Positions 1 to 64,000 of a stretch of 64,000 bases of DNA are shown here, piece by piece. The position numbers and the translations under genes were made by a program. Positions within the stretch are counted from its first letter, which is position 1. The number at the start of each line of letters is the position of its first letter. This DNA is from a virus. Below the pieces are notes generated by a model. The model was not told where the DNA came from. It saw only the letters and a program-made list of their open reading frames with translations, and ran no database searches. The stretch spans positions 64,001 to 128,000 of the IMG/VR virus record IMGVR_UViG_3300030102_006261; one strand, written 5' to 3'.

Positions 1-405
1 GATTTGGTATTTACTTCACCTCCTTATTTTAACAGAGAGGCGTATAGTGAGGATGAGAATCAGTCTTACAAAAAGTATGGCTCGTCGTATGAATCATGGA
101 GAGACGGATTTCTTCGTCCTACCCTAAAGAATTGTGTTGACTGGCTTAAGTCTGAACGTTATCTTTTATGGAATGTAGCGGACATAAAAGTCAAAGATAG
201 CTATCTTCCCTTGGAAAAAGATTCTAGAAATATTCTAGAAGAATATGGGATGGTATATAAATATACACTGAAAATGGCAATGGAATCTATGCCCGGTCAA
301 AATAGGTTAGATGAGAATGGAATCCCTAAGTGTAAAAACTTTTGTAAAGTAGATGGACGTTACCTTAAGTATGAACCCGTATTTGTTTTTTGGAAACCAA
401 AATGA
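1..405 (+). CDS. DNA N4-C/N6-A methyltransferase, C-terminal part (5'-truncated by window)
   Basis: DLVFTSPPYF amino-methyltransferase motif IV, then LLWNVAD and YEPVFVF; frame open from base 1. Confidence 0.8.
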   Translation, partial: DLVFTSPPYFNREAYSEDENQSYKKYGSSYESWRDGFLRPTLKNCVDWLKSERYLLWNVADIKVKDSYLPLEKDSRNILEEYGMVYKYTLKMAMESMPGQNRLDENGIPKCKNFCKVDGRYLKYEPVFVFWKPK

Positions 406-1082
406 TATCTGAAACTGCATGTACTCTTGAAAATTGGATTGATGAATATATCACTGCTCTCCAGACAAATAGTAATGTTGTTCGAAAAAATGTAAAGAGT
501 TTGATAAAAACTAATCGTGTAAAGCCGCGAGAGGCTAAAAAAATATCTGATCACTTTCGTCGTCTTTTGGACGAGGTCAATTGTGTTCTACATAATGATG
601 ACGAAGATTTAGCTGAGGGATGGTCTTATTTGAACCACACCAAACTAAAACGACTTCAGGGGTATTTGGAAACTATCGTCGATGAGTTTGCAATCGCTGG
701 AACCATCAAACGTAAAAAGAAGAAAATTTCTCCAGATAAACTTGTTAGATCACTTAAGTATCTACCCAGTTTTAATTCAATGTCTAGTGTAGATCCAATC
801 GGTGTGATCGGTGCAAAGGGAGTTCTTTTGTATAATGTAAAACAAAAGAAAATATCTCTATATGAATCAAAAACCGGTCTTTCGATTAAAGGAAGCACTC
901 TACAGAATTTTGATTCTGGTGATGTAAAAAGTTGTGGACGCAAAGATACTAAATGGTTAAATCTTTTAACAACTTGCACTGTGATGAGAATGAAAAAAGA
1001 GATAAATACTTTGAGGGCTAAGACACAGGAGCCTACCGGCAGGATAAATAAAGACACACTAATCTTAAGAATCATAAGATGA
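402..1082 (+). CDS. Hypothetical basic protein of T4-like phage type
   Basis: Long ORF; ATG at 402 overlaps the upstream stop (ATGA). Confidence 0.6.
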   Translation: MISETACTLENWIDEYITALQTNSNVVRKNVKSLIKTNRVKPREAKKISDHFRRLLDEVNCVLHNDDEDLAEGWSYLNHTKLKRLQGYLETIVDEFAIAGTIKRKKKKISPDKLVRSLKYLPSFNSMSSVDPIGVIGAKGVLLYNVKQKKISLYESKTGLSIKGSTLQNFDSGDVKSCGRKDTKWLNLLTTCTVMRMKKEINTLRAKTQEPTGRINKDTLILRIIR

Positions 1083-1417
1083 ACTACACCACAATTAAAA
1101 AAATCTCTAATTTTGATGCAATATCCTTTAGGGGTGATTTTAAAATGAACAACACAAAAGGATCTCCTACGATTTACTCTCGTGGTGATGTGGTTCTTTA
1201 CGAGGGTAAAACTTTCATAGCAAACGAGACTGTTTTTGGAGTATATCCTACGTTCGACAAAGAACAAAGATGGTACTGTTTAGCTGGAAGTGCAGTTTAT
1301 GTGCAAAGTGATGTTCCTCCATCAGCCAAAAATGGAGATGAGTGGTTCAATTCATCGAGCGGTAGATTATACCGATACCTACAAGATGCCTCGGGGGAGC
1401 AGTGGGTAGAAATTTAG
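1079..1417 (+). CDS. Small virion/fibre-associated protein with CBM5/12-like segment
   Basis: YSRGDVVLYEGKTFIA...W resembles chitin-binding CBM5/12; C-terminal P..GDEWFNSSSGRLY...WVEI fibre-type motif. Confidence 0.5.
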   Translation: MNYTTIKKISNFDAISFRGDFKMNNTKGSPTIYSRGDVVLYEGKTFIANETVFGVYPTFDKEQRWYCLAGSAVYVQSDVPPSAKNGDEWFNSSSGRLYRYLQDASGEQWVEI

Positions 1418-1427
1418 CAAAAGGATT

Positions 1428-1455
1428 TTGACTTGACTAGTAAAAATGATAAAAT
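1428..1455 (+). promoter_or_regulatory. Sigma70-type early promoter upstream of the gp45 cluster
   Basis: TTGACT-16 nt-TAAAAT with extended -10 TG. Confidence 0.55.
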
Positions 1456-1627
1456 AAGTGATCATAATCATGGTGATTATGAACAATATGATTATTCTGA
1501 TATCAGAAAACAAAGAAACAAAAAGAGAAACAAAAAAAGACGACATCGATCTAAGGATATACTTAGAGATGTAAAGAATGGAAATATAGATTATGACTCA
1601 TTTGAAGAATGGAGCGAATTTCAATGA
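1433..1627 (+). CDS. Small basic/acidic hypothetical protein
   Basis: TTG start after AAGGA; K/R-rich stretch; ATGA overlap with gp45. Confidence 0.45.
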   Translation: MTSKNDKISDHNHGDYEQYDYSDIRKQRNKKRNKKRRHRSKDILRDVKNGNIDYDSFEEWSEFQ

Positions 1628-2295
1628 AACTCTCTAAGGGGACTCTCTCAGTCCTGAAAAATTATTCGTCAATCAACACGAATATTCTTGTTCATCCGGG
1701 ATCTAAAATTTCAACTATTACACCAGCGAAGAATTTACTTTCTGAGGCAGTGGTTGAAGAGGATTTCCCAGTTCAATTCGGTATCTGGGATCTACCTAAG
1801 TTTCTGGGTACAGTATCCTTGTTTCAAGATCCTGATTTTTCATTTCATGATAAGTATGTTCTAATTAAAAGTTCAACGGGATCATGTGTTAAGTATTACT
1901 ACTCGGAACCATCATTGCTTACTGTTCCTACTAAAAAGCTGGATATGCCCACCGCTGTTGTCAACTTTAAGCTAACAGAGTCTGTGTTCAACGAAATTCT
2001 TCGCTCCGCATCTGTTCTGCAACTGCCTGACTTGGCGATTAGATCCAGTTCGGGTAGAGTGTTTGCTGTTGTTTTTGACAAGAGTGAACCAACCAGCAAT
2101 GATTATTCAATTGATTTGGGTGAGCATAATGGAACTAGTGAATTTGATTTTCACTTCAAGATTGAAAATCTCAAGTTCCTCCCCGGTGAATATGAAGTTG
2201 GTATTAGTAATAAGGTGGTTAGTCAGTTTAAGAATGTGAGTAATTCAGTAACATACTGGGTTGCATTGGAATCAACTAGCACTTATAGTGAGTAA
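1624..2295 (+). CDS. gp45: Sliding clamp (T4 gp45)
   Basis: MKLSKGTLSVLKNYSSIN, FGIWDL..FL, YWVALE motifs; synteny with gp44/gp62. Confidence 0.95.
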   Translation: MKLSKGTLSVLKNYSSINTNILVHPGSKISTITPAKNLLSEAVVEEDFPVQFGIWDLPKFLGTVSLFQDPDFSFHDKYVLIKSSTGSCVKYYYSEPSLLTVPTKKLDMPTAVVNFKLTESVFNEILRSASVLQLPDLAIRSSSGRVFAVVFDKSEPTSNDYSIDLGEHNGTSEFDFHFKIENLKFLPGEYEVGISNKVVSQFKNVSNSVTYWVALESTSTYSE

Positions 2296-2301
2296 TAGAA
2301 A

Positions 2302-3234
2302 ATGACTGGTCTCTTTGTTGAAAAGTATCGTCCAGCGACGATCAATGATTGTATATTGCCTGACTCACTTAAGAAAACTTTTAATGATATCGTTAAGAGT
2401 GGTGAGTGTCAGAACCTTCTTTTGACTGGGGGCGCAGGGTGCGGAAAGACTAGCGTGTCTCGCGCTCTTTGTAATGAGCTAGAAGCAGACTACATTCTAA
2501 TTAACTGTTCGGAGGATGGTAACATAGACACTCTCAGAACTAAGATTAGAACGTTTGCAAGCACAGTTTCAATTAGTGGTGGTAAGAAGATCGTAATTCT
2601 AGATGAGTTTGATTACAGTAACGCACAAAGTATTCAACCTGCTCTTCGTGGTGCTATTGAGGAGTTTGCTGATAATTGTAGATTCATTATCACTTGCAAC
2701 TACAAGAACAGAATTATCTCACCAATTCACTCTAGATGTACGAACATCGAGTTTATTATCCCGTCTGATGAAAAGCCAGCACTCGCTGCTCAATTCATGG
2801 AGAGAGTCAAATACATACTCGGTGAGGAAGGGATTCGATACGAGGACTCCGTTCTCGCTCAGTTGATAACCAAATATTTTCCTGATTTTCGGCGAGTTCT
2901 TAATGAGCTACAGCGGTATTCGGTTGCCGGAATTATTGACGTTGGAATTTTATCTCAGGTTGGTGAACTACAAGTTAAGGAACTTGTCTCTTCAATGAAA
3001 GAGAAAAATTTCACGGAGGCTAGGAAATGGGTAGTGTCTAATTTAGACAACTCCCAAACAGAATTGTTCCGAAAAATATATGATGGGTTATATAAGTACA
3101 TGGAGTCATCATCTATTCCGCAAGCGATTCTTATCCTAGCCGATTATCAACACAAAGCTGCCTTTGTTGCAGATCAAGAAATTAACCTAACGGCGTGTAT
3201 CGTCGAACTTATGATGGAGTGTGAATTTAAATGA
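2302..3234 (+). CDS. gp44: Clamp loader large subunit (T4 gp44)
   Basis: LFVEKYRP, Walker A GGAGCGKT, Walker B ILDEFD, SRC motif, YFPDFRR. Confidence 0.97.
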   Translation: MTGLFVEKYRPATINDCILPDSLKKTFNDIVKSGECQNLLLTGGAGCGKTSVSRALCNELEADYILINCSEDGNIDTLRTKIRTFASTVSISGGKKIVILDEFDYSNAQSIQPALRGAIEEFADNCRFIITCNYKNRIISPIHSRCTNIEFIIPSDEKPALAAQFMERVKYILGEEGIRYEDSVLAQLITKYFPDFRRVLNELQRYSVAGIIDVGILSQVGELQVKELVSSMKEKNFTEARKWVVSNLDNSQTELFRKIYDGLYKYMESSSIPQAILILADYQHKAAFVADQEINLTACIVELMMECEFK

Positions 3235-3527
3235 GAGTGATACCCACAGGAGATTATATTGCAATCGCACCATGGAGTCCCCCAAGCACTACTGCTGAGG
3301 GAATTCATTACACCCCCAGAGAGAATCCTCGGATTGGTAAAGGTATTGTTGTCGGGATTGGACCTGGTGCTATGACATCACGGGGGTGGATTTATGAGCA
3401 CGACCTTAAGGTTGGTGATTGTGTCCTCTATGATAAAAGTGACGGATTCAATGTTGTCACTGGTAATGCGATGATTGATGTGAGAAATATCGTAGCAGTT
3501 ATTGATGAGAGTATAGAAATAGAATGA
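3231..3527 (+). CDS. GroES/Cpn10-like co-chaperonin (divergent)
   Basis: Aligns by eye with GroES: P.GD.I.I, T..GI mobile loop, G.VVGIGPG, LKVGD.VLY, IVAVI. Confidence 0.75.
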   Translation: MRVIPTGDYIAIAPWSPPSTTAEGIHYTPRENPRIGKGIVVGIGPGAMTSRGWIYEHDLKVGDCVLYDKSDGFNVVTGNAMIDVRNIVAVIDESIEIE

Positions 3528-3913
3528 AGCTATCAGATTATCTCAACTCCATCAATTACACAAAACAAGATCTATTTGACACAGAGGATCACACTGTAGA
3601 AAAGGAGTATGTTCCTTTTGTTACGAATAGGTGTCTATCGTATTTTCCGGATACTATTCTGTATGTCAATCAGATGAATAAATATTGCTCTTTGGATAAA
3701 AAGATGCAGTTTGATTACCTTCGCATGTCAATCAGAAAGCGAAAGCGGTTTAGTAAGTGGTTGAAAAGGGAATCCGTGGAGAATCTTGAGTTAATCAAGA
3801 CTTATTTCAACTACTCGGATACTAAAGCCAGAGAGGCATTGGAAATTCTATCACCCGAAGATGTGGAGAAAATTAGGCAAATGAGTTACCAAGGGGGTAA
3901 AAATCCTATATAA
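3524..3913 (+). CDS. gp62: Clamp loader small subunit (T4 gp62)
   Basis: YLNSINYTK, Y.PF..NR.LS.FPD, RKRKRFSKW, C-terminal GG. Confidence 0.93.
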   Translation: MKLSDYLNSINYTKQDLFDTEDHTVEKEYVPFVTNRCLSYFPDTILYVNQMNKYCSLDKKMQFDYLRMSIRKRKRFSKWLKRESVENLELIKTYFNYSDTKAREALEILSPEDVEKIRQMSYQGGKNPI

Positions 3914-3945
3914 GTAAGCTACATTCTTTTTTATGAGGAGTTAGG

Positions 3946-4353
3946 ATGTGTGATGAAGATGACATTTTTCAAGGTTTAGGGATAGAGATCGCCCTAAAAG
4001 AAAAAGATGATTTCCTTAAGATAAGAGAAACTTTAACTAGAATTGGTGTTTCTTCTAGAAAAGAGAACAAGCTTTTTCAGTCTTGTCATATTCTTCATAA
4101 GCGTGGTAGATATGCCATTATGCACTTTAAAGAGCTTTTTGTTCTTGACGGGCTTGAAAGTGATATTTCAGACGCAGACATAAAAAGAAGAAACACCATA
4201 GTCAATCTTTTGTTAGAATGGGGCCTAATAGAGACCGATGAAGAGGATTTGTTCAAGGAAAATCTAGGAAGTCTCGCTCAGATAAAAATTATTTCTCATA
4301 AAGACAAGTCAGACTGGGAACTGATACCTAAATACCATATCGGAAAAAAGTGA
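3946..4353 (+). CDS. regA: Translational repressor RegA
   Basis: DDFLKIRETLTRIG, LFQSCHILHKRGRY.I.HFKELF.LDG, W.L.PKY.IG. Confidence 0.97.
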   Translation: MCDEDDIFQGLGIEIALKEKDDFLKIRETLTRIGVSSRKENKLFQSCHILHKRGRYAIMHFKELFVLDGLESDISDADIKRRNTIVNLLLEWGLIETDEEDLFKENLGSLAQIKIISHKDKSDWELIPKYHIGKK

Positions 4354-4381
4354 CTAACTATTAAAATGGAGAATTTACATC

Positions 4382-5182
4382 ATGAAAGATAATCTGATAA
4401 CTGAAAAACCAAAACTACTAATCAAAGCTCCTACTAGAGCAAGACCAGATAAATTCAAAGAGGTGTTGCAAAAGTATGTTGACTACCTGTCCAATAAATA
4501 CCCTGTTCGTTTTGTAATCACATGTGATACTGATGATGAGACAATGAACAACCAAGAAATGCGTGGTTGGATGGATCAGCTTGCGGATAAATTAAAGGAA
4601 AAAAATCATTCTTTGGTTTACCACTTTGGTGACTCTAAAAATAAAATTGAAGCAGTCAATGCCAATATGGAAAATGAAGAGTTCGACGTTCTACTTCTTT
4701 TTTCTGATGATATGATACCAAAGGTTGTTGATTATGATGAGATTATCGTTAGGAGCATGGAGTATATTTTCCCTGAAGGTGGCGGTGCCTTGAATTTCAA
4801 TGATGGTTACAGAAGAGACTGGCCAGCACTCATGACACTAACTGTTATGCATTATGATCTGTACAAAAAATTTGGATATATCTATAGTCCAGAGTACATT
4901 TCCTTGTGGGCGGACAATGAGCAAACACTAGCATGTAGAATGATGGGTAAATTGGCTGATGTTAATCTTTGTATCATTAGACATGAATGGGTGCCAGGTA
5001 ATGATCCATCCGCTGATGAGTTGCACATTAGAAACGAAGATCCTGCCATGTATGAGCATGATGAGAAGATTTTCAAAAATAGAATGCAGAGAGATTTTGA
5101 TATTAAAAAGGAAGATCTTAAATTTAAATTAACGATAAATGACAAAAATCAGTTTACCATGGAAACAGTCGGTAATGATTAA
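4382..5182 (+). CDS. GT-A (GT2-like) glycosyltransferase
   Basis: PTRARP, D.DD, LLLFSDDM (DxD-like), YISLWADNE. Confidence 0.75.
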   Translation: MKDNLITEKPKLLIKAPTRARPDKFKEVLQKYVDYLSNKYPVRFVITCDTDDETMNNQEMRGWMDQLADKLKEKNHSLVYHFGDSKNKIEAVNANMENEEFDVLLLFSDDMIPKVVDYDEIIVRSMEYIFPEGGGALNFNDGYRRDWPALMTLTVMHYDLYKKFGYIYSPEYISLWADNEQTLACRMMGKLADVNLCIIRHEWVPGNDPSADELHIRNEDPAMYEHDEKIFKNRMQRDFDIKKEDLKFKLTINDKNQFTMETVGND

Positions 5183-5984
5183 ATATCTTTTATATACAAA
5201 CACAGGTGCTAGTGATATGGCACTTAACTGTGTGTATAGTATGATTAAATCGGGTATAGAAAAAAATGACATTCTGTTATACACGATTGATACTGACACA
5301 GAAAATAAATTCAAAGATCATAATATAAATGTCACTAAATTGGACGCATCAGAATCTATTGGTGAGTCTAATTTGTTTGCTGACAGTAAATATCAGGACT
5401 GGAACACAAAGGGCTTTCACAGAGTTGTTCACTACAAAATAAAGTCAATTATTGATGCTTTGTCTACAGGTGATGATATTTTTTACTTGGATACTGATAA
5501 CGTTGTATTTAAAGATCCTAGAGAGTTTGTAGAATCTGTTGACTCAGACATAGTTATTCAAGATGATTCTGATATCCATGGTAGATGGAAAAGTCTGTGT
5601 ACCGGAGTTGTTTTTATTAAATCAAACGAAAAGACTAAACTGTTCTATGAGAAGTGCTTGGACTTACATATGAAAAACATAGAACTAGACAAGTCAACTG
5701 GAGATCAGGCGGCATTCAATCAAGTGTTAGTGGAGAAACACAGACATGGATTAAGTGATTTGATTGTCTCGGTTTTTCCACATGAAATATTCCCAAACGG
5801 TCAAATTTACTTTGAGTCATCTGTAGACAAAGAAAACATGTATCTTTTCCACAATAATCATATTAGTGGACTGGAGGCAAAAGTAGAGAGATTCAAAGAC
5901 AATGGTTATTGGTATGTTGACTGTGATAATTTTTATAATGTATTGAGTGGAAAAATCTGTGGACAAACTCAAATTACACCTTGA
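5175..5984 (+). CDS. Nucleotide-diphospho-sugar transferase (GT77-like)
   Basis: IFYLDTDNVVFKDP, LCTG..FIKSN, GDQAAFN, FPNG, HNN...K..R. Confidence 0.75.
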   Translation: MIKYLLYTNTGASDMALNCVYSMIKSGIEKNDILLYTIDTDTENKFKDHNINVTKLDASESIGESNLFADSKYQDWNTKGFHRVVHYKIKSIIDALSTGDDIFYLDTDNVVFKDPREFVESVDSDIVIQDDSDIHGRWKSLCTGVVFIKSNEKTKLFYEKCLDLHMKNIELDKSTGDQAAFNQVLVEKHRHGLSDLIVSVFPHEIFPNGQIYFESSVDKENMYLFHNNHISGLEAKVERFKDNGYWYVDCDNFYNVLSGKICGQTQITP

Positions 5985-6954
5985 TATAAAAAAAATCGAG
6001 CTGTCTTCGTTACATGCGAAAAACGAATTGGTTTTTGCTTTACCCTTTTTGAAAAAAGAGCAGTTTGAATATTTTAATAATGTTGTTCTTCAACCACATG
6101 AAAAAGCAAGATTTGTTTCTGTGTATAGTGATGGAAGATCTTATGTTGAGTTAACTTCAGTTGAAGATTGTGAATATGTTCTACTTCCATTTAAATGGAA
6201 AACAACACAGTTAGATCAGACTGACGGTAGACGCTTTGCGGAACCATACATCAAACTAGCTAAAGATAATGGTAAGAAGCTATTAGTTCTTTTTGAGGAT
6301 GATTATGCAGGTCCTCTAAATCTAAGATCAGATGAGGGCATTATTCTTAGAACTTCTTTCTTCAAATCTAAAAGAAGATCTAATGAATTTGCTTTACCCG
6401 TTTTTAGATGTGACAGATTTAAAAGTGGTAATTATATCAAGGAAAAACCAAAAAAGCCTACTGTTGGATTTTGTGGATTTTTTAATTCTCCAGCGCACGG
6501 TATCCGAAAATATGCACTACACAATCTAGAAAATGATAATAGAGTCCACTCTAATTATATTATTCGAGATTATTTTTGGGCACATGGAATAGATAAAAAT
6601 TTAGCAGTATCAGATCATTATACTAACGTAGAAAATAACATGTTTACGTTGTGTTCTCGTGGTGCCGGTAACCATTCGATGAGATTATATGAGGTTTTGT
6701 CGATGGGTAGGATACCTATTCAGGTTGACACCGATTGTGTTTATCCATTTGAAGATGTGATTGACTGGTCTAAGCATTGTGTGATTGTACCAGAAAAGGA
6801 TATACATAATATTGGTGATTATGTTATGGATTTTTATAATTCTAAAAGCTCTGGTGATTTATTAAATATGCAAAAGAACAATAGAAAAATTTGGGAAGAA
6901 TATCTATCACCCTTGGGTTTTATGAAAAATGTGAAGGAGTCTTTTCATGATTGA
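5947..6954 (+). CDS. Exostosin-family (GT47-like) glycosyltransferase
   Basis: VGFCG, FTLCSRGAGN.S.RLYE.L..GRIP, PFEDVIDW. Confidence 0.85.
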   Translation: MEKSVDKLKLHLDIKKIELSSLHAKNELVFALPFLKKEQFEYFNNVVLQPHEKARFVSVYSDGRSYVELTSVEDCEYVLLPFKWKTTQLDQTDGRRFAEPYIKLAKDNGKKLLVLFEDDYAGPLNLRSDEGIILRTSFFKSKRRSNEFALPVFRCDRFKSGNYIKEKPKKPTVGFCGFFNSPAHGIRKYALHNLENDNRVHSNYIIRDYFWAHGIDKNLAVSDHYTNVENNMFTLCSRGAGNHSMRLYEVLSMGRIPIQVDTDCVYPFEDVIDWSKHCVIVPEKDIHNIGDYVMDFYNSKSSGDLLNMQKNNRKIWEEYLSPLGFMKNVKESFHD

Positions 6955-7924
6955 TCCAATTAGCAGTTATCCATATATTTCTTCGTATACTTTTAGAAAA
7001 GAATGTGACTGGGCAATAATGACCAGTAGGGATACACCACACATTCTAAAACTAGGTAGTGGTGTGGATCCAGAAAAAGTTAAATCTGGCGCTCGTATTT
7101 ACGTCACAACAGAGGGACTCCCGTACTTTCTAAATGAGATTGAACCAAAAATTAAAGTGCCATATTTTCTTCTCACTGGAAGAAGTGATGTGCAGGTGAA
7201 TGGTGAATTAGCCTCTCATGTCTTACGACCAAATCTAATTCGTTGGTATGCTGTTAATGTTAATCTAGAAAAAACACACCCCAAAATAGTGTCAGTCCCT
7301 CTTGGTTTGGATAATGCAAATTGGAATGTTGACGGCAATCCTCAAACTGATATAACGCTTTTCTTTGATGTCAATCAAGACAATATCCAAGCAGAAAAAG
7401 ATATTTTGATTTCTTTTCAAAGACACACCAATACACATCAAAGAAATAAATGTTACGACTATTTTAAAGACAATCTAAAAAAGATTTGTACATTTAGGAA
7501 GTATAAAAACAAAAACAGACTCGATAGAGACTTTTTGCGAGAATATTATGTTGAAGTCAAAAGACATAAATTTAATGTGTGTCCACCGGGTGCAGGTTTT
7601 GATTGTCATAGAATATGGCAAACATTGATTCTAGGTTCATTTCCAATAGTGAAAAATAGTTGGGCATGGAGGGAGTTTCAAGACTTACCGGTATGGTACG
7701 TGAACAGGTTCTCTGATGTAACTAAGAAGTCTCTAGACGAAAAATATGAGGAAATAGTTACTAATCTAAAATCAGGAAAGTATAATCTAGATAAAATTAA
7801 ATTTGATTATTGGAAAAAGGTGATGGACGATGACAGAATTAATTTCTACAGAAACTATAAAGAAGAAAATACAGGATCTACAATTCACAAGTCCTATAAT
7901 ATCGACGAACTTCTTACTGGGTGA
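6947..7924 (+). CDS. Exostosin/GT47-like glycosyltransferase
   Basis: HPKIVSVPLG, KFNVCPPGAGFDCHRIWQ.L.LG.FPIV. Confidence 0.8.
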   Translation: MIDPISSYPYISSYTFRKECDWAIMTSRDTPHILKLGSGVDPEKVKSGARIYVTTEGLPYFLNEIEPKIKVPYFLLTGRSDVQVNGELASHVLRPNLIRWYAVNVNLEKTHPKIVSVPLGLDNANWNVDGNPQTDITLFFDVNQDNIQAEKDILISFQRHTNTHQRNKCYDYFKDNLKKICTFRKYKNKNRLDRDFLREYYVEVKRHKFNVCPPGAGFDCHRIWQTLILGSFPIVKNSWAWREFQDLPVWYVNRFSDVTKKSLDEKYEEIVTNLKSGKYNLDKIKFDYWKKVMDDDRINFYRNYKEENTGSTIHKSYNIDELLTG

Positions 7925-8789
7925 CTTAGAGATTGGTGGATTTGGTGCGATGGTTGCTAGAAGGAAACTTCTCATGCAAATTGGTTATGCAACTAATAGA
8001 GCAGTTTTATTCAGACATACCTCGTATCTTTATGATGAGTGTTACCAACCGCCATCTAGATATAAAATGTTGGACGTAATCAATGGTTATCAAGGTAAAG
8101 TAAAATCGATAGATGATATCAATGACTCCTCTTGTTCCTTGATTTATTTTGATTTTGACTACTATTGGAATCACCCACAATATAAGGATCATTATCAGTG
8201 TTGGAGACCTGATGGTATAAGTTATATTGAGTTCTGTGGAGCCATTCTTGATGAATTTAAACTGCTACCAGATTATCAAGAGTATGTTGATTCTGTTCGT
8301 CAGCGTTTATCAATCGATCATGAAACCATAGGATTGCATATCAGGAGAGGGGACAAGGGAATCGAGACTGGTAAGCATACCTTTGTTTCGCTTGATGGAT
8401 ATGAACGTGAGGTGAGAAAAGCATCCGAAAAATTGGGATCTAAAAGAGTTTTCATTTCATCAGATTCAGAGGAAGCGATGGGGGAAATGAAAAATCGTCT
8501 AGATGGGTATGATGTTTTTTGGGATGAAGACGAGAAACGTTATGATAACGCTAATTGGTCCATGGTAAAAGAAAATCCAGAAATGCGTAGAGATGAGACG
8601 ATGACAGGGGCGAAGATTATCGATCTTTTTGGTTCCTGTGGCCATGTTATTGGGCAGGAGAATACTCAGTTTGCTAAACTAGGTGGATCTCTTTGTTGTG
8701 CTAGGACTGGTAATAAAGATTGTATGACACTAATTGAATATGGATCCGAGGAGGTTGTCAAATATGGCTCAAGATCATCCAACAGTTAA
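7830..8789 (+). CDS. Alpha-1,6-fucosyltransferase-like (GT23, FUT8/NodZ type)
   Basis: GFGAM motif I, IGLHIRRGDK motif, VFISSD. Confidence 0.75.
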   Translation: MTELISTETIKKKIQDLQFTSPIISTNFLLGDLEIGGFGAMVARRKLLMQIGYATNRAVLFRHTSYLYDECYQPPSRYKMLDVINGYQGKVKSIDDINDSSCSLIYFDFDYYWNHPQYKDHYQCWRPDGISYIEFCGAILDEFKLLPDYQEYVDSVRQRLSIDHETIGLHIRRGDKGIETGKHTFVSLDGYEREVRKASEKLGSKRVFISSDSEEAMGEMKNRLDGYDVFWDEDEKRYDNANWSMVKENPEMRRDETMTGAKIIDLFGSCGHVIGQENTQFAKLGGSLCCARTGNKDCMTLIEYGSEEVVKYGSRSSNS

Positions 8790-9483
8790 GGTTGGTTTCT
8801 CTGTAACGAATCACTACAGCGAAAGGATTCGCCCGCAAGGGAGAGAGTTGCTCTCAGCGTACCTAGAATCGCTTGAGAAGTCCTGTAAGTATCCTTTTGA
8901 GGTATTCATCGTTGATAATGAATCAGAGGATAGATTGGATGAGAATAAGTTACCAGATCATTATCACTATTACTATATTGAGAATCAGACTACCGGTGGT
9001 TTGACACATGCGTGGAACACTGGTATACGAAAAGCATTTGATCATGGTTGTGATATTGTATTCAATACAAATGAAGACCTAACTTTCAATGAATCAATAA
9101 ATAATTTTGTTGATGTGATACTTAATCACGAGGACAGTAACGTCGCTTTATATGGTCCGATGTCTGATGGTGTCTCTACACACCATCAACAGGCGACTGA
9201 AGCTGGTGAGAACGTTTTAATTGAAACAACAAACGATGCTTGGGACAATAGGCGTGGGTATGCTTTGAATGGTTTTTTCTACGGGTTAACAAAGGAAATG
9301 TATGAAAGATTCCGATATGATGAGAAGAATCTTTTTAGCACAGAATATTGGTGTTCTTGGAACGGGCAAGAAATTGAAATTCATGATAGGTGCTGGCCGC
9401 TGGGTATGCGAAGTTTCATCGCTCAGGGGTGTTTTGTCCCACACATTAAATTAAAAGACTGGCAACATTTTAGGAGTTGTTGA
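8764..9483 (+). CDS. GT2-family glycosyltransferase
   Basis: VFIVDNES, GLTHAWNTG, FNTNED; SD GAGGAGG before ATG 8764. Confidence 0.75.
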   Translation: MAQDHPTVKVGFSVTNHYSERIRPQGRELLSAYLESLEKSCKYPFEVFIVDNESEDRLDENKLPDHYHYYYIENQTTGGLTHAWNTGIRKAFDHGCDIVFNTNEDLTFNESINNFVDVILNHEDSNVALYGPMSDGVSTHHQQATEAGENVLIETTNDAWDNRRGYALNGFFYGLTKEMYERFRYDEKNLFSTEYWCSWNGQEIEIHDRCWPLGMRSFIAQGCFVPHIKLKDWQHFRSC

Positions 9484-10298
9484 TGATTGTATCTACGATT
9501 GATTCTGGATTGGGAAATAGAATTAAGTGTCTTCTAAGTTGTATGAGACTAGACGAAGACACAAAATTAATTTGGCCTCGTAATAGGTTTACCACATGTG
9601 ATTTCAACCAGTTGTTTGATGGAGATTGGGAGATACCCTCTGTCCCTGAAGCGGCTGATGTAGCAACACGTTTCAATGAAAGATTACTTGTTCTTGATTC
9701 TGATCCCATTGGTGACGGCTTTGCTCAGGAACATCCCAATAAGAAGCACGAGAACGGTAAACTTCGTAAAAAGATAGAGGTTAACAATGGCAGAAACATA
9801 GATCATGAATATGAAAGAATACCACAAAGTGTAAAGGATTCATACATCGAGCAAGTCAGAAAGCTTACTCCAGTAAAATACATTCGAGATCAGATAGAAG
9901 AATTTTCATCTGTGAACTTTGATGAGGATACTGTGTCTGTTCATATGCGATCTTGGGCTGATGATCCTCGAAGACAATGTTTGTTTAGTTACGAGGATTA
10001 TTATAAGCATATGGACAAGATGGAAGATAAGACATTCTTCGTTTGTGCTGATCATCAAAGTTGTATAGATACGTTGAGACGTAGATACGGAAACAGAGTA
10101 TTTGATTATCCAAAAAGAGGTGACGGGAATTATAGTCCAGGCACCGCTTATATGACAACATTGGAAGCATCTCAGGATGCAATTATTGAAATGTATCTTT
10201 TAGGTAAAAACCCGACCATACTTGGATCTTACCTCAGCACCTTTGTTGAAGTTGGTTGGTGGTTGAATGAATGTAAAGGAAAGGTAACAATAGTATGA
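9483..10298 (+). CDS. Fucosyltransferase-like GT-B enzyme (GT11/GT23/O-FucT superfamily)
   Basis: SGLGNRI, VSVHMR, FFVCAD, AIIEMYLL, GS..STF. Confidence 0.7.
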   Translation: MIVSTIDSGLGNRIKCLLSCMRLDEDTKLIWPRNRFTTCDFNQLFDGDWEIPSVPEAADVATRFNERLLVLDSDPIGDGFAQEHPNKKHENGKLRKKIEVNNGRNIDHEYERIPQSVKDSYIEQVRKLTPVKYIRDQIEEFSSVNFDEDTVSVHMRSWADDPRRQCLFSYEDYYKHMDKMEDKTFFVCADHQSCIDTLRRRYGNRVFDYPKRGDGNYSPGTAYMTTLEASQDAIIEMYLLGKNPTILGSYLSTFVEVGWWLNECKGKVTIV

Positions 10299-10954
10299 GT
10301 AACATACCGGCGGCGGGAGTGTGGAACAGTGATTATGAAAATGCTCGATACAATTGTCCATATTTAAACGAGAATAGTTGTGTTTTGGATCTCGGTGGGT
10401 ATATGGGTGAATTTTCTCATAAGATACAAGAAAAGTATGGGTGTGATGTTCACGTATATGAGCCTATCCATGAGTATTGTGATGCCATCGAAGAAAAATT
10501 AAATTCAAAAATTCACGTTAACAGATTCGCTTTGGGTTCATCTACAGGTGAAGAGAAAATTTTGTTGAGTGGTGAAGGCACTACCTTAGAAAAATACGAC
10601 AGAAGAAACAACTCTTCTCATAAAGGCAGCCCGGGTGAAGACATTAAATCATCTCCATCAGAAGAAATTGATGTGGTAGATATTTTAGATGAAATTAAAA
10701 AGTATGATGAAATTGATTTGATGAAAATAAATGTGGAAGGGGCTGAGTATGAGATATTACCAATTTTAATTGAATCTGGTGATATCAAAAAAGTCAAAAA
10801 TCTTCAGGTTCAGTTTCATAGTTTTGTTGATAATGGCTATGACATGTATGTTGAATTGAAACATATTTTGTCTGAGACACATGAGGTAGTATTGGATTCT
10901 GTATGGAAGTGGACATTCTGGACAAGGAAAAATCATGCCGATATCAAACGGTAA
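10295..10954 (+). CDS. FkbM-family O-methyltransferase
   Basis: VLDLGGY.G, VYEP, IDLMKINVEGAEY, QVQFH. Confidence 0.9.
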   Translation: MSNIPAAGVWNSDYENARYNCPYLNENSCVLDLGGYMGEFSHKIQEKYGCDVHVYEPIHEYCDAIEEKLNSKIHVNRFALGSSTGEEKILLSGEGTTLEKYDRRNNSSHKGSPGEDIKSSPSEEIDVVDILDEIKKYDEIDLMKINVEGAEYEILPILIESGDIKKVKNLQVQFHSFVDNGYDMYVELKHILSETHEVVLDSVWKWTFWTRKNHADIKR

Positions 10955-11729
10955 TAAAGAAGCTAAAAAACAGGTAATATTCATTCATATACCAAAAACA
11001 GCGGGTCACAGTGTCCGAAATGCCATGGAGAAAACTGGTTATGAATGGTTTGATTTTGTCAATAAACACATGCCTGCACGGCTTGTAGCTGAAGCTATGG
11101 ATCTGACTCTCGATAGAATTCAAACACTTGTCGATGTTAAGTTTAATTCAGATGAGTTTCTGAGTTTATCTAGAAAGCATGGGGAAATAAAATCATACAA
11201 ATGGATTATTAACATGTTAAGTCAATTGTATAAAAACAAATGTTACAACTTAGATACCTTTGATGTATATTATTCTTTCGGTTTTGTTAGAAATCCGTTT
11301 GCAGTCGCTCTATCTAGATTTCTTTATCACCACAGGGATGACAAAAAAACTGATCTTGATCTTGCAGTAAAAAATGAATTTGACCGTAGCTCGCTAGGAT
11401 TTAACAAATGGTTAGAGAAACTAGAAGATAAACAATGGGATAGGTATTTTTACCACAACATGGGAAGTTTTAAAAATACACAAGCTAGTTACTTGATGGA
11501 TAACACTAACAGAATTATGGTTAATGATGTGTATCGATATGAAAATTTAAAAAATGACTATGCCAAAGTGTGTTCTATTCTTGGTTGTACTAATTATTTG
11601 GATGAATTTCATTTCAATAAGTCAAGTAAAACACCTGTGAAATATAAGGATTACTATACTTCAACTGGTATAGATATCATTGAAAAGATATACAAAGATG
11701 ATTTGGAGTATTTTAATTATGAGTTTTAA
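10935..11729 (+). CDS. Carbohydrate sulfotransferase (Sulfotransfer_2 type)
   Basis: 5'-PSB motif FIHIPKTAGHS, 3'-PB FVRNPF...S, RYENL..D, Y..D...F.Y.F end. Confidence 0.88.
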   Translation: MPISNGNKEAKKQVIFIHIPKTAGHSVRNAMEKTGYEWFDFVNKHMPARLVAEAMDLTLDRIQTLVDVKFNSDEFLSLSRKHGEIKSYKWIINMLSQLYKNKCYNLDTFDVYYSFGFVRNPFAVALSRFLYHHRDDKKTDLDLAVKNEFDRSSLGFNKWLEKLEDKQWDRYFYHNMGSFKNTQASYLMDNTNRIMVNDVYRYENLKNDYAKVCSILGCTNYLDEFHFNKSSKTPVKYKDYYTSTGIDIIEKIYKDDLEYFNYEF

Positions 11730-12843
11730 TTTAGCTGTTGTTGGTATTGGTAGATTGGGATTGTGCTTTGCCTTAAATTTAGAAAAAGCAGGGCACAAGG
11801 TAGTAGGGTATGACATTAGAGATGACTATATTGATTCAATCAACGATAAAACGTTTCGATCATCTGAGCCGTATTTAAATGAGTATGTAAAAAATTACAG
11901 TAACTTTAAGGCAACTTCTTCTTTGAAAGATGTCCTTGATACGTCCGATATGCTTTTTGTGACATTACGAACAGAGTCAGATGAAAATGGTAAATATAAT
12001 CACGATCAAATAGAAAGTTTTTTGGAAAGATTGCTGTCTTTCGGTAAGCAAGAAACACAAAAGCATTTGGTAATATGTAGCAATGTGCAGCCCGGTTATA
12101 CAGATACCGTCGCAGAAAGAGTCAAAGAATATAACTACACCACTACATTTAACCCAGAGACAATTGCACAGGGTCAGATTATAAAGGATCAACTGAATCC
12201 CAGTATCATAATTATTGGAGAAGAGAAGGATTGTACAAAAAAGGAGGATAATAGAACTCCCGGTAATATGTTAGCGGAGATATATGAGAGTATGTGCGTA
12301 CCCACATATGATCTCCATTTCATGGATAGAACAAGCGCAGAATTAACTAAGGTTGGTCTTAATTGTTCACTCACCGCAAAAATATCAATGGCTAACACCA
12401 TAGGTGATGTTGCAATTAGAATGGGAGCAAACCCAGATAAAATATTAAATGCGATTGGTTCCGATGACAGAATCGGCAACAAATATTTTAAGTTTGGATT
12501 TGGATATGGTGGTCCTTGTTTCCCACGAGATAACAGAGCCTTTATTCGATCTGCTGAGTCTGTTGGTGTGACAGCACACATGAACATAGCGTGTGATAAA
12601 ACAAATGAAGATCATTTAGAACACCAATTGAATCATTTTTGTGAAAATCGAGATAAGAAAAATCCAATTGTGGCTAGACAGGTTTCATTCAAAGAAAACT
12701 GTCCAAGCATAGAGGAGTCTGAGCAATTAAAATTTGCAGTCGGACTTGCACATAGGGGGTATTCTGTTATAATAGCTGACTCAAAAGAAGTTATAGAACA
12801 AGTACGTGACATATATGGCGATTTATTCACTTATGCAAAATAA
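11719..12843 (+). CDS. UDP-glucose/GDP-mannose 6-dehydrogenase family protein
   Basis: VVGIGRLG Rossmann, NPE, AELTK, GYGGPCFPRD with catalytic Cys. Confidence 0.92.
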   Translation: MSFNLAVVGIGRLGLCFALNLEKAGHKVVGYDIRDDYIDSINDKTFRSSEPYLNEYVKNYSNFKATSSLKDVLDTSDMLFVTLRTESDENGKYNHDQIESFLERLLSFGKQETQKHLVICSNVQPGYTDTVAERVKEYNYTTTFNPETIAQGQIIKDQLNPSIIIIGEEKDCTKKEDNRTPGNMLAEIYESMCVPTYDLHFMDRTSAELTKVGLNCSLTAKISMANTIGDVAIRMGANPDKILNAIGSDDRIGNKYFKFGFGYGGPCFPRDNRAFIRSAESVGVTAHMNIACDKTNEDHLEHQLNHFCENRDKKNPIVARQVSFKENCPSIEESEQLKFAVGLAHRGYSVIIADSKEVIEQVRDIYGDLFTYAK

Positions 12844-13849
12844 AAAAATATTGATCTTCGGTGGTTCTGGTTCTCTAGGTAAAACATTAATTAGTCGTTT
12901 GTATAAGCATAATGATGTATTGATTTACTCTAGGGATGAGGCTAAACACTGGACAATCAAAAACACGTTCAATTCAATTAATCTTAGTTTTAGTGTTGGT
13001 GACATACGAGATTTTAGTAGAATTAAAGAAATCTTGTTTCAGTTTCAGCCAAATATTATCATAATGGCTTCTGCATTAAAGCAAGTTGATACTTGTGAGT
13101 TGTCTCCTAATGAAAGTATACAGACGAATGTAATTGGTATTGATAACATTGTTAGGGCAGTCGAGGAAAACATCAATAATCTTCCTGAACTAGAGTCTGT
13201 CTTGATGGTTAGCACAGATAAGGCTTGCGCTCCAGTTAATGTATATGGTATGTGTAAGGCAATATCAGAGCGAACTGTCACCGCCAGATCACGATTTGAT
13301 CATTTGGGTGGAGTTAATTTTCTTTGTGTTCGTTATGGAAATGTTCTAGACTCTAGAGGGAGCATACTCCCTCTGTTTAGGCACCAAGTTAAAACTCAAG
13401 ATTTCATAACAGTCACACACCCAGACATGACAAGATTTTTGATGACACTCGATGAGAGTGTTGATTTGATTTTAACAACACTAAAAACTGCTAAATCTGG
13501 TGAGACTTGGATACCTGTTTTAAAGTCTATGAGAATTTTAGACTTAGCTAAAATATATGCGGATATGTATGGTAAAGACATACAGATTAGTGGTATAAGA
13601 CCTGGTGAAAAATTACATGAGGCACTAGTGTCTGAGTGTGAATCAACACGAGCTAAGATGATCAATGATCACCACGTACTGGAACCATCGTATAGTTCTC
13701 AAATAAACGATAATATTTTTAGTTACACAAGTGAAGATTCTACGATGTCCGAGGTAGAGCTTAAAGACTACTTGGTTGAATTGGATCTTCTTGACAGAGA
13801 TCCTGAAGATTTTATTGGTAAAACCATAGAAGAACAAAAGAGACATTAA
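12833..13849 (+). CDS. UDP-GlcNAc 4,6-dehydratase-like (PseB/CapD/FnlA family)
   Basis: GGSGSLG, SRDE.K, ASALKQV, STDKA..P.N.YG..K, RYGNV..SRGS, MTRF, GIRPGEKLHE. Confidence 0.9.
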   Translation: MQNKKILIFGGSGSLGKTLISRLYKHNDVLIYSRDEAKHWTIKNTFNSINLSFSVGDIRDFSRIKEILFQFQPNIIIMASALKQVDTCELSPNESIQTNVIGIDNIVRAVEENINNLPELESVLMVSTDKACAPVNVYGMCKAISERTVTARSRFDHLGGVNFLCVRYGNVLDSRGSILPLFRHQVKTQDFITVTHPDMTRFLMTLDESVDLILTTLKTAKSGETWIPVLKSMRILDLAKIYADMYGKDIQISGIRPGEKLHEALVSECESTRAKMINDHHVLEPSYSSQINDNIFSYTSEDSTMSEVELKDYLVELDLLDRDPEDFIGKTIEEQKRH

Positions 13850-13850
13850 G

Positions 13851-14987
13851 ATGAAAAAGTATGACTATCCAATGTTCAAAGTTCATGTTGATGTTAATTC
13901 TGCGTTGGACGAATTGAGCAATGTTTTATCTAGTGGGTTTTTGAATGAGGGTGAGCAAGTAAAGAAATTTTCTGATGCAATGTCGTCGTACTTGGATCAC
14001 CCACATGTAATTCCACTTAATAGTTGTACGAGCGCGTTAACATTGGCATTAAAGTTATCTGGTGTTGATCCGGATAGTGAAGTTATCACTACATCGATGA
14101 CATGCATAGCATCTATAACTCCAATATCAAATCTTGGTGCCAAAATTGTCTGGGCAGATATAGAAAAAGATACAGGTAATATATCAGTGGATAGCGTAAA
14201 AGAATTGATTACAAAAAAAACTAAAGCAGTTTTATGTGTTGATTGGGCTGGTTTGCCTTGTGATTTAATCGCTTTGCAGAAGTTGTGTCGTTCACATAAT
14301 ATTAGGTTGATACAAGATGCGGCTCATGCTTTTGGATCAAACTATGAGGGAAAGTCGGTGTGTCACTTTGCTGATTTTACATGCTATAGCTTTCAGGCTA
14401 TAAAGCACATTACGTGTGGTGATGGGGGACTTTTAGTTTGTGCTAATAAAGGAGACTATGCTAGGGCTAAGAATTTAAAGTGGTTTGGTTTTGATCGAGA
14501 TGGTTGTAAAACTTCTAAGGGGGAGTGGAAGGGTCAACGTTGGGAAGTTGATATAAATGAGGCGGGGTACAAATTTTACATGAATAATGTGTCTGCTGCG
14601 ATAGGGTTGTCGCAACTCAAACATATTGACAATGTGTTAAGCTCCCATAAAAATAATGCTAAGATATATGCGAAATACTTCTCCGATAAATTTGAAGTAG
14701 AACCATTGACAGTCTCTATTGGTGGAGATCCGGCATATTGGGTTTATACGGTTTTACTTGATGAAAGTGTGGATAGAGACGGTATTCTGAAAAACTTAAA
14801 TGATATGGGCATAGGTGCAGGTTTGGTTCATATACCCTGTCACAATTATAGTTGTTTTAGTGAGAGTTTCACAGAGCTACCAATGACTGATTACTTTCAC
14901 ACACATCAATTATCGTTGCCTTGTGGGTGGTGGTTAACTGATTGTGATGTAAAAAATATCATCAATGAAATGGATGCTATGTTATGA
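13851..14987 (+). CDS. DegT/DnrJ/EryC1/StrS PLP-dependent sugar aminotransferase
   Basis: NSCTSAL.LAL, IQDAAHAFG, SFQAIKHIT.GDGG. Confidence 0.93.
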   Translation: MKKYDYPMFKVHVDVNSALDELSNVLSSGFLNEGEQVKKFSDAMSSYLDHPHVIPLNSCTSALTLALKLSGVDPDSEVITTSMTCIASITPISNLGAKIVWADIEKDTGNISVDSVKELITKKTKAVLCVDWAGLPCDLIALQKLCRSHNIRLIQDAAHAFGSNYEGKSVCHFADFTCYSFQAIKHITCGDGGLLVCANKGDYARAKNLKWFGFDRDGCKTSKGEWKGQRWEVDINEAGYKFYMNNVSAAIGLSQLKHIDNVLSSHKNNAKIYAKYFSDKFEVEPLTVSIGGDPAYWVYTVLLDESVDRDGILKNLNDMGIGAGLVHIPCHNYSCFSESFTELPMTDYFHTHQLSLPCGWWLTDCDVKNIINEMDAML

Positions 14988-15721
14988 CAATAACTTGTGG
15001 GATACTTTTTAATTGTAAACAAAAGTTTGATCCATACGTTGATTGGTTGTTGGAAAACCAAGATGTTTATGGGTATACAGTTTATGGTATCCACGCATCA
15101 ACAGACTATACCATACAACAGTTTATCAGATACAATGATTCATTTAAAACTTTTGATGAAGTGGTTGAAAATTCTGATATTATATTATCATTAGGTTATT
15201 GGAATATAATAGATAGTTCCACCATAAAAAAGATCCCTATGGGGATCATAAATTTTCATCACTCATACAAGTTGAAATACAAGGGTAGACACTGCGCCAC
15301 ATGGGCTATAAAAAATAAAGAATCAGTGCATGGTAGCACCATGCACTTTATCGATGAAAAGTTAGATTGTGGTAAAATAATAGATACAAATTATTTTAAA
15401 ATACAAGATTATCATACTTCCCAAGATCTTTTCACGAGAGCGACTGATGTTGGATTTAATTTGTTGAAGGATAATTTCCCAAAAATAATTGGTAAAGAAC
15501 ATATTGAATATAAATCACATAGCGAAAAGTCTTTTTATAATAAAGAGGTTGATCTGAATCATAAAATTGATGTCTCTACCTTACAAGACACAGATGAACT
15601 TTATAGGCATATTAGATCTTTAACTTTTGCTGGTTGTCCATCACCATATGTTGTTATTGGTGGTAAAAAGGTATATCTTAAGTTGGAGGGTTATGATACA
15701 GGGGTTTTACATGCAAAGTAA
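14984..15721 (+). CDS. Sugar N-formyltransferase
   Basis: INFH, YKGRH...WAI, G.TMHFIDE.LD.G.II, IRSLTF...P.PY. Confidence 0.85.
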   Translation: MTITCGILFNCKQKFDPYVDWLLENQDVYGYTVYGIHASTDYTIQQFIRYNDSFKTFDEVVENSDIILSLGYWNIIDSSTIKKIPMGIINFHHSYKLKYKGRHCATWAIKNKESVHGSTMHFIDEKLDCGKIIDTNYFKIQDYHTSQDLFTRATDVGFNLLKDNFPKIIGKEHIEYKSHSEKSFYNKEVDLNHKIDVSTLQDTDELYRHIRSLTFAGCPSPYVVIGGKKVYLKLEGYDTGVLHAK

Positions 15722-16394
15722 TAATAGGTTTACTATAAAATATTATGATGAAATAATCAAAAAAGCAAAATCGAATGATTATGTTTTTGTTACTGTGCAT
15801 GAATATTTTGATCTAGGTTGCCCTACCACGGGGTATTTTATTCTTAGACATGATTTAGATAAACACCCACAAACATTACAGAAGCAATTGGATGTTGAAA
15901 TTTCTAATGGTGTTCGTTCAACAATTTATGCGAGGGTCACTGCAAACGATTATAATGTTTTGTCATATCCAGTTTTAAAAATGTTAAGGAGTGCGGAGGA
16001 TGATGGATTTGAAATTGGATTGCATACTAATTTTGTCGAATACGCAACAATAAATTCTTTAGATCCTATGAAGGTTTTGTCCATGGAGAATGAACTATTA
16101 AGTTCTTTTTTTGATGTGCGAGGTCTTGCTCCACACAGGGATTTAAATTATGCGTACAACTCTCTTCCGTTCATAAAAAGAAATTGGAACCAAATAAAAA
16201 CTATTGGTTTTGACTATGAGGCATATGATGATCAAATCTTTTCCTCTTGTGTGTACGTAAATGAAGGTTTTAATCCACATCTATGTTGGAGAAATAACGC
16301 ACCAGAAGATGTGATTGAGACTGGTGTTTCAATTTATATGATGACACATAACCACTGGTGGTATGATGAAAATCCATTCGAGGAGTGGAGATGA
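15711..16394 (+). CDS. Polysaccharide deacetylase-like protein (WbmS-like)
   Basis: ILRHDLD, GFEIGLH, APH, MMTH.HWW. Confidence 0.7.
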   Translation: MQSNNRFTIKYYDEIIKKAKSNDYVFVTVHEYFDLGCPTTGYFILRHDLDKHPQTLQKQLDVEISNGVRSTIYARVTANDYNVLSYPVLKMLRSAEDDGFEIGLHTNFVEYATINSLDPMKVLSMENELLSSFFDVRGLAPHRDLNYAYNSLPFIKRNWNQIKTIGFDYEAYDDQIFSSCVYVNEGFNPHLCWRNNAPEDVIETGVSIYMMTHNHWWYDENPFEEWR

Positions 16395-17035
16395 AACTAG
16401 CATTACTTGGCTATAGAAAATGGGCATTAAATGCTTTTAGTCTTATTCAAAAAGAATATCCGATGCATGATTACACCGTGATCACGAATCCAGACGAGGT
16501 TGGAGATTTAGAGGATTGTGTTGTTTTAGGTGCTGGGTGGAGTTGGTTGATCTCTAACGAGTTTTTAGCTAAAAATGAAATAGTTGCATTGGTACATCCA
16601 TCTGATTTACCTGAATATGCAGGGGGCACACCAATACAACATCAAATACTCGATGGACTATTGAATACGAAGGCCACTTTGTTTGAAGTTACTAATAAAC
16701 TTGATGCAGGACCTATAATCTACAAAACAGATTTCAATTTGTCTGGTAGCATGGATGACATATTTGTTTCTCTAACCAAAGCAACCATGAATCTTTTTTC
16801 TAATTTCTTAGATAATTATCCTGACATACCCAGACGATCACAGAAAGTGGGTATGGTTCGAAAAAGGTTAACCCCCGATCAAAGTGAATTATCGGCTGAT
16901 GACTTTAAAACTATGTCTGCACATGACATATATAATCATATTAGATGTAGAGAGTATCCTTATCCAAATGCGTATATTGAGGATCACTCAGGTAGATTAT
17001 ATTTTAGTAATGTTCGTTTTGAGAGAAGTGAGTAA
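16391..17035 (+). CDS. Second formyltransferase (Fmt-like)
   Basis: GWSW.I, HPSDLP.YAGG.PIQHQI, LDAGPI, IR...PYP.AY. Confidence 0.85.
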   Translation: MKLALLGYRKWALNAFSLIQKEYPMHDYTVITNPDEVGDLEDCVVLGAGWSWLISNEFLAKNEIVALVHPSDLPEYAGGTPIQHQILDGLLNTKATLFEVTNKLDAGPIIYKTDFNLSGSMDDIFVSLTKATMNLFSNFLDNYPDIPRRSQKVGMVRKRLTPDQSELSADDFKTMSAHDIYNHIRCREYPYPNAYIEDHSGRLYFSNVRFERSE

Positions 17036-17037
17036 AA

Positions 17038-17955
17038 TTGAAAGAAGATATAATTCAAATTGGAATACCTTGTTTTTCCTACGAGGGTGATTGTGAAAAC
17101 TACGTTAGATTTGTCATACAATCCATGGTTTTGACTGCCAATGATTCAACAAAGTTGGAATTTTTAATTGGTCTAAATGGTGATGGTATTGATTTAAAGA
17201 AGATGTCTGGTGTGCATGATAACGTAAAGTTTATAGATGTGATTGGCGAGATTGAACGAAGAGTCGGTGATGCCCCGCATAAAACTAAGTTTACGACTTC
17301 ATCATTAAATCATGGTGAATTATTAGACACTCTGTTTAAACATCTTGATTCTCGTTATGGTATGTGGGTTGATTCAGATATGGCATTTTTATGTCTTGAT
17401 TGGGACATAAAAATGAAAGCTTGCTTAAATGAAAACTGTGCCATAGTTGGATTGACGTACCCAAAAAATAGAAATAGATATGAGGATTTTCCTACTGTGA
17501 TGGCTTGCATGTTTGATGTGGAAGTTATGAAAAAATTAAACATGACGTTCACCACGGAAAATATGGGATCTGTTAGATCAACTCTTGTAGATCAAAATGA
17601 AAGTAAAATTTTTAATCAGCAAGTAGGATCCACAATAAATCTTGATAGCGGAGAAATGTTACCTACTATTCAGCTTCACGGATACAGTGGTAAGCCCATA
17701 CATAGTATTCATCTTTTTCAAGATGACGGTGTTAGAATTTTCTTGGATCGTGACTTAGACGTTGCTAGGAGAAAATCACCAGTCAAAGGTGGGAATGGTA
17801 AAATTTGTGAGGGACATTTAGATGGTGAATTAATTTTAACGCACTTGTCGGAATCGCGGTATAGAAAATACAATGATGATCCTTTGTCGATAATTTGGCT
17901 ACAAAAAGTTCAACTTTGGCTCAAAGAAAAATGTGGTGTTGAGGTAGAGATATGA
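17038..17955 (+). CDS. Putative GT-A glycosyltransferase
   Basis: S..HG..LD, WVDSD (DxD), D.G; island context. Confidence 0.55.
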   Translation: MKEDIIQIGIPCFSYEGDCENYVRFVIQSMVLTANDSTKLEFLIGLNGDGIDLKKMSGVHDNVKFIDVIGEIERRVGDAPHKTKFTTSSLNHGELLDTLFKHLDSRYGMWVDSDMAFLCLDWDIKMKACLNENCAIVGLTYPKNRNRYEDFPTVMACMFDVEVMKKLNMTFTTENMGSVRSTLVDQNESKIFNQQVGSTINLDSGEMLPTIQLHGYSGKPIHSIHLFQDDGVRIFLDRDLDVARRKSPVKGGNGKICEGHLDGELILTHLSESRYRKYNDDPLSIIWLQKVQLWLKEKCGVEVEI

Positions 17956-18776
17956 AAAAAGTTGTTTCAGTGAAATACAGTGATGGATTTGGTAATCACA
18001 TATTTCAGTACTGTGGATCTAGGGTATTGGCGGAAAAAAATGGATATGAGTTATCACATCATGGCATACCAGAGTTAAATCTTAAAGACAATATTAGAGA
18101 CGGTAGTGTTGGTGATACTAGATTTATTTTCAATGTGACAAATAATTTTGAAGACTACACCTTATATAAGGATAGACTTGACGACATTAGATCATGGTTT
18201 CCAAAAGTAGAAAAAACCAACACTAAGGATCTGATATTACATTTGAGATTGGGTAACAGAATAGCTCAAAATACTCATCATATGAATCATGTTGATTCTA
18301 AAAGATACTGTAGTGTCATTGAAACTTTTGATTTTGATCGACTGCACATCATAACTGATGCAGATAAATGGGATGTTCATGAAACAGAGGATGTTAGAAA
18401 TCTGTACTCAGAATTACAATCATTCAATAGTGTTCGAGGATTCGATCCACGGCACAATTTGGTATCTGAGTCTACTGCGGTTGATTACATAAACGAACTG
18501 GTGAGTGGACTCTCTCATTATGATCCCATAATACACACAGAAAAAGCTGGTGTGATTAAAAATGAATCTGCCCTTAAAGCTAATTTTATAGATCATTTTA
18601 ACTTCATTCGTTCCTTTGATAAAATATTATTTAAGGACAGCACGTTCTCTTGGTGGGCATCAGTTTTGAGTGAGGCCACGGATGTCTGTGTATATGGTCC
18701 ATGGAAACCAAATAAAGGGAAGAAAAATAAAAACTTAGGTAAAACAGATTATGCTGGATGGAGATCATGGTCATGA
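17952..18776 (+). CDS. Alpha-1,2-fucosyltransferase-like (GT11)
   Basis: GFGNHIFQY, LHLRLGN, IITD, STFSWW. Confidence 0.8.
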   Translation: MKKVVSVKYSDGFGNHIFQYCGSRVLAEKNGYELSHHGIPELNLKDNIRDGSVGDTRFIFNVTNNFEDYTLYKDRLDDIRSWFPKVEKTNTKDLILHLRLGNRIAQNTHHMNHVDSKRYCSVIETFDFDRLHIITDADKWDVHETEDVRNLYSELQSFNSVRGFDPRHNLVSESTAVDYINELVSGLSHYDPIIHTEKAGVIKNESALKANFIDHFNFIRSFDKILFKDSTFSWWASVLSEATDVCVYGPWKPNKGKKNKNLGKTDYAGWRSWS

Positions 18777-19837
18777 ATGAGATAATCGCAGATAGAGTTC
18801 GTAATATAGAAAAGAAAGTCGGTAAGAATCAACTGTATCCGTTAAATATTGTACCACCTAGACGGTTGATTCTTGATCGTATCCCAGAAAAAAGAAAGTT
18901 ACTCGGAACAATAATTCCTGGCGCTCAGGAAACATATGTGTTTACTGAGCAAGAACCATACTATAAAGATTATCAAGAAAGTTATTTCGGATATAATTGG
19001 AAAAAGGGTCAATGGGATACAGGGAGAAATCAGGAAATCATGATGAATGGTTGTGTCCCTTTATTCATGGATATAGATAAATGTCCTGAGTATTGTCTTA
19101 TGCATCACCCCAAAGAAAAATATGAAAGCATTAGAAATCGATACGCTGGAAAATCTCTGGGATATATTAATAATTTTGATGGTGATGAATATGAGCAGGA
19201 CTGTTTATGGTTGATGGATTACTGTAGAGAAAATTTAAACAGTGAGGCAATGGCTAAATTTTCTTTATCAGTAACACAGAATGAGAAAGTTAAAAATGTA
19301 CTATTCATTACACTTGGTGATCGAGCAGATCAATTGAATGATTACATGTTTATCGGATTTAGAAATTTATTGGGGAGTGGTGTGGTTGAAACTAATAAAT
19401 TGTGGTGGGTATATAAAGATGTTAATGAGGGATATACCTATAGAGGAACTAATGATGATCGAGTTCAGATAAATCCAAATGATCCAAATTTGTCAAAAAA
19501 GGACAGAGATGGTTTAGTAAAAAATAAAGTTAAGGTTACCGAGTTGCGTGGTGGTGGCTTTACTTACTCTGGTCATCTAGATGATGTTGATGTTGACCGG
19601 GAGAATATAGAGGATAAAATAAGAGATAAATATTATGATCTAATTGTTTATGGATCTTTTAATAGGTGCAAAGATCACTTAGATTTGGTTTTAGATAATT
19701 ATGAAAAAGATAATATTTTCTTTTTTGATGTTGATGATGATGTAGTAAACAAAAAAATTAGACCTGATACGTATGAAAAATACAAAAGCAAAGGTATTTA
19801 TTTTTGTCCAGATTTAAGGGTTATGCTGAATGATTGA
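18773..19837 (+). CDS. Putative glycosyltransferase (GT-B-like)
   Basis: Y..S.F....KKG.WD..R..EI...GC.P.F motif; island context. Confidence 0.55.
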   Translation: MNEIIADRVRNIEKKVGKNQLYPLNIVPPRRLILDRIPEKRKLLGTIIPGAQETYVFTEQEPYYKDYQESYFGYNWKKGQWDTGRNQEIMMNGCVPLFMDIDKCPEYCLMHHPKEKYESIRNRYAGKSLGYINNFDGDEYEQDCLWLMDYCRENLNSEAMAKFSLSVTQNEKVKNVLFITLGDRADQLNDYMFIGFRNLLGSGVVETNKLWWVYKDVNEGYTYRGTNDDRVQINPNDPNLSKKDRDGLVKNKVKVTELRGGGFTYSGHLDDVDVDRENIEDKIRDKYYDLIVYGSFNRCKDHLDLVLDNYEKDNIFFFDVDDDVVNKKIRPDTYEKYKSKGIYFCPDLRVMLND

Positions 19838-19857
19838 ACAAAAGGATGTGTGTTGAT

Positions 19858-20559
19858 ATGAAAAAACTAACGATTGTAATGACGTATTATAACCAAGATA
19901 AAATGCTCAAGAAGCAAATTGAAAATTGGAATTCATATTCCAAAGATATCAGAGATCAAGTGCATTTTATTTTGGTTGATGATTGTTCAATGGAAAATTC
20001 AACGGAAAGTTTTGATTTTTCTGGGTGTGATTTTGACCTTGATGTTTACAGAGTTCTTGATGACGTTTACTTTAACGTTCCGGGTGCGGTGAATCTCGGT
20101 GCGGATAAAACGGAAACTGAGTGGTTTATCAAGCAAGATATGGATACAATTATTCCAGAATACACCATGGATGAAATTATACAATTAACTGAATCTGCAC
20201 CGGAGAAGTCTATCTACAAGTTTTATAGAATAAACGGCACAGAAATAAGCAACGCAAACAAAATTACCCCAGGTCAGTTTATGATTCGCAAGGATGATTT
20301 TTGGGATATCGGTGCTTGGGATGAGGATTTTTGTGAAGACTATGGTATGAATGATCCTGCGTTTTTCTGGAGAGCGTCCCAAGATAATTACACAGTCTTT
20401 GAAAGACACGATCTTCACGTTACTATTGATGGTGATGGTGAGTCTGACATAGAGAGAGATTGCACGGTAAACTCTACTTTACTGGAGCAAAAGAAGTCTG
20501 GTCAAGTTGAGTGGTCGGATGATTATATCAGATTTAATTGGAAACAAATCGAAATATGA
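19858..20559 (+). CDS. GT2/GT7-like glycosyltransferase
   Basis: ILVDDCS, N.G, QDMD, FWDIGAWDEDF..YG.ND. Confidence 0.8.
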   Translation: MKKLTIVMTYYNQDKMLKKQIENWNSYSKDIRDQVHFILVDDCSMENSTESFDFSGCDFDLDVYRVLDDVYFNVPGAVNLGADKTETEWFIKQDMDTIIPEYTMDEIIQLTESAPEKSIYKFYRINGTEISNANKITPGQFMIRKDDFWDIGAWDEDFCEDYGMNDPAFFWRASQDNYTVFERHDLHVTIDGDGESDIERDCTVNSTLLEQKKSGQVEWSDDYIRFNWKQIEI

Positions 20560-21212
20560 AGATAGCTCTATACACGGTGAATATTGGAAACTACGATGAA
20601 AGAATCGTAGCTCCTGAGATACCCGGAGTTGATTTGTACATGATCACCGATGATGAGGAGGAAGTTCAGGTTCCCGGTTGGAGAATGAAATCTCCCATGG
20701 TTCTGTCGGACACGGCTAGAAAAACCTCAAGACATCCGAAAATTAATTCCCACTTATACTTTCCCGACTACGACTACACAATTTATATTGATTCTAATAT
20801 GTTCATCAATAGACATCCAAAGTTTTTTATAGAAGAATTTCTTGGCGAACATGATATCGCTCTACACAAAAATCCATACCGATCATGTGCGTATGATGAA
20901 GCAAAAGAAATACGGGATGTTCTGAAGTATGAAGATCCAGACGTTGTTGATCAGCAAGTAGCACATATGCGGTTTAATGGTTACCCAGAACATAATGGTC
21001 TTGGTGCCTGTCATTTATTAGTGCGACGTAATACACCACAGATATCTAAATTAAACGAGCACTGGTGGTCTATGGTCGCTCAGTTTAGTTACAGAGATCA
21101 GTTGAGTTTTAATTATTCTTGTTATAAAACTAATAATAAATATAAGGTAATAGAACCATATAAAAAATATACGGTACAACAGAATCACAAAAAGAAGAAA
21201 GTGACTTTTTAA
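20556..21212 (+). CDS. DUF616 (TOD1/MUCI70-like) glycosyltransferase-like protein
   Basis: YT...G.YD, R.PKI..H..FP.YDY.IYIDSN, R.C.Y.EA, RDQLSFNY. Confidence 0.8.
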   Translation: MKIALYTVNIGNYDERIVAPEIPGVDLYMITDDEEEVQVPGWRMKSPMVLSDTARKTSRHPKINSHLYFPDYDYTIYIDSNMFINRHPKFFIEEFLGEHDIALHKNPYRSCAYDEAKEIRDVLKYEDPDVVDQQVAHMRFNGYPEHNGLGACHLLVRRNTPQISKLNEHWWSMVAQFSYRDQLSFNYSCYKTNNKYKVIEPYKKYTVQQNHKKKKVTF

Positions 21213-21213
21213 A

Positions 21214-22218
21214 ATGAAAGTATTGATTACAGGTGTAGCAGGGCTTTTAGGATCTAGGTTAGCTGATTGGATTATAGAAAATAAACCAGAGTGTGAAGTT
21301 GTCGGTTATGATGATATGTCTGGGGGATATAAAGAAAATGTAAACCCCGAGGTTAAATTTTGGACTAGACACCAAGAAAATTTGTTAAACTCAGAGAATC
21401 TAAACTGGGTGTTCGAGGAAGAGAAACCTGATTATGTTTTTCACTTCGCAGCGTATGCAGCAGAGGGTCTTAGTCCATTTATCAGGAGTTACAATTATCA
21501 AAACAATACTGTATGCACCGCAAATGTTATTAATAATTGTATTAACCATGATGTTAAGCGTCTAGTTTTTACCTCTAGCATGGCTGTTTATGGTGATCAA
21601 CAACCACCCTTTTCAGAGGAGATGGTACGATCACCCATTGATCCGTATGGTATTGCAAAATCTGCGTGTGAGCAGGATATAGAAATAGCGGGTAAGCAGC
21701 ATGACCTTGACTGGTGTGTTATTCGTCCACATAACGTATATGGTATCAAACAAAATATCTGGGACAAATACAGGAATGTTTTAGGTATTTGGATGTATCA
21801 ACATCTCAATGGACAACCAATAACTATTTTTGGGGATGGAGAACAGAAGAGGGCGTTTAGCTACATTGATGATTGTGTCGAGTCATTGTGGAAAGCTGCG
21901 GTGGATTCAAGAGCCTCTAGAGAAATAATTAATCTCGGTGGTACGAAAGAATATTCGATCAATGAAGCCGCTAATATTTTACTTGACGTAATGGGCGGTG
22001 GTGAGGTAAAATACTTAGAGGAAAGACACGAAGCAAAATACGCTTGGTCTACACACCAGAAGTCATTGGATCTTTTGGATTACGAGGACAAGACTTCTCT
22101 TAAAGATGGTCTAACTGAGATGTGGAACTGGGCAAAAAAACAAGAAAATCGCGAACGTCGAGATTTTGATAAATTTGAAATTGACAAGGGAATTTATTCG
22201 TTTTGGAGAAAAAAATGA
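21214..22218 (+). CDS. NAD-dependent nucleotide-sugar epimerase/dehydratase
   Basis: ITGVAGLLG, SSMAVYG, YGIAK, RPHNVYG. Confidence 0.92.
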   Translation: MKVLITGVAGLLGSRLADWIIENKPECEVVGYDDMSGGYKENVNPEVKFWTRHQENLLNSENLNWVFEEEKPDYVFHFAAYAAEGLSPFIRSYNYQNNTVCTANVINNCINHDVKRLVFTSSMAVYGDQQPPFSEEMVRSPIDPYGIAKSACEQDIEIAGKQHDLDWCVIRPHNVYGIKQNIWDKYRNVLGIWMYQHLNGQPITIFGDGEQKRAFSYIDDCVESLWKAAVDSRASREIINLGGTKEYSINEAANILLDVMGGGEVKYLEERHEAKYAWSTHQKSLDLLDYEDKTSLKDGLTEMWNWAKKQENRERRDFDKFEIDKGIYSFWRKK

Positions 22219-23300
22219 AAACAGCATTAGTTTGTGGAGCAGGTGGTTTTATTGGTGGACATTTAGTTCAAAGACTAAAGGACGAGGGCTATTGGGTTCG
22301 TGGGGTTGATATTAAAAACCATGAATACACGGATCTTCCGTGTGACGATTTTCAGATTCTTGATCTAAGAAGCGAAACCAATGTTAGACGAGCAATGAAA
22401 GCTGCTCTAGGCGATCTCAGTATTACATTCGACGAAGTATATCAACTTGCTGCGGACATGGGTGGTGCTGGTTACATTTTCACTGGAGACAATGATGCAA
22501 ACGTTATGCATAACTCAGCGATGATTAATCTTAATGTCGCTAAGGTGGCTAGTGAGTTTAGTAACCCACCCAAGATCTTTTACTCTTCGTCTGCCTGTAT
22601 GTACCCCGAGTATAACCAACTGGATCCAGATAACCCAAAGTGCTCTGAGGATTCCGCATATCCCGCTGCACCCGACAGTGAGTATGGTTGGGAGAAGTTG
22701 TTCAGTGAAAGACTTTACTTCGCGTTCAATAGAAACTACGGGCTTGATATTAGAGTCGCTAGATTCCATAACATCTTTGGACCCCAAGGATCTTGGAACA
22801 ATGGTAAAGAGAAGGCTCCAGCAGCTATGTGTCGTAAGGTAGCAGAAGTTGAGGATGGTGGAGAGATTGAAATGTGGGGAGACGGAGAACAGACTCGTTC
22901 GTTCCTTTACATTGATGAGTGTCTTGATGCGATGCGTAAGATGATGGAAAGTGATTTCATGGGACCAATGAATATTGGATCAGAGGAGATGGTAACAATC
23001 AATCAGCTAGTTGATATTGTCAGTGATGTTTCAGGTAAGACAGTGAATATTAATCATATTGATGGTCCAACTGGTGTCCGGGGTAGAAACTCTGATAACG
23101 ATCTTATGCGAGAAAAGCTAAATTGGAGTCCATCGAAGTCTTTGCGAGAGGGTATTGAGAAGACATACGCATGGATTAGTCGTAATGTCGAAATGGGATT
23201 AGATGATGTTGTTATGACAAACGAAGAAGCGATTGAAACTAATCTAAATACATACACAGAAACCGCAGAGTTAGATACTGCTGACAAGTTTTCATTATAA
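22215..23300 (+). CDS. GDP-mannose 3,5-epimerase-like SDR
   Basis: GAGGFIG, LAADMGGAG, SSACMYP (GME catalytic Cys), YGWEK, RFHNIFGP.G.W..GKEKAPAA.CRK, GVRGRNSDN. Confidence 0.85.
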   Translation: MKTALVCGAGGFIGGHLVQRLKDEGYWVRGVDIKNHEYTDLPCDDFQILDLRSETNVRRAMKAALGDLSITFDEVYQLAADMGGAGYIFTGDNDANVMHNSAMINLNVAKVASEFSNPPKIFYSSSACMYPEYNQLDPDNPKCSEDSAYPAAPDSEYGWEKLFSERLYFAFNRNYGLDIRVARFHNIFGPQGSWNNGKEKAPAAMCRKVAEVEDGGEIEMWGDGEQTRSFLYIDECLDAMRKMMESDFMGPMNIGSEEMVTINQLVDIVSDVSGKTVNINHIDGPTGVRGRNSDNDLMREKLNWSPSKSLREGIEKTYAWISRNVEMGLDDVVMTNEEAIETNLNTYTETAELDTADKFSL

Positions 23301-23309
23301 GGATTCACC

Positions 23310-24608
23310 ATGGACAAACCAACAATTACATTATGCATGATCGTAAAAGACGAAACTCACGTTATCGAAAGGTGTTTGAGATCAATCGCGCCCTTTGTGG
23401 ATCGTTATGATATCACTGATACCGGATCGACTGACGGAACACCAGAAAAAATTGAAGAGATTATGAAGGAGCTAAATGTTCCCGGTAAAGTGCATCTCTC
23501 AGACTGGAAGGGGTTTGGTGATCACGGTGAAAAGAAAGGCTCACGAACTGAGGCATTTGAAAACGCAAAAGAAGGTGGTGCTGATTACGCTTGGGTAATT
23601 GATGCTGATGATGAAATTGTTGGTGATCCTGACATTAGCTCCTTAGAGTTTGACTCTTATGCGTTGTTAATTCATCGTGGTGATTACAGTTGGTGGAGAA
23701 ATCAAATTTTTAAACTCTCTGCTGGGTGGAGATATGTTGGTGTTCTTCATGAGTACGCTGAGTGTATTGGTACACCTGAACCAAAAATTGGTAAATTGGG
23801 TGGTGATTACCATGTTCTAGCCAGAACAGAGGGTGCGAGAAATGTTGGTATTGATCCAAAGGAAAAATACGAACGAGATGCTAAGGAGTTAGAAAAAGCT
23901 CTTGAGGATGATCCAAAGAACGGCCGTTATCAGTTCTATCTTGGACAGAGTTACTTTGACTCTCAGCAATGGGAGAAATCTGCCGAGGCTTATCAGAAAC
24001 GAGCAGAGATGGGTGGATGGCCAGAGGAGTGCTATTTTTCATTACTTAGAGTTGCCATGTGTTACGCTCTACTTGGTAAACCATTTGAAGAGATACAGGA
24101 AAAATTTCTTCTTGCACACGCTGCTCGGCCGACTAGAGCGGAGGCTCTTTATCACTTAGCTAGAATTAATAGGCTGAATGGTAGACCAGCCATCGCATAT
24201 GTATTCGCTAAAAATGCAGTAGAGATACCATATCCACAAGATGATATTCTTTTTGTTCAGGAGGACGTATATAAGTGGGGAGTCTTGGATGAAATTGGTG
24301 CATGTGCTTATTATGCAGGTAAGCCACATGTTGGATATTCTGCTTGCAAGAAACTCTTAGAAGACAACCTAGTTCCAGATGGTGAAGCAAAAGAAAGAGT
24401 TACGAAGAACTTTTCTGAGTATGAGCGTGTCTTAGGTGAAATTCATGCGGATGAATTTAAAAATAACATGGATCACGAGTTAGAGGCAATCAAAAAACAA
24501 AAAGATGAGATGGAAAAGAAGTTAGAGAAGAAAAAGAATCGGGGAGTTAAGAAGTCAACCAAAACTCCCGGAGCAAAGGGAAAAAAGAAAACTGTAAAGA
24601 GTAGGTAA
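23310..24608 (+). CDS. GT2 glycosyltransferase with TPR repeats
   Basis: LCMIVKDE, DTGSTDGT, IDADD, GVLHE; C-terminal TPR helices (FYLGQSY, EALYHLA). Confidence 0.9.
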   Translation: MDKPTITLCMIVKDETHVIERCLRSIAPFVDRYDITDTGSTDGTPEKIEEIMKELNVPGKVHLSDWKGFGDHGEKKGSRTEAFENAKEGGADYAWVIDADDEIVGDPDISSLEFDSYALLIHRGDYSWWRNQIFKLSAGWRYVGVLHEYAECIGTPEPKIGKLGGDYHVLARTEGARNVGIDPKEKYERDAKELEKALEDDPKNGRYQFYLGQSYFDSQQWEKSAEAYQKRAEMGGWPEECYFSLLRVAMCYALLGKPFEEIQEKFLLAHAARPTRAEALYHLARINRLNGRPAIAYVFAKNAVEIPYPQDDILFVQEDVYKWGVLDEIGACAYYAGKPHVGYSACKKLLEDNLVPDGEAKERVTKNFSEYERVLGEIHADEFKNNMDHELEAIKKQKDEMEKKLEKKKNRGVKKSTKTPGAKGKKKTVKSR

Positions 24609-25793
24609 ATGCAATTCATAGTTGCCAAAAACATACACGAAAACTTACCAGTTGGTTCTGTAGTTGAGCAGGTGAATCCAACTGATCCTGATGTCACTAT
24701 ATCATTGGGATTTGGTTTGGGTGAAGTGCATGTAATAAGTGAAGGTGGTGAAATATTTCTCTTTCAGGGACCTCAAAAAACAATTAAACAGGTTTTAGAG
24801 GTTGTCTATGAAAGTAAACCAACAAAAACTTTACCACCAAAAGTTAAGGAATCTGTCACTAAACCTAAACCAGTTGTGGAGCAAGTTCAAGGTAGACCTG
24901 GTGTACCCGGACCTCCCGGTCAGAAGGGAGATCCGGGTGTCATGGGTCCGGAGGGACCGAGAGGCTTACCCGGTGCTGATGGTGCTGATGGTGCTGATGG
25001 CGTGCCCGGCCCACAGGGTGAACAGGGTGAAGTTGGACCACAAGGAGCACAGGGTGAGCCTGGTGTGCAGGGAGAGCAGGGAATCGCTGGACCTCAAGGT
25101 GAACCAGGCGCGCCCGGATCTCCCGGTTTGGATGGGAAAGATGGTGTTGATGGTAAAGATGGATTAGACGGCAAAGATGGTGTTGATGGTAAAGATGGTG
25201 TTGATGGTAAAGATGGTTTAGACGGCAAAGACGGCACTGATGGTAGAGATGGTATAGACGGAAAAGCTGGTGCAAAGGGTCAGCGTGGTCCAAAAGGTTC
25301 AAAGGGTGATCCGGGTAAGATTGGACCGAAGGGCGATCGAGGTGATGCAGGTGAAAGAGGAGAAAAGGGAGATGCAGGAAAAGATGGTGAAGCTCCTGTA
25401 ATGAGAGCTAAATTCCCTCTTAAACTCGAAGAGGATGGTGTGTTGTCATTCGACAGAGTTTCTTTGGACAACTTACTTCGAGTTAGTTCTGGTACAAACG
25501 GTCCTGACTATGCCGCCGTGAATGACTGGTTGGCAGCAGCGGGTGGTGCGGTTGGTATTAGAAAAGATGGTAATCTTTTAATTAGTTCCGTTAGTGATAT
25601 GAAGTTTCGTGGTATAAATATGAATGTAACACTACAAGGAAAAGATGTGGATCTAACCTCTGGTGTGTATATTTCAGACACTGATCCTACCACAGAGGGT
25701 GTAGAGACTGTGTCAGGCGAACTTTGGTTTGATACAAGCGGCGGGGGCGGAGTTTTAAGAATGAGAAACGTTAACGAATGGTTTGAAATCTAA
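24609..25793 (+). CDS. Collagen-like (Gly-X-Y) fibre protein
   Basis: Long uninterrupted Gly-X-Y tract; C-terminal GELWFD...WFEI motif. Confidence 0.88.
   Translation: MQFIVAKNIHENLPVGSVVEQVNPTDPDVTISLGFGLGEVHVISEGGEIFLFQGPQKTIKQVLEVVYESKPTKTLPPKVKESVTKPKPVVEQVQGRPGVPGPPGQKGDPGVMGPEGPRGLPGADGADGADGVPGPQGEQGEVGPQGAQGEPGVQGEQGIAGPQGEPGAPGSPGLDGKDGVDGKDGLDGKDGVDGKDGVDGKDGLDGKDGTDGRDGIDGKAGAKGQRGPKGSKGDPGKIGPKGDRGDAGERGEKGDAGKDGEAPVMRAKFPLKLEEDGVLSFDRVSLDNLLRVSSGTNGPDYAAVNDWLAAAGGAVGIRKDGNLLISSVSDMKFRGINMNVTLQGKDVDLTSGVYISDTDPTTEGVETVSGELWFDTSGGGGVLRMRNVNEWFEI
25131..25268 (+). repeat. Tandem 18-nt repeats encoding (D)GKDG(V/L/T/I)
   Basis: GATGGTAAAGATGGTGTT-like units repeated within the collagen tract. 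Confidence 0.85.
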
Positions 25794-27196
25794 TGGGTAA
25801 AGAAACAATTGCATTTCCAACAACAGGATTAGTCACGAATGTGAGTAAGCACACCATCGGTACCAAGTCGTGGGTGTGGAATGGTTCTGCGTGGGATAAA
25901 GACGAACATGGGCACAGTGGAAATAATGTTGTTGATTCTTTCAACGGTCAAACTGGTGATGTGACAGGTGTTGGTTCATTTGATGGTTTGACTGGTAGTG
26001 TTCTTGCACGGAACATATTACCACACATTCACCTAGCAGGTATCTCCTCCGATGGTGGAGCAACCTTTGGTGGTATCGTCAACCACAGTGGTGACGTTAA
26101 TATTACAGGTGCATTGGACGTAACTGGTAACTCCCACCTCATTGGTGGTATATCTGCTGACAGGGGAGCAACACTCAGTGAAATTACTATCGTGGCCGGT
26201 AGTGGTATTAAGAACACGAATGATGCACCTAACCTAGCAGTCAAATTCGAAACCGGCAAAGTAACATTGGGTGACGCCTCGGGTAGTGATGATAACACAA
26301 CAGTTGTGGTTGATGATGGGAATACAACAATTGAATTGAACTCCCCCACTGTCACAGTCAGTGAGGACATCGTTCATTCTGGTGACACGAATACTAAACT
26401 CACATTCAACACAGATCAGATTAAAACTGATGCTGGTGGAAACACAATAATAGAAGTGAACGCTGGTGATTTCAAAGTCCTTACTGGTATATCCGCAGCA
26501 GCAGGGGCCACGTTCGCAGGGTTGGTAGAGTCGAGTGGTATATCGTGTGGTACGTCCACAGTCGGATCGGTTACTATTGGTGGTGGTGTCATGGTAGGTA
26601 CAGCAACTGTCGCTCTTTTGGCAAACACCGCAACAGCAGCGACTACTGCAACTAACGTTAGTATATCAGCAGTGGATGATGATACACAATATAGAATTCC
26701 TTTTGCAGCAGGTGCAGCAGCAGGAACAGTCGCTCTTGGATTAAAGAGTGACAGTGGTAACACATCTGAAGGGCTGTTCTTCCGCCCTGACATCGCAACA
26801 CTCACAACCGGAACTGTGCAAGCTCTTGGTGTAACTTTAGGTGACAGAGGAATTACGTTTGCTGATGGAACTGGTATTGTCACCGCCACGAGAACTGATT
26901 CATACACTGGACAAATCGAAACTGTATCGGACAAAACATATATCATCGATCCCTCTGCCGCCACTGACAGAACAATTACCGGGTATTATATCAAATCTGG
27001 TGCTGGTACGGTAACAGCAACTCTGAAAAACGCAAACGACACAGTTAAGGCTGCTAGTGTTGCGACTACAAGCGGTGATCAAAGTTCTTTGGCTAATACC
27101 TCCGTGTCCGCAGGTGCAACCATGAGTATTGTTACGTCCAGTAATTCGTCTGCAACTGATGTCGTGTTCAGCGTGGAGTATACTACAATATCATGA
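25793..27196 (+). CDS. Tail/head fibre-like protein, Thr/Gly/Ala-rich
   Basis: N-terminal FP...W.WNG.AW, V.SFNGQTGDV repeats, repeated GIS.DxGATF. Confidence 0.7.
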   Translation: MGKETIAFPTTGLVTNVSKHTIGTKSWVWNGSAWDKDEHGHSGNNVVDSFNGQTGDVTGVGSFDGLTGSVLARNILPHIHLAGISSDGGATFGGIVNHSGDVNITGALDVTGNSHLIGGISADRGATLSEITIVAGSGIKNTNDAPNLAVKFETGKVTLGDASGSDDNTTVVVDDGNTTIELNSPTVTVSEDIVHSGDTNTKLTFNTDQIKTDAGGNTIIEVNAGDFKVLTGISAAAGATFAGLVESSGISCGTSTVGSVTIGGGVMVGTATVALLANTATAATTATNVSISAVDDDTQYRIPFAAGAAAGTVALGLKSDSGNTSEGLFFRPDIATLTTGTVQALGVTLGDRGITFADGTGIVTATRTDSYTGQIETVSDKTYIIDPSAATDRTITGYYIKSGAGTVTATLKNANDTVKAASVATTSGDQSSLANTSVSAGATMSIVTSSNSSATDVVFSVEYTTIS

Positions 27197-27654
27197 GCCC
27201 CAAATGGTTATTTTTTCCTGCACCAGCACCAGATCAATACATCTATACATTCAATACTGATAGATCAGTTGTTCGCGGTTCCGCATCACCCACCGCCAGG
27301 AAGCAAACAGCAGTCGGTACAGAAAGTGGAACTCTAGTGGATCAATTCGCTCCATTTGCTACCAACACTCAAATACAGTTGTCGATCCCAAACAGAATTA
27401 CATTTAAAGTTCAGAGTAACGATACGTCTACGCCGGGGTTTGAAAACACCACGAACATAGCAAACAATATAACGGCTTGCACTCTTACTGTGGGAGGTAA
27501 TACGTTTACTCCAGAGTCGATAACAATAGGCGGGAATAACACCAAACCACAATTTCAAATGAACACCACTGATGGCTCCGCTAGTACATTTTATAGTGAC
27601 AACAACCTTGATGACACTGACAACATAGATATTGTCATGACACTAACATTCTAA
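27193..27654 (+). CDS. Hypothetical beta-rich protein, likely structural
   Basis: Thr/Asn-rich ORF coupled (ATGA) to the fibre gene. Confidence 0.5.
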   Translation: MSPKWLFFPAPAPDQYIYTFNTDRSVVRGSASPTARKQTAVGTESGTLVDQFAPFATNTQIQLSIPNRITFKVQSNDTSTPGFENTTNIANNITACTLTVGGNTFTPESITIGGNNTKPQFQMNTTDGSASTFYSDNNLDDTDNIDIVMTLTF

Positions 27655-27665
27655 AGGTAGATAAG

Positions 27666-28190
27666 ATGACAGAAATTAGATACGAAGTGAATGTTCCAAA
27701 TGGGGTCTCTGGTAACTTTAAGGTGGTTGGTGGGGACGAGACAGTTCTCTACCAAAACATCGGTGATAAGTGGATGAACATAATGGATGACAGTGAACTT
27801 GAAGCAGAACAAGCGACCGCATTTCTGTCTGCTGCAACTGGTGATGTTTTACTCGCTGGACTGGGGTTGGGTATGGTCTTACAGCCGCTGATCGATAATC
27901 GAAATGTGACGAGTATTACCATCATAGAAAAATATCAAGAAGTCATTGATTTGGTTTCGCCTCATGTTGTTTCCTCGAAGACAATTAATATTATAAATGA
28001 TGATATCTATACTTGGACACCAGACAAAAATTATGATGTGGCGTGGTTTGACTCTTACGTCTACCCACAGGATGGTGATGAGCCTCTTGGGGATTATCTT
28101 ATTGACATGACAAACAAATATAGAACAGTTGTTGGATCAGCATATTTTTGGCCCGGTGGTTCCGTAATCACTGGCCATCGTGCTTGGTAA
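27666..28190 (+). CDS. Class I SAM-dependent methyltransferase (spermidine-synthase-like fold)
   Basis: VLLAGLGLG, TIIEK..EVI, D..W, YD..WFD. Confidence 0.75.
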   Translation: MTEIRYEVNVPNGVSGNFKVVGGDETVLYQNIGDKWMNIMDDSELEAEQATAFLSAATGDVLLAGLGLGMVLQPLIDNRNVTSITIIEKYQEVIDLVSPHVVSSKTINIINDDIYTWTPDKNYDVAWFDSYVYPQDGDEPLGDYLIDMTNKYRTVVGSAYFWPGGSVITGHRAW

Positions 28191-28197
28191 AATATAC

Positions 28198-28225
28198 TTG
28201 ACTTTTGATACGAGAATGCTATTAT
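28198..28225 (+). promoter_or_regulatory. Sigma70-type promoter giving a probable leaderless dUTPase mRNA
   Basis: TTGACT-16-TATTAT with extended TG; ATG 6 nt after the -10; no SD. Confidence 0.6.
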
Positions 28226-28231
28226 AACTAC

Positions 28232-28786
28232 ATGCAAATACACAAACTTTATCCTAACGTAATCGTGCCCAAGCGACAGACGGATCTTTCGGCTTGCTAC
28301 GATATTCACGCACATCTAAGAAGCGGTGTTATCTCGGAGGACAGAACACCTGAATTCAGAAAGATCAAAATGATTGATCGAATGAATCATGCAATTGAAA
28401 TTATGCCGGAAACCACATGGGATAGTGATATGCCACACACTACCATTACAATTCCAGCTAATACTCGTGCGCTGATTCCCACAGGTATCATCTTCGATGT
28501 TGAACCAGAATATTCAATTCGTATGCATCCAAGATCAGGTCTATCTTGGAAGCATGGTGTTACCATGATCAATTGTGAGGGTGTGATCGATGCAGATTAC
28601 AGTGAAGAAGTCTTTATCCCACTGTTTAACGTGTCTGAGGCACCATACACAATTGAACACGGAGATAGGATTGCACAGTTTGAAATTGTTCGATATTATG
28701 ATACAGTTACGTATCTTACTGTAACTGAAGCAGAAGCAAAGAGAAAAACAAATCGAGTCGGCGGATTCGGATCAACAGGAGTATAA
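28232..28786 (+). CDS. dut: Trimeric dUTPase
   Basis: SACYD, PRSGL, GVIDADY, GDRIAQ, R.GGFGSTG motifs. Confidence 0.95.
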   Translation: MQIHKLYPNVIVPKRQTDLSACYDIHAHLRSGVISEDRTPEFRKIKMIDRMNHAIEIMPETTWDSDMPHTTITIPANTRALIPTGIIFDVEPEYSIRMHPRSGLSWKHGVTMINCEGVIDADYSEEVFIPLFNVSEAPYTIEHGDRIAQFEIVRYYDTVTYLTVTEAEAKRKTNRVGGFGSTGV

Positions 28787-28789
28787 ATT

Positions 28790-29284
28790 ATGAATCGCGA
28801 TGAGTTACTGAAGTTTCACGCATCGGTGTGTGAAGACGCTAGAAATCTTATGAAGCTTAAGAATCGTGACTATGCTGGGAACGGTGGAACAGAGCCTTTT
28901 GCTAATTTTACTAGGTGTGAAGCGATGGGTGTATGTCAGACTGAAGCTGGTATTCTTGTTCGGGTAATCGATAAGATTAGTCGAATGAGTTCTTTTCTTG
29001 AATCTGGTAAGATGCATGTCGAAGATGAGAGTTTTTATGACGCGATGATTGATGTTGTAAACTACATGGTTCTTCTTGGTGCTTATGTGCAAGACAAGGA
29101 TAAATCAGCAAATGCCGAGACGCTTCCCGGTAGTCTGGTGAAAAATTGGTCTTATGGTGAGGAGGATCTAACTCCAAAGGAAGTAGTGTCTACCATGGAC
29201 ACACACCTTAGTTCTACAGTATCGATGTATGACGAAGAGACTAAAGATTTACCAAGAGAAACCATTTTTCATCACCAAGTTTAA
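28790..29284 (+). CDS. DUF1599/Nmad1-like all-alpha nucleotide-modification-associated protein
   Basis: KN.DY, R..DK..R, ES..D...D..NY. Confidence 0.65.
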   Translation: MNRDELLKFHASVCEDARNLMKLKNRDYAGNGGTEPFANFTRCEAMGVCQTEAGILVRVIDKISRMSSFLESGKMHVEDESFYDAMIDVVNYMVLLGAYVQDKDKSANAETLPGSLVKNWSYGEEDLTPKEVVSTMDTHLSSTVSMYDEETKDLPRETIFHHQV

Positions 29285-29286
29285 AT

Positions 29287-31809
29287 ATGCAAAATTTTTA
29301 TACTAATGTTTCGCTAGTTGGGGATGGTATTCTCTATCGGGCGGTGGAGAACGGTGTATCCGTGAAGAGAGTTGTCAAGTATCAACCAACTCTCTTTGTT
29401 CCATCCAATAAAGAAACTAAATTCAAAACTCTTGATGGAAAGTTTGTTGAACCAATAAATCCTGGTCATATTTCCGATTGTCGTGAGTTTGTAAACAAGT
29501 ACAAAGATATTCCTAATTTTAATATTCATGGCAACACAGACTACGTTTATCAGTACATTGGTGACGAATTCGCAGATGAGGTTGACTATGATATGAATAA
29601 GATCGTAGTCGCTCATATCGATATCGAAACTCAATGTGAGCACGGGTTCCCCCAAGTCGATGATCCTCAAGAGGAAGTGATTGGTATTACACTTTCTGTT
29701 AATCGTAAAAAGTATGTTTTAGGATTGGGTGATTTTAACATTGATGGTGTTGATTGTAGAAACTATGAACACGAGGAAGATCTTCTTGCCGACTTCTTAG
29801 ATATTTGGAAGAGTGAACACCCAGACATCGTGACTGGTTGGAACATTAAGTTCTTTGATATTCCATACCTTGTCCAGAGAATGAACAAACTTCTTTCCCC
29901 GATGGAAACATCTAATCTATCACCTTGGAAAAAGATTCGTGAAAAATTTATTGAGAGATCAAGTAAAAAGCATCGAACATTTCAAATTCTTGGTGTGTCT
30001 ATCCTTGATTATCTGGATTTGTATAAAACATTCACATATACAAATCAGGAGTCATATAGACTTGATCATATTGCTTTTGTTGAACTTGGAGAACGAAAGT
30101 TGGATTATGGTCAATATGAGACTATTCGAGATTTTTATCGAAATGATTTTCAGAAGTTTATGGAATATAATGTTCGAGATGTTGAACTGATTGAAATGCT
30201 CGAAGATAAGATGAAACTCCTAGAACTCGCACTTGCACTCGCCTATTCTGCAAAGGTCAATTATGAGGATGTCTTCTCACAAGTGCGAACTTGGGATCAA
30301 ATTATCTACCACCACCTGAGAAAGGATAATATCGTAATCCCACCCAAGAAGGGTGGTAAGAAAGATGAGCAGTACGTTGGAGCATATGTTAAGGATCCGA
30401 TCACGGGTATGCATGACTGGATTGTTTCTTTTGACTTGAATAGTCTGTACCCTCACCTAATCATGCAGTATAACATCAGCCCGGAAACTATGATCCATCA
30501 AATGCAGGATCATATTATCACACCCAATGCTATTCTTGGTGAGCAATCCAACCATTTGAAGCAAGCGTTAAAAAAGCACACCGATAAAAATTATTCGGTG
30601 GCGGCAAACGGTACTTGTTACAGCCGAGATACTCGTGGGTTCCTTCCAAAGCTTATGTCTAAGATGTATGACGAACGTAAAGCGTACAAGAAGAAGATGA
30701 TCGAGTGTCAGAAACAAAAAGAAAAAGATCCCAGCAATAAGAAGCTCGACTTTGAGATTGCAAAATACAATAACTTCCAGATGGTTCGTAAGATTCAATT
30801 GAACTCAGCTTATGGTGCAATCGGAAATCAGTACTTCCGGTATTACGCCACTGATATGGCTGAAGCAATTACAACTTCTGGTCAATTAAGCATTCGGTGG
30901 ATCGCGGACAAACTCAATGAATTTTTAAATTCTACTGTTGGAACAGACGGATACGATTATGTTGTTGCATCAGATACAGATTCAGTTTATATTCGTCTTG
31001 GTAAATTGGTGGATAAGTTTTTAGATAAAGACTCTGTTGACACGGATAGAATTATTAAATTCTTGGATGACAGTTCTGAAAAAATCATTCAACCTTTCAT
31101 TGACAAGCAATATGACGAACTATGTAAAATGATGAACGCATATGAAAACAAAATGCAGATGGGTAGGGAGGTTATTGCGGAGAGAGGTGTTTGGACCGCC
31201 AAGAAACGATATGCTCTTAACGTTTGGGACTCTGAAGGTGTTCGTTACGAGAGTCCAAAACTCAAGATCATGGGGATTGAAACCACTAGAAGTTCAACTC
31301 CGGCAGTTGTGAGACAAAAACTAAAAGAGGCAATCCGTCTTATTCTAACCACGGATGAAAAGTCTATACAAAATTTTGTGCATGATTTCCATGAATACTT
31401 CTTTGCTCTAGATCCAGATGAAATCGCCTTCCCTCGAAGTGTTTCTAATCTGGAGAAGTACTCTTCTTCTTCTGACATCTACAAAAAGGCTACACCAATC
31501 GCAGTTAAGGGATCACTAATTTACAATCATTTCATAGAGGGTAAAAACTTATCATCCAAGTATGAAAAAATTCAAGAGGGTGATAAAATTAAGTTCATCT
31601 ATCTAAAAGAACCAAATCCAATTGGTGGTGGTAGAGGTGATAAGGTAATATCTTTCCCAACAAAATTACCAAAAGAACTAGATTTACACAGGTTTGTAGA
31701 TTATGATAAGCAATTCAACACGAGTTTCTTGGATCCACTTGAGAATATTCTAAATGTGGTTGATTGGAAGTCCAAACAGGAAGCTTCTTTGGAGGATTTT
31801 TTCTCATGA
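29287..31809 (+). CDS. gp43: Family B DNA polymerase (T4 gp43)
   Basis: ExoI DIET, SFDLNSLYP, KIQLNSAYG, SDTDS, KKRY; C-terminal clamp-binding SLEDFF. Confidence 0.98.
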   Translation: MQNFYTNVSLVGDGILYRAVENGVSVKRVVKYQPTLFVPSNKETKFKTLDGKFVEPINPGHISDCREFVNKYKDIPNFNIHGNTDYVYQYIGDEFADEVDYDMNKIVVAHIDIETQCEHGFPQVDDPQEEVIGITLSVNRKKYVLGLGDFNIDGVDCRNYEHEEDLLADFLDIWKSEHPDIVTGWNIKFFDIPYLVQRMNKLLSPMETSNLSPWKKIREKFIERSSKKHRTFQILGVSILDYLDLYKTFTYTNQESYRLDHIAFVELGERKLDYGQYETIRDFYRNDFQKFMEYNVRDVELIEMLEDKMKLLELALALAYSAKVNYEDVFSQVRTWDQIIYHHLRKDNIVIPPKKGGKKDEQYVGAYVKDPITGMHDWIVSFDLNSLYPHLIMQYNISPETMIHQMQDHIITPNAILGEQSNHLKQALKKHTDKNYSVAANGTCYSRDTRGFLPKLMSKMYDERKAYKKKMIECQKQKEKDPSNKKLDFEIAKYNNFQMVRKIQLNSAYGAIGNQYFRYYATDMAEAITTSGQLSIRWIADKLNEFLNSTVGTDGYDYVVASDTDSVYIRLGKLVDKFLDKDSVDTDRIIKFLDDSSEKIIQPFIDKQYDELCKMMNAYENKMQMGREVIAERGVWTAKKRYALNVWDSEGVRYESPKLKIMGIETTRSSTPAVVRQKLKEAIRLILTTDEKSIQNFVHDFHEYFFALDPDEIAFPRSVSNLEKYSSSSDIYKKATPIAVKGSLIYNHFIEGKNLSSKYEKIQEGDKIKFIYLKEPNPIGGGRGDKVISFPTKLPKELDLHRFVDYDKQFNTSFLDPLENILNVVDWKSKQEASLEDFFS

Positions 31810-31997
31810 AAATAGAGATTACATCGCAAGAATTGGAAAAGATGAAAAGTGTGATAGATAAATTATACCAAAATTACAGTGAACAAATTAGACAAGCTTA
31901 CGCAGATGAAAACACACCGATAAAAGAAATAAATCGACTTAATGGTGAGAGAGATGATCTCAAGCCAATTTTAGAGATGCTTAAAAGACATAGATAG
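31806..31997 (+). CDS. Small hypothetical protein
   Basis: ATGA-coupled to gp43; helical. Confidence 0.5.
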
Positions 31998-32005
31998 GAG
32001 ATAAA

Positions 32006-33070
32006 ATGGATCAATTTTTAAATGATTTTGTAAAAGAGAGCGGTAACAAATACGCTAATGTGGTTTGTGATGGTCTGGAAGGAGCCGATGTTGATGGATT
32101 TGTTGATACTGGATCTTTCGCTTTTAATGCTCTGCTCTCTGGGAGTATTTACGGCGGAATTCCTAATAATAAAATCATCGCAATCGCCGGGGAGTCTGCC
32201 ACAGGAAAGACTTATTTCACGCTTGGGATCGTGCATAAGTTTCTTTCTGACAATCCTAGCGGGGTGGTATTGTATTTTGATACTGAGCAAGCTGTAACTT
32301 CGAGCATGTTTACTGATCGTGGAGTCGATTCTAGTAGAGTGGCAGTTTTCCCTGTTGCAACGATTGAAGACTTCCGACATCAAGCGATCAAGATTGTTGA
32401 CAAGTATCTGGAACTTCCTAAGTCTGAGAGAAAGCCGATGCTAATCTGTCTCGACTCACTTGGGATGTTGAGCACTGATAAGGAGATCGTTGATACCGCA
32501 GAGGGTAAAGGAACCCGAGATATGACTCGCGCACAGATGATCAAGTCCACATTTCGTGTGTTGACCATCAAGCTGGGTAAAGCTGGTATTCCTCTTATCC
32601 TCACTAACCACACTTACGATGTGATTGGTTCCATGTTCCCCCAAAAGGAAATGGGTGGTGGATCTGGTCTCAAATACGCTGCCTCTACCATCGTTTATCT
32701 TTCGAAGAAGAAGCTAAAGGAGGGGACAGATGTGATTGGTAATATTATTCACTGTAAGTTGTACAAGAGTAGGTTCACAAAAGAAAACTCTATGATTGAT
32801 GTGATGTTGAACTATGATGAGGGTCTTAACCCATACTATGGTTTAATTGATCTCGCTCTGAAGTATGATCTAGTGAGTAAAGTTTCAAATAGAATTCAAT
32901 TTAAGGATGGTAGCAAGGTATATGAAAAGCAAATCTACAAGAACCCAGAAAAATACTTTTCTGAAGATTTTATGCAAGAACTGGATAGAGTCGCACAGAG
33001 AGAATTTAGATATGGAAAAGATGATTCGGGAAGTTATAGTGAAGGGGTGGAGGACCAGAACGATGGATGA
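32006..33070 (+). CDS. uvsX: RecA-like recombinase UvsX
   Basis: [31 protein letters not shown]. Confidence 0.96.
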
Positions 33071-33371
33071 TAATACAGGCTTTAGGTATGTGGATGAGCA
33101 TACGGATGGTAATATCCCGGTCGAAATAACTGAGGGTAAGTTTAAGGGATTTCAATTTAGATATGATGGTGTCTACTTTGAAGAGAAGGACGAAGAGTTG
33201 CATTTCAACTATGATTATGATATAGTGAAGAATGAACAGGACTTCGACGAGGATGATCCAGAACTAAAGAAAGCCATGAATAATATTCTGTTTCAGGTTT
33301 TAGATGAACAGCTTTCAATGGTTGGTGAAGAAGAGGAACTTTTACGGGAGACTAATGACGAAGACTCTTGA
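33063..33371 (+). CDS. Acidic protein at the T4 gp40 (head vertex chaperone) position
   Basis: Synteny uvsX-X-gp41 only; similarity to gp40 not verifiable by eye. Confidence 0.45.
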
Positions 33372-34761
33372 AAAAATCATACTACAGAATCTTTTGTACA
33401 ACGAAGATTATTCTAGGAAAGTTGCTCCGTTTTTAAAGACGGAGTATTTCCATGACAGAAGCGAAAGAATAATTTTTGAGATAGCTCAAGGTTTTATATT
33501 GAATTATAATAACTTACCCACAAAAGAAATAATTACCATTGAGGTGGATAAACTTAAGACAATAACCGAAGAGGATTTCAAAAACATACAAAATATTTTG
33601 ACCGATCTCTGTGAGGAGGACGTTGATTTTTCATGGTTAGTTGAGCAGACTGAAAACTTCTGTAAGGACAAAGCGGTTTACAACGCGATTATGGAATCAA
33701 TTCACATAATCGATGGTGAATCTAAGACTCAAAACTCTAATGCAATACCTGAAATTCTTTCAGATGCTCTCGCTGTATCTTTTGACACACACGTTGGACA
33801 TGATTATCTAGAGGACTCAGATGATCGATTTGATTTTTATCATCGTGTTGAAAAGAAAGTCCCATTTGATCTAGAATACTTTAACACAATCACTGCCGGT
33901 GGTACACCTCAGAAAACTCTTAATATTATCATGGCTGGGACTGGTGTTGGTAAATCTTTGTTTTTGTGTCATCATGCTGCAAACTGTCTGTCACAAAACA
34001 ACAATGTATTGTACATAACATGTGAGATGGCAGAGGAGAGGATCGCAGAAAGAATTGATGCTAATCTTTTTGACATGACCATTGATGATGTGCAGGATTT
34101 ACCTAAGTCCATTTATAGCAAAAAGTTGGAGACGTTAAAGTCTACTATTAAGGGTAAGTTGATTGTCAAAGAATATCCTACTGCAACTGCGAACGTAAAT
34201 CACTTCCGCGCTCTCCTTGATGAGTTATGGATGAAAAAGCAATTCAAACCAGATATCATTTTCATTGACTACTTGAATATTTGTGCCTCTGCTAGACTTA
34301 AAAATGGAAATAACGTTAACTCTTATAGCTACATAAAGGCGATAGCAGAGGAACTGCGTGGGATGGCCGTGGAAAGATCAGTGCCCATATTTTCAGCGAC
34401 TCAGGTTAACCGTGGTGGTTTTAATAACACTGATGTTGGCTTAGAGGATACGTCTGAATCTTTCGGGTTACCCGCAACGGCAGACTTTATGATAGCATTA
34501 ATTTCAACAGAGGAACTGGAAGAATTGAATCAGATCATGGTGAAACAACTTAAGAATCGCTATAATGACGTAGCGAGTAATAAGAAGTTTCTTCTCGGAA
34601 TCAACCGAGGCAAAATGAAATTGTATGACGTTGATCATGGATCCGGTGAATTAGTTCAGTCAAATCAAACCGATAGTCATGATAATGGTAATGGGTTTAA
34701 CGGAAAAAATTTCGATTCTAAATTTCAAAGTAGTTCTAAATTTGAAAGTTGGAGTATATAA
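33355..34761 (+). CDS. gp41: Replicative helicase (T4 gp41)
   Basis: AGTGVGKS, EMAEE.IAERID, DYLNIC, ATQ.NR, SESFGLPATAD, QLKNRY. Confidence 0.97.
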   Translation: MTKTLEKIILQNLLYNEDYSRKVAPFLKTEYFHDRSERIIFEIAQGFILNYNNLPTKEIITIEVDKLKTITEEDFKNIQNILTDLCEEDVDFSWLVEQTENFCKDKAVYNAIMESIHIIDGESKTQNSNAIPEILSDALAVSFDTHVGHDYLEDSDDRFDFYHRVEKKVPFDLEYFNTITAGGTPQKTLNIIMAGTGVGKSLFLCHHAANCLSQNNNVLYITCEMAEERIAERIDANLFDMTIDDVQDLPKSIYSKKLETLKSTIKGKLIVKEYPTATANVNHFRALLDELWMKKQFKPDIIFIDYLNICASARLKNGNNVNSYSYIKAIAEELRGMAVERSVPIFSATQVNRGGFNNTDVGLEDTSESFGLPATADFMIALISTEELEELNQIMVKQLKNRYNDVASNKKFLLGINRGKMKLYDVDHGSGELVQSNQTDSHDNGNGFNGKNFDSKFQSSSKFESWSI

Positions 34762-35813
34762 TGACAACTTACATCGATAAAAAGTTTATCAATCTAGTTT
34801 CGTCCCACCTAGATAAGTTTAGTTGGAAGAAAAATGATTTAGCGAATTGTCGATGTCCAATTTGTGGAGATTCAAAGAAAAACAAAACAAAGGCTCGTGG
34901 TTACTTTTATCAGAAAGGTAACGATTTTTTCTACAAGTGTCACAACTGTGGTGCAGGTCACTCGCTATATAGATTTTTAGAAATGATTTCTCCTGTTTTG
35001 ATGAAGGACTATTCCATGGAGAGATGGAAGTCTGGTGAAAACGGGAGATCAAACTATATACAACCAGAGGAGCGAGAGATGTTAGGTATTAAATCGAAAC
35101 CTAAATTTAAACCACAACCAGAGTTACTAAAGAATTTGACGCGGGTGAAAGATCTAAGCAAAGATCACCCAGCTTATAAATTTGTACAATTAAGAAAAAT
35201 ACCAGAAAAGTTTTATGATATTTTATATTATACAAATGATTTTGGTAGTTTTCAAACTAAGTTAGATCCAACGGCCATGGCTCTGGGTGAAGAGGAAAGG
35301 TTAGTCATTCCATTTTTTAACAAGAGTGGTGATCTTGTTGCTGCACAGGGTAGATTGTTAAATCTGAAATCTGAACAAAATGCGAGACATACGGCTAGGT
35401 ACATAACTGTGAAGGCTGACAAAAGCATAGATCGACTTTGGTATGGAATGTGGAGGGCAAATCCAAAAAAGAGGGTATATGTCGTAGAGGGTCCTCTAGA
35501 TAGTCTCTTCATATCAAACACTATCGCCATGGTTGGTGCCGGTGCGATTGAAAAAATACATCCTAGATTCGACTCCAGTGATGTAGTTTATGCCTTAGAT
35601 AACGAGCCTAGAAACAAACAGATCATAAACTATATGGAAAGATTAATTGATAAGAAATGCAGTGTTTGCATTTGGCCAGATAACGTGAAAGAAAAAGATA
35701 TTAACGATATGATCTATACGAGATCTCATAGAGAAATAAAGAGTATCATCGATAGAAATGTTTACACAGGATTAGAGGCAAAAATGAAACTGATGAAATG
35801 GAGAAAGGTATGA
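34761..35813 (+). CDS. gp61: DNA primase (T4 gp61)
   Basis: Zn ribbon CPICGDS...CHNC, TOPRIM VEGPLDS, DNEPRN, KDIND. Confidence 0.96.
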   Translation: MTTYIDKKFINLVSSHLDKFSWKKNDLANCRCPICGDSKKNKTKARGYFYQKGNDFFYKCHNCGAGHSLYRFLEMISPVLMKDYSMERWKSGENGRSNYIQPEEREMLGIKSKPKFKPQPELLKNLTRVKDLSKDHPAYKFVQLRKIPEKFYDILYYTNDFGSFQTKLDPTAMALGEEERLVIPFFNKSGDLVAAQGRLLNLKSEQNARHTARYITVKADKSIDRLWYGMWRANPKKRVYVVEGPLDSLFISNTIAMVGAGAIEKIHPRFDSSDVVYALDNEPRNKQIINYMERLIDKKCSVCIWPDNVKEKDINDMIYTRSHREIKSIIDRNVYTGLEAKMKLMKWRKV

Positions 35814-35992
35814 TGGAAGAGGATATCCCAGATGAGGTTTTTCTTGAGGCCACCATTCAGTTTGCTAATCACTTCTCTGATTACATAAAAGAATGGAATC
35901 ATGATGTTTGGAGAAGAGCAGTGGACTACGCAAAGAGTTATACTGAACTAGAAGACTTTGATATTTTTTACGGAGATGACAAACGTGACTAA
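35810..35992 (+). CDS. Small acidic hypothetical protein
   Basis: ATGA-coupled ORF between primase and thyX. Confidence 0.5.
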   Translation: MMEEDIPDEVFLEATIQFANHFSDYIKEWNHDVWRRAVDYAKSYTELEDFDIFYGDDKRD

Positions 35993-36716
35993 AATTTTAA
36001 ACGCAGGGCATGTTGAATTAGTTGATCATATGGGAAATGATTTAACTGTGGTTAATGCTGCTAGAGTTTCTTTTAATAAAGAAAGTGAATGGACGTACGA
36101 TGAAGAGGCAATGGAAAGAATTAAGGGATCAAACTGGCAATCTGACAGACTGAGAGAAGAGTTTAAAAAATTATCAGACGCAGATAAAAAACTCATATCA
36201 TATTTAGCCAAACACAAGCACTGGACACCTTTTGCACATCCACAGATCACGTTGAGAATTAAAGCTCCCGTGTCAATTAGAACTCAGTTCTTTAAGCATA
36301 AGCAGGGATTTGTTGAGAATGAAATCAGTCGAAGATATGTCTCATATGATCCAGAGTTCTATTTACCTCACTGGAGAGGGCAACCAAAGAATGGTGCTAA
36401 ACAAGGGAGTGAAGATTTTATAGCTTTACCATCAGAATCAATACGAGCATATTCTAAAGCACTCGACGCTTCTTTGGAGGCATACCATAAACTAATTGAC
36501 TCTGGTGTTGCTCCGGAACAAGCACGTTTCGTTTTACCACAAGCGATGTACACAGAATGGTATTGGACTGGATCTCTCGCAGCATACGCTAGATTTTACA
36601 GTCAAAGATCAGATCCACATGCTCAATGGGAAATTCGTGAGTATGCTAGAGTCATTGGTGAAATAATTCAACCACTTTTCCCATTTTCGTGGAAATCGCT
36701 TACTATAAATACATAG
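35976..36716 (+). CDS. thyX: Flavin-dependent thymidylate synthase
   Basis: VNAARVSF, H.HWTPF, NEISRRY, EQARFVLP, HAQWEIR. Confidence 0.95.
   Translation: MTNVTKILNAGHVELVDHMGNDLTVVNAARVSFNKESEWTYDEEAMERIKGSNWQSDRLREEFKKLSDADKKLISYLAKHKHWTPFAHPQITLRIKAPVSIRTQFFKHKQGFVENEISRRYVSYDPEFYLPHWRGQPKNGAKQGSEDFIALPSESIRAYSKALDASLEAYHKLIDSGVAPEQARFVLPQAMYTEWYWTGSLAAYARFYSQRSDPHAQWEIREYARVIGEIIQPLFPFSWKSLTINT
36704..36711 (+). promoter_or_regulatory. T4-type late promoter
   Basis: TATAAATA 17 nt upstream of the 36729 start. Confidence 0.75.
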
Positions 36717-36728
36717 TAAGGAAAACTT

Positions 36729-37211
36729 ATGGCACAAAAAAATTACGACATAGAAATAGATCAGGGTGAAAAGTTTGGACTGTACTTTCAGTTTACTGAT
36801 GATAATGATAGTCTAATAGATCTTAACAGTTATAAGGCAAACATGGAGCTTCGTAGGTTTGCCGGTGACTCCGAGATTCTTGTTCACTTGAGTGGTAGTG
36901 GTCCAACTGGAATGGGTGCAGGGACCGGTGGTAGATATGGAATTACCGGGGGTGGATCAACTGGATTCTTTAGTTCCTTGGCCACTGGGGGTGTGTCTGG
37001 AACTGGAGGTATTTTCTTTAATGCATCCTCGACTGGATCTGTTGTATATAATGCAACCGGAGGAGTATTCATTTCTATGGATGCAGAAACAACTTCAAAT
37101 GTCCCGTTCGGAAGACATTTCTATGATTTAGAATTTTTAAATCCTTCAAAAGAAACCATTAAGGTTTTAAAGGGAAGATTTGTTGTCAACAGAGAAGTAA
37201 CTAGAGATTGA
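36729..37211 (+). CDS. Virion structural protein, Ig/BppU-like, with Gly-rich insert
   Basis: I.QG..F, DL..Y.A.M..R, YDLE...L.G.F.V pattern; late promoter. Confidence 0.6.
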   Translation: MAQKNYDIEIDQGEKFGLYFQFTDDNDSLIDLNSYKANMELRRFAGDSEILVHLSGSGPTGMGAGTGGRYGITGGGSTGFFSSLATGGVSGTGGIFFNASSTGSVVYNATGGVFISMDAETTSNVPFGRHFYDLEFLNPSKETIKVLKGRFVVNREVTRD

Positions 37212-37222
37212 TTGGAGAATAG

Positions 37223-40200
37223 ATGCCTTTTCATGGTGGATTTGGTCAAGACCAAGATGTTGTAAATCCTGAACTTTACTTAAAACGTTATGTTGAGGGT
37301 GATATCTATTCTGGTGCGGTGTTACTAAACGAAAGTCCAACTTCGGTTGATGCTACTCAATATGAATACAGTCTGAGTGTATTCTCCAACATGTTCTCTG
37401 GAGCAAACTCTGATTTTTTCTCAGCGGATGAATGGCCGATAGAACTACCAAACTCAAATGGACTTTTTCAGTTTACTGGTAAACTGGGATCCTCCACTAC
37501 TGCGTTTAAGCAACTTGGCTTTGCGGGACGAAACTTTACCACTGTAGGATTTGATTCTAACTCTGATGGGGTGATTGACAATCCTGTTAGTTCATATAGA
37601 TATAATTTTTCTACAATAAATGAGATCTCTCCTATTCAGACCTTACCGGGTGTTAATTTATCTTACGATCCAGTTGAGTCTAGTGCTGTTACAAGATTTA
37701 CTTATAATCGGGCGTTTCCTGAATTTGCTAGTACAGACTTATATACTACACTCTCAGAGAGAATCCCAAGACGGCCGAAATACTATAAGTATGGAATGTA
37801 CTATGATACATCCGAAAACGAAATGCGAAGTATAAAAGAGCAGTCTTTTGCTTGTGGATTCGACAACGGATTTTATGTTGATCAAGAGGGTAAGATAAAA
37901 GTGATGAGTCAAGGTTATGAATTTGCTCGCTCCGCACCAATTTTTGGTATATTTTCTTTCATGGACAAATTTTTGTTTAATGAAAATGGTATAGAAACAG
38001 CTACAGAATATAATAGTGTTTTTGATCCATCATCTGAGTATTTTATACCAGAGGGAGTTGACTGGGAGTATGATTCAAGTGAGGGGCCTTTTCTTGGACT
38101 AGATCATAACGCTAGGATGACTAAGTACCTAAATGAGCCTTACGCAAATGTTGCACATTTAATTAGGTTGTATTTAAATAGAAAATTCTTTGATAAGATG
38201 CTGGAGCAGTTACCAGAGTGGTCACATCTATGCTCCGTTATTCAATATTATGACGAAGACTTGGAAATAAAATCTATTGCTATGGCAGCGAATGATGCTG
38301 CTATCTTATTGGACACTGAGGGAAAAATACACGTAATCAGTAACGCAGGTAAAACTTCCAGTACTACCACCGATGTAAGTAGCTGCTCTTACGGCGCCGC
38401 CCGTGATTTAGTTCAGCATCTTATGGTTTACTACCCCGAAAAATATAGAAAACAAGATTGGAATCAATATTTAGATTCCAATGGTGTACCAGAAGATCTA
38501 GGCTCTTTCCCATACATGAGTTCTGAAAAATATTTTTGGGTCGATGACACTGGAGAATTGGTCGATACTGAGGATGTAAAGTTTGTATCTGTGCAGGCTG
38601 ATGGAGGATCTCTTCCGGGAGAAGGTGTCACTTTTCTTGCGATAGATGATCAGGGTAAAGTGTATGCTCGTGAAATAAAGAGCACGATGACATATGAACC
38701 GGTTAGGGTGAATATTCCAGCGACAAATGGAGAGGGTTATAGACGTTTCATAGAGAGACCTAAATACTCGTCATACAGTTCATCTGGGCTACCATCTTCG
38801 GAGCTACATCCTGAATTCATGAAGGGTGGTGAGTTCATAGACTCGACTGGTGGTCGAACAAGATCACAACCAACGCTGGGTTTCGACGACTTCACTGATC
38901 TGCTTGAGGATGTCTTCAATGATATTGGATACGCTTATCCATCTGATCCCACAAATCCCAATGCAGAAAACATTCCGTTCTTTGATCCCAGAGTTCGTGA
39001 AAGGTATGATAGATTCTTGTTGAATGGTGATCCACACCGAGTGGCTGCTCGTTATAGGGACATCACAAATCCCGCAAGTGTAATGATCAATCCGGAAACA
39101 GGGAATATTCTTCATACAGATAATTCAATTATGAGATTTTTGGCATCGAGTCTGAGAGAAATACCTCTAGACGCTAATGGAAATAGGTGTCGTGTTTTAT
39201 CACTTACGGACACCTTTGAGCACTTGAGTGCCGTTTTGTATGTAGATGTTAGTGGTAGGAGTCATGCCACTCTACCCGATGATCCTGGTCCTCTGAATAT
39301 TGACGCAGAAACGGAGGTCATACCAAACGGTAGGATAGGAATCACTCATATCGGGACAATGCAACTGCGCAATGGTAATTTGATGACTTTTCTTTCCAAG
39401 AAACTGTCTCCAAGATTGCTTGTAAAAACTTTTGATCAAAATAAAGATCCCCTTGACCCATCTTTATATGAGTATATTGATAATACGTCAACGTTTGAAG
39501 ACAAAACTATGTCTTTTGATATAGCCACGTATCGTAAATTATTTTTACGAGAGGTTGACGGTAATGAGCACTATATTCCACCTAGAAATATAGGTGGTAC
39601 TCGATCTGGAGTGGTGATACACTCAAACAATGATAAAATAGCTTATATTACGGCTAGACAGTGGAAAGGTTCTGAATTTGATCCACCACAGATACAGAAT
39701 CTACAAGGGCAGGTAGCAGAACTACCCGGTCAAGTACGATCAATATCAGCGTTTAGTGTCCCTCATCCATTATACTTTAGGACACGACCTCGGGCTAGTG
39801 GAATAGATGATATTGTTCCAGATTATGAGCCGTGGAGAAGTTATAATAACTTTACTTCTTTTAATCTGATGTATAATCGAGGTAATCTTATGGCAAACAT
39901 GTTCCTCCCAAACAATAGAGTTAATTATAGTTTTAATAACATACAACAAACATGGGATGATAAAATATACCCCGCATACTCAGATCCCCTGTATGACAAG
40001 ACAAATGGAATTCCAATGATGGGATCTCTAAATGGGTTCAACGGTACATTTTTCAATGCATACGCTTCAGCATACCCCGGATTGTGCAATCCTCCAATGA
40101 TTTTTCCAGACGCAGTACCCGGTCCCGCTGACAGCCCCACCCCTCTTTTAGGCTATTTACCCGGCATTCCACCACATGAACCTGGCGGAATTGTCCCGTA

Positions 40201-41143
40201 TTATACAGGGTGGTATCCTGATGGTATTGAGTCTGGTGGTGGACAGCAATATGGTAGGCCTGGCGCTTTCTACGGTAACCTAGCACAAACTGATGGGCTT
40301 GCTGTAGATTTTGATTATATAGATTCTTTGATGGGTGGTAATGGCGAAGAGCGTTTCCTAGACATAACACACTACGATGTGGATGAGGAGGGGACAGTTG
40401 GTGAGGCATTAGTTGACTATAAAAAAGGTTTTTCATTCTGGGCCAACACTGGACAACTTCCCACCACTATCCCAGAGGAATATACAAGTGATCCACTGTA
40501 TATGAAAGATTGGCGTATACCGAATGTGGTTAACGAAAAAGCCTTTATTGATGAATCAAATGTAGAGTGTATCCCATACCCAGATTCTGTGGGTAGAGAG
40601 TACCTACGAAACTCCGATTACACTTTGAATTCTGCAAATCTTTTAATTGTTGACTCTGCAAATTTAGCCGATAATAGTGGAAGAACAATTGAATATGCCA
40701 CAGCACACGCTGACGTTTATTATATTGTCTTGAGTGATGGAACGTGTCGTGGTATGTCTTATCGAGTGGACGATTCTGACAGTTTAATTTGGTATCCTGC
40801 TAGGGGTCCTTTTGATCAGGATGTTACTCAACCTAGAATTGGATTATCTAGACCTACTAGTGCGTCTTTAGATAGAGAAGCTGGTGTTAGATTAAGAACT
40901 TATGGTCCTCCTCCAAAACCAAAACCAAAAAGCTCAGAATCTGAGACACCACCAGCGGCACCACCAGTGACACCACCAGTGACACCACCAGTGACACCAC
41001 CAGCGGCACCTCCCGCTGTACCACCAGCGGCACCTCCGCCACCAGCGGCACCTCCACCACCACCAGCGGCACCTCCGCCACCACCAATGTCACCACCACC
41101 ATCCCCACCATCTTCAGGTGGCGGTGGAGGATACGGATATTAA
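37223..41143 (+). CDS. Large (1306 aa) putative virion protein with Pro-rich tail ending GGGGGYGY
   Basis: Long ORF in a late operon; no catalytic motif recognised. Confidence 0.65.
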   Translation: MPFHGGFGQDQDVVNPELYLKRYVEGDIYSGAVLLNESPTSVDATQYEYSLSVFSNMFSGANSDFFSADEWPIELPNSNGLFQFTGKLGSSTTAFKQLGFAGRNFTTVGFDSNSDGVIDNPVSSYRYNFSTINEISPIQTLPGVNLSYDPVESSAVTRFTYNRAFPEFASTDLYTTLSERIPRRPKYYKYGMYYDTSENEMRSIKEQSFACGFDNGFYVDQEGKIKVMSQGYEFARSAPIFGIFSFMDKFLFNENGIETATEYNSVFDPSSEYFIPEGVDWEYDSSEGPFLGLDHNARMTKYLNEPYANVAHLIRLYLNRKFFDKMLEQLPEWSHLCSVIQYYDEDLEIKSIAMAANDAAILLDTEGKIHVISNAGKTSSTTTDVSSCSYGAARDLVQHLMVYYPEKYRKQDWNQYLDSNGVPEDLGSFPYMSSEKYFWVDDTGELVDTEDVKFVSVQADGGSLPGEGVTFLAIDDQGKVYAREIKSTMTYEPVRVNIPATNGEGYRRFIERPKYSSYSSSGLPSSELHPEFMKGGEFIDSTGGRTRSQPTLGFDDFTDLLEDVFNDIGYAYPSDPTNPNAENIPFFDPRVRERYDRFLLNGDPHRVAARYRDITNPASVMINPETGNILHTDNSIMRFLASSLREIPLDANGNRCRVLSLTDTFEHLSAVLYVDVSGRSHATLPDDPGPLNIDAETEVIPNGRIGITHIGTMQLRNGNLMTFLSKKLSPRLLVKTFDQNKDPLDPSLYEYIDNTSTFEDKTMSFDIATYRKLFLREVDGNEHYIPPRNIGGTRSGVVIHSNNDKIAYITARQWKGSEFDPPQIQNLQGQVAELPGQVRSISAFSVPHPLYFRTRPRASGIDDIVPDYEPWRSYNNFTSFNLMYNRGNLMANMFLPNNRVNYSFNNIQQTWDDKIYPAYSDPLYDKTNGIPMMGSLNGFNGTFFNAYASAYPGLCNPPMIFPDAVPGPADSPTPLLGYLPGIPPHEPGGIVPYYTGWYPDGIESGGGQQYGRPGAFYGNLAQTDGLAVDFDYIDSLMGGNGEERFLDITHYDVDEEGTVGEALVDYKKGFSFWANTGQLPTTIPEEYTSDPLYMKDWRIPNVVNEKAFIDESNVECIPYPDSVGREYLRNSDYTLNSANLLIVDSANLADNSGRTIEYATAHADVYYIVLSDGTCRGMSYRVDDSDSLIWYPARGPFDQDVTQPRIGLSRPTSASLDREAGVRLRTYGPPPKPKPKSSESETPPAAPPVTPPVTPPVTPPAAPPAVPPAAPPPPAAPPPPPAAPPPPPMSPPPSPPSSGGGGGYGY
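40946..41112 (+). repeat. Low-complexity repeats encoding PPVT/PPAA/polyproline
   Basis: CCACCAGTGACA x3 and CCACCAGCGGCA units. Confidence 0.85.
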
Positions 41144-41215
41144 TTTTTACATTTACTTATCAAATAAACCATATATAATAGTGTTTTTAAAAAAGAGAGT
41201 TGGAGAATTTTTGTT

Positions 41216-43177
41216 ATGAGTGTAGAGTTACCAAGTTTATATCAGTCGTTCATTCATCTATCCCGTTACTCTAGGTGGTTACCCGAGAAGGGAAGAAGAG
41301 AGACTTGGTCTGAGACTGTTGGTCGTTACTTTGATTTCTTTGAAGGACATCTAAAAGAATATCATAATTATAAAGTAACTAAAAAAGAAAGAGAAGAGTT
41401 AGAACAAGCAGTTCTTAATTTAGAAATCATGCCTTCGATGCGAGCTTTGATGACCGCTGGTGATGCATTAAAGCGAGATAATATTGCTGGTTATAACTGC
41501 TCTTTTGTGAGTGCAGGTAGAGTTCGTTCATTTGATGAAATCTTGTATGTTCTGATGTGTGGGACTGGAGTAGGGTTCAGTGTTGAACGAGACTTTCTTA
41601 AGAAACTACCTACCATAGCAGAGGAGTTTGAGGGTAGTGATACGACCATTGTTGTACAAGATAGTAAGATGGGTTGGGCCAAGTCGTATAAGGAACTCAC
41701 CTCCCTTCTTATTGGAGGTCAGATTCCCAAGTGGGATCTCTCGAAGATTCGACCTGCCGGAGCGAAACTCAAGACTTTCGGTGGTAGAGCTTCGGGGCCA
41801 GAACCACTGGACGATTTATTCCGGTTCACAGTGGAAACCTATAAAAAGGCTGCTGGAAGAAAACTCACCTCCATCGAATGTCACGATATCGTCTGCAAGA
41901 TTGCTGAGATTGTCGTTGTTGGGGGGGTACGTCGAAGTGCCCTTATCTCACTATCTTCGCTTACCGATGAGCGGATGCGCGATGCGAAGCACGGACAGTG
42001 GTGGATTTCCGACCCTCAAAGAGCACTATCGAATAACTCGGTAGCTTATCGAGAGAAGCCAGAAATCGGCACATTCATGGAGGAGTGGCTCTCCCTCTAT
42101 AAGAGTAAGTCTGGTGAACGAGGTATTTTCAATCGTGACGCAGCACAGAAACAAATTGAACGTGCAAACGAACACCGTCAGAGCATGGGTGATGGATATC
42201 GTCTTCGTGAATCCAACCACGAGTTTGGTACAAACCCCTGTAGTGAGATTATTCTTCGCGATAAGGAATTTTGTAATCTAACTGAAATTGTCATTCGTGG
42301 TGATGATACCGCAGAGTCTCTAGAAAGAAAGGTTCGACTTGCTACCATTCTTGGTACATGGCAGTCTACTCTGACTAACTTCAAGTACCTCTCAAGTGAG
42401 TGGGAGCGTAACTGTGAGGACGAGAGACTTCTTGGTGTGTCTATGACTGGTATCATGGACTGCAAGCTGACGAACGGTAAATCTAGGGGTCTACAAGAGC
42501 TTCTGACAAACCTGAAGACTGCTGCAATCCAAGAAAACAAGAAAGCAGCGAAGAACATCGGAATCAATGAGTCTGTCGCTATTACTTGTGTTAAACCCAG
42601 TGGAACCGTCTCTCAGCTTGTAGACGCAGCATCAGGTATTCACGCTCGTCACAATCCATACTATGTCCGCACAGTCCGTGCTGATATGAAAGATCCTCTG
42701 TGTAGATTCATGGAAACTCAGGGATTCCCTTGTGAGCCAGATGTAATGAAACCAGAACACACTATGGTGTTTTCTTTCCCAATGAAGACACCAAAGAGTG
42801 CCGTGTTCAGGACGGACATGACTGCAATCGAACAGTTGGAGCTTTGGTTGCAGTATCAAAGATTTTGGTGTGAACACAAGCCTTCAATCACTGTCTCTGT
42901 GAAGGAGGATGAGTGGATGGGTGTTGGTGCATGGGTATGGGAACACTTTGATGAAGTTTCCGGTGTTTCTTTCTTACCTTTCTCAGATCATACATATAAG
43001 CAAGCACCATATCAGGACTGCACTGATGTGGAATATGAAGAACTTTTAACATCCATGCCACAAGATGTGGATTGGAGCAAATTGGGAGAGTACGAACAGG
43101 AAGATAACACAGCGGGAACGCAGACGTTTGCCTGTTCTGGAAATTCATGCGAAGTAGTTGACTTAACAACAAATTAA
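41216..43177 (+). CDS. nrdJ: Class II (adenosylcobalamin-dependent) ribonucleotide reductase
   Basis: YNC, GTGVGFS, VGGVRRSA, TNPCSEI, FCNL, TCVKPSGT, C-terminal C.G.SC; no beta subunit adjacent. Confidence 0.92.
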   Translation: MSVELPSLYQSFIHLSRYSRWLPEKGRRETWSETVGRYFDFFEGHLKEYHNYKVTKKEREELEQAVLNLEIMPSMRALMTAGDALKRDNIAGYNCSFVSAGRVRSFDEILYVLMCGTGVGFSVERDFLKKLPTIAEEFEGSDTTIVVQDSKMGWAKSYKELTSLLIGGQIPKWDLSKIRPAGAKLKTFGGRASGPEPLDDLFRFTVETYKKAAGRKLTSIECHDIVCKIAEIVVVGGVRRSALISLSSLTDERMRDAKHGQWWISDPQRALSNNSVAYREKPEIGTFMEEWLSLYKSKSGERGIFNRDAAQKQIERANEHRQSMGDGYRLRESNHEFGTNPCSEIILRDKEFCNLTEIVIRGDDTAESLERKVRLATILGTWQSTLTNFKYLSSEWERNCEDERLLGVSMTGIMDCKLTNGKSRGLQELLTNLKTAAIQENKKAAKNIGINESVAITCVKPSGTVSQLVDAASGIHARHNPYYVRTVRADMKDPLCRFMETQGFPCEPDVMKPEHTMVFSFPMKTPKSAVFRTDMTAIEQLELWLQYQRFWCEHKPSITVSVKEDEWMGVGAWVWEHFDEVSGVSFLPFSDHTYKQAPYQDCTDVEYEELLTSMPQDVDWSKLGEYEQEDNTAGTQTFACSGNSCEVVDLTTN

Positions 43178-43186
43178 ACGTATAAT
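43158..43186 (+). promoter_or_regulatory. Near-consensus sigma70 promoter for the peptide-porin operon
   Basis: TTGACT-17 nt-TATAAT. Confidence 0.75.
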
Positions 43187-43254
43187 AGAACTTTTATTAA
43201 TCCAGTGTGTTCGTCGGAGAATGAACACATATACTCTAACAAAAGGAGAAACCT

Positions 43255-43449
43255 ATGAGTAAAACTACTGGAGATTGCCCCGCCGCAGGTTGCGGCAAAG
43301 ATTTTGTACAGAATTGGCTTGGAAAGATCGGAATCACCCGTTCCCTCCTCGTCACACTCGCTCTCGTGCCTTTCGCATGGGATGGTGTCCTTTGGTTCCG
43401 CGATGCGGTCGCAACCGTTTGGGACTCAGTAACCACTTGGGGTGGCTAA
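43255..43449 (+). CDS. Small membrane protein with N-terminal CxxxxC
   Basis: Strong SD AAAAGGAGA; hydrophobic LLVTLALVPFAW segment. Confidence 0.7.
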   Translation: MSKTTGDCPAAGCGKDFVQNWLGKIGITRSLLVTLALVPFAWDGVLWFRDAVATVWDSVTTWGG

Positions 43450-43470
43450 AGCCACTAAAGGAGAATCACT

Positions 43471-44499
43471 ATGATTAATATTGCAACTATTCTTCTTTCT
43501 GCACCTCTCATGAGTGGTGCAGCGGAAAACGTTAACGTTCATGAACTCATCATGGGGGTTCGCGAAGATTCTGCAACTCGCATGAGTCTTCGGGGTGACG
43601 ACAGTCCCGTTACTGTCGATGTTTCTGGTTTCCTTCAGTTCCGTTATCTTTACAATGATGCCGGCTCGAATGAAGCCACCAGAGGATTTGACATTGATCG
43701 TGCCCGGATTAAGTTTTCGGGTGAAGCGTATGAATTTGGATATGCGATCAGTGGACAGTGGAGTGATACTGAGTTTGAACTCAAGGATGCGTTCCTCACC
43801 AAGAACATTGGTGGGTTTGATGTCAAGGCGGGGCAGTTCGTAACTAGTTTCTATAACGGTTACGTCTCTGATCCAACCACGCTTGTGACTGGTGACTACA
43901 GCATCACTGCTCTAACTTATGGACAGGGTTACTCGCAAGGTATTGAAGTTAGCAGAGAGTACGATTCTTTCTCATTCTACGCATCATATAACGATGGCTT
44001 CAACACCGACAACAGTAGCTTTGGTGACAATGACTATGGAGTCAGTGGACGAGTGGAATTTACTGGTATCGATAACGTGACTCTTGGTGGTGCATTTGCA
44101 AATGAGCAGACTGCAACTGAGAGCTATGATACTTACACGTTTGATGCCAGTTTTGATTTTGATGAGTTTGTATTTGATGCTGCGTATGTCGCATCAAATC
44201 GTGTTGAAGATAGCTGGAACAACTACTCCATTGTTGGCACTGCCAGCTACGTCATGAGTTCTGATTTCCAGATTTTTGGACAATACGAGTATGGTGTCAT
44301 GGAAGGTGCCATGTCTGATCTGAATATTGGAACAATTGGTGCGAATATTATCTTCAACCCCAATGTTCGTTGGACTAACTCTTTTGGATATGCGTTTAAC
44401 GCTGTCGATGGTGGATACAACCTGTCCGACACTGGATGGGAAAGCTCCTCTACCGACGGTCAGTATGTCATCAAGAGTATGTTGACTATCAGTTTTTGA
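43471..44499 (+). CDS. Outer-membrane beta-barrel porin (OprO/OprP-like)
   Basis: Signal-like N-terminus, SGFLQFRY, GF.IDRARI.FSG, L.DA, GQF, alternating beta strands, C-terminal Phe; strong SD. Confidence 0.8.
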   Translation: MINIATILLSAPLMSGAAENVNVHELIMGVREDSATRMSLRGDDSPVTVDVSGFLQFRYLYNDAGSNEATRGFDIDRARIKFSGEAYEFGYAISGQWSDTEFELKDAFLTKNIGGFDVKAGQFVTSFYNGYVSDPTTLVTGDYSITALTYGQGYSQGIEVSREYDSFSFYASYNDGFNTDNSSFGDNDYGVSGRVEFTGIDNVTLGGAFANEQTATESYDTYTFDASFDFDEFVFDAAYVASNRVEDSWNNYSIVGTASYVMSSDFQIFGQYEYGVMEGAMSDLNIGTIGANIIFNPNVRWTNSFGYAFNAVDGGYNLSDTGWESSSTDGQYVIKSMLTISF

Positions 44500-44520
44500 T
44501 ATATAAAGTTATATAATGAG

Positions 44521-44547
44521 GGACTGGATCACCCTCTATCCGTGTGC
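44521..44547 (-). ncRNA. Anti-16S-tail element copy 1 (27-nt repeat)
   Basis: + strand GGACTGGATCACCCTCTATCCGTGTGC, 26/27 identical to 53590-53616. Confidence 0.5.
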
Positions 44548-44580
44548 AAGAGGGGACTTTAAAGTCCCCTCTTGTTATTT
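44547..44580 (+). terminator. Rho-independent terminator of the porin operon
   Basis: Perfect inverted repeat CAAGAGGGGACTTT/AAAGTCCCCTCTTG followed by TTATTT. Confidence 0.8.
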
Positions 44581-44653
44581 AATAATTTGTTACTATTTTT
44601 ATATTTTTTATTTTGTAGTGAACACTTTTTCTTGTAATATTGATTACTGGCAT
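44579..44653 (-). CDS. Unannotated 24-aa basic peptide MPVINITRKSVHYKIKNIKIVTNY
   Basis: SD AAGGGAG 7 nt before the ATG; late-like CATAAATA just upstream. Confidence 0.4.
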   Translation of the reverse strand: MPVINITRKSVHYKIKNIKIVTNY

Positions 44654-44662
44654 CGTGTGTCT

Positions 44663-44702
44663 CCCTTGCAAGTATTTATGTTATATAAGTACTTGTGAAG
44701 GG
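44663..44702. promoter_or_regulatory. Divergent late-promoter/RBS palindrome
   Basis: CATAAATA (-) and TATAAGTA (+) back to back inside an imperfect inverted repeat with AAGGGA on both strands. Confidence 0.45.
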
Positions 44703-44710
44703 AAATATGT

Positions 44711-45277
44711 ATGATTGTAGCGGGAATCGATTATTCATTGTGCGGACCAGCGATCTGTGTATTTAAGGGTGAAGACTTGGATGTGTTTTCATTTAGTAAA
44801 TGTAAATTTTACTATCTGACAGACACTAAAAAATATGCAAAAACTTTTCTTACTAACATACACGGAAGTGTTTTTGAAGAGTATAATCATGATTGTGAGC
44901 GTTACGACACAATTTCCTCTTGGGCGGCTGATGTGTGTTACGGATGTGAACAAGTTGGACTAGAGGGATATGCATATGGAGCTAAGGGTAGAGTATTTCA
45001 TATCGCAGAAAACACTGGTATATTAAAGTACAAATTCTTTCAGAATAATATTCCAGTTGAAGTAATAACTCCATCTGAAGTTAAGAAACGTGCATGTGGG
45101 AAAGGTAATGCAAACAAAGCGGATATGCACAGTGCCTTTCGAAAAGACACTGGATATGATTTGACTAAAATAATGACACCAGATAAAAAAGAAGTTACGA
45201 ATCCGGTGTCTGATATTGTCGATGCTTACTATGTTTGCAAATGTTTGCACGATAACATAAAATATACACTGATTTAA
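44711..45277 (+). CDS. RuvC-like Holliday junction resolvase
   Basis: AGIDYS, LEGYAYG, PS.VKK...GKGNA.K, DIVDAY. Confidence 0.85.
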   Translation: MIVAGIDYSLCGPAICVFKGEDLDVFSFSKCKFYYLTDTKKYAKTFLTNIHGSVFEEYNHDCERYDTISSWAADVCYGCEQVGLEGYAYGAKGRVFHIAENTGILKYKFFQNNIPVEVITPSEVKKRACGKGNANKADMHSAFRKDTGYDLTKIMTPDKKEVTNPVSDIVDAYYVCKCLHDNIKYTLI

Positions 45278-45280
45278 ATA

Positions 45281-45308
45281 CAACACCGGCGATCTCTCAC
45301 CGGTATTG
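45281..45308 (-). terminator. Terminator hairpin at the convergence point
   Basis: Minus strand CAATACCGGTGA-GAGA-TCGCCGGTGTTG then TATTT; mismatches are G:U only on the minus strand. Confidence 0.7.
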
Positions 45309-45339
45309 ATTGGGTTTATATTCAATTGTTTTTAGACTT

Positions 45340-47172
45340 TTACTCCGTTTGTGTAAAGTAAACGCCAGTGATGGGACACCACCACGGGTCGTTTGGTCCG
45401 AAAGGATTCTCGAATACGTCATCGACATTCATGTTGGAATTCCACATGAGTTCGTCTGGACCATAGAAAGTCCATGATGCACCAGCAGTCGGTGCAGGGA
45501 ACCAAGGTTGAGTCCTATCCCAATCCTCGAAACAGTCCTCAATCTTGACATTCTCGAATCGCCAGGTTTGGTTTGTTTCACTCCATGTCCACGGGCCCTC
45601 TTCGTTTCGTGAACCATCAGGATTGCTCCTGTCGAAAGTGAACGTGCTATGTCTATCGGGAAGGTTACTTTGCTTCTGGACAAGAATACAATCCTTGAAC
45701 AAGTTGTTCTTCGCAGGACCACACCATCTCCAGATGAGAGAGACTGGACTACACTCAGGAATGCCATTTCCTCCTTGGTTTGAGAGTTGGACATTCACCC
45801 ATGCAGAGTTATGAATACCACCACCAGGCCTCTCACCGGGACAACCATGCACACCCTGCTCTCTGCAAGTATGATTGCCGTAGATGTCACGAAGAATCAC
45901 GTTCTGGTGAATGTAGTCGATACCGTTGTATTGCATGTAGTCAATGTGACATGCGGTGGGATCAATTTCACCCAAAGGATTGTGATTGGTGATTTCGATA
46001 CTCAGAAGCAACTGTGCAAAGTGCAATTCAAGTGCATCGCAAGCAACACTGTCAAGCACACAGTTACGCATAATGATGCCAGTCGTGCCTTCTTGTGTCC
46101 AAGTGTGTATGGTATCAGTCCACCACTGAAATCCACCCTTGCCTGTGACAAACATGGTTTCGGTATCCTCGCTGTAGTCGTGACCCTTGATGATACAACC
46201 ATCGTACCACCGTCCACCGTATCTCTTCGTTCCACCATTCAGAATTCTTTCCTGATCGGTATCGACGAAGACATCCTTGAGTCTGCATAGACTCTTCGTG
46301 AGAAATCCACCACCACTTGAGGTGTTCTCGTTTGCAACAATCTTACAGTCTGCCGATGCGACGCCGGGTGCCGGTGTAATCGTGAAGTATCGTCCGTTGC
46401 TTTGACGGAACGAGTTCAGTGGCCAACCGCCGCTTGCATCGATAGTGTGTTCGCCTTCGAGTAGGTAGACGGTAGTTCCACCAATCTCGGCGTATGGTTG
46501 TTGCAGACCAGAACGAAGTGCATCGTGGAGTCCCTTGTATGGGTTCTCCCGTGTGCCGTCACCATTCACATCATCACCATCGGGAGAAATATAAAGTTCT
46601 CTCGTTGGCCAGTAACCTGTATTGTTACTGAATAGGTTCACCCCGTTGTACTGGGGTAGTGGGTAGTTCTCATCGTAAACATCACGATCAAGAACGACAC
46701 TTGGGCCCATCGTGCCGAACACTTCTGCCGATACTGTAATCTTTGTGTCTGGATGTTTGCGAGTGTCAAGAGGGAACCAATACTCCATCTCACCCGTTCG
46801 AGGATTCAGAGTCATCTCCTTGACTCTAATAATTTCTGGTTTGTGTGGAACCTGATGTCCCCATGCACCAAGGAGATGAGTGATTTCTCTCCCCCCAACT
46901 CCTGCTCCCCATTGTCTCAGAAGAACAGAGAGGTCTTCCCCGTCTACAATCTCGTCGTGATTCCAATCTCCGACGTATCCTTGACGGTTGATCGTGAACT
47001 CTACACGATCTATGCCTTCTAAGTGGTAGGCGACTACTCCCACTTCAAATACACCAGTAACATCTTGCTGTGGCACAACATCAAAATATGCCATAGGGGG
47101 TTCTGTTTCTGGGGCGTAAACGGGAACGTCGCCGTTGCATAATATTGATAATCCAACCAATAAATCTAGCAT
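45340..47172 (-). CDS. Secreted-type protein: Ig-like domain with dockerin/EF-hand insert plus right-handed beta-helix (DUF1565-like)
   Basis: Hydrophobic N-terminus; GDWNHDEIVDGEDLSVLLRQWG; YISPDGDD..GDGT.ENPY; H.D..Q; SD AAGGAGA before ATG 47172. Confidence 0.7.
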   Translation of the reverse strand: MLDLLVGLSILCNGDVPVYAPETEPPMAYFDVVPQQDVTGVFEVGVVAYHLEGIDRVEFTINRQGYVGDWNHDEIVDGEDLSVLLRQWGAGVGGREITHLLGAWGHQVPHKPEIIRVKEMTLNPRTGEMEYWFPLDTRKHPDTKITVSAEVFGTMGPSVVLDRDVYDENYPLPQYNGVNLFSNNTGYWPTRELYISPDGDDVNGDGTRENPYKGLHDALRSGLQQPYAEIGGTTVYLLEGEHTIDASGGWPLNSFRQSNGRYFTITPAPGVASADCKIVANENTSSGGGFLTKSLCRLKDVFVDTDQERILNGGTKRYGGRWYDGCIIKGHDYSEDTETMFVTGKGGFQWWTDTIHTWTQEGTTGIIMRNCVLDSVACDALELHFAQLLLSIEITNHNPLGEIDPTACHIDYMQYNGIDYIHQNVILRDIYGNHTCREQGVHGCPGERPGGGIHNSAWVNVQLSNQGGNGIPECSPVSLIWRWCGPAKNNLFKDCILVQKQSNLPDRHSTFTFDRSNPDGSRNEEGPWTWSETNQTWRFENVKIEDCFEDWDRTQPWFPAPTAGASWTFYGPDELMWNSNMNVDDVFENPFGPNDPWWCPITGVYFTQTE

Positions 47173-47217
47173 TGTAATTCTCCTTATGTACATGCCTTTG
47201 TCGAGTTGTCAAATAAA

Positions 47218-47311
47218 TATCCCAGATAAAAACGTATCATTTTAATCGGGGATCCTGCAACTTAACGCAGGAATTAAACGAGTACGACCTCGTTCCGATT
47301 CTAGAATCGGA
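47218..47311. ncRNA. Four abutting hairpins (structured leader or sRNA)
   Basis: ATCCCAGAT/ATCGGGGAT, TCCTGC/GCAGGA, AACGAG/CTCGTT, TCCGATTC/GAATCGGA. Confidence 0.45.
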
Positions 47312-47357
47312 TTTGCATTCATAAAGAAAAATCAATTGGTATCGTAATATGTATGTG

Positions 47358-47576
47358 TTAGTTAGTTTTTTCTTTCCATGTTTTTACAGTTATTATCACT
47401 AATACGATAATAAGTAAAATATACCATGGAATCCATGTGCGAGTTGCGGTTTCTGCGGCAACCGCGATGTTATTTATTTTTTCCGGTTGTAGTGAGGGTT
47501 TAGCGTTGTTGATAACACGACCAGTTTCACAACCAAACAATAAAAGTAACGACATAAATGGAATTAAGTATTTCAT
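47358..47576 (-). CDS. Small lipoprotein with C-terminal TM helix
   Basis: Lipobox LFGC; C-terminal WYILLIIVLVIITV. Confidence 0.7.
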   Translation of the reverse strand: MKYLIPFMSLLLLFGCETGRVINNAKPSLQPEKINNIAVAAETATRTWIPWYILLIIVLVIITVKTWKEKTN

Positions 47577-48022
47577 GCTCTGTTTGCCGCAACTGCATTA
47601 CCAAAGTAGAATCCTACGATGCTAATTAGAATTTGTCTATTTTCTTTCAGTAAAAGATAACCATCTACTGGCTCTAGTGTGGTTGTTGTTTGTGATCCCG
47701 CCAAACCAAAGATATCCCACCACTGTCGTCCAGTCTCTTCTATTTCAACAACTGTTGGAATTCCAAAGAATGGTAAGAGGAAGGGTGCTAGTATCGTACC
47801 AAATAATATCGCTATCACAATACCTCTACGCACCCATTTACCAGCACTCACTGATACGCGATCGACTGCACCATCGTAATTTTCATTACTTGCTTTGTTT
47901 GCTTCTATTATACGATTGAAAACTTCAGCTTGCTCTTTTCTTCTTTCTGCATTCGATCGAAATAAGAAACCAACAAGACTACTTCCCACTAGGGACAAAA
48001 ATTCAGCGGTTAAGAATTCCAT
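47573..48022 (-). CDS. Putative holin (3TM type)
   Basis: Three hydrophobic segments, WVRR, C-terminal IVGFYFG. Confidence 0.6.
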   Translation of the reverse strand: MEFLTAEFLSLVGSSLVGFLFRSNAERRKEQAEVFNRIIEANKASNENYDGAVDRVSVSAGKWVRRGIVIAILFGTILAPFLLPFFGIPTVVEIEETGRQWWDIFGLAGSQTTTTLEPVDGYLLLKENRQILISIVGFYFGNAVAANRA

Positions 48023-56512: not shown

Positions 56513-58003
56513 TCACCTTGACATTACTGCGTCAACTCCTGCTGCTGTTGGTGAAAATCTTGGATTATACCCACCGAGAGATTTTAGAATTTCTAGACCT
56601 TGAGTTCCGGCGAGTAGTTGTGCTCCGCCCACACCAACATCACTTATTGCGTCTCCCACGGATCGACCGCTACCACTTTGTCCGAACCCCCCAAGCGCAC
56701 TTAATCCAAGAGTTGCAGCAATTGCTGACATTATTGACTTCCCTGTTTCTCCTTTGGGAAAGGCTGCTTTAATGCGATCTAAGACTTTTGCTGTTGTGCC
56801 ACTTTGCTCCATAATTGTTTTAGCAACTCCATATGAGAATTCCTCTCTGAATCCTCGTGGTGAGACTAACCTACCCATGCTTTGTCGTGAACGTTTGAAT
56901 TCTGGATCATCTATTGGGGGAACTAACTCCTGTGGAACAGGGCGATCTTGTTGTGGTTGGTTTGGGTTGGTTGGTTGAACTGGTCGGACTGGTTGAACTG
57001 GTTTTCCTTGATCTTTAGGAGCTGTATTGGTGTCTGTATCTGTACGAGTTATTGGTGCGGGAGCTGGACGAAGAAGTATTGTTGTCCCAGTCGCCGCGGC
57101 CGCGGCTGCGGCTGCGGCCGCAGCTTTTTGTCTGGCTGTCATTCTTCCGGGTGCTACATCCACCTCTACTTTTCTCGCTGGTGTTGTTCTTGTCGTTGTT
57201 CCTGTTTCAACCCTGGCTCTTGCGGGTTTTGGATCCATCCGGAGTCCAGGCTGAGATGGTGCCTGCTCGATATCTCTTAGTAATCTTCCCAGAGGATCTC
57301 CACCCTCCTTACCACGAGCTAATGCTTGACGTGATACTGGAACATTACCTTGAGCAATCTCTGAAGCAAATTTACCTTCAATTGCCGCCATTTCTGCTGC
57401 TTCATCTGGAGTGAAAAACTTCTGCTGCCCGGGCAGGTCAACGTTCTTCAGATCCTCGGCATCAAGATCTTTTACTGCTCTCTCCACTTTCGCTTTTCGT
57501 CTGGCTGCTGCTGCCGCCATATCAGCTTCTTTTGCTACGTCACCCATGCCTGGGAGTGCTTTTTGACCTTTCACTATTGCGGGTGCGGCCGCAGCAGCTA
57601 ACTTTACTCCACCAACAGCTTGACCAGCAGCGGGAACCATCGCGCCCACGTTCATAGCAAGATCACCTAGTTTTAGATTGACAAGAGAGTCAATTGCTGC
57701 CGCGAAATCAGCACCTGCACCAATAACTGGTGTCATTCCTGCTCCTGTGAGAGCGAGCTGTCTTGCATCATAGTCAGTCGCTAATTCAACTGCTCTGGAC
57801 GAGAGGAACTTGTTTAGCATCGACTGTTGCATGTCTGGGGTCATTCTGTCAGCGGCAGTGGAACTTGGTTTGAATCCATCAGGACCGTACATCTTGAACG
57901 GATCATTCTTCGCATTCAGAGCAGCCCTGTTATTGACTGCGTTGGGTTCATCAGTTGGGTTGCGTGACTCCATTATTTCACGATACTTTTGAAATCGGTT
58001 CAT
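56513..58003 (-). CDS. Protein with pre-toxin-TG-like segment, poly-Ala and Pro/Gln linker
   Basis: L..AGMTPVIG..AD...A...........A.....A.VP..G. Confidence 0.6.
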   Translation of the reverse strand: MNRFQKYREIMESRNPTDEPNAVNNRAALNAKNDPFKMYGPDGFKPSSTAADRMTPDMQQSMLNKFLSSRAVELATDYDARQLALTGAGMTPVIGAGADFAAAIDSLVNLKLGDLAMNVGAMVPAAGQAVGGVKLAAAAAPAIVKGQKALPGMGDVAKEADMAAAAARRKAKVERAVKDLDAEDLKNVDLPGQQKFFTPDEAAEMAAIEGKFASEIAQGNVPVSRQALARGKEGGDPLGRLLRDIEQAPSQPGLRMDPKPARARVETGTTTRTTPARKVEVDVAPGRMTARQKAAAAAAAAAAATGTTILLRPAPAPITRTDTDTNTAPKDQGKPVQPVRPVQPTNPNQPQQDRPVPQELVPPIDDPEFKRSRQSMGRLVSPRGFREEFSYGVAKTIMEQSGTTAKVLDRIKAAFPKGETGKSIMSAIAATLGLSALGGFGQSGSGRSVGDAISDVGVGGAQLLAGTQGLEILKSLGGYNPRFSPTAAGVDAVMSR

Positions 58004-58791
58004 TTTCTTGTTGCTCTTTCTTTTGATCTTCTAGTCTCAAGTGTGCCTTTAACTTTTTTCTTGATTGTTTTTGATCTCGGTCCCTCTTGTGCTAGCTCTC
58101 CACCGGGAACACCCTTTAGTTTTCTTGTTTTTGCAAGTGCTGCTTCAGGTCCTCTGGGAGTGGTGACGGTTCTCTCCACACCAAGTAAAGCGTTCATTTC
58201 ATCGGGTGATGCGCCGAGGAGGTTCGACAAATAGTCATAAGCGGCTAAACTACCTACTTGAAATCCTAAACCCCTTAGAATTCCACCAAAGCTTTCGGTA
58301 ATTGTGGATTTGATGTGATCATGTCTGGTGCTTTCTAATGGTGTGTAACCTCTAGCTTCCAGATCTTTCTCTTCTTTCTCTTTTTTCTTTTTATCATGAG
58401 CTGCTATTAGCGCCATGATTTCTTCTTCAGACATACCGGGTTTAATTCCTACTTCTTCGGGGGTGCCGAAACCTGATATGACGGCGTTAGTAACATTTCC
58501 AAGAAAATCTCTAACCATCTGAAAGTAGCCCTTGCCCTCTGCTGGACTTGTTTCTGGTGACATGTAGTTATCAAAATATGGAATTTCGACATTTCGACCC
58601 AAAATGCTCTGAGTTTTAAATCCAGCGGGTTTTATATCACCGGCTGATGCCGGTGTGGGGACTTTAACAGAGGGTTCATTTCTTTTCTTTGCGAATCCGG
58701 TGGCTGGATCTAATTTAAAACCACCAGTGGGAAAATTGCCACTTCCACCAATCGACTCCATGATTGTTCTTATGTTTTTCTCTAAGGACAT
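58000..58791 (-). CDS. Hypothetical protein (possible internal head protein)
   Basis: SD GAGG; N-terminal ...IMES; internal ITES. Confidence 0.6.
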   Translation of the reverse strand: MSLEKNIRTIMESIGGSGNFPTGGFKLDPATGFAKKRNEPSVKVPTPASAGDIKPAGFKTQSILGRNVEIPYFDNYMSPETSPAEGKGYFQMVRDFLGNVTNAVISGFGTPEEVGIKPGMSEEEIMALIAAHDKKKKEKEEKDLEARGYTPLESTRHDHIKSTITESFGGILRGLGFQVGSLAAYDYLSNLLGASPDEMNALLGVERTVTTPRGPEAALAKTRKLKGVPGGELAQEGPRSKTIKKKVKGTLETRRSKERATRK

Positions 58792-58826
58792 ATTTACCTC
58801 ACAGTGTTATATAGTATATATAAAAT

Positions 58827-58915
58827 AACCCCCACCAAAGACGGATCACCCTCTGACTAATGGTGGGGGTTTTAGCGCGGTCCCAAGGTAGCGGGCGCAA
58901 AGCCCATCGGCGCTA
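58827..58915 (-). ncRNA. Double-hairpin element with loops complementary to 23S rRNA 1920-1935 and the 16S 3' tail
   Basis: Stems TAGCGC/GCGCTA and AACCCCCACCA/TGGTGGGGGTT; + strand loop sequences CGGTCCCAAGGTAGCG and GGATCACCCTCT. Confidence 0.55.
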
Positions 58916-59755
58916 TTTCTGGTTTATATTTTCCATTGACTTTAGTCTTTTGATATTTTTGGGTGCCATCGGACCACTCGTGTATAATCTGTTGAGTTCA
59001 CGATACATCTTTGAGTCAACGTATTCTGCTTTGGCTTTATCAACATCACCCGCTTCAATGGCAGCAGACATTTTTGGAAAGGGCTTCCCAGATTCTCTTG
59101 TTATTGCTGCCACTGTTTGTTGAACATCCTTTGGTTGCTTCGCGTAACTAGGAACAGCCTTTTCAATCTTGGGTAGATCTTTACTCAAGAAGTGGTGTCG
59201 CATCATGGATTTGTTAGTCTCTGGATCCAATCCCTGTCTGGTTCTAGGATCTAGGCTGAAGGCTTTATATGGATCCACACCGGGTTCCATCGCTGTTATT
59301 ATGTCTTTGAAGTGTCGTGGTACTTCTTTTCCATAATTAAAAGATGCGAGACCACCCTGCTGTGTTGGAACTTTTTCCTTATGTGTGGGATCCTCCTCTG
59401 CATACATTTTTCCATCAGGGCTTACTGTGAACCCTTCGGAATCTTTTTGATCAGGTAGAATATTCTTGTCGTAGTCTCGGGTGTCTCTTGCACGTTTCAT
59501 CAAGGCAAACATCTCTGGGGACATTCTATTTTTTCTTGTCGTGGTGGTTGGGGTTTCCGACTCTTCTTTTTCTTTCTTTGGTCCGGGTAGGTTTATTGAT
59601 TGTCCGATTTGAAGTTTCGTAGCATCTACATTTGGATTTGCTTTGGTGATATCATCTATTGATATGCCAAGATCTTTGGCGATACCATAAAATGTATCAC
59701 CCTTTTTTATTTCTCTTTGCTCTTGTTCTGCTAAAAAACCAATAAATGATAACAT
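58913..59755 (-). CDS. LysM domain plus T4-lysozyme-like (GH24) protein
   Basis: IKKGDTFYGIA...I..ANP......LQIGQ.I.LP; SEG...Y..D.....PT..G; FPKM.AAI..GD...A..E..DS..Y; likely start MLSFIGFLAE. Confidence 0.75.
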   Translation of the reverse strand: MLSFIGFLAEQEQREIKKGDTFYGIAKDLGISIDDITKANPNVDATKLQIGQSINLPGPKKEKEESETPTTTTRKNRMSPEMFALMKRARDTRDYDKNILPDQKDSEGFTVSPDGKMYAEEDPTHKEKVPTQQGGLASFNYGKEVPRHFKDIITAMEPGVDPYKAFSLDPRTRQGLDPETNKSMMRHHFLSKDLPKIEKAVPSYAKQPKDVQQTVAAITRESGKPFPKMSAAIEAGDVDKAKAEYVDSKMYRELNRLYTSGPMAPKNIKRLKSMENINQK

Positions 59756-59771
59756 GTAGATGATTCCGAAA

Positions 59772-60056
59772 CTAGCCAAGAAGATAAATTTGATTGTCTG
59801 TGTTATGACTCTCGTATGAACGAATTTGAATTGGGAGCACATATGGAAGGTTTCCGTATCCTCCGCTGAGACCTGGAACTCCGAACGTTTGGCCGGCGAA
59901 CGTGCCGAATGTAATCCCAGCACATCCTATGTTCTGGGGACCGCCGGCGGTGTCACCCACGAAGGCAATAAAGACCCCCTTGTTGGGACCGACGCCTTGG
60001 GATCCAGCGCCATTTATTAATGCTTTTGCGCTTCTGTACTGATCATAACCTGCCAT
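59772..60056 (-). CDS. Small Gly-rich hypothetical protein
   Basis: SD AAGGAGAG; late-like TATACATA upstream. Confidence 0.65.
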   Translation of the reverse strand: MAGYDQYRSAKALINGAGSQGVGPNKGVFIAFVGDTAGGPQNIGCAGITFGTFAGQTFGVPGLSGGYGNLPYVLPIQIRSYESHNTDNQIYLLG

Positions 60057-60073
60057 GTGTGCTCTCCTTAATA

Positions 60074-60925
60074 CTATGTATAATCTAGTTCTTCTCGCTT
60101 AGATTTTGGTGTTAGCTTGTGTCTGAGTTTACCAAATACACCTTTATATATGCCTGTGGAGGTGCCCCATTTGTTAAGTGGACATGATGTCTGTGGCATT
60201 TTGATCTTGTTGGTGAGTCTCGCTCTTGGATTAGCGCCACAACCACACTTTGTGCAGAATCCTAGTGGATCTGGGATTTTATCATGAGTTTTTCTGTGTG
60301 GACATTCACCACAAATTTTCTCTCGCTCTTTGAATACGGTAAGAGACACTGGACCTTGAGTTGCAAGAGACTGCTCTGCTCTGAAGTAATTGATGACATT
60401 TGTCAGAGTGAACTTAGTCTTTTCCTCTTCCTTTGTCATTCTTTCAGGGGATCTGTTGATGAGATTCTCTATTTTTCTTTCAGATCTCTCTGCTGGGTGA
60501 GATTCTCTCAGTAACCTATTAATATGTAATTTTTTCTTTTCATTGCCTTCATCCACATCATCCCGAACCGCTCTGGGATTGATGGGAATATCATGTAATG
60601 TACCGTCCTCCACCTTTTTGGTATACATGTCTCGGTACTCTTTCTCCGAGTACTCCATCGCGGCCTCTTTTGGTATTGGTTGAAATCCCTCATCATATAG
60701 TTTTTTCAGATACTCTGCTTGTTTATCTGATTGCATACCATCCCAGTTTGTCTTGTACTCTCGCTCAGTATCAGCATACATGTCGTAAAGGCTGTATGTT
60801 TCATTTGGACTGAAACTTCTGTTCATCCTAGAACCATAGGACTCTTTCGTGGCTGGCTTATTACAGGTTTGACACTCAGTGTCATCTACATTTTTGTTTA
60901 GTTCTTCGTCCACTTGAATCTCCAT
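60074..60925 (-). CDS. Protein with C-terminal Cys-rich metal-binding domain (DUF6171-like)
   Basis: R..IC..CP...C..CGC....K......CPL.KW. Confidence 0.65.
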   Translation of the reverse strand: MEIQVDEELNKNVDDTECQTCNKPATKESYGSRMNRSFSPNETYSLYDMYADTEREYKTNWDGMQSDKQAEYLKKLYDEGFQPIPKEAAMEYSEKEYRDMYTKKVEDGTLHDIPINPRAVRDDVDEGNEKKKLHINRLLRESHPAERSERKIENLINRSPERMTKEEEKTKFTLTNVINYFRAEQSLATQGPVSLTVFKEREKICGECPHRKTHDKIPDPLGFCTKCGCGANPRARLTNKIKMPQTSCPLNKWGTSTGIYKGVFGKLRHKLTPKSKREELDYT

Positions 60926-60967
60926 TAAATAATTTTTAATTATACAGAAAACCTAAACTACCGCAAG

Positions 60968-60975
60968 TATTTATA
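60968..60975 (-). promoter_or_regulatory. T4-type late promoter
   Basis: TATAAATA directly after the stop codon of the upstream gene. Confidence 0.7.
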
Positions 60976-63900
60976 TCAAACCCCATAACCACCCCCAGCT
61001 TGTTCTCCCCCAGCTTGGGTTCCGTCAGATGAATCCTGACATATACCACTTTCACAATATGTGTCAGCCCCTTGGAATATTCCCCCACTGGCAACACATT
61101 CTTGCTCAGTTAGCCCGTCAGCACACTGAAGGGATCCATAGCAACATGCTCCGACTGGATCTGGACAAACATTTTCAAGTTGATCATCTTCGTTTCTCTG
61201 ACATATACAGCAAGGCTCATCCTCGTGCCAAGTCCAACCGGGGCGTTGCGTGCATTGAGCTTCTGTTTGTGCTTCAATGCATTCTTCATCACAACCGACT
61301 GGATCCCCACCACCACCTGCGGTCTGTGGTGTGGTCAGATTACCAACACCACCAGCGTCATCACCACATGCTGCTGGTGGACAACATGCACCGGTCTTCT
61401 GATCACAACCACACACATCAAGGCTCCGCGCTAGATCCACGCAAACTTCGTCCCAACCAATACCAAAGGCTTCACAGCATGTTGGATCAATGTCACATAC
61501 GGCACTACAGCACACTTCATCACTACAGAATGGGGTTTCATGTGCCGTACAACAAAGACCAGTGTCGGGAGATCCACAATATAGATCTTTACAGAATGGT
61601 GATGGTGATCCTGCCATATATGTCTCAAAGGCTTGAGTGCAGTTTTCATCCCAACCACCAAATCTACCGTCATTGCAATAATAGTAGAGTGGATTGGAGG
61701 AGAATGCATCACAGCATCGCTCTGCTATTGATACTGTTTCACCATCATACGTGCTAGTTCCGGGTATTGTAACTTCTTGTTGTTGCTCACATCTATCTGC
61801 GTTAGCCTCGGCTTGAGAACAGAAACAAGTTGGCCTCACAGAGGAATCATAGTCTCCAAACAGCGCACAGTCTGGTTTATCTATTTCAATGACGCAGGTG
61901 CCATATTCCTGAATCTCCCAATGTAATCTCGCATAAAATGCCTCTAAACAGTTTCTGAAACCATGACATGAACATGCATCATTGTACGGACCATTTAACG
62001 AACCGGCACACCTACCGGTGATATTTGCTCCGGGGCAACCAGAGCCGTTACCTTCACCATAGTCAATCCTGTTACTGGGTGCCACTTCGATTGACCATGG
62101 ATCACTACATCCCTTGGTACCTACCCCATCCGGACTGTCGGGGAACGGGCTGTCAACCACTGGATCGTATACCATAGTACCCGAAGTGCCTAATTCTGTG
62201 AAAACTGGCGCAGCATATGATCTAAGTGCAGCTCTACTGCCACCCTGGCTTACTAACTCAGGCTCATCACGAAGAGTGAGATCTATAGGTCTGATGTCAT
62301 AGAGGATCATGTTCGGTTCATATTTGTCTAAAAATCCGGATTCATTTTCACTATCGTCAACACATGGTTCAGAGGTAGAGTCACAACCTCCTACGTCCCA
62401 TATATAATATCCGTAGTCGTTGTAACGCATTGCACTTGGTCGGGCGGCATGGGTCATGGCGACTGTCAAATTAAGCTGATCACAGATTCCTGTATTCTCA
62501 TCGAGATACCGAATAAATTTGGGACTTGTTAGTTCGTATCTACCACCAAGAGGCCAATCAAGGGTGGAAAATCCGGCGCGAGATGAATCTTCATGAATTC
62601 TAAATTTCATGCTACCCATCTTGAGTGTATTCATTGCTGTATTCATACTCGCGTGGTCTTCAAAAACAAACCCAACTCTACCTAGAACGGTTTCATGTCT
62701 AAACTCACCATCAGCTAAATCGGTTCTGTCTTTTTCCTGATTAAATTCCGGAGTGTCTAGAATAGGATTCTTTGAGGCCTCATACCTGTTATTGATTCCA
62801 ATAATATCCTCTGATCTAAATGTAACATCGAACGGGGGTCCGTAATTACTGAAGAAATCACTGTTAGCGTATCTATAGTTTTCAATTGGATCATCTGGAT
62901 CCACATCTTCGTAACTAGAAAAGTTCCATTTTGCAAAATTATCATACCTAAGTCTTGGCATTCCTGCGACAATTCCTCTTGCCGGATTTACTGGTGTTGG
63001 ACACACCTCTCCGGGCTGTACAACACATCCCTCGATCTCTTCTTCATCAGAGCACTGAAGACAAATGACATCCTCTATCGGCAGCTCGGTGCCCTGTGCT
63101 CCTTCGGTATTCCAGTGAATATATGCCGTGTCTAAAACGTATGCGTCCCCTCTTACCTTATGGTTTACATACTTTGGAGTATAATCACCGTTATCTGGAT
63201 CAGCGTACTCAACTTGAGCATTGGCAGGTCTTATGCCAGGTTCAAGGAATCTACCAGAGCAGAACCATCCACCAAATGGTATGATTGCACCAACTCGTCT
63301 ACCCTCGTTTTCTCCATCCTGTAGACTGAAGAACCTATACGCACCCGCTGCCTCTTGGAATCCATACTGGTTCGGTCCTTCCGTGTGTGTTGACTTAGGA
63401 ATTGGTCTGTTCTCATCTCCGACTACAATTTCTGGTGGACTCCATCCGGGATACTGTGGCACACCTCCCACTACTAAATTGTCTGATACGTGAAGATCTA
63501 GATCCTTAAATGTTTTCCAACCGATCGGTGTTCCCGTGATTAAACGTTGCTCATTTTCACCAAACCACTTAGATCCTTGACGAATGTGTGGCTCTGTTGG
63601 ATTGAGAATATTGAAGAATCTAACTTCTTTGAACTTGGGAAGTTCAGTGTTCAGCCAGTGGTTAGTGGGTATGTCTGTGGCGATTCCAGTCTCTTCAAAT
63701 TCCTCGTTTGATCTGTAGGTAGAGCAGTACATTTCAACGTCTTCCGCCGTTTCTGGATTGCCGGGGTTGAATTCGTCTCCAGCATTTGCCGGATCAAGAA
63801 ACGCAGTGGGATATCCCGTGTTGGAATTTCCACCATCAAGTTCATCTAAGAATAGAGTGCTTCCCTCCTCATTAGTCTTTACTCTCTTGAGAGTCTTAAT

Positions 63901-64000
63901 TTCAAGTCTTGTGGTAACCACATCAGCACCTTGGTCATAACAGTCATGTGGCGTTGGTGGTCCATCCAGTGCGAATCCACATCTTCTCCATTGACCACCA
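60976..64000 (-). CDS. Large acidic Cys-rich protein (5'-truncated) ending AGGGYGV
   Basis: Frame open to the window edge; CC..H.TP.C....CC..VC..DP.CC....WD..C and GACC...C....T..EC...GG.FQG..T.C modules. Confidence 0.75.
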   Translation of the reverse strand, partial: GGQWRRCGFALDGPPTPHDCYDQGADVVTTRLEIKTLKRVKTNEEGSTLFLDELDGGNSNTGYPTAFLDPANAGDEFNPGNPETAEDVEMYCSTYRSNEEFEETGIATDIPTNHWLNTELPKFKEVRFFNILNPTEPHIRQGSKWFGENEQRLITGTPIGWKTFKDLDLHVSDNLVVGGVPQYPGWSPPEIVVGDENRPIPKSTHTEGPNQYGFQEAAGAYRFFSLQDGENEGRRVGAIIPFGGWFCSGRFLEPGIRPANAQVEYADPDNGDYTPKYVNHKVRGDAYVLDTAYIHWNTEGAQGTELPIEDVICLQCSDEEEIEGCVVQPGEVCPTPVNPARGIVAGMPRLRYDNFAKWNFSSYEDVDPDDPIENYRYANSDFFSNYGPPFDVTFRSEDIIGINNRYEASKNPILDTPEFNQEKDRTDLADGEFRHETVLGRVGFVFEDHASMNTAMNTLKMGSMKFRIHEDSSRAGFSTLDWPLGGRYELTSPKFIRYLDENTGICDQLNLTVAMTHAARPSAMRYNDYGYYIWDVGGCDSTSEPCVDDSENESGFLDKYEPNMILYDIRPIDLTLRDEPELVSQGGSRAALRSYAAPVFTELGTSGTMVYDPVVDSPFPDSPDGVGTKGCSDPWSIEVAPSNRIDYGEGNGSGCPGANITGRCAGSLNGPYNDACSCHGFRNCLEAFYARLHWEIQEYGTCVIEIDKPDCALFGDYDSSVRPTCFCSQAEANADRCEQQQEVTIPGTSTYDGETVSIAERCCDAFSSNPLYYYCNDGRFGGWDENCTQAFETYMAGSPSPFCKDLYCGSPDTGLCCTAHETPFCSDEVCCSAVCDIDPTCCEAFGIGWDEVCVDLARSLDVCGCDQKTGACCPPAACGDDAGGVGNLTTPQTAGGGGDPVGCDEECIEAQTEAQCTQRPGWTWHEDEPCCICQRNEDDQLENVCPDPVGACCYGSLQCADGLTEQECVASGGIFQGADTYCESGICQDSSDGTQAGGEQAGGGYGV

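Follow-up and report, generated by a model that had tools for sequence, protein, structure and literature searches.

What is the function of a 27-nt sequence that stands at the end of a porin operon, just before the terminator, and why does nearly the same sequence lie between two other genes 9 kb away? The source is an uncultured marine T4-like phage. The window, as the whole stretch analysed is called here, has 64,000 nucleotides and spans bases 64001-128000 of an IMG/VR virus contig that is 142,160 bases long and has a G+C content of 40%. Up to window position 45277 the genes lie on the + strand; from 45340 on they lie on the minus strand. Nine gene starts are preceded, at distances of 7-43 nt, by the T4 late-promoter motif TATAAATA. 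The related contigs all come from marine metagenomes, and their T4-like gene content includes a family-B DNA polymerase, a RecA-like protein, a DnaB-like helicase, ThyX and a class II RNR.

The copy at the porin operon is termed c1 and the distant one c2 (Table 1). Positions 44521-44547 and 53590-53616 agree at 26 of 27 bases, the single difference being T/C, and no dinucleotide shuffle reached two matches. The flanks of the two copies are unrelated. The shorter sequence GGATCACCYYCT occurs three times in the window, and the rest of the 142-kb contig adds no further copy. All three are intergenic and + strand, against about 0.02 occurrences expected. These observations bear out what an earlier note on this DNA had described, as do the hairpin and T-run directly after the element (44546-44575) and the porin-family identity of the upstream ORF, whose homologues carry PF13609/PF07396.

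Table 1. Positions in the window of the features discussed in the text.
Feature	Position	Strand	Basis
Sigma70-type promoter, near-consensus (TTGACT, 17 nt, TATAAT), of the operon ending in c1	43160..43188	+	read directly
64-aa ORF, first gene of the operon	43255..43449	+	ORF list
342-aa porin-family ORF	43471..44499	+	domains of homologues
Weak hairpin P1: GAGGG (44518-44522), loop ACUGGAUCA (44523-44531), CCCUC (44532-44536)	44518..44536	+	minimum-energy fold
c1, 27-nt conserved core, proposed pairing region	44521..44547	+	complement of minus-strand c2
Intrinsic terminator that ends the porin operon (stem of 13 bp, loop of 4 nt, T-rich tail)	44546..44585	+	terminator scan
Late-promoter motif TATAAATA beyond the c2 terminator	53508-53515		motif scan
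Intrinsic terminator after c2	53524..53545	-	terminator scan
Long hairpin enclosing c2, covarying outer stems	53548..53652	-	per-clade RNAalifold
c2, proposed target; minus-strand RNA complementary to c1 and to the 16S 3' tail	53590..53616	-	conserved at the same position in 10 distinct sequences
Small membrane-protein ORF with c2 in its 3'UTR; conserved core is the last 41 aa	53658..53849	-	ORF list, relatives
Sigma70-like promoter (TTGCCA, 16 nt, TATAAT) from which the small ORF and c2 would be transcribed	53933..53960	-	scan, 11/12 matches
c3, match of 12 nt within a terminator-hairpin loop (hairpin at 58830-58871); membership doubtful	58843..58854	-	

The third occurrence, c3, had been taken as a further copy of the same module. 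It shares only 12 bases with the element. By simple arithmetic, some 12-mer of the 27-mer would turn up about 0.3 times by chance on the two strands of 142 kb, and the match is not significant. In the sole relative that has it, c3 reads CACTCTCT, and the changed base breaks the match and is unfavourable for pairing with both c1 and 16S rRNA. It is absent in clade B, and ranks only about twelfth among the duplex partners of c1 in the contig; a search for further copies found it in G001 only. As a non-significant 12-mer with an unremarkable predicted c1 duplex and no clade-B counterpart, c3 was rejected as a third copy.

The surroundings of c1 correct another part of the earlier description, in which every copy lay shortly 3' of a minus-strand stop codon. 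Both neighbours of c1 are + strand genes, the porin gene ending at 44499 and a RuvC-like resolvase gene at 44711-45277, and the minus-strand stops nearby belong only to spurious ORFs. Of the 9 relatives checked, 8 share the promoter of the operon that c1 ends, some 310 nt before the porin start, and a gene of 64-65 aa is called at the matching place in relatives. The 342-aa ORF gave no direct match in Pfam, PHROG or NCBIfam; its homologues, at 39-71% identity, carry Porin_4 (PF13609) and Porin_O_P (PF07396), the latter being phosphate-selective. The porin operon (43160-44499) is of early type, and its product may be auxiliary for nutrient or phosphate uptake or for envelope remodelling. Two further candidates at this place were discarded: a separate sigma70 promoter for c1 (TTGACT, 16 nt, TAAAGT, 44482-44509), which is weak, partly coding and absent from clade B, and a mechanical 60-aa ORF (44516-44698), which is not conserved and has no ATG in the relative L005.

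Downstream of c1, the Shine-Dalgarno (SD) sequence of the RuvC-like gene (AAGGGA) is sequestered in a hairpin, UCCCUUGCAAGUA / UACUUGUGAAGGGA (window 44662-44703), with TATATAA in the loop. In the relative L015 the stem reads CCUCGU/ACGAGG and therefore covaries. A similar hairpin is present in T4 at gene e, soc and I-TevI, where a late promoter inside it frees the SD.

At the 3' end of the porin transcript, a G+C-rich hairpin with seven G-C pairs in its stem is followed by a U-run, as is typical of an intrinsic terminator, and the fold of 44512-44585 has a z of -4.7. At -7 kcal/mol, the weak hairpin P1 is no more stable than shuffled sequence (z = 0). Opposite the pyrimidine run, relatives have retained a run of purines at this position, namely GGGGGG/CCCUCU with two G.U pairs (L005 and L006), AGAG/CUCU and AGAG/CUUU; like the stem ACUCAUU/AAUGGGU in L056, the G.U-containing forms are valid on the + strand only. 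The folding model has the c1 core accessible, with P1 weak and the clade-A linker UAUCCGUGUGC unpaired. The earlier note had further supposed that on a minus-strand transcript GAGGG would pair with CCCUC and hide an SD-like run; no minus-strand gene covers c1, and the G.U pairs favour the + strand.

A switch acting in cis can be drawn at this locus. CCCUCU of c1 would have two alternative partners, GAGGG upstream of it and AGAGGG in the terminator 5' arm (the antiterminator of the earlier note), and would thereby control where the porin transcript ends. The window sequence permits both pairings, with the element directly against the terminator. We nevertheless consider such a switch highly improbable: in L015 the arm reads AGAAGGG, and this G to A change is compensated within the terminator 3' arm (G-C to A-U) and not in c1. 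The antiterminator shows no covariation. The clade-B terminators (GCCCCCGCC..., GAACCCCCUCC...) are unrelated C-rich hairpins that cannot pair with the element, and the minimum-energy fold leaves the 13-bp terminator intact.

The element was then followed through its relatives. Exact-pattern scans of viral and metagenome collections found it in two syntenic contexts only, either after a porin gene (c1) or between a small membrane-protein ORF and a terminator with a late promoter (c2). A scan of 596 Gb of bacterial genomes gave a single match, in a GC-rich coding region of a Chthonomonadales MAG, against about two expected by chance in the scan. In clade A, c1 is nearly invariant in six distinct sequences, one of which has UUGG for CUGG (T for C at the fourth base), although the porins are only 73-83% identical to that of the window; the terminator loops and the flanks vary. 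This near-invariance indicates that c1 is under selection. In clade B, where the porins are 65-73% identical to that of the window, c1 consists only of CUGCUGGAUCAC and a short pyrimidine run, lies in the loop of another stem of 7-10 bp, and is followed by an unrelated terminator. The flanks of c1 and c2 diverge in relatives while both copies stay at the same two positions. In clade C the porin gene is followed only by a terminator, and c1, the small ORF and c2 are all missing. This co-occurrence was scored from L053-L055, as L009-L012 are fragments without the c2 region. The shared absence speaks for a link between c1 and c2 but counts as one evolutionary event. In L048 and L049 the small gene is present and c2 is not; no porin gene lies in the stretches analysed there, which makes them uninformative on co-occurrence.

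Two side observations concern these relatives. In clade C (L053:18883-19711, L054, L055) the porin gene is accompanied by a cytidylyltransferase-like gene, and a 1424-aa minus-strand gene is inserted after the porin gene. In the distant relative L049 (1014-1130) a tRNA-like sequence takes the place of c2 after the small membrane ORF.

The repeat might also be a product of events at the DNA level (a duplication, a gene-conversion tract, or part of a mobile cassette of terminator and promoter) with no function of its own. The T4-type phages contain PeSL cassettes, which combine a sigma70 promoter with a stem-loop and number about 50 per genome (Arbiol et al. 2010, PMC2839356), and these phages shuffle genes at such repeated regulatory cassettes. 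Like PeSLs, c1 and c2 are repeated intergenic sequences beside terminators and promoters in a T4-like genome; both lie at boundaries of gene modules, and an HNH-like ORF adjoins c2. The conservation just described makes this origin very unlikely, since a scar would decay, whereas the core is kept in two clades with porins about 67% identical and with intergenic flanks that can not be aligned. Instead of about 50 copies there are two, or three, in 142 kb, the 27-mer is neither a promoter nor a stem-loop and lies outside the promoter and the terminator stem, and the pattern occurs at these two positions only in public collections.

The c2 unit has a layout of its own. Its promoter precedes the stop codon of the small ORF by about 288 nt, and 8 of 9 relatives have it at an equal distance. 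The promoter lies within an HNH-like ORF, so that coding constraint may account for part of its conservation. This HNH-endonuclease-like ORF (PHROG 2081; 53785-54252, minus strand) is directly upstream of the small membrane ORF. Because a cross-clade MAFFT alignment had misaligned the stems, RNAalifold was run per clade. The outer stems of the c2 hairpin change from A-U to G-C and from U-A to C-G between the window, L034 and L040, and the inner stem UAGGGGGU/ACCCUUUA contains two G.U pairs that are valid on the minus strand only.

Two partners compete for the 5' arm of the c2 RNA (CUAUUCGUGU), namely the 3' arm of the long stem and the core segment ACACGGAUAG, and clade B has matching changes, CUUAUC with GGUAGG or GAUAGG. 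This comparison suggests two mutually exclusive c2 folds, which c1 binding would bias. A clade-B variant in L056 (16020-16360) reads GGACCAC and CCUCCC, both T to C, and is the sole sequence with an altered GGATCAC core.

How, then, are c1 and c2 related? They have the same orientation in the DNA, and c1 lies between + strand genes while c2 lies between minus-strand genes. Identical orientation combined with opposite transcription means that the two RNAs would be complementary to each other rather than one and the same RNA. The idea of a functional RNA module can be kept in so far as the near-invariant sequence and the G.U-compatible stems point to selection on an RNA, and has to be given up as to three copies of one module. 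We conclude that c1 most likely makes an RNA that pairs with its opposite-sense twin c2 as regulator and target, a proposal that comes from sequence comparison and that we give about an even chance of being correct.

The complementarity was quantified as contiguous, ungapped blocks around GGAUCAC, with G.U pairs allowed, in the six genomes that hold both loci. The c1(+):c2(-) blocks are 27, 28, 28, 18, 18 and 19 bp, in contrast with 14, 10, 11, 13, 15 and 11 bp for the opposite sense in the same genomes; the six pairs come from two clades only, with about eight independent substitutions. Extended complementarity of two separately transcribed RNAs (transcription being predicted) is thus present in the sense orientation in all six. 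Wherever the two copies differ within the blocks, c1 has U where c2 has C, or G where c2 has A, and the transcribed sense forms a G.U wobble pair. L056 is the clearest example, in which the GGACCAC of c2 faces a c1 that still reads GGAUCAC, and a U.G pair is kept. Some of the G-for-A differences in c1 could instead serve its own hairpin. The two copies also change in concert: GACUGGAUCAC is found in both clade-A copies and ACUGCUGGAUCAC in both clade-B copies, and a 3-nt indel and a different 5' extension separate the clades, each being present in both copies. The proposed regulator and target consequently covary across genomes, in few independent events. The clade-A linker UAUCCGUGUGC is invariant though it has no partner in cis.

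Energy calculations agree with the block counts. Across the contig, c2(-) is by far the best duplex partner of c1, at -57.9 kcal/mol against -36 for the next. Cofolding with c2(-) yields a net -8 to -24 kcal/mol as compared with 0 to -8 kcal/mol for the same-sense control, and each of the five genomes tested is predicted to form the duplex. When long flanks were included, RNAduplex energies were inflated and showed no preference for the forward sense in clade B; ungapped block counts and cofolding were used in its place. A sigma70-like promoter is conserved in each unit, which would allow the two RNAs to occur at the same time.

The same pattern can be read at the level of DNA, with c1 and c2 as two double-stranded sites for one sequence-specific protein engaged in regulation, packaging or recombination synapsis, the nearby RNA features being unrelated. 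All copies have one DNA orientation, a near-invariant core with freely diverging flanks is typical of such sites, the core contains GATC, and concerted change between clades would follow from co-evolution with the protein. The T4 terminase offers a precedent, with two homologous 24-bp sites a few kb apart. Such sites do not predict that every c1/c2 difference is wobble-compatible in the transcribed senses, nor that stems with strand-specific G.U pairs occur at each copy, and a candidate binding protein was not found. We hold this alternative to be unlikely.

Pairing between c1 and c2 leaves some features of the two copies to other constraints. Clade-B c2 keeps ...CUGUGUGC despite the loss of that segment from c1, which argues that c2 is also under constraints unrelated to c1. 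The sequence UGGAUCAC is almost invariant in both copies, which mutual pairing alone does not demand and which hints at a fixed third partner, either 16S rRNA or a protein.

The likeness to 16S rRNA was examined with a textbook generic 3'-tail consensus, (GG)CUGGAUCACC. Against this tail c2(-) is the best complement of the contig at -26.5 kcal/mol, with the next at -21.5, the mean at -5.4 and a standard deviation of 2.8 kcal/mol. The 16S:c2(-) pairing block is 15-16 nt in six of six genomes, and the three departures of c2 from the tail are all wobble-compatible. On these sequence comparisons, such likeness is unlikely to arise by chance, and it is mainly a property of c2. The earlier note had described c1 on the + transcript as a mimic of the tail. 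This is correct for 9-12 contiguous bases and fails at the CCUCC core, in place of which c1 has CCCUCU, CUUUC, CUUCU or CCUCU; a mimic would have this core within tail-like sequence, where c1 continues from CUGGAUCACC with CUCU, or from CAC with UUUC or UUCU.

Could c1 act as a mimic by itself, with c2 unneeded? It would then titrate SD sequences, a nuclease directed at the anti-SD, or a protein that binds the tail, as the Era-type KH domain does. The shared 9-12 bases fit this idea, and UGGAUCAC is invariant in all c1 variants, as expected of a fixed partner. Toxins with cleavage sites in the anti-SD region are described (PMC12620021, PMC13284704). The functional CCUCC core is, however, not kept in c1, the clade-A linker UAUCCGUGUGC has no counterpart in 16S rRNA, and mimicry leaves unexplained why c1 tracks the clade-specific 5' extension and indel of c2. 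A mimic acting alone is thus quite unlikely in our estimate, and the tail likeness of c1 appears better explained by pairing with c2 than by mimicry selected in its own right.

A circuit that joins both likenesses can also be envisaged, and the near invariance of UGGAUCAC gives reason to consider it. In such a circuit c2 would be an orphan 16S complement of 15-16 nt that parks or sequesters the 30S subunit on a phage mRNA, and c1 would be a tail imitation that switches the docking site off. Pairing of c1 with c2 (18-28 bp) exceeds the reach of the ribosome (15-16 bp), so that c1 could turn docking off, and the G-rich c2 variants (AGGGGG, GGGAGGUGGUCC) can wobble-pair with both c1 and 16S rRNA, as the circuit requires. 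Taken as a whole, the circuit is rather unlikely.

Comparison with RNA families did not place the pair in a known class. A gathering-score search of the window against Rfam 15 matched no family, and permissive Rfam searches around all three copies and clade-B c2 returned only chance-level matches with E above 1. The weak matches to sraA and CC2171 were of this kind and were dismissed. The Rfam consensus of the Caulobacter sRNA CC2171 begins AAGGAGGUGAUCCAG, the same long 16S-tail complement as in clade-B c2; the match, at L040:3382-3473 on the minus strand, is non-significant (E = 8). A search for related loci with the 977-aa neighbour protein gave no match.

Among the known systems close to this pair is the c4 antisense RNA of phages P1 and P7 (immI), which Citron and Schuster are said to have described in 1992 (a reference listed in PMC8546580). 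It is likewise a short phage-encoded RNA whose exposed segments pair with complementary sites in phage transcripts; RNA and target co-vary between related phages, and the target includes a ribosome-binding sequence. In contrast, c4 is processed from the transcript of its own target and blocks a true ribosome-binding site (icd/ant), whereas c1 and c2 stand at the ends of different operons, one on each strand, and the target c2 has no start codon after it. In enterobacteria, CpxQ, SroC and MicL are base-pairing sRNAs derived from 3'UTRs. They share with c1 a pairing region just upstream of the parent terminator and parents that encode envelope proteins. The 18-28 bp of c1:c2 complementarity are far longer than the usual seed, and the proposed target does not appear to be at a translation start.

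CopA/CopT, RNAI/RNAII and Sok/hok are kissing-loop antisense pairs, each encoded in cis on opposite strands of one locus. As in c1 and c2, the hairpin loops of both partners expose complementary stretches of 8-9 nt, from which a long duplex could extend once nucleated; c1 and c2 differ in being two loci 7-9 kb apart. The STAB-SD of the Bacillus thuringiensis cryIIIA mRNA is an orphan Shine-Dalgarno stabiliser in the 5'UTR. Like it, c2(-) is a long complement of the 16S tail without a start codon behind it. The resemblance is that of c2 and not of c1, whose transcribed strand has the opposite, tail-like sense.

The pairing of c1 with c2 would work as follows. c1 would be the 3'-terminal RNA module of a sigma70-driven, early-type operon for a 64-aa peptide and a porin-family protein. 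Its core CUGGAUCAC and pyrimidine run, followed in clade A by the unpaired linker UAUCCGUGUGC, would be held immediately ahead of the terminator of the operon itself, within a large loop or a weak hairpin. This is the layout of a base-pairing RNA borne in a 3'UTR. With both RNAs presumably made at the same time, the core would pair in trans with c2 in the 3'UTR hairpin of the small membrane-protein unit 9 kb away, probably starting loop to loop between ACUGGAUCA and UGAUCCAGU. Two outcomes seem likeliest. The complement of c2 to the 16S tail would be masked, or a double-strand RNase would cut the duplex, strip both terminator hairpins and couple the decay of the two messages.

As defined RNAs of about 70 and about 140 nt, c1 and c2 can be tested in vitro without phage culture. 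Unmatched in Rfam, they would be a phage RNA pair in a field, the regulatory RNAs of lytic marine phages, that is almost unknown. If the pairing is real, it would be an RNA-RNA link internal to the phage between two operons for envelope proteins, and a testable case of a virus that uses the 16S tail sequence as a regulatory code.
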